A DNA stretch of 64,000 bases from an uncultured Oscillibacter sp. (lineage in GTDB: Bacteria > Bacillota > Clostridia > Oscillospirales > Oscillospiraceae): assembly GCF_947654275.1 (NCBI RefSeq), contig NZ_CANTJS010000003.1:46835-110834 (forward strand), in the 5' to 3' direction. The translations under genes were made by a program, and so were the position numbers. Shown in pieces: positions 1 through 64,000 of this stretch. Every line of letters begins with the position of its first letter. The stretch's first letter is position 1. Below the pieces are notes generated by a model that searched no databases, was not told the DNA's origin, and saw nothing but the letters and a program-made list of their open reading frames with translations.

Positions 1-324
1 CCGTGTGGGGCAGTCGGAGACCGCCACGCAGATTCCCGACGTTCCGACGGGGGGCAGGGCATTGAGCGGCGGGTTCTCATAATCGACCCCAAGAACCACC
101 TCCAGGGTATAGCCGTTGTGGGTATAGGTCCGGGGGGCGTTCAGCAGCTCCGCCGGGGCGAAGCGGTCCGCCTCCTCCCCGTCGATGGTGACCACCGCCG
201 TCAGCTCCCCGCTCTCTCCGCCGCCCCGCCACTGGAAGAAGGCCAGCCCCAGGGCAAGCAAAAGCACCGCCAGCGCCGTGAGGCCGTCCCAGACCGTGGG
301 CCGGAGCTCAGGAGACCGTCTCAT
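1..324 (-). CDS. NusG domain II-like (DUF1312-type) membrane-anchored protein, 3' end outside the window
   Basis: Not in the ORF track. Manual translation from ATG 324: MRRSPELRPTVWDGLTALAVLLLALGLAFFQW...SGICVAVSDCPTR. N-terminal TM, an SDCP motif and overlap with the apbE end match the usual apbE-NusG-II arrangement. Confidence 0.7.
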   Translation of the reverse strand, partial: MRRSPELRPTVWDGLTALAVLLLALGLAFFQWRGGGESGELTAVVTIDGEEADRFAPAELLNAPRTYTHNGYTLEVVLGVDYENPPLNALPPVGTSGICVAVSDCPTR

Positions 325-1372
325 AGACATAGCCGCTGTCCTCGTTGGGGGTGAAGGCGAAGCGCCCGATTTGATCGGCCACTACCACCCGCCCGTCCTC
401 CGTCACCAGCACCATGCTGAACAGCGCCCCGTTTTCCTGGCTCCGCCAGAACTCCAGGGCCTTCTCCTCCCCCATGGTAAAGAGGGCGGTGGAATAGGCA
501 TCGCACATGGCGCCGTTTCCGGCCTCCGTGCCCGCCGCCACCGTGACGGAGGTGAGGCCGCTGTCCGCCGGTTTTCCTGTGGCGGGGTCGATGATGTGGT
601 GATACCGCTTCCCGTCCTGCTCAAAATAACGCTGATAGCTGCCGGAGGTAACGGCGAAGGCGTCCGCCAGCTCCAGCACGCCCACCAGGGCCTCCTTGTC
701 ATCGGGATGGGCCGGGTCCTGAATGCCCACCCGCCAGGGGGTCCCGTCGGGGCGGTCTCCCCAGGCCAGGACGTTGCCCCCCAGGTCCGCCAGAGCTCTG
801 GGCACCTCGTACTCGTTGAAGACGGTGCAGAGCCGCCCGGCGGCGTAGCCCTTGGCAATGGCCCCCAGGTCGATGGACTGCCCCGGCCCCAGGGCGGCGG
901 CCCGGTCCTCCACGGTCACGGCGGAGCCGTCCACCAGAGGGAGAAGCCGGTCCAGCTCCGATTGTGCCGGGACCTGGAAGCTGTCAGTGGTAAAGCCCCA
1001 GGCGGAGACCACCGGGGCCACGGTGATGTCAAAGGCCCCGCCGGTCTGCTCATAGTACCGCCCCGCCTGACGCAGGATGCCGGCCAGCTCCGTTTCCTCC
1101 TCGCTCAGCTCCAGAGAGCCGGCGGCGTTGAGCCGGGACACGGCGCTGTCCGGGTCCGTCCGGGAGAACAGGGCTTCCAGCTCCCGGATGGCGTCCTCGC
1201 AGGCGTAGGCGGCGGCGGGGGAGCGTTCGCCGTAGGTGGTGATGAGCATGGCGGTGTCCATGGCGATGACCTGAATGCTCTCCCGGGCCGTGTCCGGGTC
1301 CGCCGGCGTCATGGCGCAGCCGGTCAGCGCCAGAAGCAGCGCCGTCCAGAGACAAAAGATGCGACCTTTCAT
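308..1372 (-). CDS. apbE: FAD:protein FMN transferase (ApbE family) lipoprotein
   Basis: Lipobox LALTGC; motifs AMDT, DLGAIAKGYA, DLGGN, VTSGSYQRYF, HHIIDP, DAYSTA. Confidence 0.93.
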   Translation of the reverse strand: MKGRIFCLWTALLLALTGCAMTPADPDTARESIQVIAMDTAMLITTYGERSPAAAYACEDAIRELEALFSRTDPDSAVSRLNAAGSLELSEEETELAGILRQAGRYYEQTGGAFDITVAPVVSAWGFTTDSFQVPAQSELDRLLPLVDGSAVTVEDRAAALGPGQSIDLGAIAKGYAAGRLCTVFNEYEVPRALADLGGNVLAWGDRPDGTPWRVGIQDPAHPDDKEALVGVLELADAFAVTSGSYQRYFEQDGKRYHHIIDPATGKPADSGLTSVTVAAGTEAGNGAMCDAYSTALFTMGEEKALEFWRSQENGALFSMVLVTEDGRVVVADQIGRFAFTPNEDSGYVYETVS

Positions 1373-1620
1373 AGCAAAAATCCTTTTCCGCTCTGCTCCA
1401 GCGGGGCAAAGCCTCCTTTTTTGTCGTTAACCCTTAGTATATCACGGCTCACGCCGCATCTCAACGGGGAAATTGGAGCTTTCCGCGAAAAAATGCGAAG
1501 ATGCGGGATGTTGCCCTTGCAAAAGAAAAAAAAGTCTGATATACTATTAAAGCGTGTCGGCGGGGCCGTCTTTCCGCCGGTTGTTTTCCAAAGAAATTAT
1601 CACCTTGGAGGTCTTGATAA

Positions 1621-2370
1621 ATGGCAAAGAATCCGAATAACAAAAACAAAGCCAAATCCATCAAGCGGGATGATGCCCTCACCGGCGGAATGATCTTTTT
1701 TGTGGCCGGGTGTATCGCGGAGGTGTTCCTCTGGGCGGTCCGCCGGTATTATATCAACGGCTATATTGACGAGGCCCTTCTCTGGCACGAGCGGCTGAAG
1801 GTATTCGCCGGGGCGGGCGTTGCTGCGCTGCTGGCGGGCGTGGCCCTCAGCGTGCTTTGGAAGAAGGACGCCGGAAAGCGCGTATTCGGCTGGGCCCTGG
1901 GGGCTCTGGGCGCGTTTTTTGCCGCGGGCAGCATTCTGATCCGGATGTATGAGAGCTCTGCCGTGACCCTTCTCAGCGTGGTGGTTCCGGTGACCATGGT
2001 GCTCAGCATCCTCTGGGCGCTGTATGACCGGGAGTGCTCCGTGTCGATTACCATTCTCTGCGCCTCCCTGATTGTGGTCTGGGTCTGCCGGAAGCTGATT
2101 GGCAGCATAGCCCTGGGGACGCCCGTCCGCATCATTGCGGTGATTTACCTGCTGGCGGTGGCGGCTCTGGTGTGGCTGGCGAAGCAGGGGAAGCTGGGCA
2201 TGCTGCTGCCCACCAATGCCGACGTCCTTCCCATTTACGTCGCCGGAGGCCTCTCCGCCCTGACCATTCTGGTGGCGCTGTTCAGTGCGACCGCCGCCTA
2301 TTATGCCATGTGGTGCCTGGGCGTGGTGGCATTCGCCCTGGCGGTGTATTACACGGTGAAGCTGCTGTAA
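1621..2370 (+). CDS. hypothetical polytopic membrane protein
   Basis: 249 aa with about 7 hydrophobic segments, GGAGG RBS, and an upstream TTGCAA-N17-TATACT promoter. Confidence 0.75.
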   Translation: MAKNPNNKNKAKSIKRDDALTGGMIFFVAGCIAEVFLWAVRRYYINGYIDEALLWHERLKVFAGAGVAALLAGVALSVLWKKDAGKRVFGWALGALGAFFAAGSILIRMYESSAVTLLSVVVPVTMVLSILWALYDRECSVSITILCASLIVVWVCRKLIGSIALGTPVRIIAVIYLLAVAALVWLAKQGKLGMLLPTNADVLPIYVAGGLSALTILVALFSATAAYYAMWCLGVVAFALAVYYTVKLL

Positions 2371-2384
2371 GGCCGAAAGCAATC

Positions 2385-2432
2385 AAAAAAACCCCCGCTG
2401 TCCTTCGGGACGGCGGGGGTTCCCTGTTTTTT
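2385..2432. terminator. bidirectional intrinsic terminator
   Basis: AAAAAAACCCCCGCTGTCC-TTCG-GGACGGCGGGGGTT...TTTTTT between convergent genes. Confidence 0.85.
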
Positions 2433-2435
2433 GCT

Positions 2436-2984
2436 TCAGCTGTGCCGGACGAGCCAAGAGCCCCCGCCCCCTGTGAGCTCCATCAGACGGGCGGCGGAGA
2501 AATGCCGGGGGTTCAGATAGGGAACCCCCTCGTCAATCAGGGAAAAGAGGTGGAAGTCAAAGGGGAGGGTCTCGTCGTCCAGAAAACCGTCGTCAATCCA
2601 GAGGAGCCTGGAAAAGGGCTCCGGCAGGGTCTCCGGGCAGGCGCATTGCAGCAGCTCCTGTTCAAAAGAAGCCAGAGGGATATAGACCATGCCGTAATCC
2701 GCCGTGTGCTCCCGGAAGGTCTGGAGACGCGCCTCCAGCACAAAGGCCCATTCATACCCGGAGGAGACGCAGGCCGTGAGGTTGGCGGGCGTCGTCTCTA
2801 CCGCCTCCGTCAGGTCGTCCACAGCGGGGTCACAGTAGACGGCCAGCCAGTGGAAGTCCCGATTGCTGCCCCCCTCGCCGGACACATAGTAATGGCCCAC
2901 AAAGGCCTCCAGCCACCCGCTCAGGGAGATATCCGGCTTTTTTCGCTGTTTGGCGTGGCCGATGTAAGCGCTCAGCTCCAGCAT
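2436..2984 (-). CDS. hypothetical protein
   Basis: 182 aa ORF with a GGAGG RBS, starting 12 bp after the DUF4127 gene stop. Confidence 0.7.
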   Translation of the reverse strand: MLELSAYIGHAKQRKKPDISLSGWLEAFVGHYYVSGEGGSNRDFHWLAVYCDPAVDDLTEAVETTPANLTACVSSGYEWAFVLEARLQTFREHTADYGMVYIPLASFEQELLQCACPETLPEPFSRLLWIDDGFLDDETLPFDFHLFSLIDEGVPYLNPRHFSAARLMELTGGGGSWLVRHS

Positions 2985-2996
2985 CTCATCCCTCCG

Positions 2997-4847
2997 TCAC
3001 TGCACGTACAGCCCCATCACCTTTTTATGGGGCTCGGTGAAGGCCCCCAGCTGAATATCCATGCCGATCTCAAAGGCCCGGTCCCAGGGGAAGCGGTAGT
3101 CCTCCAGAGCCGTGCCGCCCCAGCCCCGTTCCTCATAGGGCTCCAGAGAGACGGCGAAGTTGCTCCGCTCCAGATTCCGGAGGACGTCCCCGGCGGCGGC
3201 GTCCATGCCGGTCTCCAGCCGGGTCTGAATGGCGGCCCGGTCGATATCGGGAACCCAGAAGTTGTTGGGGTCCCCTGCCAGATCGTTCCGGATGTAGGTC
3301 AGCAGATCGTTCCGGACGATGTTCTTGTAGCAGAAATCCTTGACCACGCTGTCCGCCAGAGTCCGGGCCCAGGCCCGGTCCATGGAGTCCGTCACGGCCC
3401 CGCGATTCAGGGCGGCATACCGGGCCGCGCCGTGGCTCAGGGCGGTGCCGGTGACAATGGCCATGTCCAAAAATCCCGCGTAGCTGAGGAGCCAGCCCAA
3501 TTCGCATTCCTTCGTCAGGGCCTGGTGGAAGGCAGTACCGTAAGTCCCGTTGCTGGCGTCGATGAGGACGGTGGGCCGCTGGTTCGCCCGGTTGTCCTGA
3601 AGGGCCTGAATCAGCTCGGTGTAGTAGGCCTTCTTCTGCCCCTCTTCAACGGGCTGGGTCAGCACCAGAATCTGCAAACCGGCGGACAGATGGTTAGAGG
3701 ACTGGTCCGTCAGGCGGAAGAAGGCGAAGTGCTCCGCCATGATTTCGGTGAGGGGCTGGAAATCGTAGTCACAGGCGGGCCGGTCCTCGGCGCCGCCGAA
3801 ATACCGCACCGCCGCCGTGCCGCTCCACGGGACACGGGAATCGGACTCATCCAGATACATCCGGGCCACCGCCTTAAAGGCCAGGTCGTCCACCCCGGAG
3901 AGGAGCCAGTCCAGGGCTTCCCCGTCTGCGCCGGTCCGGAGCCCCCTGCGCAGGTAGGCAATTTCATTTTTCTGAATGCAGTCCTCCAGAGAGGAATCGT
4001 CGATGCCGATGAGAAGCCGGAATCCCTCGTGGCCCGGCTGGCTCAAAATCCGCTGGACCTCGTCGGAAAGGCGGAGCTTCTGTTCCCGGGACTGGATGAA
4101 CTGGGAGACAAAGCGCTGGGGCTGGAAATAGTCATCTGCGCTGACCGCCTCCATCTGCCGGGCCGCCCCGTCGTAGGGGTCCGCCCCGCCGGGGCCCCGC
4201 CAGTAGGTTTCCAGAACGTTTTCGATGGTCAGATCCGTCTCCGCCAGTGTCTCCCGAGGCTGGGCCCCAAAGGCCCGCATCCAGTTGTAGTGCTCCAGAC
4301 GGGCCCCCTGATAGCCCACGGTGACATTGGCCAGCCGCATGACGGAATCCAGCAGCCAGACCACATTGTCCGGGTCCTCCGCCAGCACCGCCAGCAGGTT
4401 TTCCAGCAGCTGGGAGACGTGGACGGAGCCGCCCTCCGGCAGGGGGAGGACACAGGCCTCCGGGGATAAATCCCGGGAGCTGACCAGTCCCCCGTAAAGA
4501 AGCTGGTCCAGGGAGAGAATATAACGGTCGCAGCCCGTCGCCTCCTGGTCCAGCACCCACTGGAAGAGCTTTGCCCGGTCGCCGTACTGGGTGCCGTTCT
4601 CGTTGAGTGGCTGACCGTCCAGGGCGGTGCGGTACAGGTCCCGGTCCGGCATGGTCAGGGCATAGCCCAGGGACTCCGCCAGATATACCACCCGCTCCAC
4701 GTTATCCGGCCGGTCGTCCAGAGGCACATAGGCCACAGTTTTTCCGCTCCCGTCTCCGGAGGCGTCCGGTTCCGGTTCTGTCCGCACCGCGCCGCAGCCC
4801 GTCAGGGTCAAAAGGGCCAGCAGCAGCGAAAGAAAACGTTTTTTCAT
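2997..4847 (-). CDS. DUF4127 family lipoprotein
   Basis: Lipobox LTLTGC, then VAYVPLDDRP, LSLDQLLYGGLVSSR and LLIGIDDS, as recalled for DUF4127. ATG at 4847 after a GAGG RBS. Confidence 0.75.
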   Translation of the reverse strand: MKKRFLSLLLALLTLTGCGAVRTEPEPDASGDGSGKTVAYVPLDDRPDNVERVVYLAESLGYALTMPDRDLYRTALDGQPLNENGTQYGDRAKLFQWVLDQEATGCDRYILSLDQLLYGGLVSSRDLSPEACVLPLPEGGSVHVSQLLENLLAVLAEDPDNVVWLLDSVMRLANVTVGYQGARLEHYNWMRAFGAQPRETLAETDLTIENVLETYWRGPGGADPYDGAARQMEAVSADDYFQPQRFVSQFIQSREQKLRLSDEVQRILSQPGHEGFRLLIGIDDSSLEDCIQKNEIAYLRRGLRTGADGEALDWLLSGVDDLAFKAVARMYLDESDSRVPWSGTAAVRYFGGAEDRPACDYDFQPLTEIMAEHFAFFRLTDQSSNHLSAGLQILVLTQPVEEGQKKAYYTELIQALQDNRANQRPTVLIDASNGTYGTAFHQALTKECELGWLLSYAGFLDMAIVTGTALSHGAARYAALNRGAVTDSMDRAWARTLADSVVKDFCYKNIVRNDLLTYIRNDLAGDPNNFWVPDIDRAAIQTRLETGMDAAAGDVLRNLERSNFAVSLEPYEERGWGGTALEDYRFPWDRAFEIGMDIQLGAFTEPHKKVMGLYVQ

Positions 4848-4897
4848 CAAAACCTCTTTCTATCCTGTAAAAAATGTCCCGATTCGCTTTTGTGCTC

Positions 4898-4963
4898 CTG
4901 ATATCAGGGATACCCTTGTGCTTCCCGCTCACCGCGGGGCGGGAACACGAAAAGAAACCGGGC
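4898..4963. repeat. 66-bp structured direct repeat, copy A
   Basis: CTGATATCAGGGATACCCTTGTGCTTCCCGCTCACCGCGGGGCGGGAACACGAAAAGAAACCGGGC; 57/66 identical to 5260-5325. Confidence 0.95.
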
Positions 4964-4977
4964 TTTGTGACAAGCGG

Positions 4978-5232
4978 TTATTCCTGGGTTTCAAAGGAAA
5001 ACAGTATGGTGCCGCAGTTACGGCAGATTGAACCGGAATACCAGGGGAGCGCGGAGAGGGACTTGGGCGAAAAAGCGGACGTGGAGTTGTCTCCGATGGG
5101 ACGCAGACGGACGGTGTCTTTGGGGCGTTGGAAATTTTTAAAGTCTCTCTGTTCGGGGGTCCAAAACAGGTAGCCGCGAGGGGAATACACAGAGCCTGGC
5201 TCCATTGTGCTACCGCAATTGGGGCAGTTCAT
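4978..5232 (-). CDS. small zinc-ribbon-like protein (PF20097/DUF6487-like)
   Basis: 84 aa with N-terminal CPNCG and C-terminal CRNCG; GGAGG RBS. Confidence 0.75.
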   Translation of the reverse strand: MNCPNCGSTMEPGSVYSPRGYLFWTPEQRDFKNFQRPKDTVRLRPIGDNSTSAFSPKSLSALPWYSGSICRNCGTILFSFETQE

Positions 5233-5259
5233 GGAATAATCTCCTCCGTTTTGGCGTTT

Positions 5260-5325
5260 CTGATATCAGGGATACTCTTGTGTTTTCGGCCCCAAGGGGG
5301 GCGGGAACACGAAAAGAAACCGGGC
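5260..5325. repeat. 66-bp structured direct repeat, copy B
   Basis: CTGATATCAGGGATACTCTTGTGTTTTCGGCCCCAAGGGGGGCGGGAACACGAAAAGAAACCGGGC. Confidence 0.95.
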
Positions 5326-5338
5326 CTGAAAAACAAGA

Positions 5339-5392
5339 AATTAGGAACCAGGAATTCTGAACCAGTCAATTCCTCATTCCTAATTCCTGAAG
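5339..5392. repeat. AGGAAT(T/G) heptamer repeat cluster forming an imperfect hairpin
   Basis: AATTAGGAACCAGGAATT...AATTCCTCATTCCTAATTCCTGAAG. The last 25 nt are the exact reverse complement of 7707-7731. Confidence 0.85.
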
Positions 5393-5395
5393 GGT

Positions 5396-5764
5396 TTAAA
5401 GGCCGAAGCCGCCCAGATTCAGCCCGCCGGTCACGCTGTCCATGGCTGCATCCATGGCCTCCCCGGCCTGGCGCAGGGCCTCGTTGACTGCGGAGACCAC
5501 CAGGTCCTGAAGCATTTCCACGTCCTCCGGGTCCACGGCTTCGGGCTTGATGGAGAGGGAGACCACCTCTTTTTTGCCGTTCGCCACGGCCTCCACCGCG
5601 CCGCCGCCGACGCTGGCGGTGAAGGTGCGGGCCTCCACCTCCTCCTGAGCGGTGTTCATCGCCTCCTGCATCTGGGCGATTTTCTGCTGGACCTCCGCCT
5701 GACGCTGTGCGCCGGTGGCTTTCATGCTGCCGCTGCTGAAGCCGCGGCGTGCGCTGTAACCCAT
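5396..5764 (-). CDS. ybaB: YbaB/EbfC nucleoid-associated protein
   Basis: ASVGGGAVEAVANG and DPEDVEMLQDLVVSAVNEA; directly downstream of dnaX. Confidence 0.93.
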   Translation of the reverse strand: MGYSARRGFSSGSMKATGAQRQAEVQQKIAQMQEAMNTAQEEVEARTFTASVGGGAVEAVANGKKEVVSLSIKPEAVDPEDVEMLQDLVVSAVNEALRQAGEAMDAAMDSVTGGLNLGGFGL

Positions 5765-5794
5765 AATCGTTTCTCCTTTCTGTGCGTTTGCGTT

Positions 5795-7696
5795 TTAATC
5801 AATGTGGATATTTTCATATTGACTGCCGAACTGCAGCAGCCGTTTCCGGTTTTCCTCCGGGTCCGCGCTGGGGGGCGCGCCCTCCTGAAAAAGGATGCGC
5901 TCCGGCGCGGCGGCCAGCTTCTCCAGCTCCTCCCCCAGAATGCTCCGCACCCGGTCGTTGTCCAGCCGCCCCAGGGTTACCTCGTCCGGGGCGTAGACGG
6001 TCAGCAGGCCGTCCGAGAAAACGCCGCCGCACATGGTCAGGAAGGAGCTGTACATAGGCGGCAGGCGGTTCTTGCAGATATCCGTCAGGGTCCGCCACCA
6101 GTTTGCCTCCAGCTGGAGGGGCGGAGCGGAGGCCTTGCCGCCGGACGGCGGGGAGTCCGGGCGTTTCGGCGGCGGGGGCTCCGGCGCTGGAGAGGCCTTT
6201 GGAAGGGGCTCCTCCGGCATGTCCTGAATGCTCCGGTCCGCCTCCCGGGGAGACGGCGGAGCTTCCGGCGGCGGAGGGGCTTCCGGCATGAAGGACGCCT
6301 TGGGGAGAGGCTCCTCCGGGACGTCATAAATCTTCCGGTCCTCCTCCTCGGGAGGCGGCGGGGGCTCCTCCGGCAGGGGGGGCAGCTCCTCGTCCAGGCT
6401 GTCATGGACCCTCCGGGGGCCGTCTGCCGGGGGTTTTTTAGTTCTTTCCGTTCTTTCCGCCTTTCCCGGCCTTTCCGACAGGGGCGGGGCCTCGTCCCGG
6501 GAATGGACAGGGGGCGGCGGTTCCGCCGGGGAGGAAACGGCCAGCTGTGCCCGGGCGGCAAGGCGGTCCTCCAGCCGCTGAATGCGGGCGTCCAGGGCCG
6601 ACAGGTCCCCGGAGAGGCTTTCGTCGCACAGGCGGAGCAGGCAGAGCTCCGTGTCCGTGCGGCGGTTGGCGCTGTTGTAGAGCTCCGCCGCCGCCTGCTG
6701 GAGGGTGGAGGCGATATAAAGGAAGCGGTTTCCCGCCGCCTTCCGGCTGAGCCGGTCCAGAGCGGCGGCGTCATAGCCGCCGGACAGCAGCGCGCCGCCG
6801 CCTTCAGGGGCGGTCTTCCGCAGCAGCAGGTCCCGGGTGAGGGTGGAGAGCTCGGAGAGAACCGCTCCCATGTCCTTTCCGCCGCTGTAGAGCTGGTCCA
6901 GCAGCAGCAGGGCCGACTGGGGATCCCGGTTCAGAATGTGCTCCATCAGCCGGGCGGTCTGGAGATTCCCCGCCAGGCCCAGCACCTCCAGCACGGCGGC
7001 GCTGTCGACGACGCCCTCGCTGGCGGCGCACTGGTCCAGCAGGCTCAGGCCGTCCCGGAGGGCTCCGTCCGACAGGCGGCTGAGGAGCTCCGCGCCGTCG
7101 GCGGTCAGCTGGATATGCTCCTGTCCGGCCACATACAGCAGCCTCTGCGCGATGGCCTGAGGCGGAATGCGGCGGAAGGAATAGCGCTGGCACCGGGAGA
7201 GGACGGTGGGCAGGACCTTGTGGAGCTCCGTGGTGGCCAGAATGAACATCAGGTGCTCCGGCGGCTCCTCCAGAATTTTCAGCAGGGCGTTGAAGGCCGC
7301 GTCGGTGAGCATGTGGACCTCGTCGATGATGTAGACCCGCTTTTTCACCTGAGCAGGGGAGTAAATGGCCTTGCTCCGCAGCTCCCGGACCTGGTCCACG
7401 CCGTTGTTGGAGGCGGCGTCCAGCTCCCAGACGTCCAGGAAATCCCCCTTCTCAATGCCCAGACAGGAAGGGCATTGACAGCAGGGGTCCCCGTCGACAG
7501 GGTGCTCACAGTTCACGGCCTTGGCCAGAATTTTGGCGCAGGTGGTCTTGCCGGTGCCTCGGGTGCCGGTGAAGAGATAGGCGTGGGAGGTTCGGCCCTC
7601 GGCCACCTGACGGCGGAGATTTTCGGTGATGTGCTCCTGGCCGATGACGTCGGAAAAGGTTTTGGGCCGCCATGTTCGATAGAGTGCCTGATACAC
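5795..7696 (-). CDS. dnaX: DNA polymerase III subunit gamma/tau
   Basis: YQALYRTWRPKTFSDVIGQEH, Walker A GTRGTGKT, zinc-binding Cys cluster, IIDEVHML, SRCQ; Pro/Glu-rich linker. Confidence 0.97.
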   Translation of the reverse strand: MYQALYRTWRPKTFSDVIGQEHITENLRRQVAEGRTSHAYLFTGTRGTGKTTCAKILAKAVNCEHPVDGDPCCQCPSCLGIEKGDFLDVWELDAASNNGVDQVRELRSKAIYSPAQVKKRVYIIDEVHMLTDAAFNALLKILEEPPEHLMFILATTELHKVLPTVLSRCQRYSFRRIPPQAIAQRLLYVAGQEHIQLTADGAELLSRLSDGALRDGLSLLDQCAASEGVVDSAAVLEVLGLAGNLQTARLMEHILNRDPQSALLLLDQLYSGGKDMGAVLSELSTLTRDLLLRKTAPEGGGALLSGGYDAAALDRLSRKAAGNRFLYIASTLQQAAAELYNSANRRTDTELCLLRLCDESLSGDLSALDARIQRLEDRLAARAQLAVSSPAEPPPPVHSRDEAPPLSERPGKAERTERTKKPPADGPRRVHDSLDEELPPLPEEPPPPPEEEDRKIYDVPEEPLPKASFMPEAPPPPEAPPSPREADRSIQDMPEEPLPKASPAPEPPPPKRPDSPPSGGKASAPPLQLEANWWRTLTDICKNRLPPMYSSFLTMCGGVFSDGLLTVYAPDEVTLGRLDNDRVRSILGEELEKLAAAPERILFQEGAPPSADPEENRKRLLQFGSQYENIHID

Positions 7697-7706
7697 CGGA
7701 TCACCT

Positions 7707-7836
7707 CTTCAGGAATTAGGAATGAGGAATTTTTTGCGCCGCGCCGGAGCCAGGCGGTCCCGGAAGCCGGACCGCGCGGACACGGCCTCAATTAGGAATG
7801 AGGAATTAGGAGTTAGGAGTTAGGAATTAAGAATGG
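7707..7836. repeat. two AGGAAT(T/G)/AGGAGTT heptamer tracts upstream of dnaX
   Basis: CTTCAGGAATTAGGAATGAGGAATT (7707-7731) and AATTAGGAATGAGGAATTAGGAGTTAGGAGTTAGGAATTAAGAATGG (about 7790-7836). Confidence 0.9.
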
Positions 7837-7867
7837 AATCTCACTGAGAAATGTCCCCTGCCCGCGT

Positions 7868-7996
7868 GGGACAGGCTGAAACACAGGTCGATTGCGATGC
7901 GCGACACTAAAAAAGCGCGGCACAAGATGAGGTCAGACTTTCGCAAAGGCCGGCTTTCGTGCGCGCGGGACAGGCTGAAACACAGGTCGATTGCGA
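7868..7996. repeat. 30-bp perfect direct repeat, two copies with a 99-bp period
   Basis: GGGACAGGCTGAAACACAGGTCGATTGCGA at 7868-7897 and 7967-7996. Confidence 0.93.
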
Positions 7997-8013
7997 GGCG
8001 CGGCACAAAAAAA

Positions 8014-8150
8014 TCCTCCGTACGCAGCTGCGGAGCCGGCGCCCTCACGGCACATGAAACATCCCGCTTAATGCTGCTCGGTTCCCCGCCTGACATGGTT
8101 CGCGGGCATCCATTGCGCGAGACCGGCTCCGCAGCTGCCTGCGGAGGACT
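8014..8150 (-). ncRNA. ffs: signal recognition particle RNA (small bacterial type)
   Basis: The minus strand carries the SRP core AACCATGTCAGG-CGG-GGAA-CCG-AGCAGCAT and a long terminal stem, followed by T7. Promoter TTGCCA-N17-TAAAAT; canonical position upstream of dnaX. Confidence 0.92.
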
Positions 8151-8232
8151 GCTTTTGTTATTTTACTATATTCTTTCCCAAATGGCAACAGGAAATTTCA
8201 CTCCGGGATAAACTCTTTTGCAATTCTTCCCT

Positions 8233-8448
8233 TCATGCCTTCCGAGACCCATCCGGCAGATAGACCAATACCTCATCTACCCTGCAATCCAGAATCCGGC
8301 AGATATCATCCAATGTGGCGGTGGAGATGTTCCGCTCGTGCTTCAATGCGTCCAACGTCCCCTTGCTGAAATGATAGTCCTTAATCAGCGTGTAGGTGGT
8401 CACATTCTTCTTTCGCATGGTCTCCCAAAGGGGACGGTATGAAATCAC
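8233..8448 (-). CDS. XRE/Cro-type HTH protein (HTH_26-like)
   Basis: GTG start after AGGAGG; ISYRPLWETM...SKGTLDALKHERNISTATLDDICRILDC. Confidence 0.85.
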   Translation of the reverse strand: MISYRPLWETMRKKNVTTYTLIKDYHFSKGTLDALKHERNISTATLDDICRILDCRVDEVLVYLPDGSRKA

Positions 8449-8494
8449 AAGAAGCACCTCCTTGTGATTTCTATTATATTTTCCCTGATTTATA

Positions 8495-8523
8495 TTGAAT
8501 ATACCCGAGATATCGGGTATAAT
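8495..8523 (+). promoter_or_regulatory. sigma-A promoter with a palindromic operator filling the spacer
   Basis: TTGAAT-N17-TATAAT; ATACCCGA-GATA-TCGGGTAT at 8501-8520. Confidence 0.75.
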
Positions 8524-8542
8524 GCGGGAGGGGGTGAAAAAT

Positions 8543-8794
8543 GTGGAATGGTCTGTTCTGGAACGTCTGATGGCTCAGGCGATTGGGTATGAAGTAATCA
8601 AGTTCTTAAAAGAGGAGGGGCGTCTGGAGGCGCTTTTCCAGACAGCGGAATCGGAGGCCGTGCAGGCGTTGGAGGAAATACGCCGGGTTTTAGATGATGA
8701 TACGGCGGAGGACCCGAACTGTTTCTGGCGGATCGAGCGGATTGTAACCGAATTTGAATCCAGAGGACTTGGAACAGCGCGGCATGATTGGTGA
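8543..8794 (+). CDS. small helical hypothetical protein
   Basis: GTG start after GGAGGGGGTG; 83 aa; divergent from the XRE gene. Confidence 0.7.
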   Translation: MEWSVLERLMAQAIGYEVIKFLKEEGRLEALFQTAESEAVQALEEIRRVLDDDTAEDPNCFWRIERIVTEFESRGLGTARHDW

Positions 8795-8918
8795 GGCTGA
8801 AAAATCTCCAAATCCGCAGCATGTTCATTCCGCCGGGACGCATCAAGGAAATGACGGGATGGGGAGAGGGCGGTGTCAAATAGCAATCAGACTGCGAAAA
8901 TCCACGCCGCCGGAAATC

Positions 8919-8953
8919 AAAAACCCGCCCGCCGGAGCTCCGGCGGGCGGGTT
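8919..8953 (-). terminator. gap terminator
   Basis: AAAAACCCGCCCGCCGG-AGCT-CCGGCGGGCGGGTT. Confidence 0.85.
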
Positions 8954-8963
8954 GGCTTGTGAA

Positions 8964-9986
<1,023 letters not shown>

Positions 9987-10022
9987 TTACTCCTTTCAAT
10001 ACTCGGGCACGTGAGCGTGCCG

Positions 10023-10094
10023 TATAAACGATTGCGTAAGCGTTTCTCTGCTGTTTTCATGGGATATCGTACCACGCTGTGAAGTTTTTGGCAA
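10023..10094 (-). promoter_or_regulatory. gap promoter with two LacI-type operator-like sites in the early leader
   Basis: TTGCCA (10089-94)-N17-TACGAT (10066-71); CG-centred dyads TAAACGATTG and GTAAGCGTTTC at 10025-10046. Confidence 0.55.
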
Positions 10095-10288
10095 TTGTCA
10101 TTTCAAATAACAATCAGCGGCCCCGATTGTGAAAATTTTATAATAAATCCTTAAAAATTTGCGTGGTTTTCTCCGCCGTGAAGGGGAAAAGGCCGGAAAA
10201 GACCTTGACGGATGTTCCGTGCTGTCCTATACTTGTAAAGACACTCGAATTACGCAACAAATTTATAGTTACGCAAAGGGCAGACAGC

Positions 10289-11296
10289 ATGAAAGTAACC
10301 ATCAGCGACGTGGCCCGGCTGGCAGGAGTTTCCACTGCCACCGTCTCCCACACCATTAACAATACGCGGTATGTCTCCGCCGAAACCAAGGACCGGGTCT
10401 ACCGCGCCATTGCGGAACTGGGCTATACGCCGGACGCCTCCGCCCGGAGCTTCCGCACCGGCAAGAAGAAAACCATCGGCTTCATTGTGCCGGACATCTC
10501 CAACAAGTTTTTCGCCACCATGATTGAGTCCGTGGAGACCTGCCTTTCCGCCCAGGGCTACCACCTGATTATTGCCAACACCAAAGAGAGCATGGAGCGG
10601 GAGGAGAGCAGCATCCGCATCCTCACGGCGGGTCTGGTGGACGGGCTGCTGGTGGCCAGCACCATGGAGAGCTTTGAGCGGCTGGACAGGCTGGTGCCCG
10701 CCGGGTTCCCGGTGGTGCTGGTGGACCGGACCTTTGAGGAAAAAAAGTATGCGTCCGTCTGCGTCTCCAATTTTCAGCCTATTTACCGCAGCGTCTGCCG
10801 CCTGGCGGCCAGGGGCTGCCGCAGGGTGGGCATCATCGGCGGCATTCCCCGGCTGTCCACCACCAGGGAGCGGATTTCCGCCTACAGAGAGGCGGCGGCG
10901 GACTGCGGGCTGACCATGGACCCCGGCCTGATTCAGTACGGGGATTCCATGGAAGCCGGGGCCCCCCGCTGTCTGGACGCCCTGCTGGAGCAGAACTGCG
11001 ACGGCATTGTCATCTGTCAGGGTCTGATGGCGTCGGTGTCCCTGTCCTATCTGCGGAAAAAGGGCCTGCTGCCGGGACGGGACCTGTCTCTGGTCAGCTT
11101 CGTAGATTATAATATCCAATCTTACGATCTTTATTATGACCAGGTGGACCGCATTATCCAGCCCGTGGAGGAGCTGGGCCGGACGGCGGGGGAACAGATT
11201 CTCCGCCGCATCGAGAAGCCGGACGCACCGGTGCTGGAACGGGTGCTGACGTCGGAATACCGGCCCTGCGGGGAGGGCGAAGCCGGCCAACCGTAA
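10289..11296 (+). CDS. LacI family transcriptional regulator
   Basis: VTISDVARLAGVSTATVSH HTH plus sugar-binding domain; promoter TTGACG-N17-TATACT at 10205-10233. Confidence 0.95.
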   Translation: MKVTISDVARLAGVSTATVSHTINNTRYVSAETKDRVYRAIAELGYTPDASARSFRTGKKKTIGFIVPDISNKFFATMIESVETCLSAQGYHLIIANTKESMEREESSIRILTAGLVDGLLVASTMESFERLDRLVPAGFPVVLVDRTFEEKKYASVCVSNFQPIYRSVCRLAARGCRRVGIIGGIPRLSTTRERISAYREAAADCGLTMDPGLIQYGDSMEAGAPRCLDALLEQNCDGIVICQGLMASVSLSYLRKKGLLPGRDLSLVSFVDYNIQSYDLYYDQVDRIIQPVEELGRTAGEQILRRIEKPDAPVLERVLTSEYRPCGEGEAGQP

Positions 11297-11322
11297 GCCA
11301 TTTGCAAAAAGCCGCTGGAACA

Positions 11323-11670
11323 TCAGGGTTCCGGCGGTTTTTTCCTGTTCCTCAGATAGTTTTTCAGCACCAGCAGGATGCTGCTTTTTTCCTCCTTCGA
11401 CAGGGTTCGGTAATCCCGGACCAGGGCCGTCTCCTCGCGGGACAGCTCCAGATCCTCCGGGAGGCGGCGGTCCGCCGCCGGGGCGCGGCCCACCAAATCG
11501 TCCAGGCTTACCCCAAAATAATCCGCCAGTTTTACAAGGGCGGCAATGTCCGGCTCCACGTTATGGTTTTCATATTTGTTGATGGACTGCTGACTGGTCC
11601 CGATTACATCCGCAAGCTGCTGCTGGCTGACGCCCATTCTCAGCCGCAGCTTCCGCAGATTTTTTACCAC
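11323..11670 (-). CDS. XRE family HTH regulator
   Basis: GTG start; LRKLR...VSQQQLADVIGTSQQSINKYENHNVEPDI...YFGVSLDDLVGR. Confidence 0.9.
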   Translation of the reverse strand: MVKNLRKLRLRMGVSQQQLADVIGTSQQSINKYENHNVEPDIAALVKLADYFGVSLDDLVGRAPAADRRLPEDLELSREETALVRDYRTLSKEEKSSILLVLKNYLRNRKKPPEP

Positions 11671-11694
11671 GTGAATCACCCCGGAAATATCATA

Positions 11695-11770
11695 ACAACC
11701 AAAGGGTGTAAAATATAAATCCCTTTTGTTGTTAAATGGGCTTGAAAACAACTTATAGTTGTGCTATAGT
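11695..11770 (+). promoter_or_regulatory. promoter with ACAAC-N5-GTTGT operator dyads
   Basis: TTGAAA (11742-47)-N17-TATAGT (11765-70); a perfect dyad at 11748-62 and a near copy, ACAACCAAAGGGTGT, at 11695-11709. Confidence 0.65.
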
Positions 11771-11839
11771 AGTGTGCATTCCACCGAAGCCTTGCGGCGA
11801 AAAGGTGAAATCTAAAAATGGGAAGAAGGAGCGCATAAA

Positions 11840-12724
11840 ATGGGAGGACTGCTGACCTTGACCGGGGCCGCCGGCGTTATCGGGTATTTGATCTGGCTGG
11901 TTGTCCGCATCCGAAACTGGGAATCCAAGGTTCCGCCGGTGGTTGGGATGCTGCTGAGCGTGGTTATGCTTTCAGGCGGGCTGATGTGGGGGGCGGAAAC
12001 AGAACCGCCGGCAGAGCGGAGACCAGCCAGTGAAAGCTCGGAGCCGGCAGAGAACAAAGAGGACGCGCCGACGGCAGAGGACGTGCCGGAAAAGGAGGAT
12101 GTGCCGGCGGTGGTGGACGCGCCAGTGAAGGAAGAGGACGCGCCGGCAAAGGAGGATGTGCCGGCGGTGGTGGACGTGCCGGTGAAGGAGGAGGCCATTG
12201 AGTGCCAAACCCATGAAATCCCCTTCTTTGGCATTGCGTTTGACTGCCCCGTGGCTTTCGGCACGGAGGGGGAAGCCAAGGTGGTTGCGGAAGATGAAGT
12301 AAGTTATGGTATAAGTACCGAGGACAGCGCTGTTGTATTGATGTGTTCTCGGATATCTTCTTTGAGCAGGGCTGAGGAAATCGTTCGTTTGGCGGGAAAA
12401 GATACTGCTATTTTGTATGAAGATTTTGAAACTCTGGACCTGGCAGACGAAATTACCAGCTGGAGTGAGATGTATCAGACATTTGATTTGCTGGACAGCT
12501 TTTCCACGCCTGAAAGTTATGGTTTTTCCTATATCGCGGCATACGATTTCTTTGGGGAACTCGATACGGAGATGGGATACAGATATAAAAACTATGGAGG
12601 CTTTGTGGATGATGGCGGCATTATAAAGTTGGTCTTGGTAATCTCTGTGCCCGAGGATACGGCCCAGGAGGAGTTTTTTACCCTCTGTGAAACCGTCACC
12701 AATTCCATACGCTTTTCCGAATAA
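11840..12724 (+). CDS. membrane-anchored hypothetical protein with an acidic repeat linker
   Basis: Two N-terminal TM segments, a 57-bp-period repeat encoding EDVPAVVD(A/V)PVKEE, and an AT-richer C-terminal domain. Confidence 0.75.
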   Translation: MGGLLTLTGAAGVIGYLIWLVVRIRNWESKVPPVVGMLLSVVMLSGGLMWGAETEPPAERRPASESSEPAENKEDAPTAEDVPEKEDVPAVVDAPVKEEDAPAKEDVPAVVDVPVKEEAIECQTHEIPFFGIAFDCPVAFGTEGEAKVVAEDEVSYGISTEDSAVVLMCSRISSLSRAEEIVRLAGKDTAILYEDFETLDLADEITSWSEMYQTFDLLDSFSTPESYGFSYIAAYDFFGELDTEMGYRYKNYGGFVDDGGIIKLVLVISVPEDTAQEEFFTLCETVTNSIRFSE

Positions 12725-12758
12725 AAGGCCGGCGGTCATGGCCGCCATGAAATGCGCA

Positions 12759-12790
12759 AAACGGGCGGAGCCTTTCGGCTCCGCCTGTTG
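12759..12790. terminator. terminator between convergent genes
   Basis: AAAACGGGCGGAGCC-TTTC-GGCTCCGCCTGTT. Confidence 0.75.
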
Positions 12791-12798
12791 CTATGCGC

Positions 12799-12954
12799 TT
12801 ATTCCTTTTCGAATACGTCCTTGCCCATCTCGCAGGTGGGGCAGACCCAATCCTCGGGAACCTGCTCCCAGGGAGTACCGGGGGCAACGCCGTTGTCGGG
12901 ATCGCCCACGGCGGGATCATAGACGTAGCCGCAGGGGCATACATACTTGTCCAT
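12799..12954 (-). CDS. rubredoxin
   Basis: [41 protein letters not shown], 51 aa. Confidence 0.93.
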
Positions 12955-13078
12955 ATCGTCCTCACAATCTTCGTATCGGTCGCCTTTGCGCAAGCATAAA
13001 GGCGCATTCACTTCGATGCTCGTCCTCTCCCAAACGCAAACGCCTTGCTGGCTTGCATTTGGATTTCCGTCGGTTGAA

Positions 13079-13624
13079 TCAGCCGAAATACCGCTCCAGC
13101 AGACCCTTGAACGCCTTGCCGTGGCGGGCCTCGTCCCGGGCCATCTCATGGACGGTGTCGTGGATGGCGTCCAGACCCAGCTCCTTGGCCTTCTTGGCAA
13201 TGGCCATCTTGCCGGCGGTAGCGCCGTTCTCGGCCTCAACCCGCATTTCCAAGTTCTTCTTGGTGGAATCGGTCACAACCTCGCCCAGCAGCTCCGCGAA
13301 CTTGGCGGCGTGCTCGGCCTCCTCATAGGCGGCCTTCTCCCAGTACAGGCCGATCTCGGGATAGCCCTCCCGGAAGGCGACCCGGGCCATAGCCAGATAC
13401 ATGCCTACCTCGGAGCATTCGCCTTCGAAATTGGCGCGCAGGCCGTCCAGAATCTCCTGGTCCACGCCCTTGGCCACGCCCACCACGTGCTCGGCGGCCC
13501 AGGTCAGCTCGCCGCTCTTCTGCTCGGTGAACTTAGAGGCGGGAACACCGCACTGGGGGCACTTCTCGGGGGGATTCTCGCCCTCGAACACATAACCGCA
13601 TACCTGGCAAACCCACTTTTTCAT
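13079..13624 (-). CDS. reverse rubrerythrin / NADH peroxidase
   Basis: N-terminal CQVC...CPQC rubredoxin-like site followed by a diiron domain (EEAEHA, DEARHG). Confidence 0.92.
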
Positions 13625-13799
13625 ATAGATGATCCTCCTTAAAATTTAAAAAACCGACTCATCGGATTTTGGGATTTTTTCCCTGTTTGCTGAACTGGTA
13701 TCAGTATAACAGGAAGTCCGGGAAACTGCTAGTTGCAAATGCGACATTTTGAAAAAATACGCGAGATTTCACCGTTTGTTCAAACTTTCGGAAAAGCGC

Positions 13800-14051
13800 T
13801 TGCATTTTCTGGATGTATCGGGTAAAATAGGAAGCGGAAACATAAAATGCGGCAGGCCGCAGGGTGGTAGCAACACCCCGCGGCCCTGTACGAGTGAACG
13901 GGCACTCAGCACAGCAATGATGAATTGCACCACGGGCCTATTATATCCATTCCGCCGGATTTTTGCAAGTGCAAGTGGGGGATGGGTTTTAAGGCCGTGC
14001 GTTCGCATGGATTTTAAGCGGCGCTGGGTTACAAAACTCGGCGCCGCTTTT
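13800..14051 (+). ncRNA. candidate non-coding RNA with an overlapping antisense promoter
   Basis: Plus-strand promoter TTGCAT-N17-TAAAAT (13800-28), several hairpins and a terminator at 14016-14051. Minus-strand promoter TTGCAA-N17-TATAAT at 13968-13940. No credible ORF. Confidence 0.45.
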
Positions 14052-14163
14052 GTGTTTCCGGCGGACGCCGGCCGGGTGGGGAGTTTTTGCCTCCTGAGCT
14101 GTTCCCTTCCCTGTCTGGCCGGGGTCCCGTTCGCCGGAAATTTTGAGGAAAAGAGGAAAAAGT

Positions 14164-15306
14164 ATGAAAAAAGTCGTGGCATTTTTCATGGCGTTAGTCC
14201 TGTGTGTGGGGCTGGCTGTTCCCGTTTTAGCAGACGAGCCGGGGCCTATGATGCTGACAGCGGATGGGGTCGGACTTGGTAAGGGGACCGCCTTACTCTG
14301 GCCAGGTGCTCCGCAAAGTGGAAACGGCTGGAGCTGGAGCGGGAGCAAACTGACGCTGAACGGGTTTACCGGAAATTTCCTCGCGGGCGCACCCACGCAG
14401 GATATGGTGATTGAGTTGGCGAACGGCAGCAAGAACTTTCTTCATCGGATGTCCTTTTACGGGGACAGGCGCGAAGGCTTAAATTATGAATCCCACAGCA
14501 TCACATTTGAGGGCGGCGGCCAATTGGAGCTCTCACCCGATGGGGCTCTGGATAAGCCCCTATCCTATGGCCGGGGGATCACGCTTGCCCTTCGAGATGG
14601 TCTGGTCCTGACGGGCGGAGAGGAAGCCGGGGACAGCTATCCCCTCACGCTGCTGTCCGGAGAAGAGGAGTATTTTGATGATACGGGCTCTGGTATGATT
14701 TACGACGGATATCCGGCTTATGAGCAGGAGAACTCTTATGACCAAAGCCTTTATTTTCGTCAGGCTTGTTATGTGCGCATAGCGCCCGGCCCCGGGGCGG
14801 AAGTTTCTGAGCCCCCGGCGGTCTCCGCCGCCTCCGCCGGCTTCACCGACGTCCCCGCCGATTCCCCCTTCAGGGCCGCCATTGACTGGGCGGTGAAGCA
14901 GGACATCACCAAGGGCAAAACTGCATCCTCCTTCGGCCCCGGGGACACCTGCACCATCTCCCATATCCTGACCTTCCTGTACCGGGCGGAGAACGGAGCG
15001 GGCAATGAGAACGAACGGGCTGCTGTCGGCGCGTGGGCCAATTCCCTGAACCTTGACGACGGGGATCTCGGATTTCCCTGCACCCGCGCCATAGCGGTGG
15101 TGCTCATGTGGATAGCGGCGGGCAGGCCCGCTCCCACAAAATCCGCCGTGTTCGCGGATGTCCCTTCCGGCGCAAACTACGCGCAGGCGGTTTCCTGGGC
15201 GGTGGAACAGGGTATTACCAAAGGAACGACCCCGACCACCTTTTCCCCTGACAAAACCTGTACCCGGGGCCAGATTGTCACCTTCCTCTACCGCGCCAGC
15301 AAATAA
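14164..15306 (+). CDS. secreted S-layer homology (SLH) domain protein
   Basis: Signal peptide MKKVVAFFMALVLCVGLAVPVLA; C-terminal SLH motifs FTDVP...AIDWAV...ITKG and FADVP...TRGQIVTFLYR. Confidence 0.88.
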   Translation: MKKVVAFFMALVLCVGLAVPVLADEPGPMMLTADGVGLGKGTALLWPGAPQSGNGWSWSGSKLTLNGFTGNFLAGAPTQDMVIELANGSKNFLHRMSFYGDRREGLNYESHSITFEGGGQLELSPDGALDKPLSYGRGITLALRDGLVLTGGEEAGDSYPLTLLSGEEEYFDDTGSGMIYDGYPAYEQENSYDQSLYFRQACYVRIAPGPGAEVSEPPAVSAASAGFTDVPADSPFRAAIDWAVKQDITKGKTASSFGPGDTCTISHILTFLYRAENGAGNENERAAVGAWANSLNLDDGDLGFPCTRAIAVVLMWIAAGRPAPTKSAVFADVPSGANYAQAVSWAVEQGITKGTTPTTFSPDKTCTRGQIVTFLYRASK

Positions 15307-15309
15307 CTC

Positions 15310-15344
15310 GAAAAAGGACCCGCTCCTCCTGGGAGCGGGTCCTT
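15310..15344. terminator. terminator
   Basis: AAAAAGGACCCGCTCC-TCCT-GGGAGCGGGTCCTTT. Confidence 0.8.
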
Positions 15345-15413
15345 TGCTGAAGCCTGGGCGCAAGGCCTTTTCAAAGGGCCTGGGTCGTCCGGGGAAAGAA
15401 CCCCTGGGGACGC

Positions 15414-17483
15414 TTATTGCTCCGCCATGGCCTTGGCCTCGGCAATGGCCTTCGCCTGGGCGTCGGGCGGGCAGTCCTGATAGCGGACGAAGTGGAAGGT
15501 GAAGGAGCCCCGGCTCTGGGTCATGGCCCGGAGATCAATGGCGTAGCTGCCCATCTCGGCCATGGGGACCTCGGCGGTGATCAGCTGGGTGCCGTCGCCC
15601 AGGGGGTCCATGCCCATGGGGGTGCCCCGGCGCTTGGAGACGTCGCCCATGACCGCGCCGGCGTAGCTCTCGGGCACGGTGACCTTCAGCTCGCCGATGG
15701 GCTCCAGCAGCACGGGGTTGGCCTCGGGCATGGCGGCCTTGTAGGCCAGCTGGGCGGCGGTCTTGAAGGCGATTTCGGAGGAGTCCACCGGGTGATAGGA
15801 GCCGTCGTACAGAACGGCCTTCAGGTTCACCAGGGGATAGCCGGCCAGAGGACCGTGGAGGCAGGCCTCCCGGAGGCCCTTCTCAACAGCCGGGAAGAAG
15901 TTCCGGGGCACGGAGCCGCCGAAGACCTCCTCGGCGAAGACCATGTCCTCCTGCTCGGGGTTGTACTCGAAGCGGACCCACACGTCGCCGAACTGGCCGC
16001 TGCCGCCGGTCTGCTTCTTGTGGCGGCCCTGCTTCTGGACGGTCTTGCGGATTTTCTCACGGTAGGGGACACGGGTAGGCTTCAGCTCGGATTCCACGTT
16101 GAAGCGGCTTTTCAGCTTGCTCACCAGCACGTCCATCTGCATGTCGCCGGCGCCGGAAATCACCATCTGGCGGGTTTCGGCGTTGTTGGTCACGGTAAAG
16201 GTGGGGTCCTCCTCGTTGAGGCGGGAGAGACCCTGGGCAATCTTGTCCTCCTGGCCCCGGGTCTTGGGGACGATGGCCACGGAGTAGCAGGGCTCGGCAA
16301 AGGGAATGGGCTTGAGGGTGACGACCTTCCGCTCGTCGCAGAGGGTGTCCCCGGTCTTGATGTCCATTTTGGCAATGGCGCCGATGTCGCCGCAGACCAG
16401 TTCCTTGACCTCGGTGTTTTTCTTGCCCCGGATGGTGTAGAGCCGGCCCAGCTTCACCTTGTCGCCGGTGCGGGCGTTGACCATGGGCATGTCCGGCGTA
16501 ATGGCGCCGGAGAGCACCTTGACAAAGGAGTACTTTCCGTACTGGTCGGAGATGGTTTTGAAAACAAAGGCAGTGGGCACGCCGCCGGGGGAGACCACGA
16601 ACTCCTCGGTCTCGCCGTCGGCCTTGGTGGCCTTGTGGTAGTTGCCTTCCACAGGGTTGGGCAGCAGGTCCACGATGTTGTCCATCAGCATCAGGGAGCC
16701 CAGGCAGTTGATGGCGGAGCCGCAGAGAACGGGGAACAGGCTCAGCTCCCGGACGCCCTGCCGCAGGCCCTGGATCATCTCGGCATAGGTGAAGTCCTCG
16801 CCGCCGAAGAATTTTTCCATCAGCTCCTCGCTGGTCTCCGCCACGGATTCCTTCAGCGCGTCGTTAAACTCGGTGATGACGTCCACTTTATCGGCGGGCA
16901 GCTCAATTTCCACTCTTTTGAGCTTCTGCATCTCATAGGCCCGCTTGTTCAGCACATCAATGATGCCGGTGACTTTTTTGCCGGCGTCCCAGATGGGCAC
17001 CACCACCGGGGCGATTTTCTTGCCGAAGCGCTCCCGCAGGGCATCAAAGGTGGCGTTGTAGTCACTGTTGTCCTCATCGGTTTTGGAGATGTAGATGAAG
17101 CGGGGCATGTTCCGCTCCTCGCAGTATTTCCATGCCTTTTCCAGACCCACGGATATACCGTCCTTGGCGGAGCAGACGATGATGGCGGCGTCGGCGGCCC
17201 GGAGGGCGGCCATGGCCTCGCCGGCGAAGTCAAACGCGCCGGGGGTGTCCATCAGATTGATGCGGCTGCCCTTGTAGTCCAGGGGCGCCACGGAGGCGGA
17301 GAGGGAAATCTGGCGCTTGACCTCCTCGGGGTCATAGTCGCAGACGGTGTTTCCGTCGGCGGCGCGGCCCATCCGGTCAATGGCGCCGGTCATATAAAGA
17401 AGGCTCTCCGCCAGGGCGGTTTTACCGCTGCCGCTGTGGCCCAGCAGACAGACGTTGCGGATGTTCTGTACTGAATAGCTCAT
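15414..17483 (-). CDS. elongation factor G paralog (EF-G2/FusA2-like)
   Basis: GHSGSGKT, DTPGAFDF, domain IV/V motifs KKQTGGSGQFGDV, DGSYHPVDSSE and LLEPI; promoter TTGTAT-N17-TATAAT. Confidence 0.92.
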   Translation of the reverse strand: MSYSVQNIRNVCLLGHSGSGKTALAESLLYMTGAIDRMGRAADGNTVCDYDPEEVKRQISLSASVAPLDYKGSRINLMDTPGAFDFAGEAMAALRAADAAIIVCSAKDGISVGLEKAWKYCEERNMPRFIYISKTDEDNSDYNATFDALRERFGKKIAPVVVPIWDAGKKVTGIIDVLNKRAYEMQKLKRVEIELPADKVDVITEFNDALKESVAETSEELMEKFFGGEDFTYAEMIQGLRQGVRELSLFPVLCGSAINCLGSLMLMDNIVDLLPNPVEGNYHKATKADGETEEFVVSPGGVPTAFVFKTISDQYGKYSFVKVLSGAITPDMPMVNARTGDKVKLGRLYTIRGKKNTEVKELVCGDIGAIAKMDIKTGDTLCDERKVVTLKPIPFAEPCYSVAIVPKTRGQEDKIAQGLSRLNEEDPTFTVTNNAETRQMVISGAGDMQMDVLVSKLKSRFNVESELKPTRVPYREKIRKTVQKQGRHKKQTGGSGQFGDVWVRFEYNPEQEDMVFAEEVFGGSVPRNFFPAVEKGLREACLHGPLAGYPLVNLKAVLYDGSYHPVDSSEIAFKTAAQLAYKAAMPEANPVLLEPIGELKVTVPESYAGAVMGDVSKRRGTPMGMDPLGDGTQLITAEVPMAEMGSYAIDLRAMTQSRGSFTFHFVRYQDCPPDAQAKAIAEAKAMAEQ

Positions 17484-17687
17484 GGTCGTTCCACTCCTTA
17501 TTGTATACTGCACCGTGCGGCGGGGAGCCGCAAGCGTCCAATATATGAATTATACAACGTTCCGCCGCCAAATACAACAGAAATTTTGGCAGGTTACACA
17601 TTTTAAGCGGGAGGTGAGAAAAAGCAAAGGGATTTTCAGCAGTTCTGCCGGAAATCCAAAAAACTTTTTCCATTCCGATAATATGAT

Positions 17688-17715
17688 GGAACTTTTTTCG
17701 TGGCTCCTCCGTCTA
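17688..17715 (+). promoter_or_regulatory. ECF-sigma-type promoter candidate
   Basis: GGAACT-N16-CGTCTA; a related GGAACTTTTTCGCGGC at 18756. Confidence 0.5.
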
Positions 17716-17776
17716 TATAAACGCAAACCCGGAGCCTGCTCCGGCACATGTTTGAAAATTTGGTCGACAGAGGAGA

Positions 17777-18697
17777 ATGAAGATGAAAAAACTGCTGAAA
17801 CAGATCCTGCTTCTGGCGGTCTGCGCCGCCGCACTGTGTCTCACCGCCGCAGCGGTGGAGACCCCCGCGCCCACCCGGGTCTGGGGCCAGGTCTCCCCCT
17901 GGGAAGGCGAGGGAATTCTGCTGAAAAACGACAATCCGGACGACCCCATGAACGAAGTGGTGGTCCACCTGGGAGACGCCCCGGTGGTGGACGCCGTCAC
18001 GGGCCTGCCCCTGGACCCTGAGACCATCAAGGAGGGCGACACCCTGTATGTCTGGGTCAGCCCCGCCATGGCCCTGAGCCTGCCGCCCCAGGCCAGCGCC
18101 ATTGTGGCCGTGGGCAACATTCCCGCGGACGCCGCCGCGCCGGAGTATGTGGAGATTGCCGGTGAGGCCGTGGTCCCCGCTCCCGGCGGAGACGGGGCGG
18201 CCCGCTTCCCCACACGGGACGGCGGGACCCTGGAGGTCACAGAGAAGACCGCTTACAGCCCCTGGCTGACCAGGCAGATTGTGAGCCAGGCGGACCTGAT
18301 TCCCGGCGCCCGGGCGCTGGTCTGGAAGGACGCGGAAGGCAAGGCGGAAAAGGTGCTGGTGTTTGCCTATTCCTATCGGGGCTTCGCCTCCTGCCGGGAG
18401 GACGGAACCGTGCTCTTCAACAACGAGGCCCTGTCTGTCAAAGGTAAGCCGGAGGGCCTGATGCCCGTCCGGGCGGTGGCGGAGGCCGCCGGCTATGACG
18501 TGCGCTGGGACAAGGAGCTGGGCGTGGTGGTGAGCCGGGAGGGCGAGACCGTTCTCACCGCCAAGCCGGGGACGGACACCGTCATGACGGCCCTGGGCGA
18601 GGCGGGCCTCGAGAGCCCCTGCGTCCTGGAGCAGGGCGTGACCTATCTCCCCGCTTCGGACCTCTGCTATTGGCTGAACGTGTATTTTGTCAAATAA
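17777..18697 (+). CDS. secreted protein with a C-terminal copper-amine-oxidase-N-like (stalk) domain
   Basis: Signal peptide; C-terminal LMPVRAVAEAAGYDVRWD...GVTYLP. Confidence 0.75.
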   Translation: MKMKKLLKQILLLAVCAAALCLTAAAVETPAPTRVWGQVSPWEGEGILLKNDNPDDPMNEVVVHLGDAPVVDAVTGLPLDPETIKEGDTLYVWVSPAMALSLPPQASAIVAVGNIPADAAAPEYVEIAGEAVVPAPGGDGAARFPTRDGGTLEVTEKTAYSPWLTRQIVSQADLIPGARALVWKDAEGKAEKVLVFAYSYRGFASCREDGTVLFNNEALSVKGKPEGLMPVRAVAEAAGYDVRWDKELGVVVSREGETVLTAKPGTDTVMTALGEAGLESPCVLEQGVTYLPASDLCYWLNVYFVK

Positions 18698-18909
18698 GAG
18701 CCTGCATTCATAGCCGTGGGATGCTGGATGGGCGGGAAATTTTCCTGTCAGACAAGGAACTTTTTCGCGGCAATCCTGACAGATTCCAAAGGAAATCGAC
18801 GCGGTATGGCGGAAAAAAGCCGTCCAGACAGCGTTCAGCGGTTGTAAATACAGGTTTTGGGCGTATCATTTCCCGGATTCCGGGCAAGCTGTCCAGGAGG
18901 TGAAGGAAG

Positions 18910-19104
18910 ATGCGCGAGACACAAGAGCTGTCCTCGGACATGGAGCTGCCCCAGGGCCTGGGCGCGGCCATGGCCCGGTCACCCGCCGCTATGGAGCGCT
19001 TTGCCGCTCTTCCGGCGGAGGAGCAGGAGGCCCTGATCCGGCGGGCCCGGTCGGCCCAGTCCAAACAGGAGATGCGTGCCTGTGTGGACGGTCTGCTGCA
19101 ATAG
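18910..19104 (+). CDS. small hypothetical protein
   Basis: 64 aa; AGGAGG/GAAGGA RBS region; followed by a terminator. Confidence 0.65.
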   Translation: MRETQELSSDMELPQGLGAAMARSPAAMERFAALPAEEQEALIRRARSAQSKQEMRACVDGLLQ

Positions 19105-19154
19105 CCGGCACGCCTGAAAACCGGTCCGGCAAAACGCTGGTTTTCCGGCGGCGG

Positions 19155-19186
19155 AAAAGCCCCCTTCTGAAAAGAAGGGGGCTTTT
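19155..19186. terminator. bidirectional terminator
   Basis: AAAAGCCCCCTTCT-GAAA-AGAAGGGGGCTTTT. Confidence 0.88.
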
Positions 19187-19220
19187 GTCTTGGCCCGGCG
19201 GCTGAGAGCGGGGGATTCAG

Positions 19221-21284
19221 TTATTGGAATGTCAGCTGGAACACCGCGCCGGGGTCCCCGGCGAAGACGAGGAGGCCGTCCTCCGGCAGCTCTGCGGAGC
19301 GGTCGCCCCAGAGCACGGAGGAGGCGGTGAGCTTCATGTCCCCGTCATAGACCCAGAAACCGGCGTTCTCCGGCAGCTGCACCGTCATGGTCTTCCCGGC
19401 GGCGTTATCTCCCACGCCGTACCAGCGGGCATAGCCGTCGGGCTGAATGGTGCAGCGGGCGCGGTTGTCCTTTCCGGTGGAGAGGTCGGGCACGGCGGAT
19501 TCCTCCATGCAGACGGTTCCGTTGGAGGAGTAGGTCCAGAGGACGCCCTTCTCATCCCGGCGGAGCTCGGTGTCGCTGCCGTCCCGGCCCACGTTGCCGG
19601 GGATCTGCACCACGTATTCCAGGCGGTTCTCACCCGCGATTTTCAAAGCGCCCTCATAGCCCGGGGCGGTTTCTGTCACGGTCTCCGTGGCGGGAGCGCC
19701 GCTGATGGCCAGATAGACCTGGGAGCTGTACCGCTCGTTCATGGGGAGAAGGCTTGTATGGTTCACAAAGGCGTCCCACTGGGCCTGAAGCTCCGGGGAG
19801 ACCGGATTCTCCGGCAGCTTCACGGCGGCGTAATTGGAGGTGCCCAGGCCGCCCAGGCCGGGGAGCTGGGAGAAGGCCCGCTGATAGAGATAGGTCTGCC
19901 CGTTGGACTCCTTCACGAATTTCAGAAGGGCGGTGCCGGTCTGGTCCCGGAAAGTGCCGTCGTCATGGTAAGTGAAGGTCTGCGGGGGAACCTCCATGCC
20001 CAGGTAGCCCATGGTCAGGGTGCCGTCCTTTGTCAGGTCCACCTTGTAGGGGAGCAGGGACCCGTAGTATCCCGCGTTCTCCAGCAGCTCTTCGGGCATG
20101 GCGGCGGGCTTGGCCTCCGGCAGGGCGGGAGCGGTTTCGTCCACCGTCACGCCCTTTTCCCTCAGTGCGGCAATCAGCATCTGAGAGGCGGCCATCTCAT
20201 TGTAAGTGGACACGCCGCCGGAGCTCAGCACCGCCGCCGTCATGTTGTGCTCCGGCAGGACCACGAGGGCGGCGTGGTAATACTGGGTGTCGCCGCCCTT
20301 TACCAGAGCGGTGATGCCGTTCTGATGGAAGGGGAACCACTCCACGCTGTCCCAGCCCAGGCCGAAGGCCAGGGCGTCCGGCGCATCCTCATCGGGCCAG
20401 AGGCCCTTTTGATACTCCGGCTGGGCCATGGCTTCCAGAGAAGCCTCGTTCAGCTCCCCCGGTCCCGCCAGCCAGCCGCCGAAGACCGCCAGATCCTCCG
20501 CCGTGGCGTAGATGCCGCCGGTGCCCACCACGCCCAGACAGTCCATGGGCAGGGGCCGGTCATCGCCGGCGTGATAGATGGGGGCCTGTCCGCCGAACTC
20601 GTCGCCGGGGGCATAGGTATGGGTCAGTCCGGCGGGGTTCAGGAAGGTGGTTCTCACATAGTCCATCAGCTCCTGCCCGGACACTGCCTCCGCCACCAGC
20701 TCCGCCAGGGTGAAGCCGTCGTTGCAGTAGACGCTGTAGGCCCCCGGGTCCGCCTTGAGCCGCTGGCGGGACAGGCGCTCCAGCAGCTGATCGGTGGCCT
20801 GGGTGCTGGAATCGTCAAACAGCAGCCCGCTGCCCATGGAAGAGCCCATGAGGCCCGAGGAGTGATTCAGCAGCATCCGCACGGTGATATCCTTGTACCG
20901 CCCGTCCGCCATTTTGAAGTCCGGCAGATAGGTGGTGACGGGCTTGTCCAGGTCCAGTTTCCCGTCCTGGGCCAGGCGCATCACCGCCGCCGTGGTGTAC
21001 ATCTTGCTGACGGAGCCGATGCAGTAAACGCCGTCCGTCGCGGCGGCCCCGCCGTTGGCTGCCAGAGCGCCCTGCTCCACAATCTTGCCGTTCCACACCG
21101 CCCAGCTGATGCTGGCGGCCTCGCCGTAGGTCATGGCGGCGGCGGCGGCCTCCCGGGCTGTTTCCTCCAGGGATTTTTCCTCCTGCTGCTCCGCCGCCAG
21201 GGCGGAAACCGACAGGCTCAGGCACAGCGCCAGAGCCAGCAGCAGAGCCGCGGACCTTTTCATGAATTGCCGTGTTTGCTTCAT
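19221..21284 (-). CDS. secreted serine hydrolase, beta-lactamase/PBP-like family
   Basis: Signal peptide; SxxK GSVSK, LLNHSSG, YCN (YxN), KGG triad position. Confidence 0.9.
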   Translation of the reverse strand: MKQTRQFMKRSAALLLALALCLSLSVSALAAEQQEEKSLEETAREAAAAAMTYGEAASISWAVWNGKIVEQGALAANGGAAATDGVYCIGSVSKMYTTAAVMRLAQDGKLDLDKPVTTYLPDFKMADGRYKDITVRMLLNHSSGLMGSSMGSGLLFDDSSTQATDQLLERLSRQRLKADPGAYSVYCNDGFTLAELVAEAVSGQELMDYVRTTFLNPAGLTHTYAPGDEFGGQAPIYHAGDDRPLPMDCLGVVGTGGIYATAEDLAVFGGWLAGPGELNEASLEAMAQPEYQKGLWPDEDAPDALAFGLGWDSVEWFPFHQNGITALVKGGDTQYYHAALVVLPEHNMTAAVLSSGGVSTYNEMAASQMLIAALREKGVTVDETAPALPEAKPAAMPEELLENAGYYGSLLPYKVDLTKDGTLTMGYLGMEVPPQTFTYHDDGTFRDQTGTALLKFVKESNGQTYLYQRAFSQLPGLGGLGTSNYAAVKLPENPVSPELQAQWDAFVNHTSLLPMNERYSSQVYLAISGAPATETVTETAPGYEGALKIAGENRLEYVVQIPGNVGRDGSDTELRRDEKGVLWTYSSNGTVCMEESAVPDLSTGKDNRARCTIQPDGYARWYGVGDNAAGKTMTVQLPENAGFWVYDGDMKLTASSVLWGDRSAELPEDGLLVFAGDPGAVFQLTFQ

Positions 21285-21348
21285 GGTTTCTTCGTTCCTT
21301 TCTTTCCGTTCTTTCCGTCCAATCTCGGGTTCCTCTTGGCACCCTGTC

Positions 21349-21379
21349 AGGGTACACCTTCCACCAGGGGGAATGTCAA
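21349..21379 (-). promoter_or_regulatory. MerR-type 19-bp-spacer promoter with an ACCTTCC-N7-GGAATGT dyad
   Basis: The minus strand reads TTGACA-TTCCCCCTGGTGGAAGGTG-TACCCT. Confidence 0.7.
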
Positions 21380-21754
21380 GTACATTTTGTAAATTTTCAG
21401 TCCTTCTTCCGGCGGTGGCGTATGATTTTACAGCCTGCGGCGGTTTTCTGTTTTGTTTTCTTACAAACTGTAAATCTTTATTACAATATTACTCCGGGAA
21501 CATGGTATTGTCAAGGAAATTCAGGAAGCGGGCGTGTCCTGCCTTGCGCCTGCGGCAACGCCTGCAGAGGCGGGCTCCTGTGTGCGCTCCTTCTTCCGGC
21601 GATGCCGGGCTTCCGGCAGAGGGGCCGGGACAGGCCCCCGCAGGAAATTTTATGCAGGAAATCTTATGCAAATGCAAACATGCAAAAAAGCAAAAAAAAC
21701 AAAAAACAAAAAAACTCCGGATGGGACACTCCCCGGGAAATGGAGGGCGGCGTC

Positions 21755-22009
21755 TTGAAAATATACGATTTTGACGGAGCGAAAAATGTCTCCGGCGACT
21801 GTATTCACCGGGCGAGGACGGCCATGCGGCTGTCCCAGGCGGACCTGGCCGCCCGTATGCAGGTCAACGGCGTCACGATTGAGCGGGAGGCCATCAGCAA
21901 GATTGAGACGGGGGACCGCTTTGTAACCGATTATGAGCTGATGGTCTTCGCAAAGGTCCTGGGCGTTTCCATGGACTGGCTGGTGAAATCAGACACCGGG
22001 GGCCAATAG
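21755..22009 (+). CDS. XRE family HTH regulator
   Basis: TTG start after GGAGGG; LSQADLAARMQ...REAISKIETGDRFVTDYEL. Confidence 0.85.
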   Translation: MKIYDFDGAKNVSGDCIHRARTAMRLSQADLAARMQVNGVTIEREAISKIETGDRFVTDYELMVFAKVLGVSMDWLVKSDTGGQ

Positions 22010-22082
22010 GTCCGGGGGAGTTTTCCGCCGGAAGGGAAAGAATACGATGATGGGTGCAAAATGCCGGAAAGGAGGCTTTGCC

Positions 22083-22802
22083 GTGGAGCGCCGTCAAACG
22101 CTGGACGCCGTCCGGGGCTGTGCCCTGGCCAGCATGATTCTCTATCACGCCGCCTGGGACATGGTGTATATATTCGGCGCCGACTGGCCCTGGTATCGGG
22201 GCATGGGGGCCTATGTCTGGCAGCAAAGCATCTGCTGGACCTTCATTCTGCTCTCGGGCTACTGCTGGTCCCTGGGGCGGCGGCAGCTGCGGCGGGGACT
22301 GACGGTGTTTGCCTGCGGCGCCCTTGTCACCGCCGCCACCTGGCTGTTCATGCCGGGAAATCTGGTGCAGTTCGGCGTGCTGACCCTGCTGGGGAGCGCC
22401 TCCATTCTGCTGTGGGGGCTGGCGCCGCTGCTGTCCCGGCTTCCCGCCCGGGCGGGACTGGCGGGGAGCTTTTCGCTGTTCCTGCTCCTCCGGAATGTCA
22501 ACAGCGGCTGTCTGGGCTTTGAGGGGCTGCGGCTGCTCCGCCTGCCGGAAGGGCTGTACCGGAACCGCCTCACCGCCTTCCTGGGATTTCCCCCGGCGGA
22601 CTTCTTTTCCACGGACTACTTTTCCCTGCTGCCGTGGCTGTTCCTCTTCCTGACGGGGTATTTTCTCTTTCGGCTCCATCCGCCGGAGGGGCGGGAAACC
22701 CGGCGGATTCCTCTGGCGGCGGCCATGGGACGGCGGTCTCTGCTGATTTACATGCTCCACCAGCCCGTTGTCTACGGAGTCCTGTCCGTCCTGTTCCGCT
22801 GA
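22083..22802 (+). CDS. DUF1624 / heparan-alpha-glucosaminide N-acetyltransferase-like membrane protein
   Basis: LDAVRG...MILYH, DYFSLLPW, GRRSLLIYMLHQP. Confidence 0.85.
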   Translation: MERRQTLDAVRGCALASMILYHAAWDMVYIFGADWPWYRGMGAYVWQQSICWTFILLSGYCWSLGRRQLRRGLTVFACGALVTAATWLFMPGNLVQFGVLTLLGSASILLWGLAPLLSRLPARAGLAGSFSLFLLLRNVNSGCLGFEGLRLLRLPEGLYRNRLTAFLGFPPADFFSTDYFSLLPWLFLFLTGYFLFRLHPPEGRETRRIPLAAAMGRRSLLIYMLHQPVVYGVLSVLFR

Positions 22803-22828
22803 GCACAACACAAGGAGGCTGTTTTGAT

Positions 22829-23557
22829 ATGACCATGCAGGAGGCAATGCGGCTGCGGCACACCGTCCGCCGCTATACGGACCAAAGGCTCCCGGAGGAG
22901 GTCCGGGACCGGCTGACCCGGCGGATTCAGACCCATAATCAGGCCCGGGGCCTCTCCCTGAAGCTGGTGACGGACAGCGGGGACGCCTTCGGCCCCCTGC
23001 TGCGTCTGGTTCTGGCGAAAGGGGTGCGGAACTACATCGTCCTGACGGGGCCGGACCGGCCGGAGACCGGCGAGGCCGTGGGGTACAGCGGCGCGGACCT
23101 GACGCTCTTTGCCCAGACGCTGGGCCTGAATACCTGGTGGGTGGGAGGCACCTACAGCCGGAGCGGCGTGGGGAAGCACGTCCCGGAGGGGGAAAGGCTC
23201 CTGGGTCTGATCGCCGTGGGCTACGGCGCGAGCCAGGGGAAGCCCCACAAATCCAGGAGGCCGGAGGAGATCGCCGCCTATGACGGCGAGTGGCCTGACT
23301 GGTTTGCGGCGGGGGTGGAGGCGGTTCTGCTGGCTCCCACGGCCCTGAACAGGCAGGCCTTTACGATTCGGGGAAGTGGAACGCGAGAGGGAAGCAGCGC
23401 GCGGGAAGGAAGCGACGCGCGGGAAGGAAGCGGGGCGCGGGTCTTCATGACCTGTGACAACGGCGCGTTTTCCGGCGTGGATCTGGGCATCGGGAAGTAT
23501 CACTTCGAGCTGGGAGCGGGCCGGGAGCGGTTTGCCTGGGCGGCGGGCCCGGAGTGA
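22829..23557 (+). CDS. nitroreductase family protein
   Basis: RHTVRRY, APTALNRQ, GVDLGIGKYHFE; contains an in-frame 18-bp repeat. Confidence 0.85.
   Translation: MTMQEAMRLRHTVRRYTDQRLPEEVRDRLTRRIQTHNQARGLSLKLVTDSGDAFGPLLRLVLAKGVRNYIVLTGPDRPETGEAVGYSGADLTLFAQTLGLNTWWVGGTYSRSGVGKHVPEGERLLGLIAVGYGASQGKPHKSRRPEEIAAYDGEWPDWFAAGVEAVLLAPTALNRQAFTIRGSGTREGSSAREGSDAREGSGARVFMTCDNGAFSGVDLGIGKYHFELGAGRERFAWAAGPE
23372..23440 (+). repeat. in-frame 18-bp tandem repeat, about 4 units
   Basis: Encodes GSGTRE-GSSARE-GSDARE-GSGAR. Confidence 0.85.
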
Positions 23558-23633
23558 GGAAGCGGGTACGAAAGTCCGGTCCCCGGAGCGAGACCGGGAA
23601 AAAACCTGAAATTTTGAGGAAGCTGGAGCGGAG

Positions 23634-26315
23634 ATGAAGAAACTGGTCATGGGCATTCTGGCCCACGTGGACGCGGGGAAAACCACGCTGTCCGAGGCCC
23701 TTTTGTATCACAGCGGGGCCATCCGCCGTCTGGGCCGGGTGGACCATCAGGACGCCTTTCTGGACACCGACGCCATGGAGCGGGAGCGGGGCATCACCAT
23801 TTTTTCCAAGCAGGCGGAGCTGGAATTGGGGGACCTGTCCGTCACCCTGCTGGATACCCCCGGCCATGTGGATTTCTCCGCTGAGGCGGAGCGGGTTTTG
23901 CAGGTGCTGGACTGCGCCGTTCTGGTCGTCAGCGGCAGCGACGGCGTCCAGGCCCATACCCGGACCCTGTGGCGGCTGCTGGAGGGCTACGGCGTGCCGG
24001 TATTCCTGTTCATAAACAAGATGGACCTGGCGGGACCGGACCGGCGGGAGGCGCTTCTGGCGGAGCTGAAGCAGCGGCTGAGCGGCGGATGCACGGATTT
24101 CTCCCTGCCCGCCGGGGACCTGGCGGAGGAGGCCGCCGTCTGCGACGAGGCCGTTTTGGAGGAGTATCTGGAGACGGGACGGATGCCGGATGAGAGCCTG
24201 ACGGCCCTGATTGCCGGGCGGAAGCTGTTCCCCTGCTTCTTCGGGTCTGCCCTGCGGCTGGAGGGGGTGGAGGAATTTGTGTCCGCCCTGGAGCGCTTCG
24301 CGCCTCTTCGGACCTACCCCAAGGAATTTGGCGCGCGGGTCTTCAAGGTGGCCCGGGACGAGCGGGGGACCCGGCTCACCTATCTGAAGGTTACCGGCGG
24401 CGTCCTCCGGGTCAAGGCCCCCCTGACCAACCGCCGCCCCGACATACCGGAGGACCAGGTCTGGGAGGAGAAGGCGGACCAGATCCGCATTTACTCCGGG
24501 GCGAAATTCCGCACGGCGGAGCAGATTCCCGCCGGAACGGTGGCGGCGGTGACGGGGCTGAGCCGCACCGTGCCCGGCCAGGGTCTGGGCTGCGAGAGCG
24601 CCTGGACCGTGCCGGTGCTGGAGCCGGTTCTGACCTACCGGGTGGAAACGGACCTGGACCCCTCCTCGGCCCTGCGGAATCTCCGGCTTTTGGAGGAGGA
24701 GGACCCCTTGCTCCATGTGGTGTGGAACGAGGGGGCAAAGGAGCTCCGGGTCCAGCTGATGGGGGAGGTCCAGACCGAAATTCTGGGGCGGCGGCTGCGG
24801 GAGCGCTTCGGCATGGAGGCCTCCTTCGGCGTGGGGCAGGTGGTGTACCGGGAGACCATCGCCGCCCCCGTGGAGGGCGTGGGCCACTTCGAGCCCCTGC
24901 GGCACTATGCCGAGGTGCACCTGCTTCTGGAGCCCCTGCCCCGGGGCAGCGGACTCCGCTTTGGCTCCGTCTGCCCCGAAGACCAGCTGGACGGCCATTG
25001 GCAGCGCCTGGTCCTGACCCATCTGTGGGAGAAGTCCCATCTGGGGGTCCTCACCGGGTCCCCCATCACCGACATGCGGATTACCCTGACGGCGGGACGG
25101 GCCCACGAGAAGCACACCGAGGGCGGCGACTTCCGCCAGGCCACCTACCGGGCCGTCCGGCAGGGGCTGATGGGGGCGGAGAGCGTCCTGCTGGAACCCT
25201 GGTACGCCTTCCGGCTGGAGCTGCCCGGGGCCCAGCTGGGCCGGGCCCTCAGCGATATCCAGCAGATGGGCGGCGAAACGGAGCCGCCGGAGACTCTGGG
25301 GGAGGAGGCCGTCCTCGCCGGAGCCGCCCCGGTGGCGGCCCTGCGGGACTACGCCAGGGAGACGGCGGCCTATACCAGGGGCCAGGGCCGCCTGAGCCTC
25401 CGGCCCGACGGCTTCCGCCCCTGCGCCGGCGCGGAGGCGGTGATTGCCGCCATGGGCTATGACCCGGAGCGGGACGTGGAGAACACGCCGGACTCCGTGT
25501 TCTGCGCCCGGGGAGCGGGCTATACGGTGAAGTGGAGCGAGGTCCCCGCCTGCGCCCATGTGGACAGCGGCCTCCGGCTGAACCGGCAGGAGCCGGAGGA
25601 GGAGGCCGGGCCCCGGAGCCGGCGGTCCGGCTCCTATGCCGGAACCATTGAGCAGGACAGGGAGCTCCAGGCCATTTTTGAGCGGACCTACGGACAGGTG
25701 AAGCGCCGGGACTTCCTGCCGCCGAAGCCGCCCAGGCGGCCCGTCTCCGCCGCCGGGGAGGCGGGGGGAAAAGTTCCCATCCGGCGGCAGGCGTCGGGGC
25801 CGGAATATCTGCTGGTGGACGGGTACAACATCATTTTCGCCTGGGACGAGCTGAAGAGCATGGCCCGGGACAGCCTGGACGCCGCCCGGAAAGCCCTGTG
25901 CGACCTGCTGTGCAACTACCAGGGCTATCAGAAGTGCCACGTCATCGCCGTCTTTGACGCCTATAAGGTCCGGGGCGGCCTGGGCTCCGTGGAGAAGTAC
26001 CACAACATCCATGTGGTCTACACCAGGGAGGCGGAGACGGCGGACGCCTATATCGAGCGGGCCACCTATGAGATTGGCAGGGAGCACCGGGTGAAGGTGG
26101 CCACCTCCGACGGGCCGGAGCAGCTGATTATATTGGGCCACGGGGCTCTGCGGGTCTCCGCCTCCGCCTTCCGGGAGGAGCTGGAGCAGGTGCAGGGGCA
26201 GATTGCCGGGGCCCTGGCCCGGAACAACAGCCGGTCCTGGACCGCCGGGGCCCTCCGTTCCGCCATGGAGCGGGCGGAGGAGCGGAAAACGAAGAGGAGG
26301 AATGAACCATGCTGA
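23634..26315 (+). CDS. TetM/EF-G-like translational GTPase fused to a C-terminal YacP/Rae1-like NYN domain
   Basis: G motifs AHVDAGKTT, RGITI, DTPGH and NKMD; C-terminal YLLVDGYNIIF...VFDAY...ETADAYIE...VATSD. Confidence 0.9.
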   Translation: MKKLVMGILAHVDAGKTTLSEALLYHSGAIRRLGRVDHQDAFLDTDAMERERGITIFSKQAELELGDLSVTLLDTPGHVDFSAEAERVLQVLDCAVLVVSGSDGVQAHTRTLWRLLEGYGVPVFLFINKMDLAGPDRREALLAELKQRLSGGCTDFSLPAGDLAEEAAVCDEAVLEEYLETGRMPDESLTALIAGRKLFPCFFGSALRLEGVEEFVSALERFAPLRTYPKEFGARVFKVARDERGTRLTYLKVTGGVLRVKAPLTNRRPDIPEDQVWEEKADQIRIYSGAKFRTAEQIPAGTVAAVTGLSRTVPGQGLGCESAWTVPVLEPVLTYRVETDLDPSSALRNLRLLEEEDPLLHVVWNEGAKELRVQLMGEVQTEILGRRLRERFGMEASFGVGQVVYRETIAAPVEGVGHFEPLRHYAEVHLLLEPLPRGSGLRFGSVCPEDQLDGHWQRLVLTHLWEKSHLGVLTGSPITDMRITLTAGRAHEKHTEGGDFRQATYRAVRQGLMGAESVLLEPWYAFRLELPGAQLGRALSDIQQMGGETEPPETLGEEAVLAGAAPVAALRDYARETAAYTRGQGRLSLRPDGFRPCAGAEAVIAAMGYDPERDVENTPDSVFCARGAGYTVKWSEVPACAHVDSGLRLNRQEPEEEAGPRSRRSGSYAGTIEQDRELQAIFERTYGQVKRRDFLPPKPPRRPVSAAGEAGGKVPIRRQASGPEYLLVDGYNIIFAWDELKSMARDSLDAARKALCDLLCNYQGYQKCHVIAVFDAYKVRGGLGSVEKYHNIHVVYTREAETADAYIERATYEIGREHRVKVATSDGPEQLIILGHGALRVSASAFREELEQVQGQIAGALARNNSRSWTAGALRSAMERAEERKTKRRNEPC

Positions 26316-27092
26316 CTGTCTGCGCCGCGCTGGCCGTATGGGGCGGCTGCGTGGCCGCCCGCCGGTATCTGGACCGGACCAGCCGCCGGGAGACGGAATT
26401 TTTGGGGGGCCGGGTCCGGCTGACGGCGCTGTGGAACCCGGGGGCGGCCTTCGGGCTGCCCATACCGGAGCGGGTTTTGTCCACCGCCTCCGGCGCAGTT
26501 CTGGCGGTGCTCTGGTGTGACCGGAGGCGGTGTCCCGTAGGGGCGGGCCTGGCGCTGGGGGGCGGTCTCAGCAACCTCCGGGAGCGGCTTCGCCGGGGCC
26601 GGGTCTATGACTATGTCCGTTTTCCCCGGGCCCCCCGGCCTCTGAACCGCTATGTGTTCAATCTGGCGGACTTCGCCATTCTCGCCGGAGGGCTGGCCCT
26701 GCTGATGGGGCGGCTGCGCCGCCGCCCGCCGGTATCTGGACCGGACCAGCCGCCGGGAGACGGAATTTTTGGGGGGCCGGGTCCGGCTGACGGCGCTGTG
26801 GAACCCGGGGGCGGCCTTCGGGCTGCCCATACCGGAGCGGGTTTTGTCCACCGCCTCCGGCGCAGTTCTGGCGGTGCTCTGGTGTGACCGGAGGCGGTGT
26901 CCCGTAGGGGCGGGCCTGGCGCTGGGGGGCGGTCTCAGCAACCTCCGGGAGCGGCTTCGCCGGGGCCGGGTCTATGACTATGTCCGTTTTCCCCGGGCCC
27001 CCCGGCCTCTGAACCGCTATGTGTTCAATCTGGCGGACTTCGCCATTCTCGCCGGAGGGCTGGCCCTGCTGATGCGGCGGAAGCGCCGGTGA
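26309..27092 (+). CDS. signal peptidase II (LspA-like) locus disrupted by a 367-bp tandem duplication
   Basis: NPGAAFG, GGLSNLRER, VYDY and FNLADFAI each occur twice. The first copy runs out of frame to 26887; the second lacks the N-terminus. Confidence 0.75.
26338..27071 (+). repeat. 367-bp tandem duplication (26338-26704 and 26705-27071)
   Basis: By eye the copies differ only by TG versus CC near the start; ATG microhomology at the junctions. Confidence 0.92.
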
Positions 27093-27130
27093 GGCGGCAG
27101 GAAAAGAGAGCTCCGTGGAGCTCTCTCTGT

Positions 27131-28063
27131 CTATTCGGCGGGTTCCTCCCAGGCAACGGAGGAAAAACAGATCTGTCCCTCCTCCGCGGTCAGCGACAGC
27201 GTCAGCGTTCGTTCCGGCAGAGGGGCTCCGGTTCCGTCTGTCTCCGAAAGCCCCAGCCGGGCCCAAAAGCCGCCGTCCTCCCGGCGCTCCAGCGCCTCCA
27301 GGGTATAGGCGCAGGACCCGCCCCAGGCGCTTTCCGGCCAATACCGGCCGTCCTCCAGAGTATAGTGCTCCGTGGAGCCGTGGGTCCACCGGACGGAGGC
27401 GCCGAACCAGGCCGACAGCCACCGGTCCGTCTGTTCCTCCGTCATGGGGCCGCCCCGGGAAAGACCCCGGTAGAGCCAGGTGAGCACGTCGTCCCGGTCC
27501 TCGAAAACGCCCTCCTCGCAGGCGGGCAGAAAGAGGAATGCGCAGGCCTCCGCCGCCAGATCAAAGGCCTGCCGCAGCTCCGGCGTCAGAGGGACCGGCC
27601 CCTCGCCGTCCAGGGACGCCAGCAGCTCCGCCAGCGCCCGGGCCGCCTGCTTCCGGGGGCCGTCGGGGCCCGACTCAGTGACCGTGGTCAAATGAGAGCG
27701 CAGCACCTGGCCCCGATAGCCGTCCCAGGAGGCGGAGGACTCCCCGCCAGCCGGCGGGGTCCGGGGGAACAGGGCGGCGGCCAGAACCAGCAGCGCCGCC
27801 CCTGCCGCTAGTGCCGGAACGGGAAGCCGCCGCCGGGCCGGGAGAGGCTCTCCGCCGCAGAGCCGGTTCCAGTCCACATTCAGGAGCCGGCAGAGGGCTT
27901 CCATCGTGCCCAGGTCCGGCGTGGTCTGTCCGCGCTCCCAGTTGCTCACCGCCTGCCGGGTGACGGACAGGGCGTGCGCCAAAGCCTGCTGGGACAGGCC
28001 CCGCTCCCGCCGCAGGGCGGAGAGCCGGAGGCCGAAGCTCTCATAGATGTTGGGTCCTTCCAT
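27131..28063 (-). CDS. XRE HTH protein with a transmembrane segment and C-terminal extracytoplasmic domain
   Basis: LSQQALAHALSVTRQAVSNWERGQTTPDL, then TM ALAAGAALLVLAAALF. Confidence 0.85.
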   Translation of the reverse strand: MEGPNIYESFGLRLSALRRERGLSQQALAHALSVTRQAVSNWERGQTTPDLGTMEALCRLLNVDWNRLCGGEPLPARRRLPVPALAAGAALLVLAAALFPRTPPAGGESSASWDGYRGQVLRSHLTTVTESGPDGPRKQAARALAELLASLDGEGPVPLTPELRQAFDLAAEACAFLFLPACEEGVFEDRDDVLTWLYRGLSRGGPMTEEQTDRWLSAWFGASVRWTHGSTEHYTLEDGRYWPESAWGGSCAYTLEALERREDGGFWARLGLSETDGTGAPLPERTLTLSLTAEEGQICFSSVAWEEPAE

Positions 28064-28276
28064 CACAGCACATCCTTTCTGTCCGTCAGGATAGCAGAAG
28101 ACCGGCGCTTTTCCAAGCAATTTTCGCAAAAAACAGCAAAAAAAGGCCGCAACGATTTGTTGCGGCCATGTTTTCGGAGTCCGGCAGGAAAGAGACTCCT
28201 GAGGTTTTCCCGCGGACGCTTCCTGACAGGCCGGGAAGGACGGCCCGCCGCAGGGAATCCGGCGGAAGGGAGACGG

Positions 28277-30022
28277 TCAGGGCTTCTGGCGGAGGCCCCG
28301 CCAATAGGCGGCCCGGGCCGGGTCCCTGGGCACCCCCGGACGGCCGTTTTCCAGACAGTCAATCAGCCTGGCCCTGGCCTCCTGGACGCCCTGCTCCGCC
28401 GCCTGCTCATACCAGTAAAAGGCTTCCTTCCAGTCCTGGGAAACGCCGTCCCCCCGGGCATAGCACTTCCCCAGCCGGTACTGGGCCCAGCCGTATCCCT
28501 GCCGGGCGGCCTTGCCGAACCAGCTGGCCGCCAGCGTCAGGGACTGCTCCACGCCCTCGCCTCTGTAGTAGCGCTGGGCCAGATTGTACTGTGCCTGCGC
28601 GTTTCCGTTTTCCGCCGCCCTGCGGTACCAGACGGCGGCCAGACGCCAATCCTGGGAGACGCCCCGGCCCTTGGCATAGCAGACGCCCAGCTCCTTCTGG
28701 GCCGCGGCGTAATTCTGTTCCGCCGCCTGGGCATACAGCCGGAAGGCCTGGGCCCAGTCCCGGTTCACGCCTCTGCCGTAGGCATAGCAGAGACCCAGAC
28801 TGTGCTGGGCGGCGGCGTTTCCGCCCTCCGCCGCCTGGGCGTACAGGGCGGCGGCCCGGGTCCAGTCCTGGGGGACCTCCCTGCCCTGGGCATAGAGGGT
28901 TCCCAGACGGTACTGGGACTGCGGTTCCCCCAGCTCCGCCCGGCGGGCCAGCAGCTCGAACAGGTTCTCCGTTCCGCCTTTTTCCTCGCTCCGGAATTCG
29001 CCCACGCCCAGCCGAAGCAGGGCTTCGTAATAAGAGGTGATCCGGCTGTAAATCAGCCGGCCGGCAGCGCCGCTCAGACCGTCCCAGCAGTCATTCCGGC
29101 AGTATTGCTCCAGCTCTTTTCGGAACAGCTTGCCCCCGGCCACGCTCTCGCCCCGTCCGCCGTATTCACCGATGTCCCGGCTTACCCACTCCGCCAGCTG
29201 GTCCGCCGGAATATTGGGCTCGTGGCTGCGGACGGAGATTTTGGCGTATTTCGGCAGGAGGCAATAGGAGATGCACACGTCCACGGACTGCACGCCCATC
29301 ATCATATCGCTGATGACGCCCAGCAGATTGGGGTCGCAGGAGGGCGCTTCCGCCACCGCGAAGCGGTATTCGGCGCTGTAGTGGGGGTTGGACAGCGCCT
29401 GACCGCAGATAATCAGGTCGTCCAGAGAGAGGTTGGAGGATTTCAGCTGGTCGAAAATGGTCCGGTCGAACTCCAGGGCGTTTTTCATCTCCAGATCCAC
29501 GGGGTGGCTCAGGTCCTGGAAATAGACGGTGTCCATGTACAGCCCGAAGTACAGCGCCGTGGAGAGCTCCCTGGTCAGGGAGGCGCAGCCCGCCTCCCGC
29601 AGCAGGTCCCATACAATGGTGCAGCAGGCGTTATAGTCCCGGATTTCCCACAGCGGTGTCTGCCGCGCCGGGTCGAAGACCTTGTGATGGTCAATCACCG
29701 CCGTCTGCTTCGCCTCCAGGGCGGCGACGTTGCTGTTCCCCGGCTGGCAGTCCACGGTAATCAGCAGCTCCGGGGCTTTGGGGGCCCGCCTGGATTTTCT
29801 GAATTCCGGCAGGTAGTTCAGATGAATCCGGCACAGGTCGCACATCAGTTTTACGTCGGGCTTGGAAATGGGCCGGTCCCCTCCGTATACAAGGTGGGGA
29901 TGCTTCCCCCGGCTGTCCAGGAATTCCCAAAGAGCAAAGCCGCTGGCAATGGCGTCCGCGTCCGGGTTGTCATGGCACTGGATTATAATTTCATCATAGT
30001 TCAGCAGATCCGCCAGCTTCAA
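28277..30022 (-). CDS. DHH/DHHA1 phosphoesterase fused to Sel1-like repeats
   Basis: TTG start; HDNPDAD, TVD, IDHH, YMDT and GGRGESVAGG; five full and one degenerate AQxxLGxxYxxGxGV repeats. Confidence 0.85.
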   Translation of the reverse strand: MKLADLLNYDEIIIQCHDNPDADAIASGFALWEFLDSRGKHPHLVYGGDRPISKPDVKLMCDLCRIHLNYLPEFRKSRRAPKAPELLITVDCQPGNSNVAALEAKQTAVIDHHKVFDPARQTPLWEIRDYNACCTIVWDLLREAGCASLTRELSTALYFGLYMDTVYFQDLSHPVDLEMKNALEFDRTIFDQLKSSNLSLDDLIICGQALSNPHYSAEYRFAVAEAPSCDPNLLGVISDMMMGVQSVDVCISYCLLPKYAKISVRSHEPNIPADQLAEWVSRDIGEYGGRGESVAGGKLFRKELEQYCRNDCWDGLSGAAGRLIYSRITSYYEALLRLGVGEFRSEEKGGTENLFELLARRAELGEPQSQYRLGTLYAQGREVPQDWTRAAALYAQAAEGGNAAAQHSLGLCYAYGRGVNRDWAQAFRLYAQAAEQNYAAAQKELGVCYAKGRGVSQDWRLAAVWYRRAAENGNAQAQYNLAQRYYRGEGVEQSLTLAASWFGKAARQGYGWAQYRLGKCYARGDGVSQDWKEAFYWYEQAAEQGVQEARARLIDCLENGRPGVPRDPARAAYWRGLRQKP

Positions 30023-30393
30023 TTCAAAACGTCCCCTTTCGCGGTCTCCGCCCCCAGGTCCCCGGCCTTCCGAACCCGGCCGTCGGGCGAAAATGATACC
30101 CATTTTATCAGCCGCCGCAGAGGGTGTCAAGTCCGCAAACGCCCCGGGGCGCGTCCTTTTATCCGTTTCAGCAGAAGGCGGGACCCGGGGGCCGGTCCGT
30201 CTTCCCGGGGACGGGGTTTCCGGGCCACCGCCGGCTTCGGATACGGGAGTTCGGGGGCTTGGCGCGTTGGTGTGGAAGAGGGCTTCCAGAAAAGGGAATG
30301 CCCAAAGCTCTGTACAGACGCCTGTTTTCGTGGTATAATCAATTCAATTTTGTTTGAAACGCCTTACCGCCGTCTTGGAACAGGAGAAATGCC

Positions 30394-31362
30394 ATGGCCG
30401 ACTCCAACAATTCATCCCCCAGACCGCCCCGCCGCCGGTTCCGCACCGCGGCGGTGCTGCTGCTGGCTATGGTCTGCGTCGTCGGGGCGGAGCTGCTGGC
30501 CTGCCGGGCTATGGAACCGGAGCTGTACGAGGAGGTCACCGCGCCGGTCCGCCGGGGGGCCGCCGCCGCCGCTCTGGCGGGGGGCGCGGTCTGGGACTGG
30601 GCCTGTGAGGCCGGGGAAGCCCTGTGGACAGGGGTCCGGGAGACCGGGGAGACCCTGCGGCTGAAGCTGGAGGAGCTGAACCGCCCCCCCGAGCCCCAGC
30701 CGGAGGAGGAGGCCCTCTCCACGCAGCTGGAGCAGCCGGACATCGCCCCGCCCTATTCCATGCTGGACCCCCTCATCAGCGACCTGGAGGCCCGGGAGGA
30801 CGGCTTGGAATACCTCACCGGCGGCGGCGTGGACGTGGTTTACTTCAACCAGACCGACGAGGCCCGGTCCGGCCAGAAATACGGCAGCGACCCCCTCAGC
30901 AGCCACGGCTGCGGCCCCACCGCCATGGCCATGGCGGTGTCCACCCTGACGGAGACAACCGTGGACCCGGAGGACATGGCCAGGCTCTGCGTCAAGCGGG
31001 GCTACTGGTGCAGAAGCCACGGTTCCTATCTCTCCATCGTTCAGGGCGTGGCGGAGGCTTACGGCCTGATCTGCGAGCCCCTGGACCCGGCGCTGCTGGA
31101 TGAGGACGCCCTCTATGCCCGCCTGGCCGGGGGGGACCTGGCGGTGGCGCTGATGACCGACGGCCACTTTACCAGGGGGGGCCACTTCATCCTCCTCCGG
31201 GGCGTGACCCTGGGGGGTGAGATTCTGGTGGCGGACCCCGCCAGCCGGGAACGGAGCCTGATTCCCTGGGATTTGTCCCTCATTCTGGAGGAGCTGTCCC
31301 CCAGCCGGACCAACGGCGCGCCGCTGTGGATTCTGTCCAGAGCCGGCGAAGTCCACGAATAG
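30394..31362 (+). CDS. membrane-anchored C39-like cysteine peptidase
   Basis: N-terminal TM; GCGPT (Cys), GHFILL (His), VADP (Asp). Confidence 0.85.
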   Translation: MADSNNSSPRPPRRRFRTAAVLLLAMVCVVGAELLACRAMEPELYEEVTAPVRRGAAAAALAGGAVWDWACEAGEALWTGVRETGETLRLKLEELNRPPEPQPEEEALSTQLEQPDIAPPYSMLDPLISDLEAREDGLEYLTGGGVDVVYFNQTDEARSGQKYGSDPLSSHGCGPTAMAMAVSTLTETTVDPEDMARLCVKRGYWCRSHGSYLSIVQGVAEAYGLICEPLDPALLDEDALYARLAGGDLAVALMTDGHFTRGGHFILLRGVTLGGEILVADPASRERSLIPWDLSLILEELSPSRTNGAPLWILSRAGEVHE

Positions 31363-31420
31363 ATGCAGAAGCCAAAACGCCCTTCCATACTATTGTATGG
31401 AAGGGCGTTTCTGTCTCTGT

Positions 31421-33760
31421 TCACTTCAGCAGCTTTTTGAGCCTTGCCTTGACCTCCGGCGAGAGGACCCTTGAGGCCGCCCGCACCGGCAGGGGAGGCA
31501 GGGCGCAGTAGTCCCGCAGAACCTTTTCAAAGGGCTCCAGGGCATAGGCGGCGAAAAAGGCGCAGCGGTCGGCGGGCTGGGCGATGGGGGAGGCCAAACG
31601 GGGATTCCCGGCGATGGCCCGCTCCACAGGGAAGGGCTTCCGGCCCAGAGGGAGACGGTCGAACATATGGCTGCCCTGGGCGGTGTTCACCAGCAGGAGG
31701 CTGACGCCCCAGACCTGCTGCTCCGGCAGCTCGCCGGGGGCCAGCCCCCAGAAATCCCCCAGGGTGAAGTCCCCGGGCCGGTTCAGGCCGGCATAGGGAC
31801 AGCGGTAGCAGCAGGGCCGCAGGAACAGCGCCCGGCCGAAGGCCCGGCCATACTCCGTGCTGAACAGGGGACGGCTGTCCACGCCGCCGCCCTCAAAGAC
31901 AGCGGTAAAGTGGCTGTTTTTCCAGCCCTCCACCTTGTTGCGGAAGCGCACGGTCTGAAGGTCCCGGCCCTTCCGCGCCTCGATCAGCCGGGCCATGTCC
32001 TCCCACACGCCGGGGGAGGGGACCCCCTGGCAGACCAGGTCGCAGGTGATGAGGTTTTCCGGCCGGCGGCCCAAATAGCGGTAGAGCCCGTCCACCTGGC
32101 AGGGGGTTCCGGAAAACAGGACGGGCCGGGTTTCCAGGCACTTTTTGACTTCCCGGAAGATGTCTCCCAGGTCGCTTTGAACATACTTGGCCCCCCGGAG
32201 ACGCCAGAGGTCCTCCTTCCGGAAGCAGGCGATGTGGTGCAGGTGCTGCTTCCCGTCCAGGGCCGCGCCGAACACCACGCCGCCGCCCTCCAGTACGTCC
32301 TCCGCCAGGGCGGAGAACACGCCGCCGGAGGTGGAGTCCCGCCGGATTTCGCCGTCCCTGTTCCAGGCGGCAAAGGCCGCGGGAAGGGACCGGTCTTCGG
32401 GGGCGGCCGGATGCAGGGCGGGGCAGACGGCGGTGCAGAGGCCGCAGTCCACGCACTTTGACGGGTCCACCCTGGGCCGGGAAAAGCCCTCCCGGTCCCG
32501 GACCATAGAGATGGCGTCCCGGGGGCAGATGGCCTGACAGGCGGTGCAGCCGGTGCAGCTGCCCTCTCCCGCCAGCTTGTCCGCCTCCGCCGCCGGACGC
32601 TTTTTCTGAGACGGTTCTTCTCCCCGGGACTCCGTGCCCTGGCAGTCCCCCTCCGGCGGCGCATTTTCCAGCGCGGCCTTCAGATAGGCCAGGGAATCCC
32701 GCCGGGCGGCCTCCAGCCGGACGTTTGCGCCGTCCCAGCCGACGGGCTCCAGAAGACCGGCGGTGCTTCCCCGGCCCACAATCCGGTCCGTCAGACCCAG
32801 CCGGTCCAGCAGGCTGAAGGTCCGGGAGCGCTCCGGCTCCGCCAGCTCCGAGGGGGAGAGGCTGGCGAAGAAGGGCTTTTGAAACTGGATGGAAAATACC
32901 GTGCCGTGGAAGGAGTTGGTGCAGACGTAAGACGCCCCGCGGAACCAGTCCAGGAACTCCGCCGGACCGGCGTCCAGCACCAGCCGGGCCCTGGGGTGCG
33001 CCTTCCTCCGGGCTCCGCAGAGCTGCACCACCGGCAGCCCTGTCACCGCCGCCAGCTGCCGGAGATAGGGGGTCAGGGCCCCAGGGGCGCTGACGCAGTA
33101 GCAGAGGATATAGCCGCCGTCCTTCCGGCGGACCCGCTCCGCCATGGCGGACCACTGGTCCGCCGTCAGCAGCAGGGTGGGGTCCAGCACCACCGGAACC
33201 TTCCGCCCCGTCAGGTCCCGGATGATATCCCGGCCCTGGGCCTCACGGGCGGAGAGATGGGTGAAGGCAGAGAGATAGGTCCGCAGCTCCTCTTCCATCT
33301 CCGGGGGAATCCGGGGCAGGCCGAAGGAAGGGGCGTAAGCAATCTTCCGGCAGCCGGAGAAGGCCCCGAAGAATACGGGGTCAAAGCGCCGGTCCGGAAA
33401 AATCAGGGGGTTCCAGATCTGGTCGCTGCCGGAGAGGATGACGTCATAGGGCAGGTCCGCCTCCCGCAGCTCCTCCAGACTTTGGAAGCGGCGGGGACTG
33501 ATGCGGAGGTGGGCCCGGGAAAAGGCCTCGAACCGCCGCCAGCGGTCCCGCAGCGCCCGGTAATGCAGGGCGGTATGGGCGTCTGACGCCGCCGCGGCAG
33601 GCCGGACGGGGGGGCGGAAGAGCCGGTTGTCCTGGTTGACAAAATAATCGACAATCTCACAGCTGCCCCCCAGGGCCTCCACGGCCCTCTGGGTCGCCGC
33701 CGCCTGGAGCAGCGCCCCGTAGTGATGAATATGGTAAAAGGTGACAAGTCCCGCGTTCAA
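31421..33760 (-). CDS. polysaccharide pyruvyl transferase fused to 2x[4Fe-4S] and an F420 hydrogenase/dehydrogenase beta-like domain
   Basis: N-terminal HYGALLQ, SGSDQIWNP, SFHG; CTGCTACQAICP and CVDCGLCTAVCP; STSGGVF, GAKYVQS, GTPCQ, GDFWG. Confidence 0.88.
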   Translation of the reverse strand: MNAGLVTFYHIHHYGALLQAAATQRAVEALGGSCEIVDYFVNQDNRLFRPPVRPAAAASDAHTALHYRALRDRWRRFEAFSRAHLRISPRRFQSLEELREADLPYDVILSGSDQIWNPLIFPDRRFDPVFFGAFSGCRKIAYAPSFGLPRIPPEMEEELRTYLSAFTHLSAREAQGRDIIRDLTGRKVPVVLDPTLLLTADQWSAMAERVRRKDGGYILCYCVSAPGALTPYLRQLAAVTGLPVVQLCGARRKAHPRARLVLDAGPAEFLDWFRGASYVCTNSFHGTVFSIQFQKPFFASLSPSELAEPERSRTFSLLDRLGLTDRIVGRGSTAGLLEPVGWDGANVRLEAARRDSLAYLKAALENAPPEGDCQGTESRGEEPSQKKRPAAEADKLAGEGSCTGCTACQAICPRDAISMVRDREGFSRPRVDPSKCVDCGLCTAVCPALHPAAPEDRSLPAAFAAWNRDGEIRRDSTSGGVFSALAEDVLEGGGVVFGAALDGKQHLHHIACFRKEDLWRLRGAKYVQSDLGDIFREVKKCLETRPVLFSGTPCQVDGLYRYLGRRPENLITCDLVCQGVPSPGVWEDMARLIEARKGRDLQTVRFRNKVEGWKNSHFTAVFEGGGVDSRPLFSTEYGRAFGRALFLRPCCYRCPYAGLNRPGDFTLGDFWGLAPGELPEQQVWGVSLLLVNTAQGSHMFDRLPLGRKPFPVERAIAGNPRLASPIAQPADRCAFFAAYALEPFEKVLRDYCALPPLPVRAASRVLSPEVKARLKKLLK

Positions 33761-33831
33761 AGAAGCCCCTTCCTTTCTCCCGGTGTCCGGGCCCCGCCGG
33801 GTCTCCGGCGGAATCTATGCGCTGACAGGGC

Positions 33832-34308
33832 TCAGCCGCCCGCGGCGTCGTCCTCGGCAATCCAGTCGGAGACCATCACCACGTCAAACTCCGTTCTGGT
33901 CCGCCGGATGACCACCCGGGCCAGCCCCGCGTTGATGACCATTCTCCGGCACATGGCGCAGGAGGTGGCGTCCCCCAGCAGCTCGCCGGTCTGGGCGTCC
34001 CGGCCCACCAGGTACAGCGTTCCGCCGGCCATGTCCCGGCGGGAGGCGGAGATGATGGCGTTGGCCTCGGCGTGGACGCTGCGGCAGAGCTCGTAGCGCT
34101 GGCCTCTGGGCACCTGGAGCGCCTCCCGGGAGCAGTAGCCCAGCTCTGAGCAGTTGGCCCGGCCCCTGGGGGCCCCGTTGTAGCCGGTGGAGATGATTTC
34201 GTCGTTGGTGACGATGATGGCTCCGTAGACCCGGCGCAGGCAGGTGGCCCGCTCCAGAACGGTTTCGGCAATGTCCAGATAGTAGTTTTCCTTGCTGATG
34301 CGCTCCAT
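33832..34308 (-). CDS. dCMP deaminase (cytidine deaminase superfamily)
   Basis: RATCLRR, STGYNG, HAE, CAMC. Confidence 0.9.
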   Translation of the reverse strand: MERISKENYYLDIAETVLERATCLRRVYGAIIVTNDEIISTGYNGAPRGRANCSELGYCSREALQVPRGQRYELCRSVHAEANAIISASRRDMAGGTLYLVGRDAQTGELLGDATSCAMCRRMVINAGLARVVIRRTRTEFDVVMVSDWIAEDDAAGG

Positions 34309-34661
34309 AGACATCTCTCCTTTTCCGGCTTTTTAGAGTCTGTATTCATAACCGCCGCACGCCGTCCGGCCGGCCCGGAGGGCGGTTTTCTCACGAACTT
34401 CCAATTCCACGCCTTCGCCGGGCCTCCGGCTTGTCTATTTTAACACAGAAACGGCGGTTTGGCAAGAAAAAGGGCGGCAGGATGCCTTCCAAAAAACGGG
34501 ACCTGCCAGGCGCGCCGCCGGCTTTGCGAAAAGGGGTTGAACCGGCTTTGTGTGGGTGCTATGATGGCAGTGACAGAGCGGTGTTCATCAAGGCCGAAGC
34601 TCAGCCGCCGCTTAAACCTTCCTTTCGTTTAAGACAGCAGAACCCATGCGGGAGAAAAAAG

Positions 34662-35138
34662 ATGTTGTATTACGTTGAATTCGGGCTGAGCCATCGCGAA
34701 GTTCCCGACGAAAGATCACTCTGCATTTATATATCCGGCTGCCGGAATCACTGCGAAAACTGTCATTACCCGGAACTGCAAAGGCCAGATTACGGTTATC
34801 CATTGTTAGAAAATTACCGGAAAATGCTGGATTTGTACTGGAGAGCGGCATCCTGCGTGTGCTTTTTAGGGGAGGGGCGGGGTACGCTTTCGGAGCGCAA
34901 GGAATTGGTGCTGTACTCCGCCTACGCGCATACGAGGGGCTTAAAGACCTGCCTGTATTCCGGAAGAGATACATTTATTGAAGAATGGATGGAAACATTT
35001 GATTACATTAAAACAGGAAGCTACCGGCCTGAGCTGGGGCCTTTAAGCAGCCCCCGAACCAATCAGCGGATGTATCGGAAATCCGGCGGTGTGTACATCA
35101 ACGTGACAGAGGAATTCCAGCCCGGTCCGGATTTTTAA
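34662..35138 (+). CDS. NrdG-like radical-SAM activase for anaerobic ribonucleotide reductase
   Basis: EVPDERSLCIYISGCRNHCENCH (CxxxCxxC), FLGEG, YIKTGSY; promoter TTGAAC-N17-TATGAT; lower GC than its neighbours. Confidence 0.8.
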   Translation: MLYYVEFGLSHREVPDERSLCIYISGCRNHCENCHYPELQRPDYGYPLLENYRKMLDLYWRAASCVCFLGEGRGTLSERKELVLYSAYAHTRGLKTCLYSGRDTFIEEWMETFDYIKTGSYRPELGPLSSPRTNQRMYRKSGGVYINVTEEFQPGPDF

Positions 35139-35287
35139 AGACTCCGGCAATCAGAGAGCACCGCAATATTCAGTCTGTCAGGGCTTTATTTGCGCGGAGG
35201 AAGCAGAATCCTCTCTTGAAACCGGCAAAGCCGGCAAAAATGAAAAAACAAAAAAGCAAAAAAGGCAGAAAAACCTTCCAAACCCCA

Positions 35288-35492
35288 TTGACAAGCCCGA
35301 TTTTCGCTGATATACTAGGGAAGCCGCTTTGAATGGGTTTGTAAAAGTGCGTGCTCCGGCAGGAGTGCAGGAGTGCAGGAGTGCAGGAGTGCAGGAGTGC
35401 AGGAGTGCAGGAATGCAGGAATGCAGGAATGCAGGAATGCAGGAAAACGCCGCCCCCGACAGCGAGCCCGTAATGAAGGAGTTGAAACGCAA
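35288..35492 (+). promoter_or_regulatory. rplU promoter and leader (position of the L21 leader)
   Basis: TTGACA-N17-TATACT at 35288-35316; GCCGC...GCGAGCCC segments resemble Firmicute L21 leaders. Confidence 0.6.
35359..35446 (+). repeat. 8-bp tandem repeat, 11 units
   Basis: (GCAGGAGT)x6 (GCAGGAAT)x4 GCAGGAAA. Confidence 0.97.
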
Positions 35493-35804
35493 ATGAACGC
35501 AATCATCGTAACCGGCGGCAAGCAGTACAAGGTGGCCGAGGGCGACGTGGTTTTCATCGAGAAGCTGCCCAACGAGGCCGGCGACACCGTGAAGTTTGAC
35601 CAGGTCCTGGCCATTCTGGACGGCGAGAAGGCCACCTTTGGCGCTCCCACTGTGGCCGGCGCCTCCGTGGAGGCCAAAATTGTCAAAAACGGCAAGGGCA
35701 AGAAAATCCGCATCTTCAAGTATAACCCTAAAAAGGGCTACCGCAAGCGTCAGGGCCACCGTCAGCCCTACACCAAGGTTGAAATCGGCAAGATTTCCGT
35801 CTGA
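35493..35804 (+). CDS. rplU: 50S ribosomal protein L21
   Basis: [12 protein letters not shown]...[10 protein letters not shown]. Confidence 0.98.
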
Positions 35805-35806
35805 GC

Positions 35807-36139
35807 ATGACCAGCGTCACATTCCACACGGAACAGGGCCGGATCACCGGCTTTGACGCCGAGGGCCACAGCGGCTGGGATGACGCGGGGAAGGATCTTC
35901 TCTGCGCGTCCATCGGCGCGGCCGTCACCCTGGTAGAGGCCACCGTCAACGACGTGCTGGGCCTTGCGGCGGCGGTGAAGGTGGACGAAGCCCGGGCGTT
36001 GATTTCCCTGCGTCTGCCCGGCGGGCTGGATGCGGCGGCGGAGAGCACCTGCCAGTCTCTTCTGACAGGGCTGATGCTCTATTTCACCATGCTCCACGAC
36101 GAGTATCCCGAAAACATTGAAGTTCTGGAGGCGGACTGA
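35807..36139 (+). CDS. prp: ribosomal-processing cysteine protease Prp (YsxB)
   Basis: GHSG...DLLCASI catalytic His/Cys; located between rplU and rpmA. Confidence 0.92.
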
Positions 36140-36189
36140 AGGGTCCTCCTCTCCATCTGAAAATCTCTCAAGAAAGGATGGTTCCTGAC

Positions 36190-36471
36190 ATGATTCACAT
36201 TGGATTACAGTTCTTCGCCCACAAGAAGGGCGGCGGCTCCACCAAGAACGGCCGGGACTCCAAGGCCAAGCGCCTGGGACCCAAGCGGGCTGACGGTCAG
36301 TTTGTTCTGGCCGGCAACATCCTGGTCCGCCAGCGCGGCACCCACATTCACCCCGGCGTGAACGTGGGCCGCGGCAGCGACGACACCCTCTTTGCCACCG
36401 CCAGCGGCACGGTCCGTTTTGAGCGGCTGGGCAAGGACCGCAAGCAGGTCTCTGTTTACGAGGCTGAGTGA
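36190..36471 (+). CDS. rpmA: 50S ribosomal protein L27 with a Prp-cleaved N-terminal extension
   Basis: [24 protein letters not shown]. Confidence 0.98.
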
Positions 36472-36537
36472 GCATTTTTATGAGACGAGGTCCGGACGCA
36501 GGTCCGGACCTCTTTCTGTTCGGGGAGGCGGTTTGAA

Positions 36538-36969
36538 ATGCTGTATCTGATCTGGCCCATCGCCATAATTGTGGCGTCTAATACGCTATACAATATCTGT
36601 ACCAAGGCCATTCCCGGTCAGGCCAATCCCTTCGCGTCCCTCTGCGTCACCTACCTGGCGGCCGCCGGGGTGTCGCTGACGCTGTTCCTCCTGACCAGCC
36701 CCGAGAGGAACCTTCCGGCGGCGCTGGGTCAGTTGAACTGGGCGTCTCTGATACTGGGCGGCGCAATAACCGGCCTTGAATTCGGCTATGTGGCCGCTTA
36801 CAGGGCGGGCTGGCCAGTGTCCCTGTGTTCTCTGACCGCGAATATCATTCTCGCCTGCGTGCTGCTTCTGGTGGGCGTGGCCGTGTATCAGGAGACCGTC
36901 ACCCTCCGGCAGGCGGCCGGTATGGCCGTCTGCGGGCTGGGGCTGTTTCTCATCAGCAGCCGTGGTTGA
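36538..36969 (+). CDS. EamA/DMT family small transporter
   Basis: 143 aa, about 5 TM, GLEFGYVAAYRAGW. Confidence 0.8.
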   Translation: MLYLIWPIAIIVASNTLYNICTKAIPGQANPFASLCVTYLAAAGVSLTLFLLTSPERNLPAALGQLNWASLILGGAITGLEFGYVAAYRAGWPVSLCSLTANIILACVLLLVGVAVYQETVTLRQAAGMAVCGLGLFLISSRG

Positions 36970-37017
36970 CGAATCTCCCCCGGTCCTGTACAATAGCGGG
37001 AGAAAGGGGCGGTTTTT

Positions 37018-37293
37018 ATGGCGGGCTATATGACCTACTGGTCCAGGGAACATATCCGGCGCCTGGAGCGGGCCGGGGACGGCGGGCCCCTGTCCGTTGT
37101 CTACGGCGGTCCTCACACGGCGATGCCGTCCATCGCCAGCCTGAAGGCGGGGGACGTGATTTATCCCGTGACCGTCCGGGACGGAACCCTGTGCGTCATG
37201 GCCCGGATGGGGGTGGAGACCGTGGAACCGGCCCTGGATTACCTCATGCGGGAGGTGGGGCGGCCCGCCGCAGGCGGGGGGCGGTTGACGAAT
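37018..37293 (+). pseudogene. probable 5' gene fragment with its own promoter
   Basis: TTGACG-N17-TACAAT promoter. The first ~85 codons look protein-like (YWSREHIRRL...YGGPHTAMPSI...VIYPV), then the frame runs antisense to the next gene. Bounded by an 11-bp direct repeat. Confidence 0.5.
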
Positions 37294-37333
37294 GGCCTGT
37301 TCCTCTCTTTTCGCTGCCGCCGCACTGGCCGTT

Positions 37334-37588
37334 TTACAGGCGGCCCAACGCGATACCCATGGAGAGGGCACAGCAAAAGGACGCTTCATCCTCTAAATGC
37401 GCGATCTCTTCGTTCTGTGACAAAAGCGCGTCCAGCCGTTCACCCTGCTCCGCTGTCAGCGTGGACCGGAATGCCTCCCAGCTTTCCTCTGTCTCGGAGA
37501 CGGCCCGCCGGTATTCCGGCGTCTGGAGGCGGCGGAAAACCTGGTTTTCCTGGGCATAGAAGTATAGCGTATGAAGAAGAGCTTCCAT
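37334..37588 (-). CDS. small helical hypothetical protein (DUF6809-like)
   Basis: 84 aa ending EASFCCALSMGIALG; consensus promoter TTGACA-N17-TATAAT at 37671-37643. Confidence 0.7.
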   Translation of the reverse strand: MEALLHTLYFYAQENQVFRRLQTPEYRRAVSETEESWEAFRSTLTAEQGERLDALLSQNEEIAHLEDEASFCCALSMGIALGRL

Positions 37589-37688
37589 AAAATCAGCCGG
37601 CTTTCTATTTGGGGTTTTCCGTTTGGACTAATCCGTAAAGACATTATACCCGGGCCAAGTCGGTCTGTCAATAGGTGAGGGAGAAACT

Positions 37689-37901
37689 ATGAGTGATTTC
37701 TCAGAAAATTTGTTCACACTACGAAAGAGCCATCATTTCAGTGCGGAGCTTGTAGCTGTAAAATGTAACATTTCCTATAGCTCTTACCGGCGCTATGAAA
37801 CCGGCCAGCGGGAACCGGGCTTGTCGGTCCTTTGCGCCTTCGCGAAATTCTACAACGTAACTCTGGATCAGCTGGCGGGTTTGGAGCCGCTGCCGCTTTG
37901 A
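37689..37901 (+). CDS. XRE family HTH protein
   Basis: LFTLRK...ISYSSYRRYETGQREPGL...YNVTLDQLAG. Confidence 0.85.
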   Translation: MSDFSENLFTLRKSHHFSAELVAVKCNISYSSYRRYETGQREPGLSVLCAFAKFYNVTLDQLAGLEPLPL

Positions 37902-37999
37902 GTCAGGCCGGCAGAGGACGGCAGGCCATTCGACAACTGCCACCCCCCGGCCCGATGACTTGCGTCAAAAACCGGCGGCGTGGGAAACGGGACCACGCT

Positions 38000-38225
38000 G
38001 TAAAATCCCCCGTTATCGGGGGGATTCAGGGGGGTGTCCCCCCTGACGGGGATTCCAAAGGGGCTGGCCCCTTTGGCCCCACGCGGGAGCGCTCCCCGCG
38101 AAAGCGGTCCCGCCGGAAGGCGGCCCCACGGCAGTGGTTCCCCGGGAAAACGGGGATACATTGGACCGGCCAGCATCCAGTCTACCCCGCCCGAAGGGCG
38201 AGTAAAAGCCCCCCCAACGGGGGAA
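38000..38225. repeat. multi-hairpin intergenic element (related to 42455-42600)
   Basis: Successive hairpins; shares CCCCGCGAAAGCGGTCC and GGCAGTGGTTCC with the 42.5-kb copy. Confidence 0.75.
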
Positions 38226-38237
38226 GAAGGAGAATCT

Positions 38238-39518
38238 ATGGCATCAGGATTTGTAGATAAGGCCCGCATCACCGTCCGGGCGGGCAGCGGCGGAAACGGC
38301 GTTGTGTCGTTCCACCGGGAGAAGTATGTGGCAGCCGGCGGACCCGACGGCGGAGACGGCGGCCGGGGCGGGTCCATCATCCTTCAGGTGGACGATAATA
38401 TGTCCACACTGATGGACTTCCGCTACAAGCGCAAATACACCGCGCCCAACGGCATGGACGGTCAGGGCAAGCGGAAATTCGGCAAAAACGGCGAGGACCT
38501 GGTGATCCGGGTTCCCCGGGGCACCCTGGTCCGGGACGCCGAGACCAACGAGATCATGGCGGACATGAGCTCCAGCGAGCCCTTTGTCCTCTGCCGCGGC
38601 GGCCGCGGCGGCTGGGGCAACAGCCATTTCGCCACCCCCACCCGGCAGGTTCCCCGCTTCGCCAAGGCGGGCCTTCCCGGCGAGAGCCACGAGGTCATAT
38701 TGGAACTGAAGCTGCTGGCGGACGTGGGTCTGGTGGGCTTCCCCAACGTGGGCAAATCCACCCTCCTCAGCGTGGTCACCAAGGCCCGGCCCAAGATTGC
38801 CAACTACCATTTTACCACCCTCTTCCCCAACCTGGGCGTGGTCTGGGTGGATGAGGGCGTCAGCTTCGTCATGGCGGACATTCCCGGCATCATCGAGGGC
38901 GCCAGCGAGGGGGCGGGCCTGGGACACGACTTCCTGCGGCACGTCGACCGCTGCCGCCTGCTGATTCATGTGGTGGACGTGTCCGGCTGCGAGGGCCGGG
39001 ACCCTGTGGCGGATTTCGACGCCATCAACGAGGAGCTGAAGCGCTACAGCCCGGAGCTTGCGGAGCGGCCACAGATTGTGGCCGCCAACAAGACCGACGT
39101 GATGGAGGACCCCGCCCTGCTGGAGGCCCTCCGGGCCCATGTGGAGGCCCTGGGCTATCCCCTGGTCCAGCTCTCCGCCGCGACCCACCAGGGGACCCGG
39201 GAGCTGGTCGGCCTGGCGGCGGAACGGCTGTCCACCCTGCCCCCTGTGGCCGTGTACGAACCGGAGTACGTTCCAAAGCCCCCGGCGCTGGACGCCTCCG
39301 CGCCGCCGGAGATTCAGCACGAGGACGGCGTCTGGCTCGTGGGCGGGCCCTGGATTCAGCGGCTCATTGCCAACGTCAATTTCTCCGACTACGAGAGCCG
39401 CATGTGGTTCGACCGGATGCTCCGGGAGGCGGGCCTGTTCCAGCGGCTGGAGGAGATGGGCATAGCCGACGGGGACACCGTTTCCATCGACGGATTTGAA
39501 TTCGACTACCAAAGGTGA
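38238..39518 (+). CDS. obgE: GTPase ObgE/CgtA
   Basis: FVDKARI, GGPDGGDGG, GFPNVGKSTL, DIPG, NKTD. Confidence 0.98.
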   Translation: MASGFVDKARITVRAGSGGNGVVSFHREKYVAAGGPDGGDGGRGGSIILQVDDNMSTLMDFRYKRKYTAPNGMDGQGKRKFGKNGEDLVIRVPRGTLVRDAETNEIMADMSSSEPFVLCRGGRGGWGNSHFATPTRQVPRFAKAGLPGESHEVILELKLLADVGLVGFPNVGKSTLLSVVTKARPKIANYHFTTLFPNLGVVWVDEGVSFVMADIPGIIEGASEGAGLGHDFLRHVDRCRLLIHVVDVSGCEGRDPVADFDAINEELKRYSPELAERPQIVAANKTDVMEDPALLEALRAHVEALGYPLVQLSAATHQGTRELVGLAAERLSTLPPVAVYEPEYVPKPPALDASAPPEIQHEDGVWLVGGPWIQRLIANVNFSDYESRMWFDRMLREAGLFQRLEEMGIADGDTVSIDGFEFDYQR

Positions 39519-39591
39519 GAGAAAAGGAAGGAGACCATGCCCCGATGAGGGACATGATCTCCTTTTTTTATCTTAACGCTCCACTCTCCCG

Positions 39592-40197
39592 TCATGCTCC
39601 CGCGAAGCGGAATACAACCCCCACCGCGGCGGACAGGCCGATGAAGACAATGGGGTGCAGATTCTTCACCTTGGGCACATAATTGGTCAGCACGATCAGC
39701 GCCGCCGCCAGCAGCAGCCCCGGTATGTTCAGAAGGCTTTCCCCGCTGAGGACGGGGGCCTTGACAATGCCGGTGAGAAGCGCCAGCCGCACGCCGGTCA
39801 GCACCTCCAGGATTACCGACACGCAGGCCGCGCCGATCAGCCCCGTGGAGGCGGGACGGAGCCCGTAAAAGGCCCGGTCCACGTATTTGTTGTTCCGGAA
39901 GCTCTGGAGCACCGCCGCCACAATCAGAATCACGATGATGGAGGGGGTCACCTCGCCCAGAGTGGCGATGACGGCCCCGGGGATGCCCGCCGCCGTGAAG
40001 CCCACATAGGTGGCCATATTGATGCCGATGGGGCCGGGGGTGGACTCGGATACCGCCAGCATGTTCATCAGATCGGTGTAGGTGTACCAGCCCGTGGATT
40101 CTCCGATGGCCTGGAGAAAGGGCAGGGTGGCCATGCCGCCGCCTACGGCGAAGAGGCCGGTTTTGAAAAATTCCCAGAAAAGCTGTAAATAAATCAT
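39592..40197 (-). CDS. chromate transporter, short-chain subunit
   Basis: GLFAVGGG, ESTPGPIGIN, GLRPAS. Confidence 0.9.
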   Translation of the reverse strand: MIYLQLFWEFFKTGLFAVGGGMATLPFLQAIGESTGWYTYTDLMNMLAVSESTPGPIGINMATYVGFTAAGIPGAVIATLGEVTPSIIVILIVAAVLQSFRNNKYVDRAFYGLRPASTGLIGAACVSVILEVLTGVRLALLTGIVKAPVLSGESLLNIPGLLLAAALIVLTNYVPKVKNLHPIVFIGLSAAVGVVFRFAGA

Positions 40198-40754
40198 GCC
40201 TGCTTCGCCTCCAGATTCTTCAAGAGAATGCCCGCCAGAGCTGCGGCGATGACGAACCACACCGGGGACAGCTTCAGGAACAGGCCCCCTGCCAGCACCA
40301 GCAGGAAAATCACGGCGGTGCGCTTATCCACCACGGACTTTTTCAGCAGCTTCATCACCGCGTTGAAAATCAGCACGCAGACACAGACCTGAATGCCGGC
40401 AAAGGCGTTCTTCACCCAGGCCAGGTCCGCGAAGTTGGAAATCAGTCCCGCCAGAATGGAGATGATGACCACAGAGGGGAACACCACGCCCAGCGTTGCC
40501 ATGATGCCCCCCATCATGCCGCCGCACTTCTGGCCGATGAAGGTGGCCGTATTGACGGCGATGATGCCGGGTGTGCACTGGCCTATGGCGTAGTAATCCG
40601 TCAGCTCCTCTTCGGTGGCCCAGCCCTTATTGTCCACAACCTCCCTTTGGAGGATGGGCAGCATAGCCATGCCGCCGCCGAAGGTCATGACCCCCATTTT
40701 CGCGAAGGTCCAGAATAAGCTCCAGAGACCCCCGGAGCCTTTTTTGCTTTCCAT
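40194..40754 (-). CDS. chromate transporter, short-chain subunit
   Basis: TFGGGMAM, QCTPGIIAVN; overlaps its partner by 4 nt. Confidence 0.9.
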   Translation of the reverse strand: MESKKGSGGLWSLFWTFAKMGVMTFGGGMAMLPILQREVVDNKGWATEEELTDYYAIGQCTPGIIAVNTATFIGQKCGGMMGGIMATLGVVFPSVVIISILAGLISNFADLAWVKNAFAGIQVCVCVLIFNAVMKLLKKSVVDKRTAVIFLLVLAGGLFLKLSPVWFVIAAALAGILLKNLEAKQA

Positions 40755-40769
40755 AGCAAAACCCCCTGT

Positions 40770-40820
40770 TAGAATTAGGAATTAGGAATGAGAAATTAGG
40801 AATTAAGAATCAGGAATGAG
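40770..40820. repeat. AGGAAT(T/G) heptamer tract
   Basis: AGAATTAGGAATTAGGAATGAGAAATTAGGAATTAAGAATCAGGAATGAG. Confidence 0.88.
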
Positions 40821-40856
40821 ATCGCGGGCCGGGAAGGCGGCCCGGCATTCCTGACC

Positions 40857-41861
40857 TTATTCCGTGTAGCCGTACAGGCCCCGGACGGACACCTCTCCGG
40901 AGCGGACTTTTTTGACGCCGCCGTCCGGCAGGCGGACCACCAGGCTGAATTCCCCGTCGATATCCACGGCCTCCGCTGTCTCCCGCTCCCCGCCGCCGAA
41001 GGGAATCAGCTGAACGGTCCTGCCCAGGTTCACGCAGTCCCGGCGGTAGGCCGCCAGCCACTCCGACAGGTCTCCGGCGCGGAGATCCCGGTTCATCCGG
41101 TCCAGCTCCTCCAGCAGCGCCGCCGCCAGCAGGGGCCGGGACACCGGCCTTCCCAGCGCCTGGAGCAGAGAGGTGGCCACCTCCCGGACCTCCGGCGAGA
41201 AGGATTCCGCCCTTTGAAGGACGTTGACGCCGATGCCCAGCACCAGGGACTGGAGCCGCCCCGTCTCCGCCTCCAGAGAGACCTCTGTCAGGATGCCGCA
41301 GAGCTTTTTCCCGTTTAACACCGGGTCGTTGGGCCATTTCAGCCCGGGCCTCACGCCGCAGACCCGCTCCACGGCGGCGCACACCGCCACCCCCGCCAGA
41401 GCCGTCACCGGCGGCAGGCGCTCCGGCGCCACCTGGGGCCGCAGCAGGACGGACAGGTAGATGCCTTCCCCCCTGGGGGACTGAAAGGAGCGGTCCATCC
41501 GCCCCCGGCCCGCCGTCTGGCTCTCCGCCAGCACCGCCGTGCCGTCCGGGGCCCCCTGCTGGGCCAGCTGCTTGGCGTAGTTGTTGGTGGAGTCCACCTG
41601 CTCCAGACAGCACAGCGTCCGGCCCACCGTCTCCGTGGGGCCCAGGCGGCTTCGGATTTCCGCCTCCGTCAGCACGTCCGGCGCGGCGGACAGGCGGTAG
41701 CCCAGACCCGTCCGGGCCTCGATTTCATATCCGTCCCTCCGCAGGGCCTCCACCGCCTTCCACACCGCCGCCCGGCTCAGCCCCAGACGGCGGCTCAGCT
41801 CCTGGCCGGAGAGGAAGCCCTCTTCGCTTCGCAGCAGCTCCAGAATCTGTTTCCGGCTCAT
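40857..41861 (-). CDS. birA: bifunctional biotin ligase/repressor
   Basis: N-terminal HTH SGQELSRRLGLSRAAVWK; DSTN, QTAGRGR, LKWPND, KLCGIL; promoter TTTACA-N17-TATACT. Confidence 0.96.
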   Translation of the reverse strand: MSRKQILELLRSEEGFLSGQELSRRLGLSRAAVWKAVEALRRDGYEIEARTGLGYRLSAAPDVLTEAEIRSRLGPTETVGRTLCCLEQVDSTNNYAKQLAQQGAPDGTAVLAESQTAGRGRMDRSFQSPRGEGIYLSVLLRPQVAPERLPPVTALAGVAVCAAVERVCGVRPGLKWPNDPVLNGKKLCGILTEVSLEAETGRLQSLVLGIGVNVLQRAESFSPEVREVATSLLQALGRPVSRPLLAAALLEELDRMNRDLRAGDLSEWLAAYRRDCVNLGRTVQLIPFGGGERETAEAVDIDGEFSLVVRLPDGGVKKVRSGEVSVRGLYGYTE

Positions 41862-41959
41862 GCGGGTCCCTCCCTTCCGGCAAAAAAAGCCTCTGAAAAA
41901 CAGCGTGTGTAGTATAGCATATTTTTTCCTGTGTGTAAACCGGGGATTTTGGGCGGAGG

Positions 41960-42610
41960 AGACAACAGCTGACATGTCAGCTTGTCCATTGCAGACCACC
42001 GTCGCGGCGATACGATTTGCGGTTCCGAAAGGCCGCAAATCGTGCCGCTTCCTCGAAAGCGGCTTGCTTGCTCCGCCACCGGCGGCGCTTCGCCGCTTTC
42101 CCCCATCTTCTCTTTTTGGTTGCGCCAAAAAGAGAAAACGGGCCGTGCACGGTCCAAAAGAGAAAAACCGCTTGCCGCAAGAGCTGCTTCCGTTTTTTAC
42201 GAAAGTCTCCAGCCCGCCGCGTGGTGCGGGCGGGGGCTTTGGAGGTTGACGCAAGGCCTGTCCCTCTCTCCCCGCTGCCGCTTACCCGGCTCTTCTACCG
42301 GTCTTCCTGTTTACCGTTTTCTCTTTCGGTTACCACCGCATCAGCGGCAGCGGAAAGAAAGGGAAGTCCATTCGATAATCGCCAAAACCCCGCTTGCACT
42401 GAGCCGCGGGCTGAAGACTTTCGTCATAAGCCATCAGCAATTCTTGCGCGTCCCTCGTCCCCCGCTGTCAATTATTGGGGGGTTCCAGGGGGCGCTCCCC
42501 CTGGTGGAGAGTCCAGAGAGGCAAGGCCTCTCTGGTTCCCCGCGAAAGCGGTCCTTACGGGAGTGAGCCCCCATGGCAGTGGTTCCTGCGAAAGCGGATT
42601 GCGCATCAGC
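41960..42610. repeat. about 650-bp hairpin-rich non-coding region
   Basis: Palindrome GCTGACATGTCAGC; hairpins GATTTGCGG..CCGCAAATC, TTCTCTTTTTGG-TTGCG-CCAAAAAGAGAA and CCAGAGAGG-CAAGG-CCTCTCTGG; no credible ORF. Confidence 0.7.
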
Positions 42611-42766
42611 GTGAAATTCGGCCATCGTCATGGCTCTGCCGGCAAGGACATTGTTTGTGATAGCTTTTTTGACAAGTCTGTGATATACTACATGGGCTGG
42701 CCTCACATGGGCACAATATCATTCGGCGGATGACTCCGTTTGGTAGCATTTTTGGGGTGATGTGAT

Positions 42767-42997
42767 ATGGAGCTCAGGCGTATGCGGGACCTGCGGGAGG
42801 ACCATGACCTCTCTCAGCAAAAGGTTGCCGACTATTTGAATATGCACCGCAGCGTTTACCGTCGTTATGAGTCGGGGGAACGGGAAACACCGGTGTGGGT
42901 GGTGGACAGGCTGGCGGATTTCTACAAAGTCAGCACCGACTACCTTCTGGGCCGCACCGATGACCCTGCTCAGCCGTCTCCGCTGAAGCGGCGATAG
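42767..42997 (+). CDS. XRE family HTH protein (tandem paralog 1)
   Basis: LSQQKVADYLNMHRSVYRRYESGERE...VSTDYLLGRTD. Confidence 0.9.
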   Translation: MELRRMRDLREDHDLSQQKVADYLNMHRSVYRRYESGERETPVWVVDRLADFYKVSTDYLLGRTDDPAQPSPLKRR

Positions 42998-43048
42998 AAG
43001 TGTGTCCCACGCGGAAGTGAATCCGTATGGATGAGAATAGCAACGGGA

Positions 43049-43068
43049 ATGCTACCGTTTGGTAGCAT
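43049..43068. promoter_or_regulatory. palindromic operator candidate ATGCTACC-N4-GGTAGCAT
   Basis: CCGTTTGGTAGCAT also occurs at 42736-42749; both copies end 17 nt before the respective ATG. Confidence 0.65.
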
Positions 43069-43085
43069 GATTCCGAGGTGATGCT

Positions 43086-43316
43086 ATGCACTTCCAGCGG
43101 ATTGAAGATTTACGCGTGGACCATGACAAGACACAGATTGCCATTGCGGACTACCTCAACATGGGCCGCAATGTCTACTGGCGTTATGAAAAGGGCGTCC
43201 GGGAGATTCCCACCTGGGCAGTGATCAAGCTGGCGGAATACTATCAGGTCAGCACCGACTATCTCCTGGGCCGCACCGACGACCCCACGCCTCCCGCGCC
43301 CTCCCGGCGGCGGTGA
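43086..43316 (+). CDS. XRE family HTH protein (tandem paralog 2)
   Basis: Same length and C-terminus as paralog 1; its stop overlaps the comEC GTG start. Confidence 0.9.
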   Translation: MHFQRIEDLRVDHDKTQIAIADYLNMGRNVYWRYEKGVREIPTWAVIKLAEYYQVSTDYLLGRTDDPTPPAPSRRR

Positions 43317-45556
43317 GGCGGCTGGCCTGGTTCGCCGGGGGCTTTTCCGGCGGCGTGTTCCTGGCCCGGTACGGACTGCCGGGAGACCGGGGGCTGTTCT
43401 GCGCCTTTGCGGCCCTGGGGCTGGCGTTTTTGGCGCTGGCCCTGCCCTGGGAGAGACGGCGGCGGGCGGTGGCGTTTCTGGCGGCGCTGGCCATAGGGCT
43501 GGGCTATGACTGGCTGTATGTCCGCCAGGTGCAGCAGGCGGCGGAGGCCTGTCTGGAGGAAGAGGACGGAATCCGCACCGTGACCCTTCTGGACCTGCCG
43601 GAGGAGAGCGATTTCGGGGCCCGGGCGACGGTGCGGCTGGAGGGCGTTCCCGGTAAAGCGGTCTATTACGGCGGCCGGGAGCTGCTGGAGCTGGAGCCGG
43701 GCCAGACCCTCACCGGACCCGTCCGCCTCCAAAGCGCCGCCCGTGTCCGGGACGAGGACATCTCCGCCTTTACCTCCAGAGGCGTGTTCCTCCTGGTCTA
43801 CGGCGGGGACGCGCCCCAGGCCGGACCGGGGACCTCGGGCGGCTGGCGGTGGCTGCCTCTCCGGGCGGGCCGGGCTCTGCGGGCGGAGCTGAGCCTGCTG
43901 TTTGAGGGGGACGCCGCCGGTTTTCTGGCCGGCATTCTCACCGGGGACCGCTCCGGACTGTCGGAAGCGGCCTCCGCCGCCCTGGGCGAGGCGGGCCTCA
44001 GCCACATTCTGGCGGTGTCCGGGATGCACTGCGCCATGCTGCTGGCCCCAGTCTCCCTTCTCATCGGGCGGCACCGGCGGCGGGCTCTGTTTGCCTGCGC
44101 CGTGCCCCTGCTGGTCTTTTATGTGCTGATGGCGGGATGCAGCCCCTCGGCGGTGCGGGCCTGCATGATGCTGGCGCTGCTGCTGGCGGGGCCCCTCTTC
44201 CGGCGGGAGAGCGACGGACCCACCGCCCTGCTGGCGGCGTTGCTGCTGATTCTGCTGGCGAATCCCTTCGCCGCCGCCTCGGTGAGTCTCCAGCTGTCCT
44301 TTGCCGCCATGACGGGAATTCTGTGGCTGACGCCCCGGCTCAGTGCCGCCATGCCGGAAAAGTGGGCGGGCCGGGCCCCGCTGCGGGGGGTGTGGGGCTC
44401 CCTGTCGGTTACCTGCGGGGCCCTGGTGTTTGCCGCGCCTCTCTCCGCCTGGTATTTCGGCTTTCTCTCCCTGCTGACGCCCCTCAGCAGTCTGCTCTGC
44501 CTGCCGGCGGCCTCCGGGACCTTCTGCTTCGGACTGCTGGCCGCGCTGGCCGGACTGGTCTGCCCGCCTCTGGGCCGCCTGCTGGCCTGGCCTGCGGCGC
44601 TTCTGACGCGGTATATTCTTTCCGTGGCGGGACTGCTGTCCAAGGTTCCTCATCAGGGGGTGTATTTTGCCAACCCGTATATGAAATACTGGCTGATTTA
44701 CGTCTATCTGCTCTTTGCCGCCGTTCTCCTGATGAGGCGGAGAGGAGCGCGGCGGCGGGCGTATAGTCTGGCGGCGGCTCTGGCGGTTCTGACCCTGGCG
44801 CTGACGGTCAGGCTGGGGGCAGAGCGGTACGGCGGAGACCTGGAGGTTCTGGTGCTGGACGTGGGCCAGGGGCAGAGCGTGATTCTGGCCTCCGGCGGGG
44901 ACTATGCCCTGGTGGACTGCGGCAGCGCCAACAGCTGGAGGGACGCCGGGGAGACCGCTGCCCACCGGCTCCGGGCCATGGGCTGCGGGAAGCTGGACTA
45001 TCTCTGCCTCACCCACTGGGACAGCGACCATGTCTCCGGCGTGCCCGGCCTGCTGGCCCGGCTGGATGCGGAAGCCCTGCTGGCTCCGGAGGGAGAAGCA
45101 GGGCAGGAGGCCGTCCTGGGGACGGCGGAGGCCGGGGCACTCCGCATGGTGACGGAGCGGGAGCGCCTGCCCTTCGGCAAGGGGACGCTGACGGTCTTTC
45201 CGCCTCTGGGGGAGGGGGAGAGCAACGAAAGGGGTCTGACCGTTCTGGTCTCCGTGGGGGACCGGGATTTCCTCATCACCGGCGACATGGACGCCGCCAC
45301 GGAACGGCGGCTGCTGGAGCGCTGGGAGCTGCCGGAGGTGGAGGGCATGACGGCGGGGCATCACGGCTCCCGTTCCGCCACCTCTCAGGCCCTGCTGGAC
45401 GCGGTCTCGCCGGAGACGGTCTGCATCAGCGTGGGCAGCAATACCTATGGCCACCCCGCGGAGGAGGTTCTGACCCGGCTGGCCCGGCAGGGCTGCACGG
45501 TCTGCCGGACGGACCGGATGGGAACCGTCCGCCTATCCTGGAATCTGGAGGAATGA
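43313..45556 (+). CDS. comEC: DNA internalization competence protein ComEC/Rec2
   Basis: HILAVSGMH, SAVRA, LQLSF; metallo-beta-lactamase domain LDVGQG, THWDSDH, GHHGS; upstream of holA. Confidence 0.93.
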   Translation: MRRLAWFAGGFSGGVFLARYGLPGDRGLFCAFAALGLAFLALALPWERRRRAVAFLAALAIGLGYDWLYVRQVQQAAEACLEEEDGIRTVTLLDLPEESDFGARATVRLEGVPGKAVYYGGRELLELEPGQTLTGPVRLQSAARVRDEDISAFTSRGVFLLVYGGDAPQAGPGTSGGWRWLPLRAGRALRAELSLLFEGDAAGFLAGILTGDRSGLSEAASAALGEAGLSHILAVSGMHCAMLLAPVSLLIGRHRRRALFACAVPLLVFYVLMAGCSPSAVRACMMLALLLAGPLFRRESDGPTALLAALLLILLANPFAAASVSLQLSFAAMTGILWLTPRLSAAMPEKWAGRAPLRGVWGSLSVTCGALVFAAPLSAWYFGFLSLLTPLSSLLCLPAASGTFCFGLLAALAGLVCPPLGRLLAWPAALLTRYILSVAGLLSKVPHQGVYFANPYMKYWLIYVYLLFAAVLLMRRRGARRRAYSLAAALAVLTLALTVRLGAERYGGDLEVLVLDVGQGQSVILASGGDYALVDCGSANSWRDAGETAAHRLRAMGCGKLDYLCLTHWDSDHVSGVPGLLARLDAEALLAPEGEAGQEAVLGTAEAGALRMVTERERLPFGKGTLTVFPPLGEGESNERGLTVLVSVGDRDFLITGDMDAATERRLLERWELPEVEGMTAGHHGSRSATSQALLDAVSPETVCISVGSNTYGHPAEEVLTRLARQGCTVCRTDRMGTVRLSWNLEE

Positions 45557-45560
45557 CGCC

Positions 45561-46640
45561 ATGGCGGCCAAAAGCACAAAAAGCACAAAGGGAAGAAAAA
45601 AAGAGAAAAAGGAAAACCAGGCCTTTCTGAAGCTCAAGGCGGACATCTCCGCCGGAACCATCGGAACCGCCTATATCTTTTACGGCGAGGAGAGCTATCT
45701 GCGGGAGTATTATCTGGGACGGCTGAAGAAGCAGCTGATTCCCGCCGGCTGTGAGGACTTCAACTGCCACATCGTGGAGGGGAAGGGCCTGAATATCCAG
45801 GAGCTGGCGGACATGGCGGAGGCCATGCCCATGATGGCAGAGCGGACCTATGTGGAAGTGACCGACCTGGACCTGTTCAAGCTGCCGGGGGACCAGCGGG
45901 AGAAGCTGATTGCCTTTCTGGAGGACGTGCCGCCCTACTGCTGCGTGGTGTTTGTCTACAACACCGTCAAATACAAGCCAGACCGGACCATGAAAAAGCT
46001 GTGCAGGGCCCTGGAGGCCCATGTGGAGGCGGTGGAATTCCAGCTGACGGAGGGGGCCGCCCTGACCGGCTGGGTCAGCCGCCACTTCCGGGAGCAGGGG
46101 AAGGAGATCGACCGGCAGACGGCGGAGTATCTGGTGTTCCTCTGCGGAAACCATATGACGGGACTGGTGCAGGAAATCGCCAAGATTGCCACCTATGCCA
46201 GGGGGCCCGCCGTCACCCAGAAGGACATTGACGATGTGGCGTCTCCGGTGCTGTCGGCGGAGGTGTTCAAGCTGTCGGACGCGGTGCTCCGGGAGGACTA
46301 CGACAAGGCGGCGTCCATTCTGGGAGACCTGCTGAAGGCCCAGACGGAGCCCATCCGCATCCTGGGGGCCCTGGGGAACCAGCTCCGGCGGATCTGGACC
46401 GCCCGGATTGGTCTGGACAGCGGACGGGACAAGTATTGGCTGATGGACCTGTGGGACATGAAATATGAGTCCCAGGCCAGCCGCCTGATGTCCGCCGCCC
46501 GGCGGGCGGACGCGGAGTGGTGCGCCGGGGCGGTGAAGATGTGCCAGGTGCTGGACCGGCGGATGAAGAGCCAGAGGGGCGTGGACAGCGGGGAGGAACT
46601 GAAGCTGCTGCTGGCGCGATTGGGGGCGAGCCGAACATGA
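45561..46640 (+). CDS. holA: DNA polymerase III subunit delta
   Basis: YIFYGEESYL...EIAKI...VFKLSDAV; comEC-holA synteny. Confidence 0.9.
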   Translation: MAAKSTKSTKGRKKEKKENQAFLKLKADISAGTIGTAYIFYGEESYLREYYLGRLKKQLIPAGCEDFNCHIVEGKGLNIQELADMAEAMPMMAERTYVEVTDLDLFKLPGDQREKLIAFLEDVPPYCCVVFVYNTVKYKPDRTMKKLCRALEAHVEAVEFQLTEGAALTGWVSRHFREQGKEIDRQTAEYLVFLCGNHMTGLVQEIAKIATYARGPAVTQKDIDDVASPVLSAEVFKLSDAVLREDYDKAASILGDLLKAQTEPIRILGALGNQLRRIWTARIGLDSGRDKYWLMDLWDMKYESQASRLMSAARRADAEWCAGAVKMCQVLDRRMKSQRGVDSGEELKLLLARLGASRT

Positions 46641-47281
46641 AGGTGAAAATCCGGGAGGCCATCGTGGTGGAAGGCCGCTATGACAAAAACACACTGGCCC
46701 AGACGGTGGACGCCCCCATCATCACCCTGGGGGGCTTCGGCGTGTTCAACGACCGGGAGAAGCTGGCCTTTCTCCGGCGGCTGGCGGAAAAGCGGGGGCT
46801 GATTGTCCTGACGGACAGCGACGGCGCGGGCTTCGTCATCCGGAACTACCTCAAGGGCGCTCTGCCCGGGGACCGGGTGAAGCAGGCCTATATTCCCGAC
46901 GTCCGGGGCAAAGAGCGCCGCAAGCGCCGCCCCGGACGGGAGGGCAAACTGGGCGTGGAGGGCATGAGTCCCGCGGTGCTGCTGGAGGTCCTCCGCCGGG
47001 CGGGCGCCACCTTCGAGGATGCCGGACCGGAAAAGATTTCCGGGGAGCAGGCCGCCGGAACGGCGGAAACAAAAAAAGCGGAAGCCAAAAAGTTGAGTAA
47101 GGCGGACCTGTTTGCCCTGGGGCTCAGCGGCGGAACGGGCAGCGCCGTCAGACGGCAGGCCCTGCTGAAGCGGCTGGAGCTGCCGGAGCATCTGAACGCC
47201 AACGGGCTTCTGGAGGCCCTGAACCTTCTCTACAGCCGGGAGGAGCTGGAAGCGGCGCTGGCGGAGCTGGAGGAAGCCTGA
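46637..47281 (+). CDS. Toprim + DUF4093 protein, ribonuclease M5-like
   Basis: IVVEGRYD, LTDSDGAG, C-terminal RRQALLKRLELP...LLEALN. Confidence 0.75.
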   Translation: MKVKIREAIVVEGRYDKNTLAQTVDAPIITLGGFGVFNDREKLAFLRRLAEKRGLIVLTDSDGAGFVIRNYLKGALPGDRVKQAYIPDVRGKERRKRRPGREGKLGVEGMSPAVLLEVLRRAGATFEDAGPEKISGEQAAGTAETKKAEAKKLSKADLFALGLSGGTGSAVRRQALLKRLELPEHLNANGLLEALNLLYSREELEAALAELEEA

Positions 47282-47378
47282 TTCCTTTCCGGCAGGGATT
47301 CGACAAATTTCGACAGAGTTTTCGGCGTCCGGGTGGTATGCTGACCGTATCTTGAGATACAAATGGGAGGCAGCCGGC

Positions 47379-47624
47379 ATGAAGAGACGTTTGGCAGGGG
47401 AATCCAGATGCAAAGACGCGGCACTGCGCTATTATCTGCTGACGGAGGAATCCGCCGCAGGCCCGCTCTACGGCGTTCAGGCGGAGCTGGGCGGGGAACA
47501 GGCGGCGGTCTCCGGCATCACGACGTCCCGCCAGCGGGTCCAGGGCCTTCTGGACGGGCTGATTCGGGGCCAGGTGACGCCTGTGGCCCTTCGGGATGTG
47601 GTGGACGACTGGCTGCTGGCCTGA
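47379..47624 (+). CDS. small hypothetical protein (DUF6514-like)
   Basis: 81 aa, GGGAGG RBS, C-terminal GQVTPVALRDVVDDWL. Confidence 0.65.
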   Translation: MKRRLAGESRCKDAALRYYLLTEESAAGPLYGVQAELGGEQAAVSGITTSRQRVQGLLDGLIRGQVTPVALRDVVDDWLLA

Positions 47625-47674
47625 GTGTACCGTCAACATTTACAAATTCTTCATAACTTTTCCTCCGTTACCCC

Positions 47675-47737
47675 TTTACAAACCGAAAAGACTGTACTAT
47701 GATAGCACTGTTAGCACTCCGGGACAACGAGTGCTAA
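47675..47737 (+). promoter_or_regulatory. groESL promoter and CIRCE element (HrcA site)
   Basis: TTTACA-N17-TATGAT, then TTAGCACTC-N9-GAGTGCTAA at 47711-47737. Confidence 0.96.
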
Positions 47738-47790
47738 CAGTGCGAATTGTTATTTCTTAAAAATTTTTATATTTTAAGGAGGAATTTCCC

Positions 47791-48075
47791 ATGAAACTCA
47801 CCCCGCTGGCAGATCGTGTCATCCTGAAGGTGGAAGAGGCGGAGGAGGTCACCAAGAGCGGCCTGATCCTCACCGGCTCCGCCAAGGAAAAGCCCGCCTG
47901 GGCGGAAGTCATTTCCGTGGGCCCCGGCGGCACTGTGGACGGCAAGGAGGTCACCATGACGGTGAAGCCCGGCGACAAGGTCATCACCAGCCAGTATGCC
48001 GGAACCAAGGTTACCCTGGAGGACGTGGAATACACCGTGGTGCGTCAGAACGACATTCTGGCCATCGTCGAGTAA
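47791..48075 (+). CDS. groES: co-chaperonin GroES
   Basis: LTPLADRVILK...TKSGLILTGSAKEKP. Confidence 0.99.
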   Translation: MKLTPLADRVILKVEEAEEVTKSGLILTGSAKEKPAWAEVISVGPGGTVDGKEVTMTVKPGDKVITSQYAGTKVTLEDVEYTVVRQNDILAIVE

Positions 48076-48079
48076 ACAT

Positions 48080-48350
48080 CAAGGGGGACTTCGCCGTTTG
48101 TTCGGCAGGCGGCGGGGTTCCAAGGGGCTTGCCCCTGGTTTCTCCGCTGAAGCGGAGAAATAAAATGAAATTATTTTCGCCGCGACATGTGCGTGGCGAA
48201 AATACCGAGACCCCAGCCGCCTGGGGCGGCGGCGCCAGTGACCGATGTCACTGGTGAGGGAGAATCTACAGCGCAGCCCTTGGCGGCTCTGCCGCTTAGG
48301 GATGCGGCGTCCCCTGAAACGGGGAAAGGGGGGATGAATCCCCTCTTTAA
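48080..48350. repeat. hairpin array between groES and groEL
   Basis: About 8 consecutive hairpins, including CCAAGGGGC-TT-GCCCCTGG, TTTCTCCGC-TGAA-GCGGAGAAA and CCAGTGAC-CGAT-GTCACTGG. Confidence 0.7.
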
Positions 48351-49997
<1,647 letters not shown>

Positions 49998-50013
49998 GCG
50001 CATATCAGCGACA

Positions 50014-50047
50014 CAAAGCCGCAGGCCCAAGGGCCTGCGGCTTTCTT
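50014..50047 (+). terminator. groEL terminator
   Basis: AAAGCCGCAGGCCC-AA-GGGCCTGCGGCTTTCTT. Confidence 0.88.
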
Positions 50048-50102
50048 GCGCCTCCGGGCGGCGGTTCTCTCCGAGAGCGGGCCGCCGGTATACTGAAAGC
50101 GG

Positions 50103-50489
50103 TCATTTCCTGCTGCTGATATAATTTTGAAGCCGTTCCAGCAGCATGGTCTTCATCATGTCCGAGTTGCAGGTCTCAATCAGGGCCCGGAAGTCCTCTG
50201 CCGCCTCAGGCTTGAAAACGCTTTCGATGCTGTGCAGAATGGTCCATTCAATTCCCGCCATGTGATCTGTGGGACAGCATTTTATCAGAATCTCCGCCTC
50301 CTCCCATGTAACCGGCCGGGTGATGGAGTCTGCCGCGTCCTGATAGTCCTCCCACAAATTGAGGATTTCATCAGGAGGAAAGCCCTCGTCTCCGGGAAAA
50401 GCATCGCATTCAAAGCCCTCTGGCGGCGCGCCTAATGTTTGTATTTTCAGAACGGGTTCCTGCATCCCGAATCCCTCCCATGCTTTCAT
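50103..50489 (-). CDS. hypothetical protein, possibly an orphan immunity-type protein
   Basis: All-helical-looking, PVTWEEAEILIKCCP...WTILHSIES; own promoter TTGACT-N17-TATAGT. The start could be the later ATG (MQEP). Confidence 0.6.
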   Translation of the reverse strand: MKAWEGFGMQEPVLKIQTLGAPPEGFECDAFPGDEGFPPDEILNLWEDYQDAADSITRPVTWEEAEILIKCCPTDHMAGIEWTILHSIESVFKPEAAEDFRALIETCNSDMMKTMLLERLQNYISSRK

Positions 50490-50659
50490 CCGATGATGTT
50501 TCTGACGGCGTCAACTATACCACGGGGCCCGGGGGAAGTCAATCCGTTTCACCGGCCGGCTCCGGCGGGACATTCCCCGCTTGAAACTTCCCCTTGCAAT
50601 CCCTCCGCCGGTCTTGTATAATAAAGTGTCATTTTATTGAACAGTGGGAGGACGCTGCT

Positions 50660-52348
50660 ATGGCAGACGAAATCAGAGCGCCGGAAACCGAGAGCCGGAA
50701 CTTTATCCATGCTTTCATTGACGAGGACATCGCCCCCGGCGGGCAGTTCGAGGGCATGACCGTTCACACCCGCTTCCCCCCCGAGCCCAACGGCTATCTC
50801 CACATCGGCCACTGCAAGGCCCTGACCATCGACTTCGGCACCGCCGAAAAATACGGCGGTCTCTGCAACCTCCGGATGGACGACACCAACCCCACCAAGG
50901 AGGACGAGGAGTTTGTGGAGGCCATCAAGGAGGACATCCATTGGCTGGGCTTCGACTGGGGGGACCGCTTCTTCTACGGGTCCGATTATTTTGAGGAGGA
51001 TTACCGCCAGGCGGAGGGCCTGATTAAAAAGGGCCTGGCCTACGTCTGCCAGCTGACGCCGGAGGAATTCAAGGAATACCGGGGCGGCATCGGCGTTCCT
51101 GCCCGGAGCCCCTACCGGGACCGGCCCATTGAGGAGAGCCTGGACCTGTTCCGGCGGATGCGGGCCGGGGAGTTTGCCGACGGAACCATGACCCTCCGGG
51201 CGAAAATTGACCTGGCCAGCGGCAATTTCAACATGCGGGACCCGGTGCTCTACCGGATTAACCATCTGCCCCACCACCGCCACGGAACGAAGTGGTGCAT
51301 TTACCCCATGTATGACTTCGCCCACCCCATTCAGGATGCTCTGGAGGGAGTAACCCACAGTCTCTGCTCCCTGGAATTTGAGGCCCACCGGCCCCTTTAC
51401 GACTGGGTGATTCAGAACTGTGAGCTGCCTGCCAGACCCCGCCAGATTGAGTTCGCGCGGCTGGGAATCGACCACACCGTGATGAGCAAGCGCAAGCTTC
51501 GCCGCCTGGTGGAGGAGGGCCGGGTCTCCGGCTGGGACGATCCCCGGATGCCAACCCTCTGCGGTCTCCGCCGCCGGGGCTACACGCCCCGGTCCATCCG
51601 GAACTTCTGCGAGCGCATCGGCGTGGCCAAGTCCGCCAACGTGGTGGAATACGGATTTTTGGAGCACTGCCTGCGGGAGGACCTGAACGCCTCGGCGGAA
51701 CGGGTCATGGCCGTTTTGCAGCCTGTGAGGCTGACGGTTACCAACTATCCCGAGGGGAAGACGGAGACCGTCACGGTGGAGAACAACCCGGTGGACCCCG
51801 CCGCCGGCACCCGGGAAGTCAGCTTTTCCCGGACCCTCTGGGTGGAGGCCAGCGACTTTCTGGAGACTCCGGTGCCCAAGTATAAGCGGCTCTATCCCGG
51901 CGGCCCGGAGTGCCGCCTGAAGGGAGCCTATCTCATCCGCTGCACCGGCTGCGTGAAGGATGAGGCGGGGAATGTGATGGAGATCCTCTGTGAGTACGAC
52001 CCGGACAGCCGGGGCGGCGACCCTGCCGACGGCCGGAAGGTGAAGGGGGCCACCATCCACTGGGTCAACGCCGCCGACGCGGCGGACGCAGAGGTGCGCC
52101 TGTATGACAATCTTTTTTCCGACGAGAACCCCGACGCCGCCGACAAGGATTTCCTGGAGTGCCTGAACCCACGTTCTCTGGAGATTCTCACCGGCTGCAA
52201 GGTGGAGGCCTCTCTGGCGGAGGCGAAGGCCCCGGCCAATTTCCAGTTTCTGCGGCAGGGCTATTTCTGCCTGGACAGCCGGGACAGCGCCCCGGGACAC
52301 CTGGTGTTCAACCGCAGCGTCAGCCTGAAGGACAGCTTCAAGAAATAA
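50660..52348 (+). CDS. glnS: glutamine--tRNA ligase
   Basis: RFPPEPNGYLHIGH, MSKRKL, FQFLRQGYF; promoter TTGCAA-N17-TATAAT. Confidence 0.97.
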   Translation: MADEIRAPETESRNFIHAFIDEDIAPGGQFEGMTVHTRFPPEPNGYLHIGHCKALTIDFGTAEKYGGLCNLRMDDTNPTKEDEEFVEAIKEDIHWLGFDWGDRFFYGSDYFEEDYRQAEGLIKKGLAYVCQLTPEEFKEYRGGIGVPARSPYRDRPIEESLDLFRRMRAGEFADGTMTLRAKIDLASGNFNMRDPVLYRINHLPHHRHGTKWCIYPMYDFAHPIQDALEGVTHSLCSLEFEAHRPLYDWVIQNCELPARPRQIEFARLGIDHTVMSKRKLRRLVEEGRVSGWDDPRMPTLCGLRRRGYTPRSIRNFCERIGVAKSANVVEYGFLEHCLREDLNASAERVMAVLQPVRLTVTNYPEGKTETVTVENNPVDPAAGTREVSFSRTLWVEASDFLETPVPKYKRLYPGGPECRLKGAYLIRCTGCVKDEAGNVMEILCEYDPDSRGGDPADGRKVKGATIHWVNAADAADAEVRLYDNLFSDENPDAADKDFLECLNPRSLEILTGCKVEASLAEAKAPANFQFLRQGYFCLDSRDSAPGHLVFNRSVSLKDSFKK

Positions 52349-52360
52349 GTCCGGATATTG

Positions 52361-52396
52361 AGGAACCGCCGGAGGGCTTGGCCCTCCGGCGGTTTT
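52361..52396. terminator. terminator
   Basis: AACCGCCGGAGGGC-TTG-GCCCTCCGGCGGTTTT. Confidence 0.88.
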
Positions 52397-52399
52397 CGC

Positions 52400-52966
52400 T
52401 TAATCCGTGACGGTGGTGGTAACGACGCTGGTGTAGCTTTCCGCGGCAGCGGAGCTCTCCGCGGCCACGTGATACTCCGTGTCCCCATCCCTGGAAGACA
52501 GCTGAACTTCGCAGTCCTCCAGGGTGCCGGTGACAGTGACGTCCACATCCCGGCCGTCGGCGGTTTTCACGGTGGAGTTGTACGCGCCGTGTTCCTCAAT
52601 CTCCTGGGTGATGTCGGTTTCCGTGCCGTCCACCGTCAGCATCAGCTTTCCGTCCCGGAGCTCCGCGTCCGCGAAGACGCCGGAGACCAGCACCTGATTT
52701 CCCTGATTGTCCTCCAGCATGAGCTGAGAGTCGTTCTGCCAGACGATGCGCAGGTTCTCAAACAGCGCGCCGTTGCTGGCGGCGTTGGCGGTGACCGCCA
52801 GGGCCACGGTGAGCATGGCGGCGATGGCCGCGGCTCTCAGGGCCCTCAGGGGCCGGCGGGTCTTCTTTTCATTCATGTCAGCAGTACGCATGATAACCTC
52901 CTGTTTTGCCTCGTCGGAGGCCCGGAGCCGGGAAAATGTCTCACGGTAAAGTTTCTCGTCAATCAT
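52400..52966 (-). CDS. putative anti-sigma factor (single TM)
   Basis: TM AAAIAAMLTVALAVTA; overlaps the ECF sigma stop. Confidence 0.7.
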   Translation of the reverse strand: MIDEKLYRETFSRLRASDEAKQEVIMRTADMNEKKTRRPLRALRAAAIAAMLTVALAVTANAASNGALFENLRIVWQNDSQLMLEDNQGNQVLVSGVFADAELRDGKLMLTVDGTETDITQEIEEHGAYNSTVKTADGRDVDVTVTGTLEDCEVQLSSRDGDTEYHVAAESSAAAESYTSVVTTTVTD

Positions 52967-53441
52967 AGGCTTCTGCCTCCTTCAGTTTTGTTTGCAGCTG
53001 TCCCCGGGCCCGCATCAGCCAGGTCTGAACGGTGGACGTGTTGGTCCCCAGCAGAGCGGCAGTCTCCTTGACGGGGTGGCCCTCGTAATAGTGGAGATAT
53101 ACCGCCGCCCGGTATTTGGGGGGCAGAGACATCACCTGCCGGAACAGCTCTGTCTGGGCGGGGCGGTCAAAGACCGCCGTCTCCCCCGCCTCCTCCAGAG
53201 GGCCGGTCCGCCTCCTCCAGGGGGAGCGGAGCAGCCGCCTGCATTCGTTCACGGCCACCCGGAGCAGCCAGTGCTTTTCATGGTCCGGGGTCTCAAAGGT
53301 TCTGGCTTCGGTATAGAGCTTCAGCAGGGCTTCCTGCATCACGTCCTCCGCGTCGGCCCGGTTTTTCAGATAACTGTATGCCAGCCGGAACACCGTGTCG
53401 GCATAGCGCTCCACCGCCGCCTGAAATGCCTGATCCGTCAC
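52959..53441 (-). CDS. ECF sigma-70 family factor
   Basis: DAEDVMQE, WLLRVAVNEC, LPPKYR...LHYYEG...TWLMRAR. Confidence 0.93.
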   Translation of the reverse strand: MTDQAFQAAVERYADTVFRLAYSYLKNRADAEDVMQEALLKLYTEARTFETPDHEKHWLLRVAVNECRRLLRSPWRRRTGPLEEAGETAVFDRPAQTELFRQVMSLPPKYRAAVYLHYYEGHPVKETAALLGTNTSTVQTWLMRARGQLQTKLKEAEAYD

Positions 53442-53562
53442 ACGCGCTTCACCTCGCTTGTTTTGGGCTTGGGTTGAAAGGCCTTTCTACAGGGAATATC
53501 CATCAGCGGGGCAAAAAATCTCAGCATCCTGAAAATTTGGGAAAAATTTTTCCGGCCATGTT

Positions 53563-53597
53563 TCAAAAAAGGAGCCCCTGAGGGCTCCTTTTTTGAA
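53563..53597. terminator. terminator
   Basis: TTCAAAAAAGGAGCCC-CTGA-GGGCTCCTTTTTTGAA. Confidence 0.85.
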
Positions 53598-53607
53598 ACA
53601 TGGCCGC

Positions 53608-54417
53608 CTATCCCCAGAACTCCGGAAACAGCAGCTCGCTGCCGATTTTCACCGTCAGCAGAAGCAGCACAATGATGACGGTGGGCCGGACGATTCTGCT
53701 GCCGTTTTTAATAGCCAGCCCGGACCCCAGGTAGTGCCCGGCGATGGAGGCCACAGAGGCGGTGAGGCCCACCCCCAGAAACACATAGCCCGTTTTCAGC
53801 TGGACCGCCAGACTGCCCAGGTTGGAGGCCAGATTGATGACCTTCACGCCGCCGGCGGCGTGGCGGGTGTCCAGCCTGGCGGCCCGGATGAAGAGAATCA
53901 TCAGGAAGGTCCCGGTGCCGGGGCCGTAATACCCATCGTAGCCGCCGATGAAAAAGGCGGCGGACCAAACGATGAGCTTCTGCCGGACGGGGTCGATGTC
54001 CCCCGGCTCGTCTGGCCAGTCGTGATTCCGGAGGGTGAGGAAGGCCACCGCCGGCAGGACCAGGAGCAGCATGTATTTCAGCACCGCGTCCGGCGTCCGG
54101 TGCTGGAGCCAGGTCCCCGCCGTGGACCCCGCCAGGGAAAAGGCGATGGAGGGACCGAAGAGGGGCCAGCTGACATAGCCGTTTTTGATGAACCGGGCGG
54201 TGGAGAACAGGGTGCCCAGACAGGCGGAAACCTTGTTGGTGCCCAGGGCGTAGGACGCCGGGAGATCACCGAAGGCAATCAGGTGAGTGGGGGCGGAGAT
54301 GACGCCGCCGCCCCCGGCAATGGCGTCCATGAAGGACGCCAGAAACACCCCCAGGCAAATCAGCAGCACAACCCACAGAGGGAAGCCGTCCAGGGCGGCG
54401 GATGTGAGAAATTCCAT
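53608..54417 (-). CDS. TSUP (TauE/SafE) family transporter
   Basis: DAIAGGGG, GTNK, GGYDGYYGPGTG. Confidence 0.9.
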   Translation of the reverse strand: MEFLTSAALDGFPLWVVLLICLGVFLASFMDAIAGGGGVISAPTHLIAFGDLPASYALGTNKVSACLGTLFSTARFIKNGYVSWPLFGPSIAFSLAGSTAGTWLQHRTPDAVLKYMLLLVLPAVAFLTLRNHDWPDEPGDIDPVRQKLIVWSAAFFIGGYDGYYGPGTGTFLMILFIRAARLDTRHAAGGVKVINLASNLGSLAVQLKTGYVFLGVGLTASVASIAGHYLGSGLAIKNGSRIVRPTVIIVLLLLTVKIGSELLFPEFWG

Positions 54418-54632
54418 GCGCGGTCCTCCCGGTTTTAAAATCTTTGAACAATGGGGGACGGCGTCCCCTAAGAGCCTGTTTAAAATCCGGCGGAGTGCCG
54501 GATTGGGGCAGATTTTTTTGTCGGGCAAGGCGGTTTGACGCAGGAATCCTGGCAGATTTCAAGTCAAACCAACGCAGCATCGGCGGAAAAAGATGCCCAG
54601 AGACGGCGTTTCGATGGATTTTAATCAGGCTC

Positions 54633-54953
54633 TTAGAGCCGCATCTGAAGGTCAAACAGCCGCTTGTTCAGCTCGTTCAGCGACTCCTGCGTCCTTCGCG
54701 CGCTGTAGTTTCTGTCCTCGATTTCCCACAGGCTCTGTTCGAAGGCGTCGAGATTTCTTGCAAGGTTCGCTTTCTTCCGGGCGTCCTTCCGCAGCTTGCG
54801 ATACTCGGAAGCATTGCGCCGCAGGCCGTGTTTTCTGAGATACTGTTCCAGCTCTATGATTTTTGGCCACCGCTTTCCGTCTCTCCGGTAGCCCTTGAAG
54901 TCAAGCATGTAAATGACGAGGTAAATCAGGACGGCTAAAATCAGATATTGCAT
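54633..54953 (-). CDS. hypothetical protein with an N-terminal TM and a basic coiled coil
   Basis: MQYLILAVLIYLVIYML...; AAGGAG RBS; promoter TTGACA-N17-CATAAT. Confidence 0.65.
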   Translation of the reverse strand: MQYLILAVLIYLVIYMLDFKGYRRDGKRWPKIIELEQYLRKHGLRRNASEYRKLRKDARKKANLARNLDAFEQSLWEIEDRNYSARRTQESLNELNKRLFDLQMRL

Positions 54954-55499
54954 AACGCTGTCTCCTTTTCCACTGTTCTTTTGCGGCGGCTTCTCCAAAG
55001 CCTGTCCGCCGCCTTTGTGGGCATCATTATGGACGGAATCGCGGACGCTGTCAAGTGCCTCTTTCCTGGTCCCTCTTCCGCGAATTTAAGAAAAGAGCGG
55101 TATGATCTCAGAAAATCGTTTACCTTTGCCGGCAGATTTGAAAATAGAAATGAGGAATATTTTTAGACCTAAGGGCTCATTTTGTTGGAAATGGACAAAA
55201 AACCGTCTATTTGCTGTTGAATTTGGAGGATTGCACTAAAACTGCCCTCGTTTTTTCGACAGGTCCATCCTTGACGGTATTTTCAGGAAGAAGTATAATG
55301 ATAAAGAATAATTTGGAAGGAATGACAAAAAGCCTGCCGCGCCGCAGGGGCGCGGGGCGGAAAACAGCGCCGGGGAGGGCGCTGGAAATTGGCGGGCCGC
55401 TCGCCGCAAAAGCGGCGCGGCGCGGACAGATGGATTTCGGCGGGACGGCCCTCCGTTTCCCGGTTCTTCTGCCGGCCGGCTCTGCACGGAGGTTGACTT

Positions 55500-57788
55500 A
55501 TGGCAAAAAACAATCCCACTGAACGGTTCCATTCCGGCGCTCTGACGGACGGCTGGCGGTACTTCGGCGCGCACCCCACGGAAAAGCGCGGCGTGAAGGG
55601 CTGGGGCTTCCGGGTCTGGGCGCCCCATGCCCAGATGGTATCTGTGGTCGGAGACTTCAACAACTGGAAGACCGGGGAACACCGCCTGGTCCGCAAGGGC
55701 GAGATCTGGGAGGGATTTATCCCCGGTTTGACGGAATACGCGGCCTATAAATATGCCGTGACCGGCGTGGACGGGGAGACCCGCCTGAAGGCGGACCCCT
55801 ATGGCTTCCACAGCGAAACACGTCCGGACACCGCCAGCAAGCTCTATGATATCCAGGGCTTCAAGTGGACGGACGCGGCTTTTCAGGCCAAACAGGCCAA
55901 GCACCAGGTCTATGATTCCCCGCTGAATATCTACGAGGTCCATCTGGGCTCCTGGAAGAAGCGGGAAAACGGCGATTTCTACGATTACAAGGACCTTGCC
56001 GTGGAGCTGGGCGCCTATGTCAAAGAGATGGGCTATACCGCCATCGAGCTGATGCCGGTGCTGGAGCATCCCTTTGACGGGTCCTGGGGCTATCAGGCCA
56101 CCGGCTGGTTCGCTCCCACGTCCCGGTACGGCACGCCCAAGGACTTCATGTGGTTCGTGAACCACATGCACAAAAACGGCATCGCCGTGATTCTGGACTG
56201 GGTGCCCTCTCATTTCTGCAAGGACGCCCACGGTCTCTATCAGTTTGACGGCGGCTGCTGCTATGAGTACAGCGACCCCAACAAATGGGAGCACGCCTCC
56301 TGGGGCACCCGGGTCTTTGACTACGGCCGCCCCGAGGTGAAGAGCTTCCTGTTCTCCTCCGCCCGGTTCTGGCTGGAGGAGTGCCACATCGACGGACTCC
56401 GGGTGGACGCCGTGGCCTCCATGCTCTATCTGGACTATGACCGCCAGGGCGGCGCGTGGAGCCCCAACAAATACGGCGGACACGAGAATCTGGAGGCCAT
56501 CGACTTCCTCCGGGAGCTCAACACCATTGCCTTCGGCGTGAAGCCCGGCGTGATGATGATTGCCGAGGAATCCACCGCCTGGCCCATGGTCAGCCGTCCC
56601 GCCGACGTCGGCGGTCTGGGCTTCAACCTCAAGTGGAATATGGGCTGGATGAACGACATGTGCCACTACCTGAAGCTGGACCCCTTCTTCCGCCAGCACC
56701 ATCATAAGGACATCACCTTCTCCATGATGTACGCCTTTTCGGAGAATTTTGTGCTGCCCATCTCCCACGACGAGGTGGTCCACATGAAGGGCTCCGTGGT
56801 GGGCAAGATGCCGGGAGACTATGAAAATCAGCTCCGCTGCACTCGGGGCTTCTACGCCTACCTTCTGGCCCACCCCGGCAAGAAGCTGCTCTTCATGGGC
56901 GCGGAGCTGGGCCAGTGGCACGAGTGGAACGACAAGGAGCAGCTGGACTGGTATCTGCTGGAGAACGACTCCAATCAGAAGCTCCACCGCTTCTTCAAGG
57001 ATGCCAACGCCTTCTACAAAAAGGAACCCGCCCTCTGGGAGGTGGATTTCAGCTGGGAGGGCTTTGAGTGGCTGGTGGTGGACGACAACCACAACAACGT
57101 GGTGGTCTTCCTGCGGAAAGATAAAAAGGGCCGGGATATCCTCTGCGCGGTGAACTTCTCCCCCAATACTTACGAGGGTTACCGCCTGGGCGTTCCCGCC
57201 CACCGCCAGTACCGCCCGATTTTCAATACCGACGCGGCGGTCTACGGCGGCGACGGCTTCGGTGATGAGGAGCCCGTGACGGTGGAGGCAGTGGAGTCCC
57301 ACGGCAGGGATCAGTCCGTCGCCATTAAGATTCCCGCCTTCGGCGCGGTGTTCCTCCGGGGTGAGGGAACCCTTCCCAAGCCCAGAAAATCGAAAAAGGC
57401 CGCGGAGACCGAAGCGGAGGAGAGCGAGACGGCCAAGGCGTCCGTAGGCCAAAAGGCGGCCCAGGTCCTGAAATCCATCCGGAGCCCCAAGGCCGCCAGG
57501 GCCGGGGAGACTGAAAAGGTCGAGAAGGTCGAAAAGGTCGAAAAGGTCGAGAAAGCCGGGGAGAGCAGGGACGCCGGAGAGGCCGGGCCCGCCAAAAGAA
57601 GGGGCCGGAAGCCCAAGGCGGAACAGGAATCCCCCCTGGAGCAGAGCACGTCGGCCGTGAAAAAAAGAGGAAGGAAACCCAAGGCAGAGAAGAAGGAAGA
57701 GGAAGGGAAGGAAGGCGCGAGAGAGAAGGAGAGCGCGCGAGAAAAGGAGAGTCCCAAGGCGATCAAGTCCAGAGTGAAAAAAAGCTGA
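55500..57788 (+). CDS. glgB: 1,4-alpha-glucan branching enzyme with a charged C-terminal tail
   Basis: [45 protein letters not shown]; promoter TTGACG-N17-TATAAT at 55271-55299. Confidence 0.97.
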
Positions 57789-57831
57789 AGCGAACAGATC
57801 GAGGCGAAAAAACAGTCAAAGGAGCGAAAAC

Positions 57832-59033
<1,202 letters not shown>

Positions 59034-59037
<4 letters not shown>

Positions 59038-60146
59038 AAGGACTGCATGGAATCATTTTCGCCTATGAGCGCCGCGGGGACCTTCAGGAGCTGGGCTCCA
59101 TCCGCTCCTCCGCCTCCATCCCCTTCGGCGGGCGGTTCCGGGCGGTGGACTTCGCCCTGTCCAACCTGGTGAACGCCGGGGCCACCGACGTGGGCATCAT
59201 TCTCCATGGGCATTATCAGAGCCTGCTGGACCATCTGGGCACCGGCAAGGACTGGGATCTCTCCCGCAAGCGCGGCGGCCTGCGGCTGCTGCCCCCCTTC
59301 AACTACAGAGGCGACTGGGGCGCTATGCCCTATCGGGGCCATATCGAGGCCATGACCGCGGTGCGCAGCTATCTGGAGGGCATCCGCCAGGACTATGTGG
59401 TGATGATGGACGGCGACCTGGTGGCGAACCTGCCCGTACAGGAGATTTATGAGAGCCACGTGAAGTCCGGTGCGGACATCACGGTGGTCTGCGCCAACGA
59501 CAGCTTCATGACCGAGGACGGGACCTATTTCCAGGTGGGCGAGGGCGGCCGGATTACGGAGGTCTTCATCCATCCCCATACCCCCAGGGGCCTCCGGGGC
59601 CTGGGCACCTACATCGTGTCCAAGAAGCTGCTGCTGGAGCTGGTGGACGACTGCGCCGCCAAGGATCAGATCAGCTGGCGCGCCGACGTGCTCCAGGCCC
59701 GGCGGGACACGCTGAAGATTCAGAGCTACATCTGGAAGGGCTATGCCGCGCAGATCCGCTCCGTGCAGGAGTATTATGACCGCAGCATGCAGCTGCTGGA
59801 CCCCGCCATCCGTGCGGACCTCTTCAACGCCCGCCGGCCCATCCGGGCCAAGAACGCCGACCTCAGCTCCACCTATGTGGGCGCGGACGGACGGTGCGTT
59901 AACTCCCTGTTCGGAGACGGCTGCTCCATCGAGGGCGTGGTGGAGAATTCCATCCTCTTCCCCGGCGTGACGGTGGAGAGCGGCGCGGTGGTGCGCAACT
60001 GCGTGATTTTCAAGGAATGCGTCATCCGCAAGGATGCTCAGCTGAGCTATATCATTGCCGACAAGGACGTGGAGGTCCTGGAGGGACGCACCTTAATGGG
60101 CCATGCCACCTATCCCATCGTCCTCTCCAAGGGCAGTAAGGTGTAA
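59034..60146 (+). CDS. glgD: glucose-1-phosphate adenylyltransferase subunit GlgD
   Basis: [27 protein letters not shown]; overlaps the glgC stop. Confidence 0.93.
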
Positions 60147-60151
60147 TTTCA

Positions 60152-60182
60152 ATAAAAGGGGGGCGGCCTCGTCCCCCTTTTC
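60152..60182 (+). terminator. terminator after glgD
   Basis: AAAAGGGGGGCGG-CCT-CGTCCCCCTTTTCT; followed by a new promoter TTGACC-N17-TATAAT. Confidence 0.7.
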
Positions 60183-60328
60183 TGATTGAAAGGCCGGATT
60201 GACCCGGCCTCCATGATTTGGTATAATATAGGAATCACCGCACTGACAACGTTCCCTGACTGTTTGACAAGCCCGGTTTTTCCAGGGGTTGCCCGGGGCC
60301 GGGGGAGCTGTAAAAAGGAGTTAAGTGT

Positions 60329-62242
60329 ATGAAAATTCTGTATGTGACCAGCGAAGCCGTTCCCTTCTGCAAAACCGGCGGGCTTGCGGATGTGGCGGGT
60401 TCCCTGCCTCCCGCCCTGGCGGAACAGGGCGCCGAGGTGGCTGTGATCCTGCCTCTGTACGACCGGGTCCGCGCCCGGTTCGGCGACAAGCTGAAATTCG
60501 AGTGCTATGATTACGTGGACATGGCCTGGCGGCACAGCTACTGCGGCCTGTTCTCTCTGGAGCAGGACGGCGTGACCTGGTATTTCCTGGACAATGAGCA
60601 GTACTTCAACCGGGGCGCGCTCTATGGCCAGGCCGACGACGGCGAGCGCTTCGGCTTCTTCTCCCGGGCCGTGGTCCGGATGCTGGACCACCTCAAATTC
60701 TGGCCCGAGGTGATTCACTGCAACGATTGGCAGTCCGCCCTGGTGCCTATCTACCTGAAGGACGACGGCGTTCGGGAAGACCGCTACCGCTCCATCCGGA
60801 CGGTGCTGACCATTCATAACATCGAGTATCAGGGCCGCTACAATCCCTTTGTCCTGGGGGACCTCTTCGGTCTGGATCACGGCTGGGCCGATGACGGCAC
60901 CATCCTGATGGACGGGGATGTGAACCTGCTCAAGGGCGCCATCCTCTGTTCCGACGCGGTGAACGCCGTGTCTCCCACCTATGCCAATGAGCTGAAAATG
61001 CCCTTCTTTGCCCACCGCATGGAAAGCATTATGCGCCGGTGCTCCAACAAGCTCTATGGCGTGCTCAACGGCATTGATATGAAGCTCTATGACCCCAGAA
61101 CCGACGGACACATCAAAAAGAACTTCTCTGCCGAGGATATGACCGGCAAGGACGAGTGCAAGGCCGAGCTCCAGAGGATGACGGGCCTGCGGCAGGAGCC
61201 CCACACGCCCATCGTGGCCATTGTCAGCCGTCTGGTGTCCCACAAGGGCCTGGACCTGATCTGCGAGGTGCTCCACGATATGATGGAGCTGCCCATTCAG
61301 ATGGTGGTTCTGGGCACCGGCGACCAGCGCTATGAGGAGTTCTTCCACTGGGCCGCCCAGCAGTATCCCGGCCGGATGTCCGTGAACCTGGACTATAACG
61401 AGGCGCTGTCCATGTCCATCTATGCCGGCGCGGACCTGTTCCTGATGCCCTCCAAGAGCGAGCCCTGCGGCCTGAGCCAGATGATCGCCATGCGCTACGG
61501 CACGGTGCCCATCGTCCGGGAGACCGGCGGCCTGCGGGACACCGTTCAGCCCTGCGAGTCCTGGCGGGACGCCGGCAACGGCTTCTCCTTCGCCAACTAC
61601 TCCAGCGGCGACATGCTCCACGTCATCCGGGAAGCCGTCTATCTCTACAAGGATTATCCCGACGTCTTCGGCCGTCTGCGCCAGCGTGCCATGTCCGGGG
61701 ACTTCAGCTGGGCCAGAAGCGCCCGGGAATATCTGCGGATTTATTCCACCATCACCGGCATTGAGTGGCCCGTCCGGAAGGACACGGTCCGGGTGGACAC
61801 CGCCCGGGGCGAGGAGGAAGCCCACCCTTTTGAGGAGGCCCCGGCCCCTGTAGAGGCCGCGCCCGTGGAGGAGACTCCCGTGGAGACCGCTCCCGTGGAA
61901 GAGACTCCTGTGGAGACCGCCCCCGTGGAAGAGACTCCTGTGGAGACCGCTCCCGTGGAAGAGACTCCTGTGGAGACCGCCCCCGTGGAAGAAGCCCCTG
62001 TAGAGACCGCCCCCGTGGAAGAGACTCCTGTGGAGACTGCCCCCGTGGAAGAGACTCCTGTGGAGACCGCTCCCGCGGAAGAAGCTCCCATAGAGACCGC
62101 TCCTGTGGAAGAAGCTCCCAAAAAGACCCGCAAGACCGCCAAATCCGCGGCGAAATCCGGGGAAAAGGCTTCCAAAAAGACCGGGAAAACCGGCGCAAAG
62201 TCCGCGAAGAAAGGAACCGCCAAGAAAAAAGCGGCGGAATAA
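60329..62242 (+). CDS. glgA: glycogen synthase with a repeat-built acidic linker and a Lys/Ala tail
   Basis: KTGGLADV, HCNDWQ, TIHNIEYQG, SRLVSHKG, EPCGL. Confidence 0.97.
   Translation: MKILYVTSEAVPFCKTGGLADVAGSLPPALAEQGAEVAVILPLYDRVRARFGDKLKFECYDYVDMAWRHSYCGLFSLEQDGVTWYFLDNEQYFNRGALYGQADDGERFGFFSRAVVRMLDHLKFWPEVIHCNDWQSALVPIYLKDDGVREDRYRSIRTVLTIHNIEYQGRYNPFVLGDLFGLDHGWADDGTILMDGDVNLLKGAILCSDAVNAVSPTYANELKMPFFAHRMESIMRRCSNKLYGVLNGIDMKLYDPRTDGHIKKNFSAEDMTGKDECKAELQRMTGLRQEPHTPIVAIVSRLVSHKGLDLICEVLHDMMELPIQMVVLGTGDQRYEEFFHWAAQQYPGRMSVNLDYNEALSMSIYAGADLFLMPSKSEPCGLSQMIAMRYGTVPIVRETGGLRDTVQPCESWRDAGNGFSFANYSSGDMLHVIREAVYLYKDYPDVFGRLRQRAMSGDFSWARSAREYLRIYSTITGIEWPVRKDTVRVDTARGEEEAHPFEEAPAPVEAAPVEETPVETAPVEETPVETAPVEETPVETAPVEETPVETAPVEEAPVETAPVEETPVETAPVEETPVETAPAEEAPIETAPVEEAPKKTRKTAKSAAKSGEKASKKTGKTGAKSAKKGTAKKKAAE
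61846..62120 (+). repeat. 30-bp tandem repeat (8 full plus 2 partial units) encoding PVEETPVETA
   Basis: Units read directly at 61861+30n. Confidence 0.95.
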
Positions 62243-62251
62243 GGTAGACGA

Positions 62252-64000
62252 ATGAGTACAGCATTTACGACGAAGACGCTGGAAGAGGCGCTGAACGCCA
62301 AGCTGATGACCAACTTCGGCAAAGCGCCGGAGGAGGCCACCGACGGCGAGATGATGCGGGCCAGTGCGCTGGTCCTGCGGGACGTGATGGCTCTGCGGGA
62401 GGTGGAGACCCGGAAAAAGACCCGCCAGAACAAGAAAAAGCAGGTCCATTACCTGTCCATGGAATTCCTGATGGGCCGGAGCCTGATGAAGAACGCCTAT
62501 AACCTGGGGGTCCTGCCCCAGCTGAAGGAAGCACTGGAGCATCTGGGGTTCAAGTCTGGAGACATCTTTGAGATGGAGCCTGACGCCGCCCTGGGCAACG
62601 GCGGTCTGGGCCGTCTGGCCGCCTGTTATCTGGATTCCATGACCACACTGGAGATTCCCGCCACCGGCTATTCCATCTGCTATGAGCTGGGACTGTTCAA
62701 GCAGAAGATTGTGGAGGGCCAGCAGGTGGAGCTTCCCGACCACTGGAAGGACCTGGGCGCCGCCTGGCTGCTGCCCAAGCCCGCCGAGGCACAGCAGGTC
62801 TCCTTTGGCGGCACCATTCGGGAGTTCTGGGCCGACGGCTACCTCCACACCGTCAACGAAAACGCCACCACCGTGCTGGCGGTGCCCTATGACATGGAGA
62901 TTGCCGGCTACGGCACCGACCATGTGAACGTCCTGCGTCTGTGGGACGCCCGGCCCACCAAGGCTATGGATATGAGCCTCTTCGGCCGGGGCGAGTACCT
63001 GAAGGCTGCCGAGGAACAGGCCATGGCCGAGGCCATTGCCAAGGTTCTCTATCCCGAGGACAACCACATGGAGGGCAAGTCCCTCCGGCTGAAACAGCAG
63101 TATTTCTTTGTCTCCGCCACCATCCAGTCCATCACCGCCAAGCATCTGGATACCTATGGAACACTGAAAAACTTCCATGAGAAAAACGTCATCCAGATCA
63201 ACGACACCCATCCCACTCTGGTGATTCCGGAGCTGATGCGGATTCTCATTGACGATACGGGCATGGACTGGGACGAGGCCTGGAGCATCACCACGCAGTC
63301 CGTGGCCTATACCAACCACACCGTTCTGGCCGAGGCGCTGGAGCGCTGGCCTCAGACCCTGATGGAGCGCCGCCTGCCCCGGATTTACCAGATTATCCAG
63401 GAGATTTCCGCCCGCTGGCAGAAAAAGGTCGAGGCCTATTACCACGACCCCGGCAAAACCCAGAACATGGCCATTATCTGGGACGGCGAGGTGCGGATGG
63501 CCAACCTCTGCATTGCCGGCGGCATGGCGGTCAACGGCGTCAGCGGCCTGCACTCCGACATTCTGAAGCAGGACGTGTTTAAAAACGCCTATCAGATGGA
63601 GCCCTGGAAGTTCCAGAACGTGACCAACGGCATCGATCACCGCCGCTGGCTCAGCGAGATCAACCCCGGTTTGGACGGACTCATCAAGGAGCTGACCGGC
63701 GGCGACGCCTACCTCTCCGACGCCTCCGTTCTCCAGAAGCTGGACGCCTACGCCGACGACAAGACCGTGCTGAAGCGGCTGGCGGAAATCAAATATGAGA
63801 ACAAGAAGGCCTTTGTGGCCCACGCCAAGAAGAGCCGGGGCGTGATTCTGAACCCCGACGCCATTTTCGATGTGCAGTCCAAGCGTCTCCACGAGTACAA
63901 GCGGCAGCTGCTGAACGTGCTGCACATCATCGCCCTGTATCAGCGTCTCCAGGACGAACCCGGCTTCATTCAGCAGCCCCGGGCCTTCCTCTTCGGAGCC
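62252..64000 (+). CDS. glgP: glycogen/starch phosphorylase, 3' end outside the window
   Basis: YLSMEFLMGR, LGNGGLGRLAAC, LYPED, LKQQY, INDTHP, YTNHT, VNGVS, KRLHEYKRQ. Confidence 0.97.
   Translation, partial: MSTAFTTKTLEEALNAKLMTNFGKAPEEATDGEMMRASALVLRDVMALREVETRKKTRQNKKKQVHYLSMEFLMGRSLMKNAYNLGVLPQLKEALEHLGFKSGDIFEMEPDAALGNGGLGRLAACYLDSMTTLEIPATGYSICYELGLFKQKIVEGQQVELPDHWKDLGAAWLLPKPAEAQQVSFGGTIREFWADGYLHTVNENATTVLAVPYDMEIAGYGTDHVNVLRLWDARPTKAMDMSLFGRGEYLKAAEEQAMAEAIAKVLYPEDNHMEGKSLRLKQQYFFVSATIQSITAKHLDTYGTLKNFHEKNVIQINDTHPTLVIPELMRILIDDTGMDWDEAWSITTQSVAYTNHTVLAEALERWPQTLMERRLPRIYQIIQEISARWQKKVEAYYHDPGKTQNMAIIWDGEVRMANLCIAGGMAVNGVSGLHSDILKQDVFKNAYQMEPWKFQNVTNGIDHRRWLSEINPGLDGLIKELTGGDAYLSDASVLQKLDAYADDKTVLKRLAEIKYENKKAFVAHAKKSRGVILNPDAIFDVQSKRLHEYKRQLLNVLHIIALYQRLQDEPGFIQQPRAFLFGA

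Follow-up and report, generated by a model that had tools for sequence, protein, structure and literature searches.

The question raised by this locus is what kind of element surrounds a small zinc-ribbon gene with two hairpin-forming direct repeats, and how the gene came to lie between them. The locus is found in a stretch of 64 000 nucleotides from an uncultured Oscillibacter sp., the whole of which is referred to here as the window. From the letters alone (the sequence-only reading), the repeats had been taken for a site of cassette recombination resembling attC in its fold, or else for a tandem cis-regulatory RNA switch. Our analysis indicates that the locus is a known kind of mobile DNA and not a new recombination site or riboswitch. 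We consider it very probable that the repeats represent a MITE, a miniature transposable element related to an IS1595-type insertion sequence but devoid of a transposase, and that its two copies, both in the same orientation, bracket a captured DUF6487 gene.

Anatomy of the repeats

All genes around the locus are on the minus strand, where the order is SRP RNA, dnaX, ybaB, an AT-rich hairpin with its T tract (5388–5325), repeat B, DUF6487, repeat A and DUF4127. The features, in window coordinates, are the following:

2997–4850, minus: DUF4127 lipoprotein gene, the conserved neighbour downstream of ybaB in the genus (Pfam PF13552, E = 4.9e-68)
4868–4875, minus: probable target-site duplication, downstream copy, ATTTTTTA
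4877–4963, minus: copy A of the probable MITE, complete, 87 nt (covariance model R1, 105 bits); its interior consists of a GC hairpin and the CCTGATATCAGG hairpin
4877–4898, minus: 3' terminal repeat of copy A, GGAGCACAAAAGCGAATCGGGA, with 2 mismatches to the family consensus
4942–4963, minus: 5' terminal repeat of copy A, GCCCGGTTTCTTTTCGTGTTCC
4964–4977, minus: 3' flank of the cargo, CCGCTTGTCACAAA, homologous to the DUF6487–ileS spacer of sister species
4978–5232, minus: DUF6487 zinc-ribbon gene, 84 aa, the cargo (Pfam PF20097, E = 5e-11)
5233–5247, minus: ribosome-binding site GGAGGAG of DUF6487 and spacer, left limit of the captured segment
5246–5325, minus: copy B of the probable MITE, ~80 nt (covariance model R1, 83.8 bits)
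5304–5325, minus: 5' terminal repeat of copy B, intact
5327–5334, minus: probable target-site duplication, upstream copy, GTTTTTCA, identical with the T tract that ends the ybaB terminator
5336–5388, minus: AT-rich hairpin of heptamer repeats that forms the ybaB terminator stem; outside the MITE and part of another dispersed repeat family
5396–5764, minus: ybaB/ebfC, conserved upstream neighbour (Pfam PF02575, TIGR00103)
5795–7696, minus: dnaX
8030–8129, minus: SRP RNA, the sole match of the window to Rfam 15 at the gathering threshold

The figures first given for the repeats were reproduced: 4898–4963 and 5260–5325 are identical at 57 of 66 positions and lie 362 bp apart, and eight of the nine differences (positions 16, 23, 26, 28, 31, 33, 34, 35 and 37) fall inside 15 nt. 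Without gaps the repeat extends to 79 nt (4885–4963 and 5247–5325; 82% identical, with the spacing of 362). Its conserved blocks both occur exactly twice in the window, where shuffles predict 0.0–0.2 occurrences, and these are also the only two occurrences in the entire 3.05-Mb assembly. The other elements of the original description were found as well, namely the 84-aa CxxC gene between the copies, a minus-strand gene after each copy, the CTGATATCAG palindrome, the inner hairpin and the outer stem of ~20 bp in copy A. A scan of 4700–5900 for sigma-70 promoters and terminators was likewise empty for promoters, as had been claimed. The statement that no U tract follows the stem is correct for the plus strand and incorrect for the minus (gene-sense) strand, on which AUUUUUU follows the outer stem of copy A.

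What had been described as a long stem is the pairing of two terminal repeats (GCCCGGTTTC..GTGTTCC with GGAGCAC..GAATCGGGA in copy A), and the inner hairpin corresponds to a GC-rich palindrome found in the interior of one MITE subfamily. The local terminal repeats, CCCGATTC and GAATCGGG, deviate from the consensus, CCCAATTC and GAATTGGG. In comparison with the fuller 5' copies at two metagenomic loci (L066 and L068), copy B breaks off ~17 nt short of the end of its 3' terminal repeat, where the ribosome-binding site of DUF6487 follows directly. The upstream copy of the target-site duplication is placed 1 base outside the terminal repeat, as in the rest of the family. Around the B..A unit the two duplication copies match at 5 of 8 positions, against 6 of 8 in the single-copy allele described below; copy A taken on its own has no matching flanks (TGTCACAA versus ATTTTTTA).

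The terminator stem of ybaB belongs to a distinct family dispersed in this genome (G000), with tandem-heptamer hairpin stems of the form (AGGAATT/AGGAATG/AGGAGTT)n-loop-(AATTCCT)n. Genome-wide, 108 arrays of at least three units and 26 clear hairpin pairs were counted; a second hairpin of this family lies upstream of dnaX, at about 7707–7830.

The ybaB–DUF4127 site in relatives and strains

Synteny of dnaX, ybaB and DUF4127 was found in all 29 relatives examined. In every one of them the terminator after ybaB is a plain GC-rich one, and between it and DUF4127 there is a ribosome-binding site but neither the repeat nor DUF6487. It follows that the small gene was inserted at this site, as were both repeats.

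Contigs that encode an identical YbaB fall into two classes. Most have the MITE–DUF6487–MITE arrangement, and those of three close strains (L056, L058 and L064) have a single MITE copy, located between the terminator hairpin and DUF4127; a single copy is present at the site in a sister species (G141) too. The single-copy allele is flanked by ATTTTTCA and ATTTTTAC; these represent an 8-bp duplication, now degenerate, of the T tract that belongs to the ybaB terminator. Both alleles co-occur in one mouse-gut sample, X9 (Logan contigs, eight runs). No excision joint was detected in the assembled contigs of samples holding the strain of the window, a kind of data in which rare excision is invisible. 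The idea that the unit is mobile and cassette-like is borne out by the empty, single-copy site in close strains and by the finding, detailed below, that the same ends bracket other short genes elsewhere. That the single-copy allele might be a fresh recombinant of A and B was considered and rejected, as its central loop hexamer differs from those of both.

Across strains whose flanks differ by 2–5%, the 290-nt cargo shows 0–1 SNP, as would be expected if the gene was gained recently and then spread. The inner halves of B and A are invariant, as is the gene, and the outer halves of both copies differ according to the strain background. Several alleles are mosaic, so homologous recombination among strains is frequent.

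In three other species (L030, L035 and L041) the ybaB–DUF4127 spacer measures 330–390 nt and is occupied by runs of unrelated perfect palindromic hairpins. Hairpin elements seem to have settled in this spacer repeatedly.

A probable MITE family with 22-nt terminal inverted repeats

The MITE is ~87–95 nt long (87–94 nt in ten distinct copies), a length into which no ORF fits. The terminal inverted repeats of the family are 22 nt long, with the consensus TCCCAATTCGCTTTTGTGTTCC ... GGAACACAAAAGCGAATTGGGA, and the target-site duplication is of 8 bp, in AT- or T-rich DNA. Terminal inverted repeats of 22 nt together with 8-bp duplications mark these elements as probable products of a DDE transposase of the IS1595 family.

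A blastn search with the repeat gave no match in 60 relatives, and exact gapped-pattern scans of genome and metagenome contigs returned only a chance match (Halothiobacillus, L049) and the same locus (L065). The element looked unique in these early searches because the patterns were anchored on the CCCTGATATCAG hairpin, a feature of the local subfamily only; in the copies of L066 and L068 the CTGATATCAG hairpin is swapped for other sequences. A covariance model (R1), built from the local copies and the copies flanking L066 and L068, detected the element in 10 of 165 genomes of the genus. A search for the 22-nt terminal repeat, allowing at most 3 mismatches, found it in 45 of these 165 genomes and in 42 of 401 genomes of the family, which represent 31 of 134 genera; the control with the reversed pattern produced one match in the genus search and one in the family search. 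The existence of only two copies had been named as an outcome that would speak against a mobile unit. It holds within this genome, which has just the two adjacent copies, and is contradicted in the genus by both the covariance model and the terminal-repeat pattern. Up to 6–10 end matches per genome were observed (G169, G583). MITE copies elsewhere adjoin unrelated genes, in either orientation and with target duplications, and terminator T tracts also host other copies.

Pairs of ends delimit elements of 87–94, 151, 335–338, 382–386, 527–529, 810–852, about 1800–1900 and 3924 nt. Among 27 distinct two-ended elements, the 8-bp duplication located 1 base outside TCCC/GGGA is perfect in 17 and matches at 7 or more positions in 23, whereas none of 81 shifted control windows reached 7 of 8. 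The base just outside TCCC/GGGA is mostly the same letter at both ends of these 27 elements (G,G in ten cases and C,C in six). As a consequence, the two ends do not have the same outermost base, and the element has a polarity.

Full-length and cargo-carrying relatives

Two 3.9-kb elements have the same ends (L139, G092:C9:264529-268452; L140, G150:C15:2-3910). They encode a 396-aa protein of the IS1595 family which is 100% identical between G092 and G150, two different species, and this identity points to recent horizontal transfer. The protein matches NCBIfam NF033547 (IS1595) with 87.8 bits (cut-off 75) and Pfam PF12762 (DDE_Tnp_IS1595) with 37 bits (cut-off 27), and has an N-terminal zinc ribbon (NF050000 zinc-binding domain). 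On the strength of these matches it is a candidate transposase for the ends described here. Its closest annotated relatives, the transposases of ISCaje5/6, ISClsp5 and ISSag10, are at most 28% identical to it. The L139 element is flanked by a perfect TTTTAGAA duplication; the flank of L140 was not scored, since that element begins at a contig end. As passengers the 3.9-kb elements carry genes for an Mrr-type nuclease (Mrr_cat) and an ECF-type sigma factor, and a 245-aa ORF without Pfam match, which we take to encode a putative anti-sigma protein from its position after the sigma factor gene. A 1.9-kb deletion derivative, L138 (G142), retains only the last 42 codons of the transposase gene.

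Relatives of 335–1892 nt carry a 71-aa zinc-ribbon ORF, DUF3781, XRE regulators or a sigma/anti-sigma pair, and no transposase. Cassettes of 382–386 nt have an 80-aa DUF3781 ORF, those of 335–338 nt a 71-aa CxxC..CxxC ORF, those of 527–529 nt either a 157-aa ORF or an XRE regulator, and the 810-nt cassette a 180-aa XRE regulator. Single-gene cassettes of this kind were seen at L141, L142, L145, L130 and L116; L144, L134 and L115; L117 and L119; and L143, with perfect 8-bp duplications in most. A relationship between the 71-aa zinc-ribbon cargo and DUF6487 was considered and could not be demonstrated. Taken together, the elements bracketed by these ends are built like an IS family accompanied by MITEs and mobile insertion cassettes of its own. 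In the genome of the window no transposase homologue was found by tblastn (the assembly is 93% complete and the gene could be missed).

Origin of the DUF6487 cargo

The segment between the two copies was shown to be copied from the gene that normally precedes ileS. Every species representative that possesses a DUF6487 orthologue has it immediately upstream of ileS, as do many metagenome contigs; the usual order is ORF170–DUF6487–ileS, and loci L010 and L151–L154 are examples of the ileS-linked gene. The DUF6487 gene of the window is 62–77% identical to such genes in sister species (77% in the best comparison, with the ileS-linked gene of one sister species). The part homologous to the ileS locus starts at the ribosome-binding site, continues for 14 nt beyond the stop codon and stops exactly where repeat A starts, so that the cargo is a 290-nt segment comprising the ribosome-binding site, the gene and 14 nt of 3' spacer. 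To the spacer CCGCTTGTCACAAA correspond TAACCGCTTACCAT... in L146 and TAAACACTTGTCATAA in L009. This genome has retained its own ileS-linked DUF6487 (G000:C6:33401-33622), which is 39% identical to the copy in the window.

In several species a T-box-like leader, made up of AGAGTGGTACCGC and a terminator after it, precedes DUF6487–ileS, and this suggests that the function of the small gene is tied to isoleucyl-tRNA synthetase; a search with Rfam at the gathering threshold gave no T-box in the region of the ileS-linked DUF6487 of this genome. In the sister-species loci L009 and L146–L150, next to the usual position of DUF6487, the spacer that separates the ribosome-binding site of ileS from its start codon (GAGGAGGAACACAAAAATGGAC) is identical to the innermost 11 nt of the terminal repeat (GGAACACAAAA), a match with a post-hoc chance probability of about 2e-4.

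Relatives of the gene flanked by diverged copies of the element were found at two further loci, L066 (95% identity) and L068 (79%; here the 5' copy is truncated). Both are on short contigs. L066, a Logan contig of 1077 nt, contains a radical-SAM-like gene, which is absent from G000, then a variant 5' MITE, the 95%-identical DUF6487 and a copy A of the window type; it may be a chimera of the assembly, and otherwise represents a third genomic context.

Route of gene gain and mobility

Because a sister species has the single MITE and the cargo is nearly invariant, the single copy is taken as ancestral and the gene as a later gain. Gain and loss of the gene by recombination between MITE copies is the most likely course. 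A single MITE would have settled first in the T tract of the ybaB terminator. DUF6487 and the second MITE copy would then have entered by Campbell-type homologous recombination, the partners being the resident MITE and MITE-bearing DNA that carried DUF6487, and the new arrangement would have passed from strain to strain through ordinary homologous recombination. The two direct copies could recombine with each other and so delete DUF6487 again. The pattern of invariant inner and variable outer halves would be left equally by a Campbell-type event or by later exchange between strains.

A less likely form of the second step would be transposition of the whole MITE–gene–MITE unit by a transposase acting in trans. 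Such a composite transposon, itself devoid of transposase, would have been cut as a 450-nt unit at the outer ends of B and A and pasted into the T tract, and the single-copy allele would be the result of a later B/A deletion; the repeats would still be MITEs, and only the route of arrival would change. Mobilization of the DNA between two miniature elements has been shown for the Tn3-derived TIMEs (PMC4133298), the ends studied here bear many kinds of cargo, element-flanked DUF6487 occurs in two or three different contexts, and B and A have each kept their outer terminal repeat. However, the sister species G141 already has a single copy at the exact site with identical flanks, the 8-bp flanks of B..A match at only 5 of 8 positions and the loop of the single-copy allele is unlike that of A or B. 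Moreover, the whole unit in L066 is without a flanking duplication and no transposase was found in this genome. We regard this route as unlikely. Fork stalling with template switching at the hairpin, and a tandem MITE dimer that received the gene later, were also considered.

The MITE copies in the genome of the window are probably immobile relics. That the pair is instead a working vehicle, MITE–DUF6487–MITE having been moved between species by IS1595-type transposases supplied in trans, appears improbable to us. If it were so, the 11-nt identity between GGAACACAAAA and the ileS spacer would be end mimicry or a target choice that led to gene capture, and the hairpins might have been co-opted as terminator or leader structures which set the expression of DUF6487 and DUF4127. 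Any regulatory effect of the relics is a side effect of a strong hairpin placed past the terminator T tract and before each ribosome-binding site.

Regulatory RNA, recombination site or local duplication

We had to weigh the possibility that the repeats are a tandem cis-regulatory RNA, i.e. a riboswitch or a protein-binding leader placed before each of two genes. Both copies do occupy 5' regions of minus-strand genes, copy A has a predicted fold of −42 kcal/mol (z = −2.8), and GUGUUCC can pair with either of two downstream segments. On the other hand, copy B folds like shuffled sequence (z = −1.0), and no relevant Rfam match was obtained in 4700–5500 even with E up to 10. Pairing was said to be largely kept between the copies: in a hand-drawn three-way junction 78% of the cells are indeed paired across 12 distinct copies, yet covariation does not exceed that of shuffled controls, and the structured-RNA reading was dropped on this ground. 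The RNAalifold consensus was also poor. Furthermore, the element is missing upstream of DUF4127 in 29 relatives, including at the orthologous position in sister species, and its copies in other genomes stand beside unrelated genes in either orientation, with target duplications. We consequently judge a riboswitch very unlikely.

The chances of the attC-like site are slightly poorer still. In this reading the repeats would be folded sites at which an integron-type or other site-specific recombinase inserts and excises cassettes. The limits of the repeat do fall at the foot of a long imperfect hairpin, there is an empty site that has exactly one copy, and both forms occur together in sample X9. 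However, the RYYYAAC/GTTRRRY core is absent (the sense-strand ends read GCCCGG.../...TCGGGA), and the one locus in this genome does not form an array. Support from a linked recombinase was not obtained either, as contig C3 has no match to the tyrosine (PF00589) or serine (PF00239) recombinase families, and the contigs of samples with the strain of the window contained no excision joints. The 22-nt terminal inverted repeats of whole MITEs, the 8-bp duplications and the IS1595-family transposase of the full-length relatives explain the anatomy instead.

A plain local tandem duplication of an intergenic hairpin, with no mobile element involved, would account for there being two copies only in this genome, 362 bp apart, and is rejected as the least probable reading of all, given that relatives with the same ends and target duplications exist in dozens of genomes and that the intervening DNA does not originate from this locus.

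Implications

With the two MITE copies recognized, the idea of an attC-like site or tandem riboswitch is replaced by an ordinary one that can be tested. The elements described above form an IS1595-type family in mouse-gut Clostridia, which ranges from 87-nt MITEs through single-gene cassettes to a 3.9-kb element with transposase, nuclease, sigma and anti-sigma genes. For annotation, it follows that hairpins such as these should be masked as MITEs and should not be called structured RNAs. For the study of gene evolution, the locus offers a clean natural case in which DUF6487, a housekeeping-linked gene normally co-transcribed with ileS, was copied between two MITEs, and the MITE-bracketed copy is currently segregating in the population.

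Comparison with known systems

Integron attC sites and gene cassettes share with the present locus imperfect hairpin units between short genes and the presence or absence of a single small gene. The unit described here differs in having no core sites, integrase, array or attI, and its limits are transposon ends with target duplications.

Members of the IS1595 family have in common with the full-length element the DDE_Tnp_IS1595 domain, the N-terminal zinc ribbon and the 8-bp target duplication. A target duplication of 8 bp is characteristic of the IS1595 family (ISfinder). Compared to annotated members, the protein is at most 28% identical and the element has an Mrr-type nuclease and sigma/anti-sigma genes as additional passengers.

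Known bacterial MITEs, such as the Correia elements of Neisseria, RUP of pneumococcus and MITEAba12 of Acinetobacter (PMC6382973), are similarly ~90–150 nt long, with terminal inverted repeats and no transposase. They also share with the present family short target duplications, an intergenic position that is often next to terminators, a fold into a long hairpin and the need for a related IS in order to move. The family described here differs from them in that its ends are those of an IS1595-type element of gut Clostridia, in its 0–10 copies per genome and in the GC-rich internal palindrome of one subfamily. In a limited literature search we found no published description of this IS1595-type MITE family.

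A further parallel is offered by mobile insertion cassettes (MICs) and by composites of miniature elements, with TIMEs (PMC4133298) and the qnrS2 cassette (PMC5444012) as examples. In these systems IS-type ends likewise surround passengers without a transposase, and two miniature elements likewise enclose a segment of DNA, which they can also move. The present case is distinguished from them by the truncation of one inner end and by its cargo, which is a housekeeping-linked zinc-ribbon gene rather than a resistance or plasmid module.

What the first reader, a model, noticed from the sequence alone, without database searches (positions are those of the whole stretch)
23634..26315. Translational GTPase fused to a Rae1/YacP-type ribosome-dependent nuclease
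Seen: a complete TetM/EF-G-like GTPase, a linker, and a C-terminal NYN domain with intact acidic motifs (VDGYN, VFDA, ETAD, TSD), in one 893-aa frame. Known: B. subtilis YacP/Rae1 cleaves mRNA in a ribosome-dependent way, and TetM/EF-G proteins bind the factor site next to the A site. Inference: a single-chain factor that delivers an mRNA nuclease to stalled or drug-bound ribosomes, for quality control or anti-phage translation shut-off. I recall this architecture being annotated simply as tetracycline resistance, and I know of no functional study.
Basis: partly seen in the sequence, partly recalled or inferred. Interest (0 to 1): 0.65.

Follow-up and report, generated by a model that had tools for sequence, protein, structure and literature searches.

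The report
Ribosome GTPase fused to Rae1 nuclease
One intact gene joins an EF-G/Tet-like ribosome-docking GTPase, through a flexible tether, to a Rae1-type RNA-cutting domain; the design is common in gut Clostridia, was noted in print in 2015 and 2017 but never tested, and most likely cuts mRNA on stalled or collided ribosomes rather than giving tetracycline resistance.

Summary
Window 23634-26315 (+) is one 893-aa frame with all five EF-G-type domains and a full NYN_YacP domain (E 2.7e-48), and both catalytic centres are intact.

It is not a tetracycline ribosomal protection protein. It scores 381 bits against the 775-bit NCBIfam cut-off, is 24-31% identical to TetM/O/B(P) and a Tet(36)-like protein, and lacks their YSPVSTP loop. 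It belongs to a large sister clade, and about 81% of the 150 best 50%-cluster representatives are fused.

The fusion is the only YacP domain in this genome. No genome examined has both a fused and a stand-alone copy. In the window's order, 35 of 141 genomes have the domain, all of them fused.

AlphaFold2 gives two confident bodies joined by a roughly 75-residue, mostly disordered tether.

Best reading (about 0.6): this is the lineage's Rae1. The GTPase anchors the nuclease at the ribosomal factor site, and the nuclease cuts mRNA at stalled or collided ribosomes, feeding tmRNA rescue.

There is no support for an anti-phage role. The architecture was published in 2015 and 2017 without any functional test, so the find is not new, but it offers a good experimental handle on how Rae1 recognises ribosomes.

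The parts
23634..26315 (+). Whole fused gene (893 aa plus stop): Tet-like/EF-G-like trGTPase, tether, Rae1/YacP NYN nuclease
   Evidence: ORF; domain scan; 98% identical cluster named 'GTP-binding protein [Oscillibacter sp.]'
23646..24305 (+). G domain (residues 5-224). It lacks the G' insert of EF-G. G1 is AHVDAGKTT, G2 is RGIT, G3 is DTPGH with the catalytic His78, and G4 is NKMD
   Evidence: Pfam PF00009 at 9.6e-50. One-stretch alignment to TetO/TetM against two stretches to EF-G. K16, T55, D74, K129 and D131 are kept in 122/122 and H78 in 121/122 fused representatives; G4 N128 is N in 114/122, otherwise T or S
24327..24830 (+). Domains II and III (residues 232-399)
   Evidence: PF22042 (below its gathering score) and PF14492; confident AF2 model
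24834..25178 (+). Domain IV (residues 401-515) with a clade-specific tip: EGVGHFEPLRHYAEV (H418, E420, P421, L422, H424) and RAHEKHTEGGDFR (H491, K493, H494, D499). It has neither the RPP loop YSPVSTP nor the EF-G loops GGxGQ / SYHEVDS
   Evidence: PF03764; alignments; H418, E420, H424, H494 and D499 kept in 122/122 fused representatives and 27-28/28 unfused ones; this is among the most conserved parts of the protein
25185..25433 (+). Domain V (residues 518-600)
   Evidence: PF00679
25434..25583 (+). Conserved post-domain-V module (residues 601-650): GYDPERDVENTPDSVFCxxGAGYxVxW. It is a small folded helix plus beta-hairpin unit that belongs to the GTPase clade, is kept in unfused members, and is unlike TetM's C-terminal helix
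   Evidence: Conservation; the unfused L. salivarius protein ends right after it; AF2 pLDDT 91-96; no Pfam or PDB sequence match
25584..25802 (+). Tether (residues 651-723): two variable, low-complexity, basic, disordered stretches (652-674 and 690-715) flanking one conserved amphipathic helix (671-686, motif ELxxIFExTYG)
   Evidence: AF2 pLDDT below 50 in both stretches and helix 671-686 at about 61-65; column identity 0.18-0.19 in the linkers against 0.39 for the 676-700 block that overlaps the helix; motif seen
25803..26312 (+). Rae1/YacP-type NYN nuclease (residues 724-893): catalytic D729 (DGYN), D775 (FDAY), D804 (TAD) and D826 (TSD), followed by two long C-terminal helices and a basic tail
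   Evidence: PF05991 at 2.7e-48; aligned to B. subtilis YacP 5MQ8/5MQ9; the Asp residues are kept in 119-121 of 122 fused representatives; AF2 is confident, with helices 843-869 and 873-890
26309..27092 (+). Downstream lspA-like (Peptidase_A8) ORFs. The first ATG overlaps the fusion's stop. This is probably the same transcription unit in this genome only, and is not a conserved partner
   Evidence: ORFs; Pfam; terminator-like hairpin at 27105-27126; no conserved synteny in 20 other loci

Best explanation
The gene encodes this lineage's version of the ribosome-associated endoribonuclease Rae1. It is built as one chain with its own ribosome anchor. The N-terminal 650 residues are an active translational GTPase of a distinct clade that is sister to the tetracycline RPPs and lacks the G' insert. 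In the GTP form it would dock in the ribosomal factor-binding site and push its clade-specific domain-IV tip towards the decoding centre, thereby reading the state of a stalled or translocation-blocked ribosome. The roughly 75-residue flexible basic tether, with one conserved helix, then lets the C-terminal NYN domain reach the mRNA and cut it. By analogy with B. subtilis Rae1, the cut would fall at the trailing edge of the stalled ribosome, in the junction with the collided one. The truncated mRNA would then be handed to tmRNA/SmpB for rescue (the 'CART' logic), and GTP hydrolysis would release the factor. What is shown: the architecture, conservation of both active sites, mutual exclusivity with free Rae1, the non-RPP domain IV, the tethered geometry, and the presence of tmRNA and MutS2 in the genome. 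What is inferred: ribosome binding at the factor site, mRNA as the substrate, the cleavage position, which ribosome of a collided pair is bound, and the role of GTP hydrolysis.
For: (1) Both halves are intact and under purifying selection. In 122 fused representatives clustered at 50% identity, the GTPase residues K16, T55, D74, K129 and D131 are kept in 122 and H78 in 121, and the four NYN aspartates in 119-121. Identity is about 50% over the full length across about 17 families. (2) The NYN part aligns with experimentally characterised Rae1/YacP (5MQ8/5MQ9, E 1.7e-25) and keeps all acidic motifs. (3) It is the only NYN_YacP domain in this 93%-complete genome, and the canonical rlmB-yacP-sigH slot is dissolved. 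(4) Fused and stand-alone forms did not co-occur in any genome examined. Nearly every genome with the domain has one copy, and the four two-hit genomes I re-examined show only sub-threshold or contig-split second hits. In the own order, 35 of 35 carriers are fused. This is the pattern expected if the fusion replaces free Rae1. (5) The GTPase and NYN trees show the same groupings, and the nearest relatives come from the same family and order, consistent with one old fusion that is inherited vertically. (6) AF2 gives a confident EF-G-like body (Foldseek best matches are ribosome-bound EF-G, E 1e-53) and a confident NYN domain, joined by a disordered tether. [quoted passage not shown] (8) The partner machinery is present in this genome: tmRNA and MutS2. 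An RqcH-like ORF lies next to mrnC; I assigned it from its N-terminal sequence by eye and did not run a family scan on it.
Against: No experiment exists on any member of the family. The function is transferred from a B. subtilis protein that is 35-49% identical in the NYN part. The factor-binding site and the Rae1 cleavage position (the mRNA exit side of the stalled ribosome) are not adjacent on one ribosome, so the model needs either the long tether or binding to the trailing ribosome, and neither has been tested. About 13% of clade clusters are unfused GTPases, including one next to ISSag10/lnu(C) on a Lactobacillales megaplasmid, so the GTPase has some activity of its own that I cannot name. 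106 of 141 genomes in the order lack any YacP domain, so the function is dispensable. No conserved neighbour supports a pathway assignment.
Confidence: 0.6

Rival explanations
1. It is a ribosomal protection protein, against tetracycline or another A-site drug, that has picked up a nuclease. The GTPase would dislodge the drug and the NYN domain would be accessory. This is the idea floated by Atkinson in 2015.
For: Its best NCBIfam match is tet_protect (381 bits). It lacks G' as RPPs do. In the tree its clade is sister to the RPPs. An unfused member sits next to a mobile lnu(C) unit on a megaplasmid. Some sources name it a Tet RPP.
Against: The score is under half of the 775-bit cut-off, and every specific Tet model also fails. 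Identity to TetM/O/B(P) and a Tet(36)-like protein is only 24-31%, the same as to EF-G. The loop that RPPs share (Y/F-SP-V/A-STP-ADFR) is replaced by an invariant AHxKHTxGGDFR, and the C-terminal extension is different. The gene is chromosomal and single-copy, its tree follows taxonomy, and it has no mobile context in the window. Intact NYN aspartates in about 98% of fused clusters argue that the nuclease is the point of the protein.
Confidence: 0.08
2. The nuclease acts on stable RNA or on the ribosome itself. This could be rRNA or tRNA maturation (the original 2006 proposal for YacP) or GTPase-guided cleavage of rRNA or tRNA to inactivate or clear damaged or idle ribosomes.
For: Stand-alone yacP lies among rRNA and tRNA processing genes (cysS-mrnC-rlmB-yacP; Matelska 2017). 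A factor-site GTPase places a tethered nuclease close to 16S/23S rRNA and tRNAs as well as to mRNA. The substrate has not been determined for any fused member.
Against: For B. subtilis Rae1, the only substrates described in the papers I read are translated mRNAs. The fused gene has left the rRNA-processing operon and has no conserved neighbours.
Confidence: 0.12
3. It is an anti-phage, abortive-infection or toxin-like translation shut-off factor.
For: It combines a nuclease with an NTPase, and ribosome-targeting nucleases occur in defence systems.
Against: There is no PADLOC match for it and no defence genes nearby. There are no mobile-element genes among the neighbours and no conserved partner, antitoxin or sensor. 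The domain is single-copy in nearly every genome that has it, and the protein tree follows taxonomy at about 50% identity across families. It substitutes one-for-one for housekeeping Rae1.
Confidence: 0.03
4. The two halves work independently and the fusion only serves co-expression. The GTPase would have its own ribosomal role, as the unfused clade members do, and the NYN domain would act as free Rae1 does.
For: Unfused GTPases of the clade exist, and some genomes carry one together with a separate free Rae1 at another locus (G036, G648, G672, G722). The tether is long and disordered, and I could not test for a predicted interface because no coordinates were available.
Against: The fusion is stable across at least 122 clusters at 50% identity. 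In the alignment of 21 fused proteins all 20 others keep a tether of similar length, and about half carry the ELxxIFExTYG helix while the rest carry a related variant. Re-splitting into adjacent genes was not seen among the 20 loci. Covalent tethering to a ribosome-binding factor necessarily raises the local concentration of the nuclease at the ribosome.
Confidence: 0.1

Closest known systems
Rae1 / YacP of Bacillus subtilis (ribosome-associated endoribonuclease 1; Pfam PF05991; PDB 5MQ8/5MQ9)
   Same: The C-terminal 170 residues are a full NYN_YacP domain with the GYN motif, all four catalytic aspartates and the two C-terminal helices. The fusion is the only such domain in the genome and is mutually exclusive with free Rae1. 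The tmRNA partner is present.
   Different: Rae1 is a free protein of about 170 aa in the rlmB-yacP-sigH operon, and its ribosome binding is transient. Here the domain is the C-terminus of an 893-aa trGTPase at an unrelated locus. Stand-alone Rae1 proteins of the phylum sample are 35-49% identical to the NYN part.
Tetracycline ribosomal protection proteins (TetM, TetO, TetW, TetB(P), Otr(A); NCBIfam NF012153)
   Same: It shares the five-domain EF-G-like body without the G' subdomain. It is colinear with TetO/TetM over residues 1-599. Its clade is sister to the RPPs when the tree is rooted on EF-G.
   Different: Identity is 24-31%. The NCBIfam score is 381 against a 775 cut-off. The domain-IV loop YSPVSTP is absent and the C-terminal extension is different. 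The gene is chromosomal and carries a nuclease.
Elongation factor G (fusA)
   Same: It has the same fold, and its best Foldseek matches are ribosome-bound EF-G. All GTPase motifs are present, including the catalytic His. A histidine aligns with the EF-G domain-IV His.
   Different: It has no G' insert, and domain-IV loop I is 4 residues shorter and lacks GGxGQ. Identity is 28%. The genome has a canonical fusA-tuf pair elsewhere, on contig C94.
SmrB (E. coli), Cue2 and NONU-1: SMR-domain nucleases of collided ribosomes
   Same: The proposed job is the same: endonucleolytic cleavage of mRNA at collided ribosomes, which creates a tmRNA substrate.
   Different: The nuclease fold is unrelated (NYN, not SMR). 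Recruitment would be by a factor-site GTPase rather than by contacts at the collision interface. This is an analogy only.
The 'Tet-NYN' / 'TetM_like-NYN_YacP' architecture noted by Atkinson 2015 (PMC4342817) and Matelska et al. 2017 (PMC5499597)
   Same: It is the same architecture, and this gene is a member.
   Different: Those surveys knew of about ten species or 'some Clostridia' and left the function open, leaning towards tetracycline resistance. Here the family has well over 150 clusters at 50% identity, is the only form of YacP in the window's order, and is separable from the RPPs.

Membership tests
Rae1/YacP (NYN_YacP, PF05991) | Match to PF05991 above the gathering score | tested here: met
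   164.6 bits against a 24.6 cut-off, residues 726-882
Rae1/YacP (NYN_YacP, PF05991) | GYN motif after the first Asp, and four conserved catalytic Asp residues | tested here: met
   DGYN (D729), FDAY (D775), TAD (D804) and TSD (D826), aligned to 5MQ8/5MQ9. They are kept in 119-121 of 122 fused cluster representatives
Rae1/YacP (NYN_YacP, PF05991) | Two C-terminal helices with basic residues after the nuclease core (Matelska 2017) | tested here: met
   AF2 helices 843-869 and 873-890 with a basic tail RKTKRR. The sequence of this part is variable
Rae1/YacP (NYN_YacP, PF05991) | Free single-domain protein of about 170 aa in the cysS-mrnC-rlmB-yacP-sigH context | tested here: not met
   It is fused to a 650-aa GTPase at an unrelated locus. 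The canonical context was seen in 6 other genomes and is dissolved in the window's genome
Rae1/YacP (NYN_YacP, PF05991) | Translation-dependent cleavage of mRNA upstream of stalled or collided ribosomes | not testable with these tools
   Known only for B. subtilis Rae1
Tetracycline ribosomal protection proteins (NF012153 tet_protect) | Score above the curated NCBIfam cut-off | tested here: not met
   381.2 bits against 775. The Otr(A), TetM/W/O/S, TetQ and TetM models are also all far below their cut-offs
Tetracycline ribosomal protection proteins (NF012153 tet_protect) | Domain-IV loop that contacts and dislodges tetracycline (Y/F-S-P-V/A-S-T-P-ADFR in TetM, TetO, TetB(P) and the Tet(36)-like protein) | tested here: not met
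   It is replaced by RAHEKHTEGGDFR, which is invariant in the clade. The role of this loop is taken from Atkinson 2015 and from my own knowledge of the TetM-ribosome structure 3J9Y
Tetracycline ribosomal protection proteins (NF012153 tet_protect) | EF-G-like body without the G' subdomain | tested here: met
   Single-stretch alignment to TetO/TetM over 1-599; alignment
Tetracycline ribosomal protection proteins (NF012153 tet_protect) | Falls inside the RPP clade | tested here: not met
   It forms a separate clade (SH-aLRT 98-100, stem length 1.08) that is sister to the RPP clade (99). This is a quick tree of 28 rows, and the program issued a long-branch warning
Tetracycline ribosomal protection proteins (NF012153 tet_protect) | Confers tetracycline resistance | not testable with these tools
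   No report found
Elongation factor G | NCBIfam EF-G equivalog cut-off, G' insert, and domain-IV loop I GGxGQ(Y/F)G | tested here: not met
   TIGR00484 scores 255 against 659. There is no G' insert and loop I is 4 residues shorter. The true fusA lies next to tuf on contig C94
Fused Tet-like GTPase-NYN_YacP family (architecture of Atkinson 2015 and Matelska 2017) | One chain carrying GTP_EFTU, EFG_III/IV/C and a C-terminal NYN_YacP | tested here: met
   All 120 best homologues share this architecture
Fused Tet-like GTPase-NYN_YacP family (architecture of Atkinson 2015 and Matelska 2017) | Clade signatures defined here: GH(F/Y)EPLRHYAEV, KHTxGGDFR, the post-V module SVFCxxGxG(F/Y)xVxW, and the tether helix | tested here: met
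   The window protein is 48-64% identical to 20 members from about 17 families
Known anti-phage defence systems (PADLOC-DB 2.0) | Match of the protein or its neighbours to a defence-system model | tested here: not met
   No hit for the fusion. The only hits are generic HTH matches on a neighbouring gene

The most novel reading that the evidence does not exclude
In the window's order, and in at least about a third of the YacP-carrying genomes sampled from its class, this fusion is the cell's only Rae1. It would work as a GTP-gated collision nuclease. [quoted passage not shown] Its invariant His/Glu-rich domain-IV tip would read the decoding centre. The leash would deliver the NYN domain to the inter-ribosome mRNA. 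The fusion would then be a 'Rosetta stone' showing that Rae1-type nucleases are recruited via the translation-factor site. Locked with GDPNP or with a His78 mutant, it would give the first stable ribosome-Rae1 complex for structure determination.
Probability: 0.4. Interest if true: 0.72.

Novelty: new member of a known kind. Interest (0 to 1): 0.52.

Why it matters
Rae1-mediated cleavage at collided ribosomes, followed by tmRNA rescue, was worked out in B. subtilis only in 2025-2026. How Rae1 recognises ribosomes is still open because its binding is too transient to capture.

Nature has covalently tied the same nuclease to a factor-site GTPase in a large part of the gut Clostridia. If the proposed mechanism holds, three things follow:

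- The fusion points to where on the ribosome this nuclease family works.
- It offers a complex that can be locked with a non-hydrolysable GTP analogue for cryo-EM.
- It defines a third functional class of EF-G-like factors beside translocases and drug-protection proteins.

There is also a practical consequence. Source names for these proteins include 'TetM/TetW/TetO/TetS family tetracycline resistance ribosomal protection protein'. If that label is widespread, resistome surveys of gut metagenomes may over-count tetracycline resistance. The sequence evidence here (score below cut-off, missing RPP loop, separate clade) argues against that label.

Tried and rejected
- Conserved operon partner: all-against-all comparison of flanking ORFs in 21 loci found nothing shared.
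- ylmH next to the fusion (a lead from earlier scan notes): by eye, none of the downstream ORFs in 20 loci from about 17 families resembles ylmH, and in the window the downstream gene is lspA-like. The link must be lineage-specific.
- HTH co-expression (Matelska 2017): HTH_3 genes lie nearby in the window, but none was shared across the other loci.
- Defence-system membership: no PADLOC hit.
- Genomes with both a fused and a free copy: the four two-hit genomes I re-examined have second hits that are sub-threshold (21 bits) or are one gene split across contigs.
- Sequence similarity of the post-V module and tether to anything solved: none.
- tmRNA by ARAGORN: a false negative. Rfam RF00023 finds it at 140 bits.
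- Domain contacts in the AF2 model: coordinates are not exposed to the sandbox, so I cannot say whether the NYN domain or the tether helix docks on the GTPase.
- A 2026 doxycycline-evolution paper that mentions NYN: irrelevant, a single low-frequency variant.
- Promoter scan: no convincing sigma-70 site upstream of the gene.
Full report
**1. Observation**

One search lists a single uninterrupted ORF at 23634..26315 on the + strand. It is 893 aa long, starts with ATG, and has a GGAG-type Shine-Dalgarno sequence immediately upstream.

Pfam finds these domains:

| Domain | Residues | E-value |
|---|---|---|
| GTP_EFTU | 5-224 | 9.6e-50 |
| EF-G_D2 | 232-312 | 0.00024 |
| EFG_III | 345-399 | 1.3e-07 |
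| EFG_IV | 401-515 | 3.7e-18 |
| EFG_C | 518-600 | 1.3e-13 |
| NYN_YacP | 726-882 | 2.7e-48 |

- They align position by position with the crystallised B. subtilis YacP/Rae1, PDB 5MQ8/5MQ9 (E 1.7e-25).

**2. The GTPase half is not a tetracycline resistance protein**

*NCBIfam scores.* The best model is tet_protect, but at 381 bits against a curated cut-off of 775. Every specific Tet model and every EF-G model is also far below its cut-off.

*Solved structures.* The GTPase half aligns in one stretch with TetO/TetM, so it has no G' insert. It aligns in two stretches with EF-G.

*Direct alignment with reference proteins.*
- I fetched TetM, TetO, TetB(P) and a Tet(36)-like protein from annotated plasmids, plus the host's own EF-G. 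Identity is 24-31% to the RPPs and 28% to EF-G.
- The RPPs share the domain-IV loop Y/F-SP-V/A-STP-ADFR. Atkinson identifies the domain-IV tip loops as what dislodges tetracycline.
- The window protein has RAHEKHTEGGDFR at that position.
- Its loop I reads GHFEPLRHYAEV. This lacks EF-G's GGxGQ insertion and differs from the RPP sequence.
- After domain V it carries a conserved module of about 50 residues (GYDPE.D.EN..DSVFC..GAGY.V.W) in place of TetM's short C-terminal helix.

*Tree rooted on EF-G.*
- The fused GTPases form one clade (SH-aLRT 98). An unfused Ligilactobacillus protein is its sister (100, stem length 1.08). This group is separate from the RPP clade (99).
- This is a quick tree of 28 rows, and the program warned about long branches. 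The clade separation also shows in bit scores: at least 570 bits within the clade against roughly 220-280 bits for RPPs.

**3. Size and shape of the family**

- *Close homologues.* All 120 best homologues in the 5.8-billion-protein collection have the same architecture, are 879-897 aa long and are 76-98% identical.
- *Exhaustive search.* I searched the GTPase part alone against 1.84 billion 50%-identity representatives. Of the 150 best, 122 are at least 800 aa long (fused). About 20 of the other 28 are genuine unfused proteins that stop just after the post-V module.
- *Conservation across families.* I fetched 20 fused loci from about 17 families of the class. Every one has the complete frame (848-899 aa) and is 48-64% identical to the window protein. 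Domain IV (0.70-0.81 column identity) is as conserved as the G domain.
- *Catalytic residues in the 122 fused representatives:*
  - K16, T55, D74, K129 and D131 are present in 122, and the catalytic H78 in 121. G4 N128 is N in 114 and T or S in the rest.
  - The NYN aspartates D729, D775, D804 and D826 are present in 120, 120, 119 and 121.
  - The domain-IV residues H418, E420, H424, H494 and D499 are present in all 122, and in 27-28 of the 28 short representatives.

Both activities and the domain-IV tip are therefore under purifying selection.

**4. Relation to free Rae1**

*The window's genome.* The fusion is the only NYN_YacP domain in this genome of 3.05 Mb, 111 contigs and 93% completeness.

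*Class sample.*
- In 399 scored genomes of the class, 263 have the domain, nearly always as one copy.
- Of the 150 listed matches I counted about 85 in frames of 845-934 aa and about 63 in frames of 169-216 aa.
- The remaining 113 matches were not listed, so the fused share is at least one third and is 57% of those seen.
- The four two-hit genomes I re-examined have only sub-threshold second hits or one gene split over two contigs.
- No genome examined carries both forms.

*Order sample.* In the window's own order, 35 of 141 genomes have the domain. All 35 are in long frames, none is free, and 106 have none. In the window's family 7 of 9 have it.

*Phylum sample.*
- Outside the class, free Rae1 predominates. 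Fused forms still occur in at least eight further families.
- Four genomes carry an unfused clade GTPase and a free Rae1 at separate loci.

*Genomic context.*
- Free yacP sits in the canonical cysS-mrnC-rlmB-yacP-sigH-tuf-nusG-rplKA context in six complete genomes.
- In the window's genome those genes are scattered. rlmB is followed by an unrelated 861-aa ORF, and sigH is preceded by a glmM-like ORF (assigned by eye).

*Trees.*
- The NYN tree and the GTPase tree show the same internal groupings. The window's nearest relatives come from its own family and order.
- This is consistent with one old fusion inherited vertically, with losses.
- Support for monophyly of the fused NYN domains is weak (64).

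**5. Structure**

- *Model quality.* AlphaFold2 on a 68-sequence alignment gives a mean pLDDT of 89.6 and a pTM of 0.70.
- *Segments:*
  - Residues 1-650 are confident, including the post-V module (a helix, a beta-hairpin at 621-632 and two short helices).
  - Residues 652-674 and 690-715 have pLDDT below 50. They flank a lone helix at 671-686, the conserved ELxxIFExTYG motif, with pLDDT about 61-65.
  - Residues 724-890 form a confident NYN fold with two long C-terminal helices.
- *Fold search.* Foldseek's best PDB matches are ribosome-bound EF-G structures (E 1e-53).

The nuclease is therefore a flexibly tethered passenger on an EF-G-shaped body. I could not inspect inter-domain contacts.

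**6. Context**

- *Neighbours.* The neighbouring genes are ordinary:
  - a beta-lactamase-family hydrolase
  - an HTH_3 protein
  - an HGSNAT-type membrane acyltransferase
  - a TM1586-type nitroreductase
  - the fusion itself
  - two lspA-like ORFs
  - a divergent HTH_3 gene
  - a DHH-Sel1 protein
- *No defence or operon link.* There is no PADLOC hit. No flanking gene is shared among 21 loci. There is no ylmH next to the gene in any of them.
- *Rescue machinery.* The genome has tmRNA and a MutS2-like 802-aa frame with a C-terminal Smr domain. It also has an RqcH-like ORF next to mrnC, which I assigned from its N-terminal sequence by eye. The usual rescue machinery is therefore in place.

**7. 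Mechanism**

*What is known about Rae1.*
- It needs two to three collided ribosomes.
- It generates substrates for trans-translation.
- No ribosome-bound structure exists, because binding is transient.

*Most economical reading of the fusion.*
- The GTPase supplies the missing affinity and state-specificity by docking in the factor site.
- The tether lets the NYN domain reach the mRNA.
- GTP hydrolysis times release.

*Two geometries are possible, and I cannot separate them:*
- The GTPase binds the stalled ribosome, which has an empty A site as TetM's substrate does. The tether of about 75 residues wraps round the 30S subunit to the mRNA exit.
- The GTPase binds the trailing, translocation-blocked ribosome as EF-G would. 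That ribosome's mRNA entry lies beside the factor site and faces the inter-ribosome mRNA where Rae1 cuts.

These steps are inferences from family knowledge and are not shown here. I put the overall reading at about 0.6.

*Rivals:*

| Rival explanation | Confidence |
|---|---|
| Drug protection | 0.08 |
| Stable-RNA or ribosome-directed cleavage | 0.12 |
| Independent halves | 0.10 |
| Defence or toxin | 0.03 |

**8. Novelty**

[quoted passage not shown] Matelska et al. [quoted passage not shown]
- *No functional work found.* I found no functional study in four full-text searches. None of the three 2025-2026 Rae1 papers I searched for these terms mentions the fusion.
- *Earlier scan notes.* The same architecture has been flagged 147 times elsewhere in this scan. 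I treat those notes as leads only, and I had reached my reading before seeing them.
  - the scale of the family
  - the strict mutual exclusivity with free Rae1
  - the separation from true RPPs at the level of defining residues
  - the clade-specific domain-IV and post-V signatures
  - the tethered geometry
  - the link to the new collision-rescue literature

**Verdict.** This is a real, ordinary member of a described but untested family. Interest is moderate, mainly as an experimental handle and as a correction of a mis-annotation.

Noticed in passing
window 15414-17513 (-): A second EF-G-like paralogue lies 6 kb upstream of the fusion. Its G1 motif is degenerate (GHSGSGKT) and it has DTPGA in place of DTPGH, so it lacks the catalytic histidine. 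It is 35% identical to the genome's canonical EF-G. It may be a GTPase-impaired EF-G2-type factor.
   Followed up: partly
window 26338-26637 and 26705-27004: A 300-nt direct repeat, 99% identical and spaced 367 nt apart, duplicates most of the lspA-like (signal peptidase II) gene directly downstream of the fusion. It produces two overlapping Peptidase_A8 ORFs (26309-26887 and 26769-27092). This is either a real tandem duplication or an assembly artefact.
   Followed up: partly
L031 4001-5920 (Ligilactobacillus salivarius megaplasmid CP104730): An unfused 639-aa member of the same GTPase clade, 48-49% identical, keeps the post-V module. It is annotated as a TetM/W/O/S-family RPP but was not called a resistance gene by AMRFinder. 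It lies about 1.5 kb from an ISSag10-lnu(C) unit, so a clade member occurs in a mobile context outside Clostridia.
   Followed up: partly
window residues H418, E420, H424, H491, K493, H494 (nt 24885-25115): An invariant His/Glu/Lys cluster sits at the domain-IV tip, in 122/122 fused and 27-28/28 unfused representatives for H418, E420, H424 and H494. It has no counterpart in EF-G or the RPPs. I cannot say what it recognises or does in the decoding centre.
   Followed up: partly
own genome, contig C78 7074-9266 (outside the window): mrnC (Mini-III) is immediately followed by a 580-aa ORF whose N-terminus looks like RqcH/NFACT, assigned by eye without a family scan. The canonical cysS-mrnC-rlmB-yacP-sigH cluster is dispersed over contigs C18, C78, C62 and C9.
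   Followed up: partly
L019 about 5936 onward (+, oriented with the fused gene): In one family an ABC-F-type ATPase gene starts 4 nt after the fused gene's stop. ABC-F proteins are also ribosome-binding factors. This is a single case, assigned by eye from the sequence, and I did not follow it up.
   Followed up: no
order-level sample: 75% of high-quality genomes in the window's order (106 of 141) have no YacP/Rae1 domain at all, fused or free, so this branch of ribosome rescue is frequently lost in the order.
   Followed up: partly
G036, G648, G672, G722: These genomes carry an unfused GTPase of this clade (487-660 aa frames) and also a free Rae1 (170-204 aa) at a different locus. This is a 'split' state that could be ancestral to the fusion or could mean the two act in trans.
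   Followed up: no
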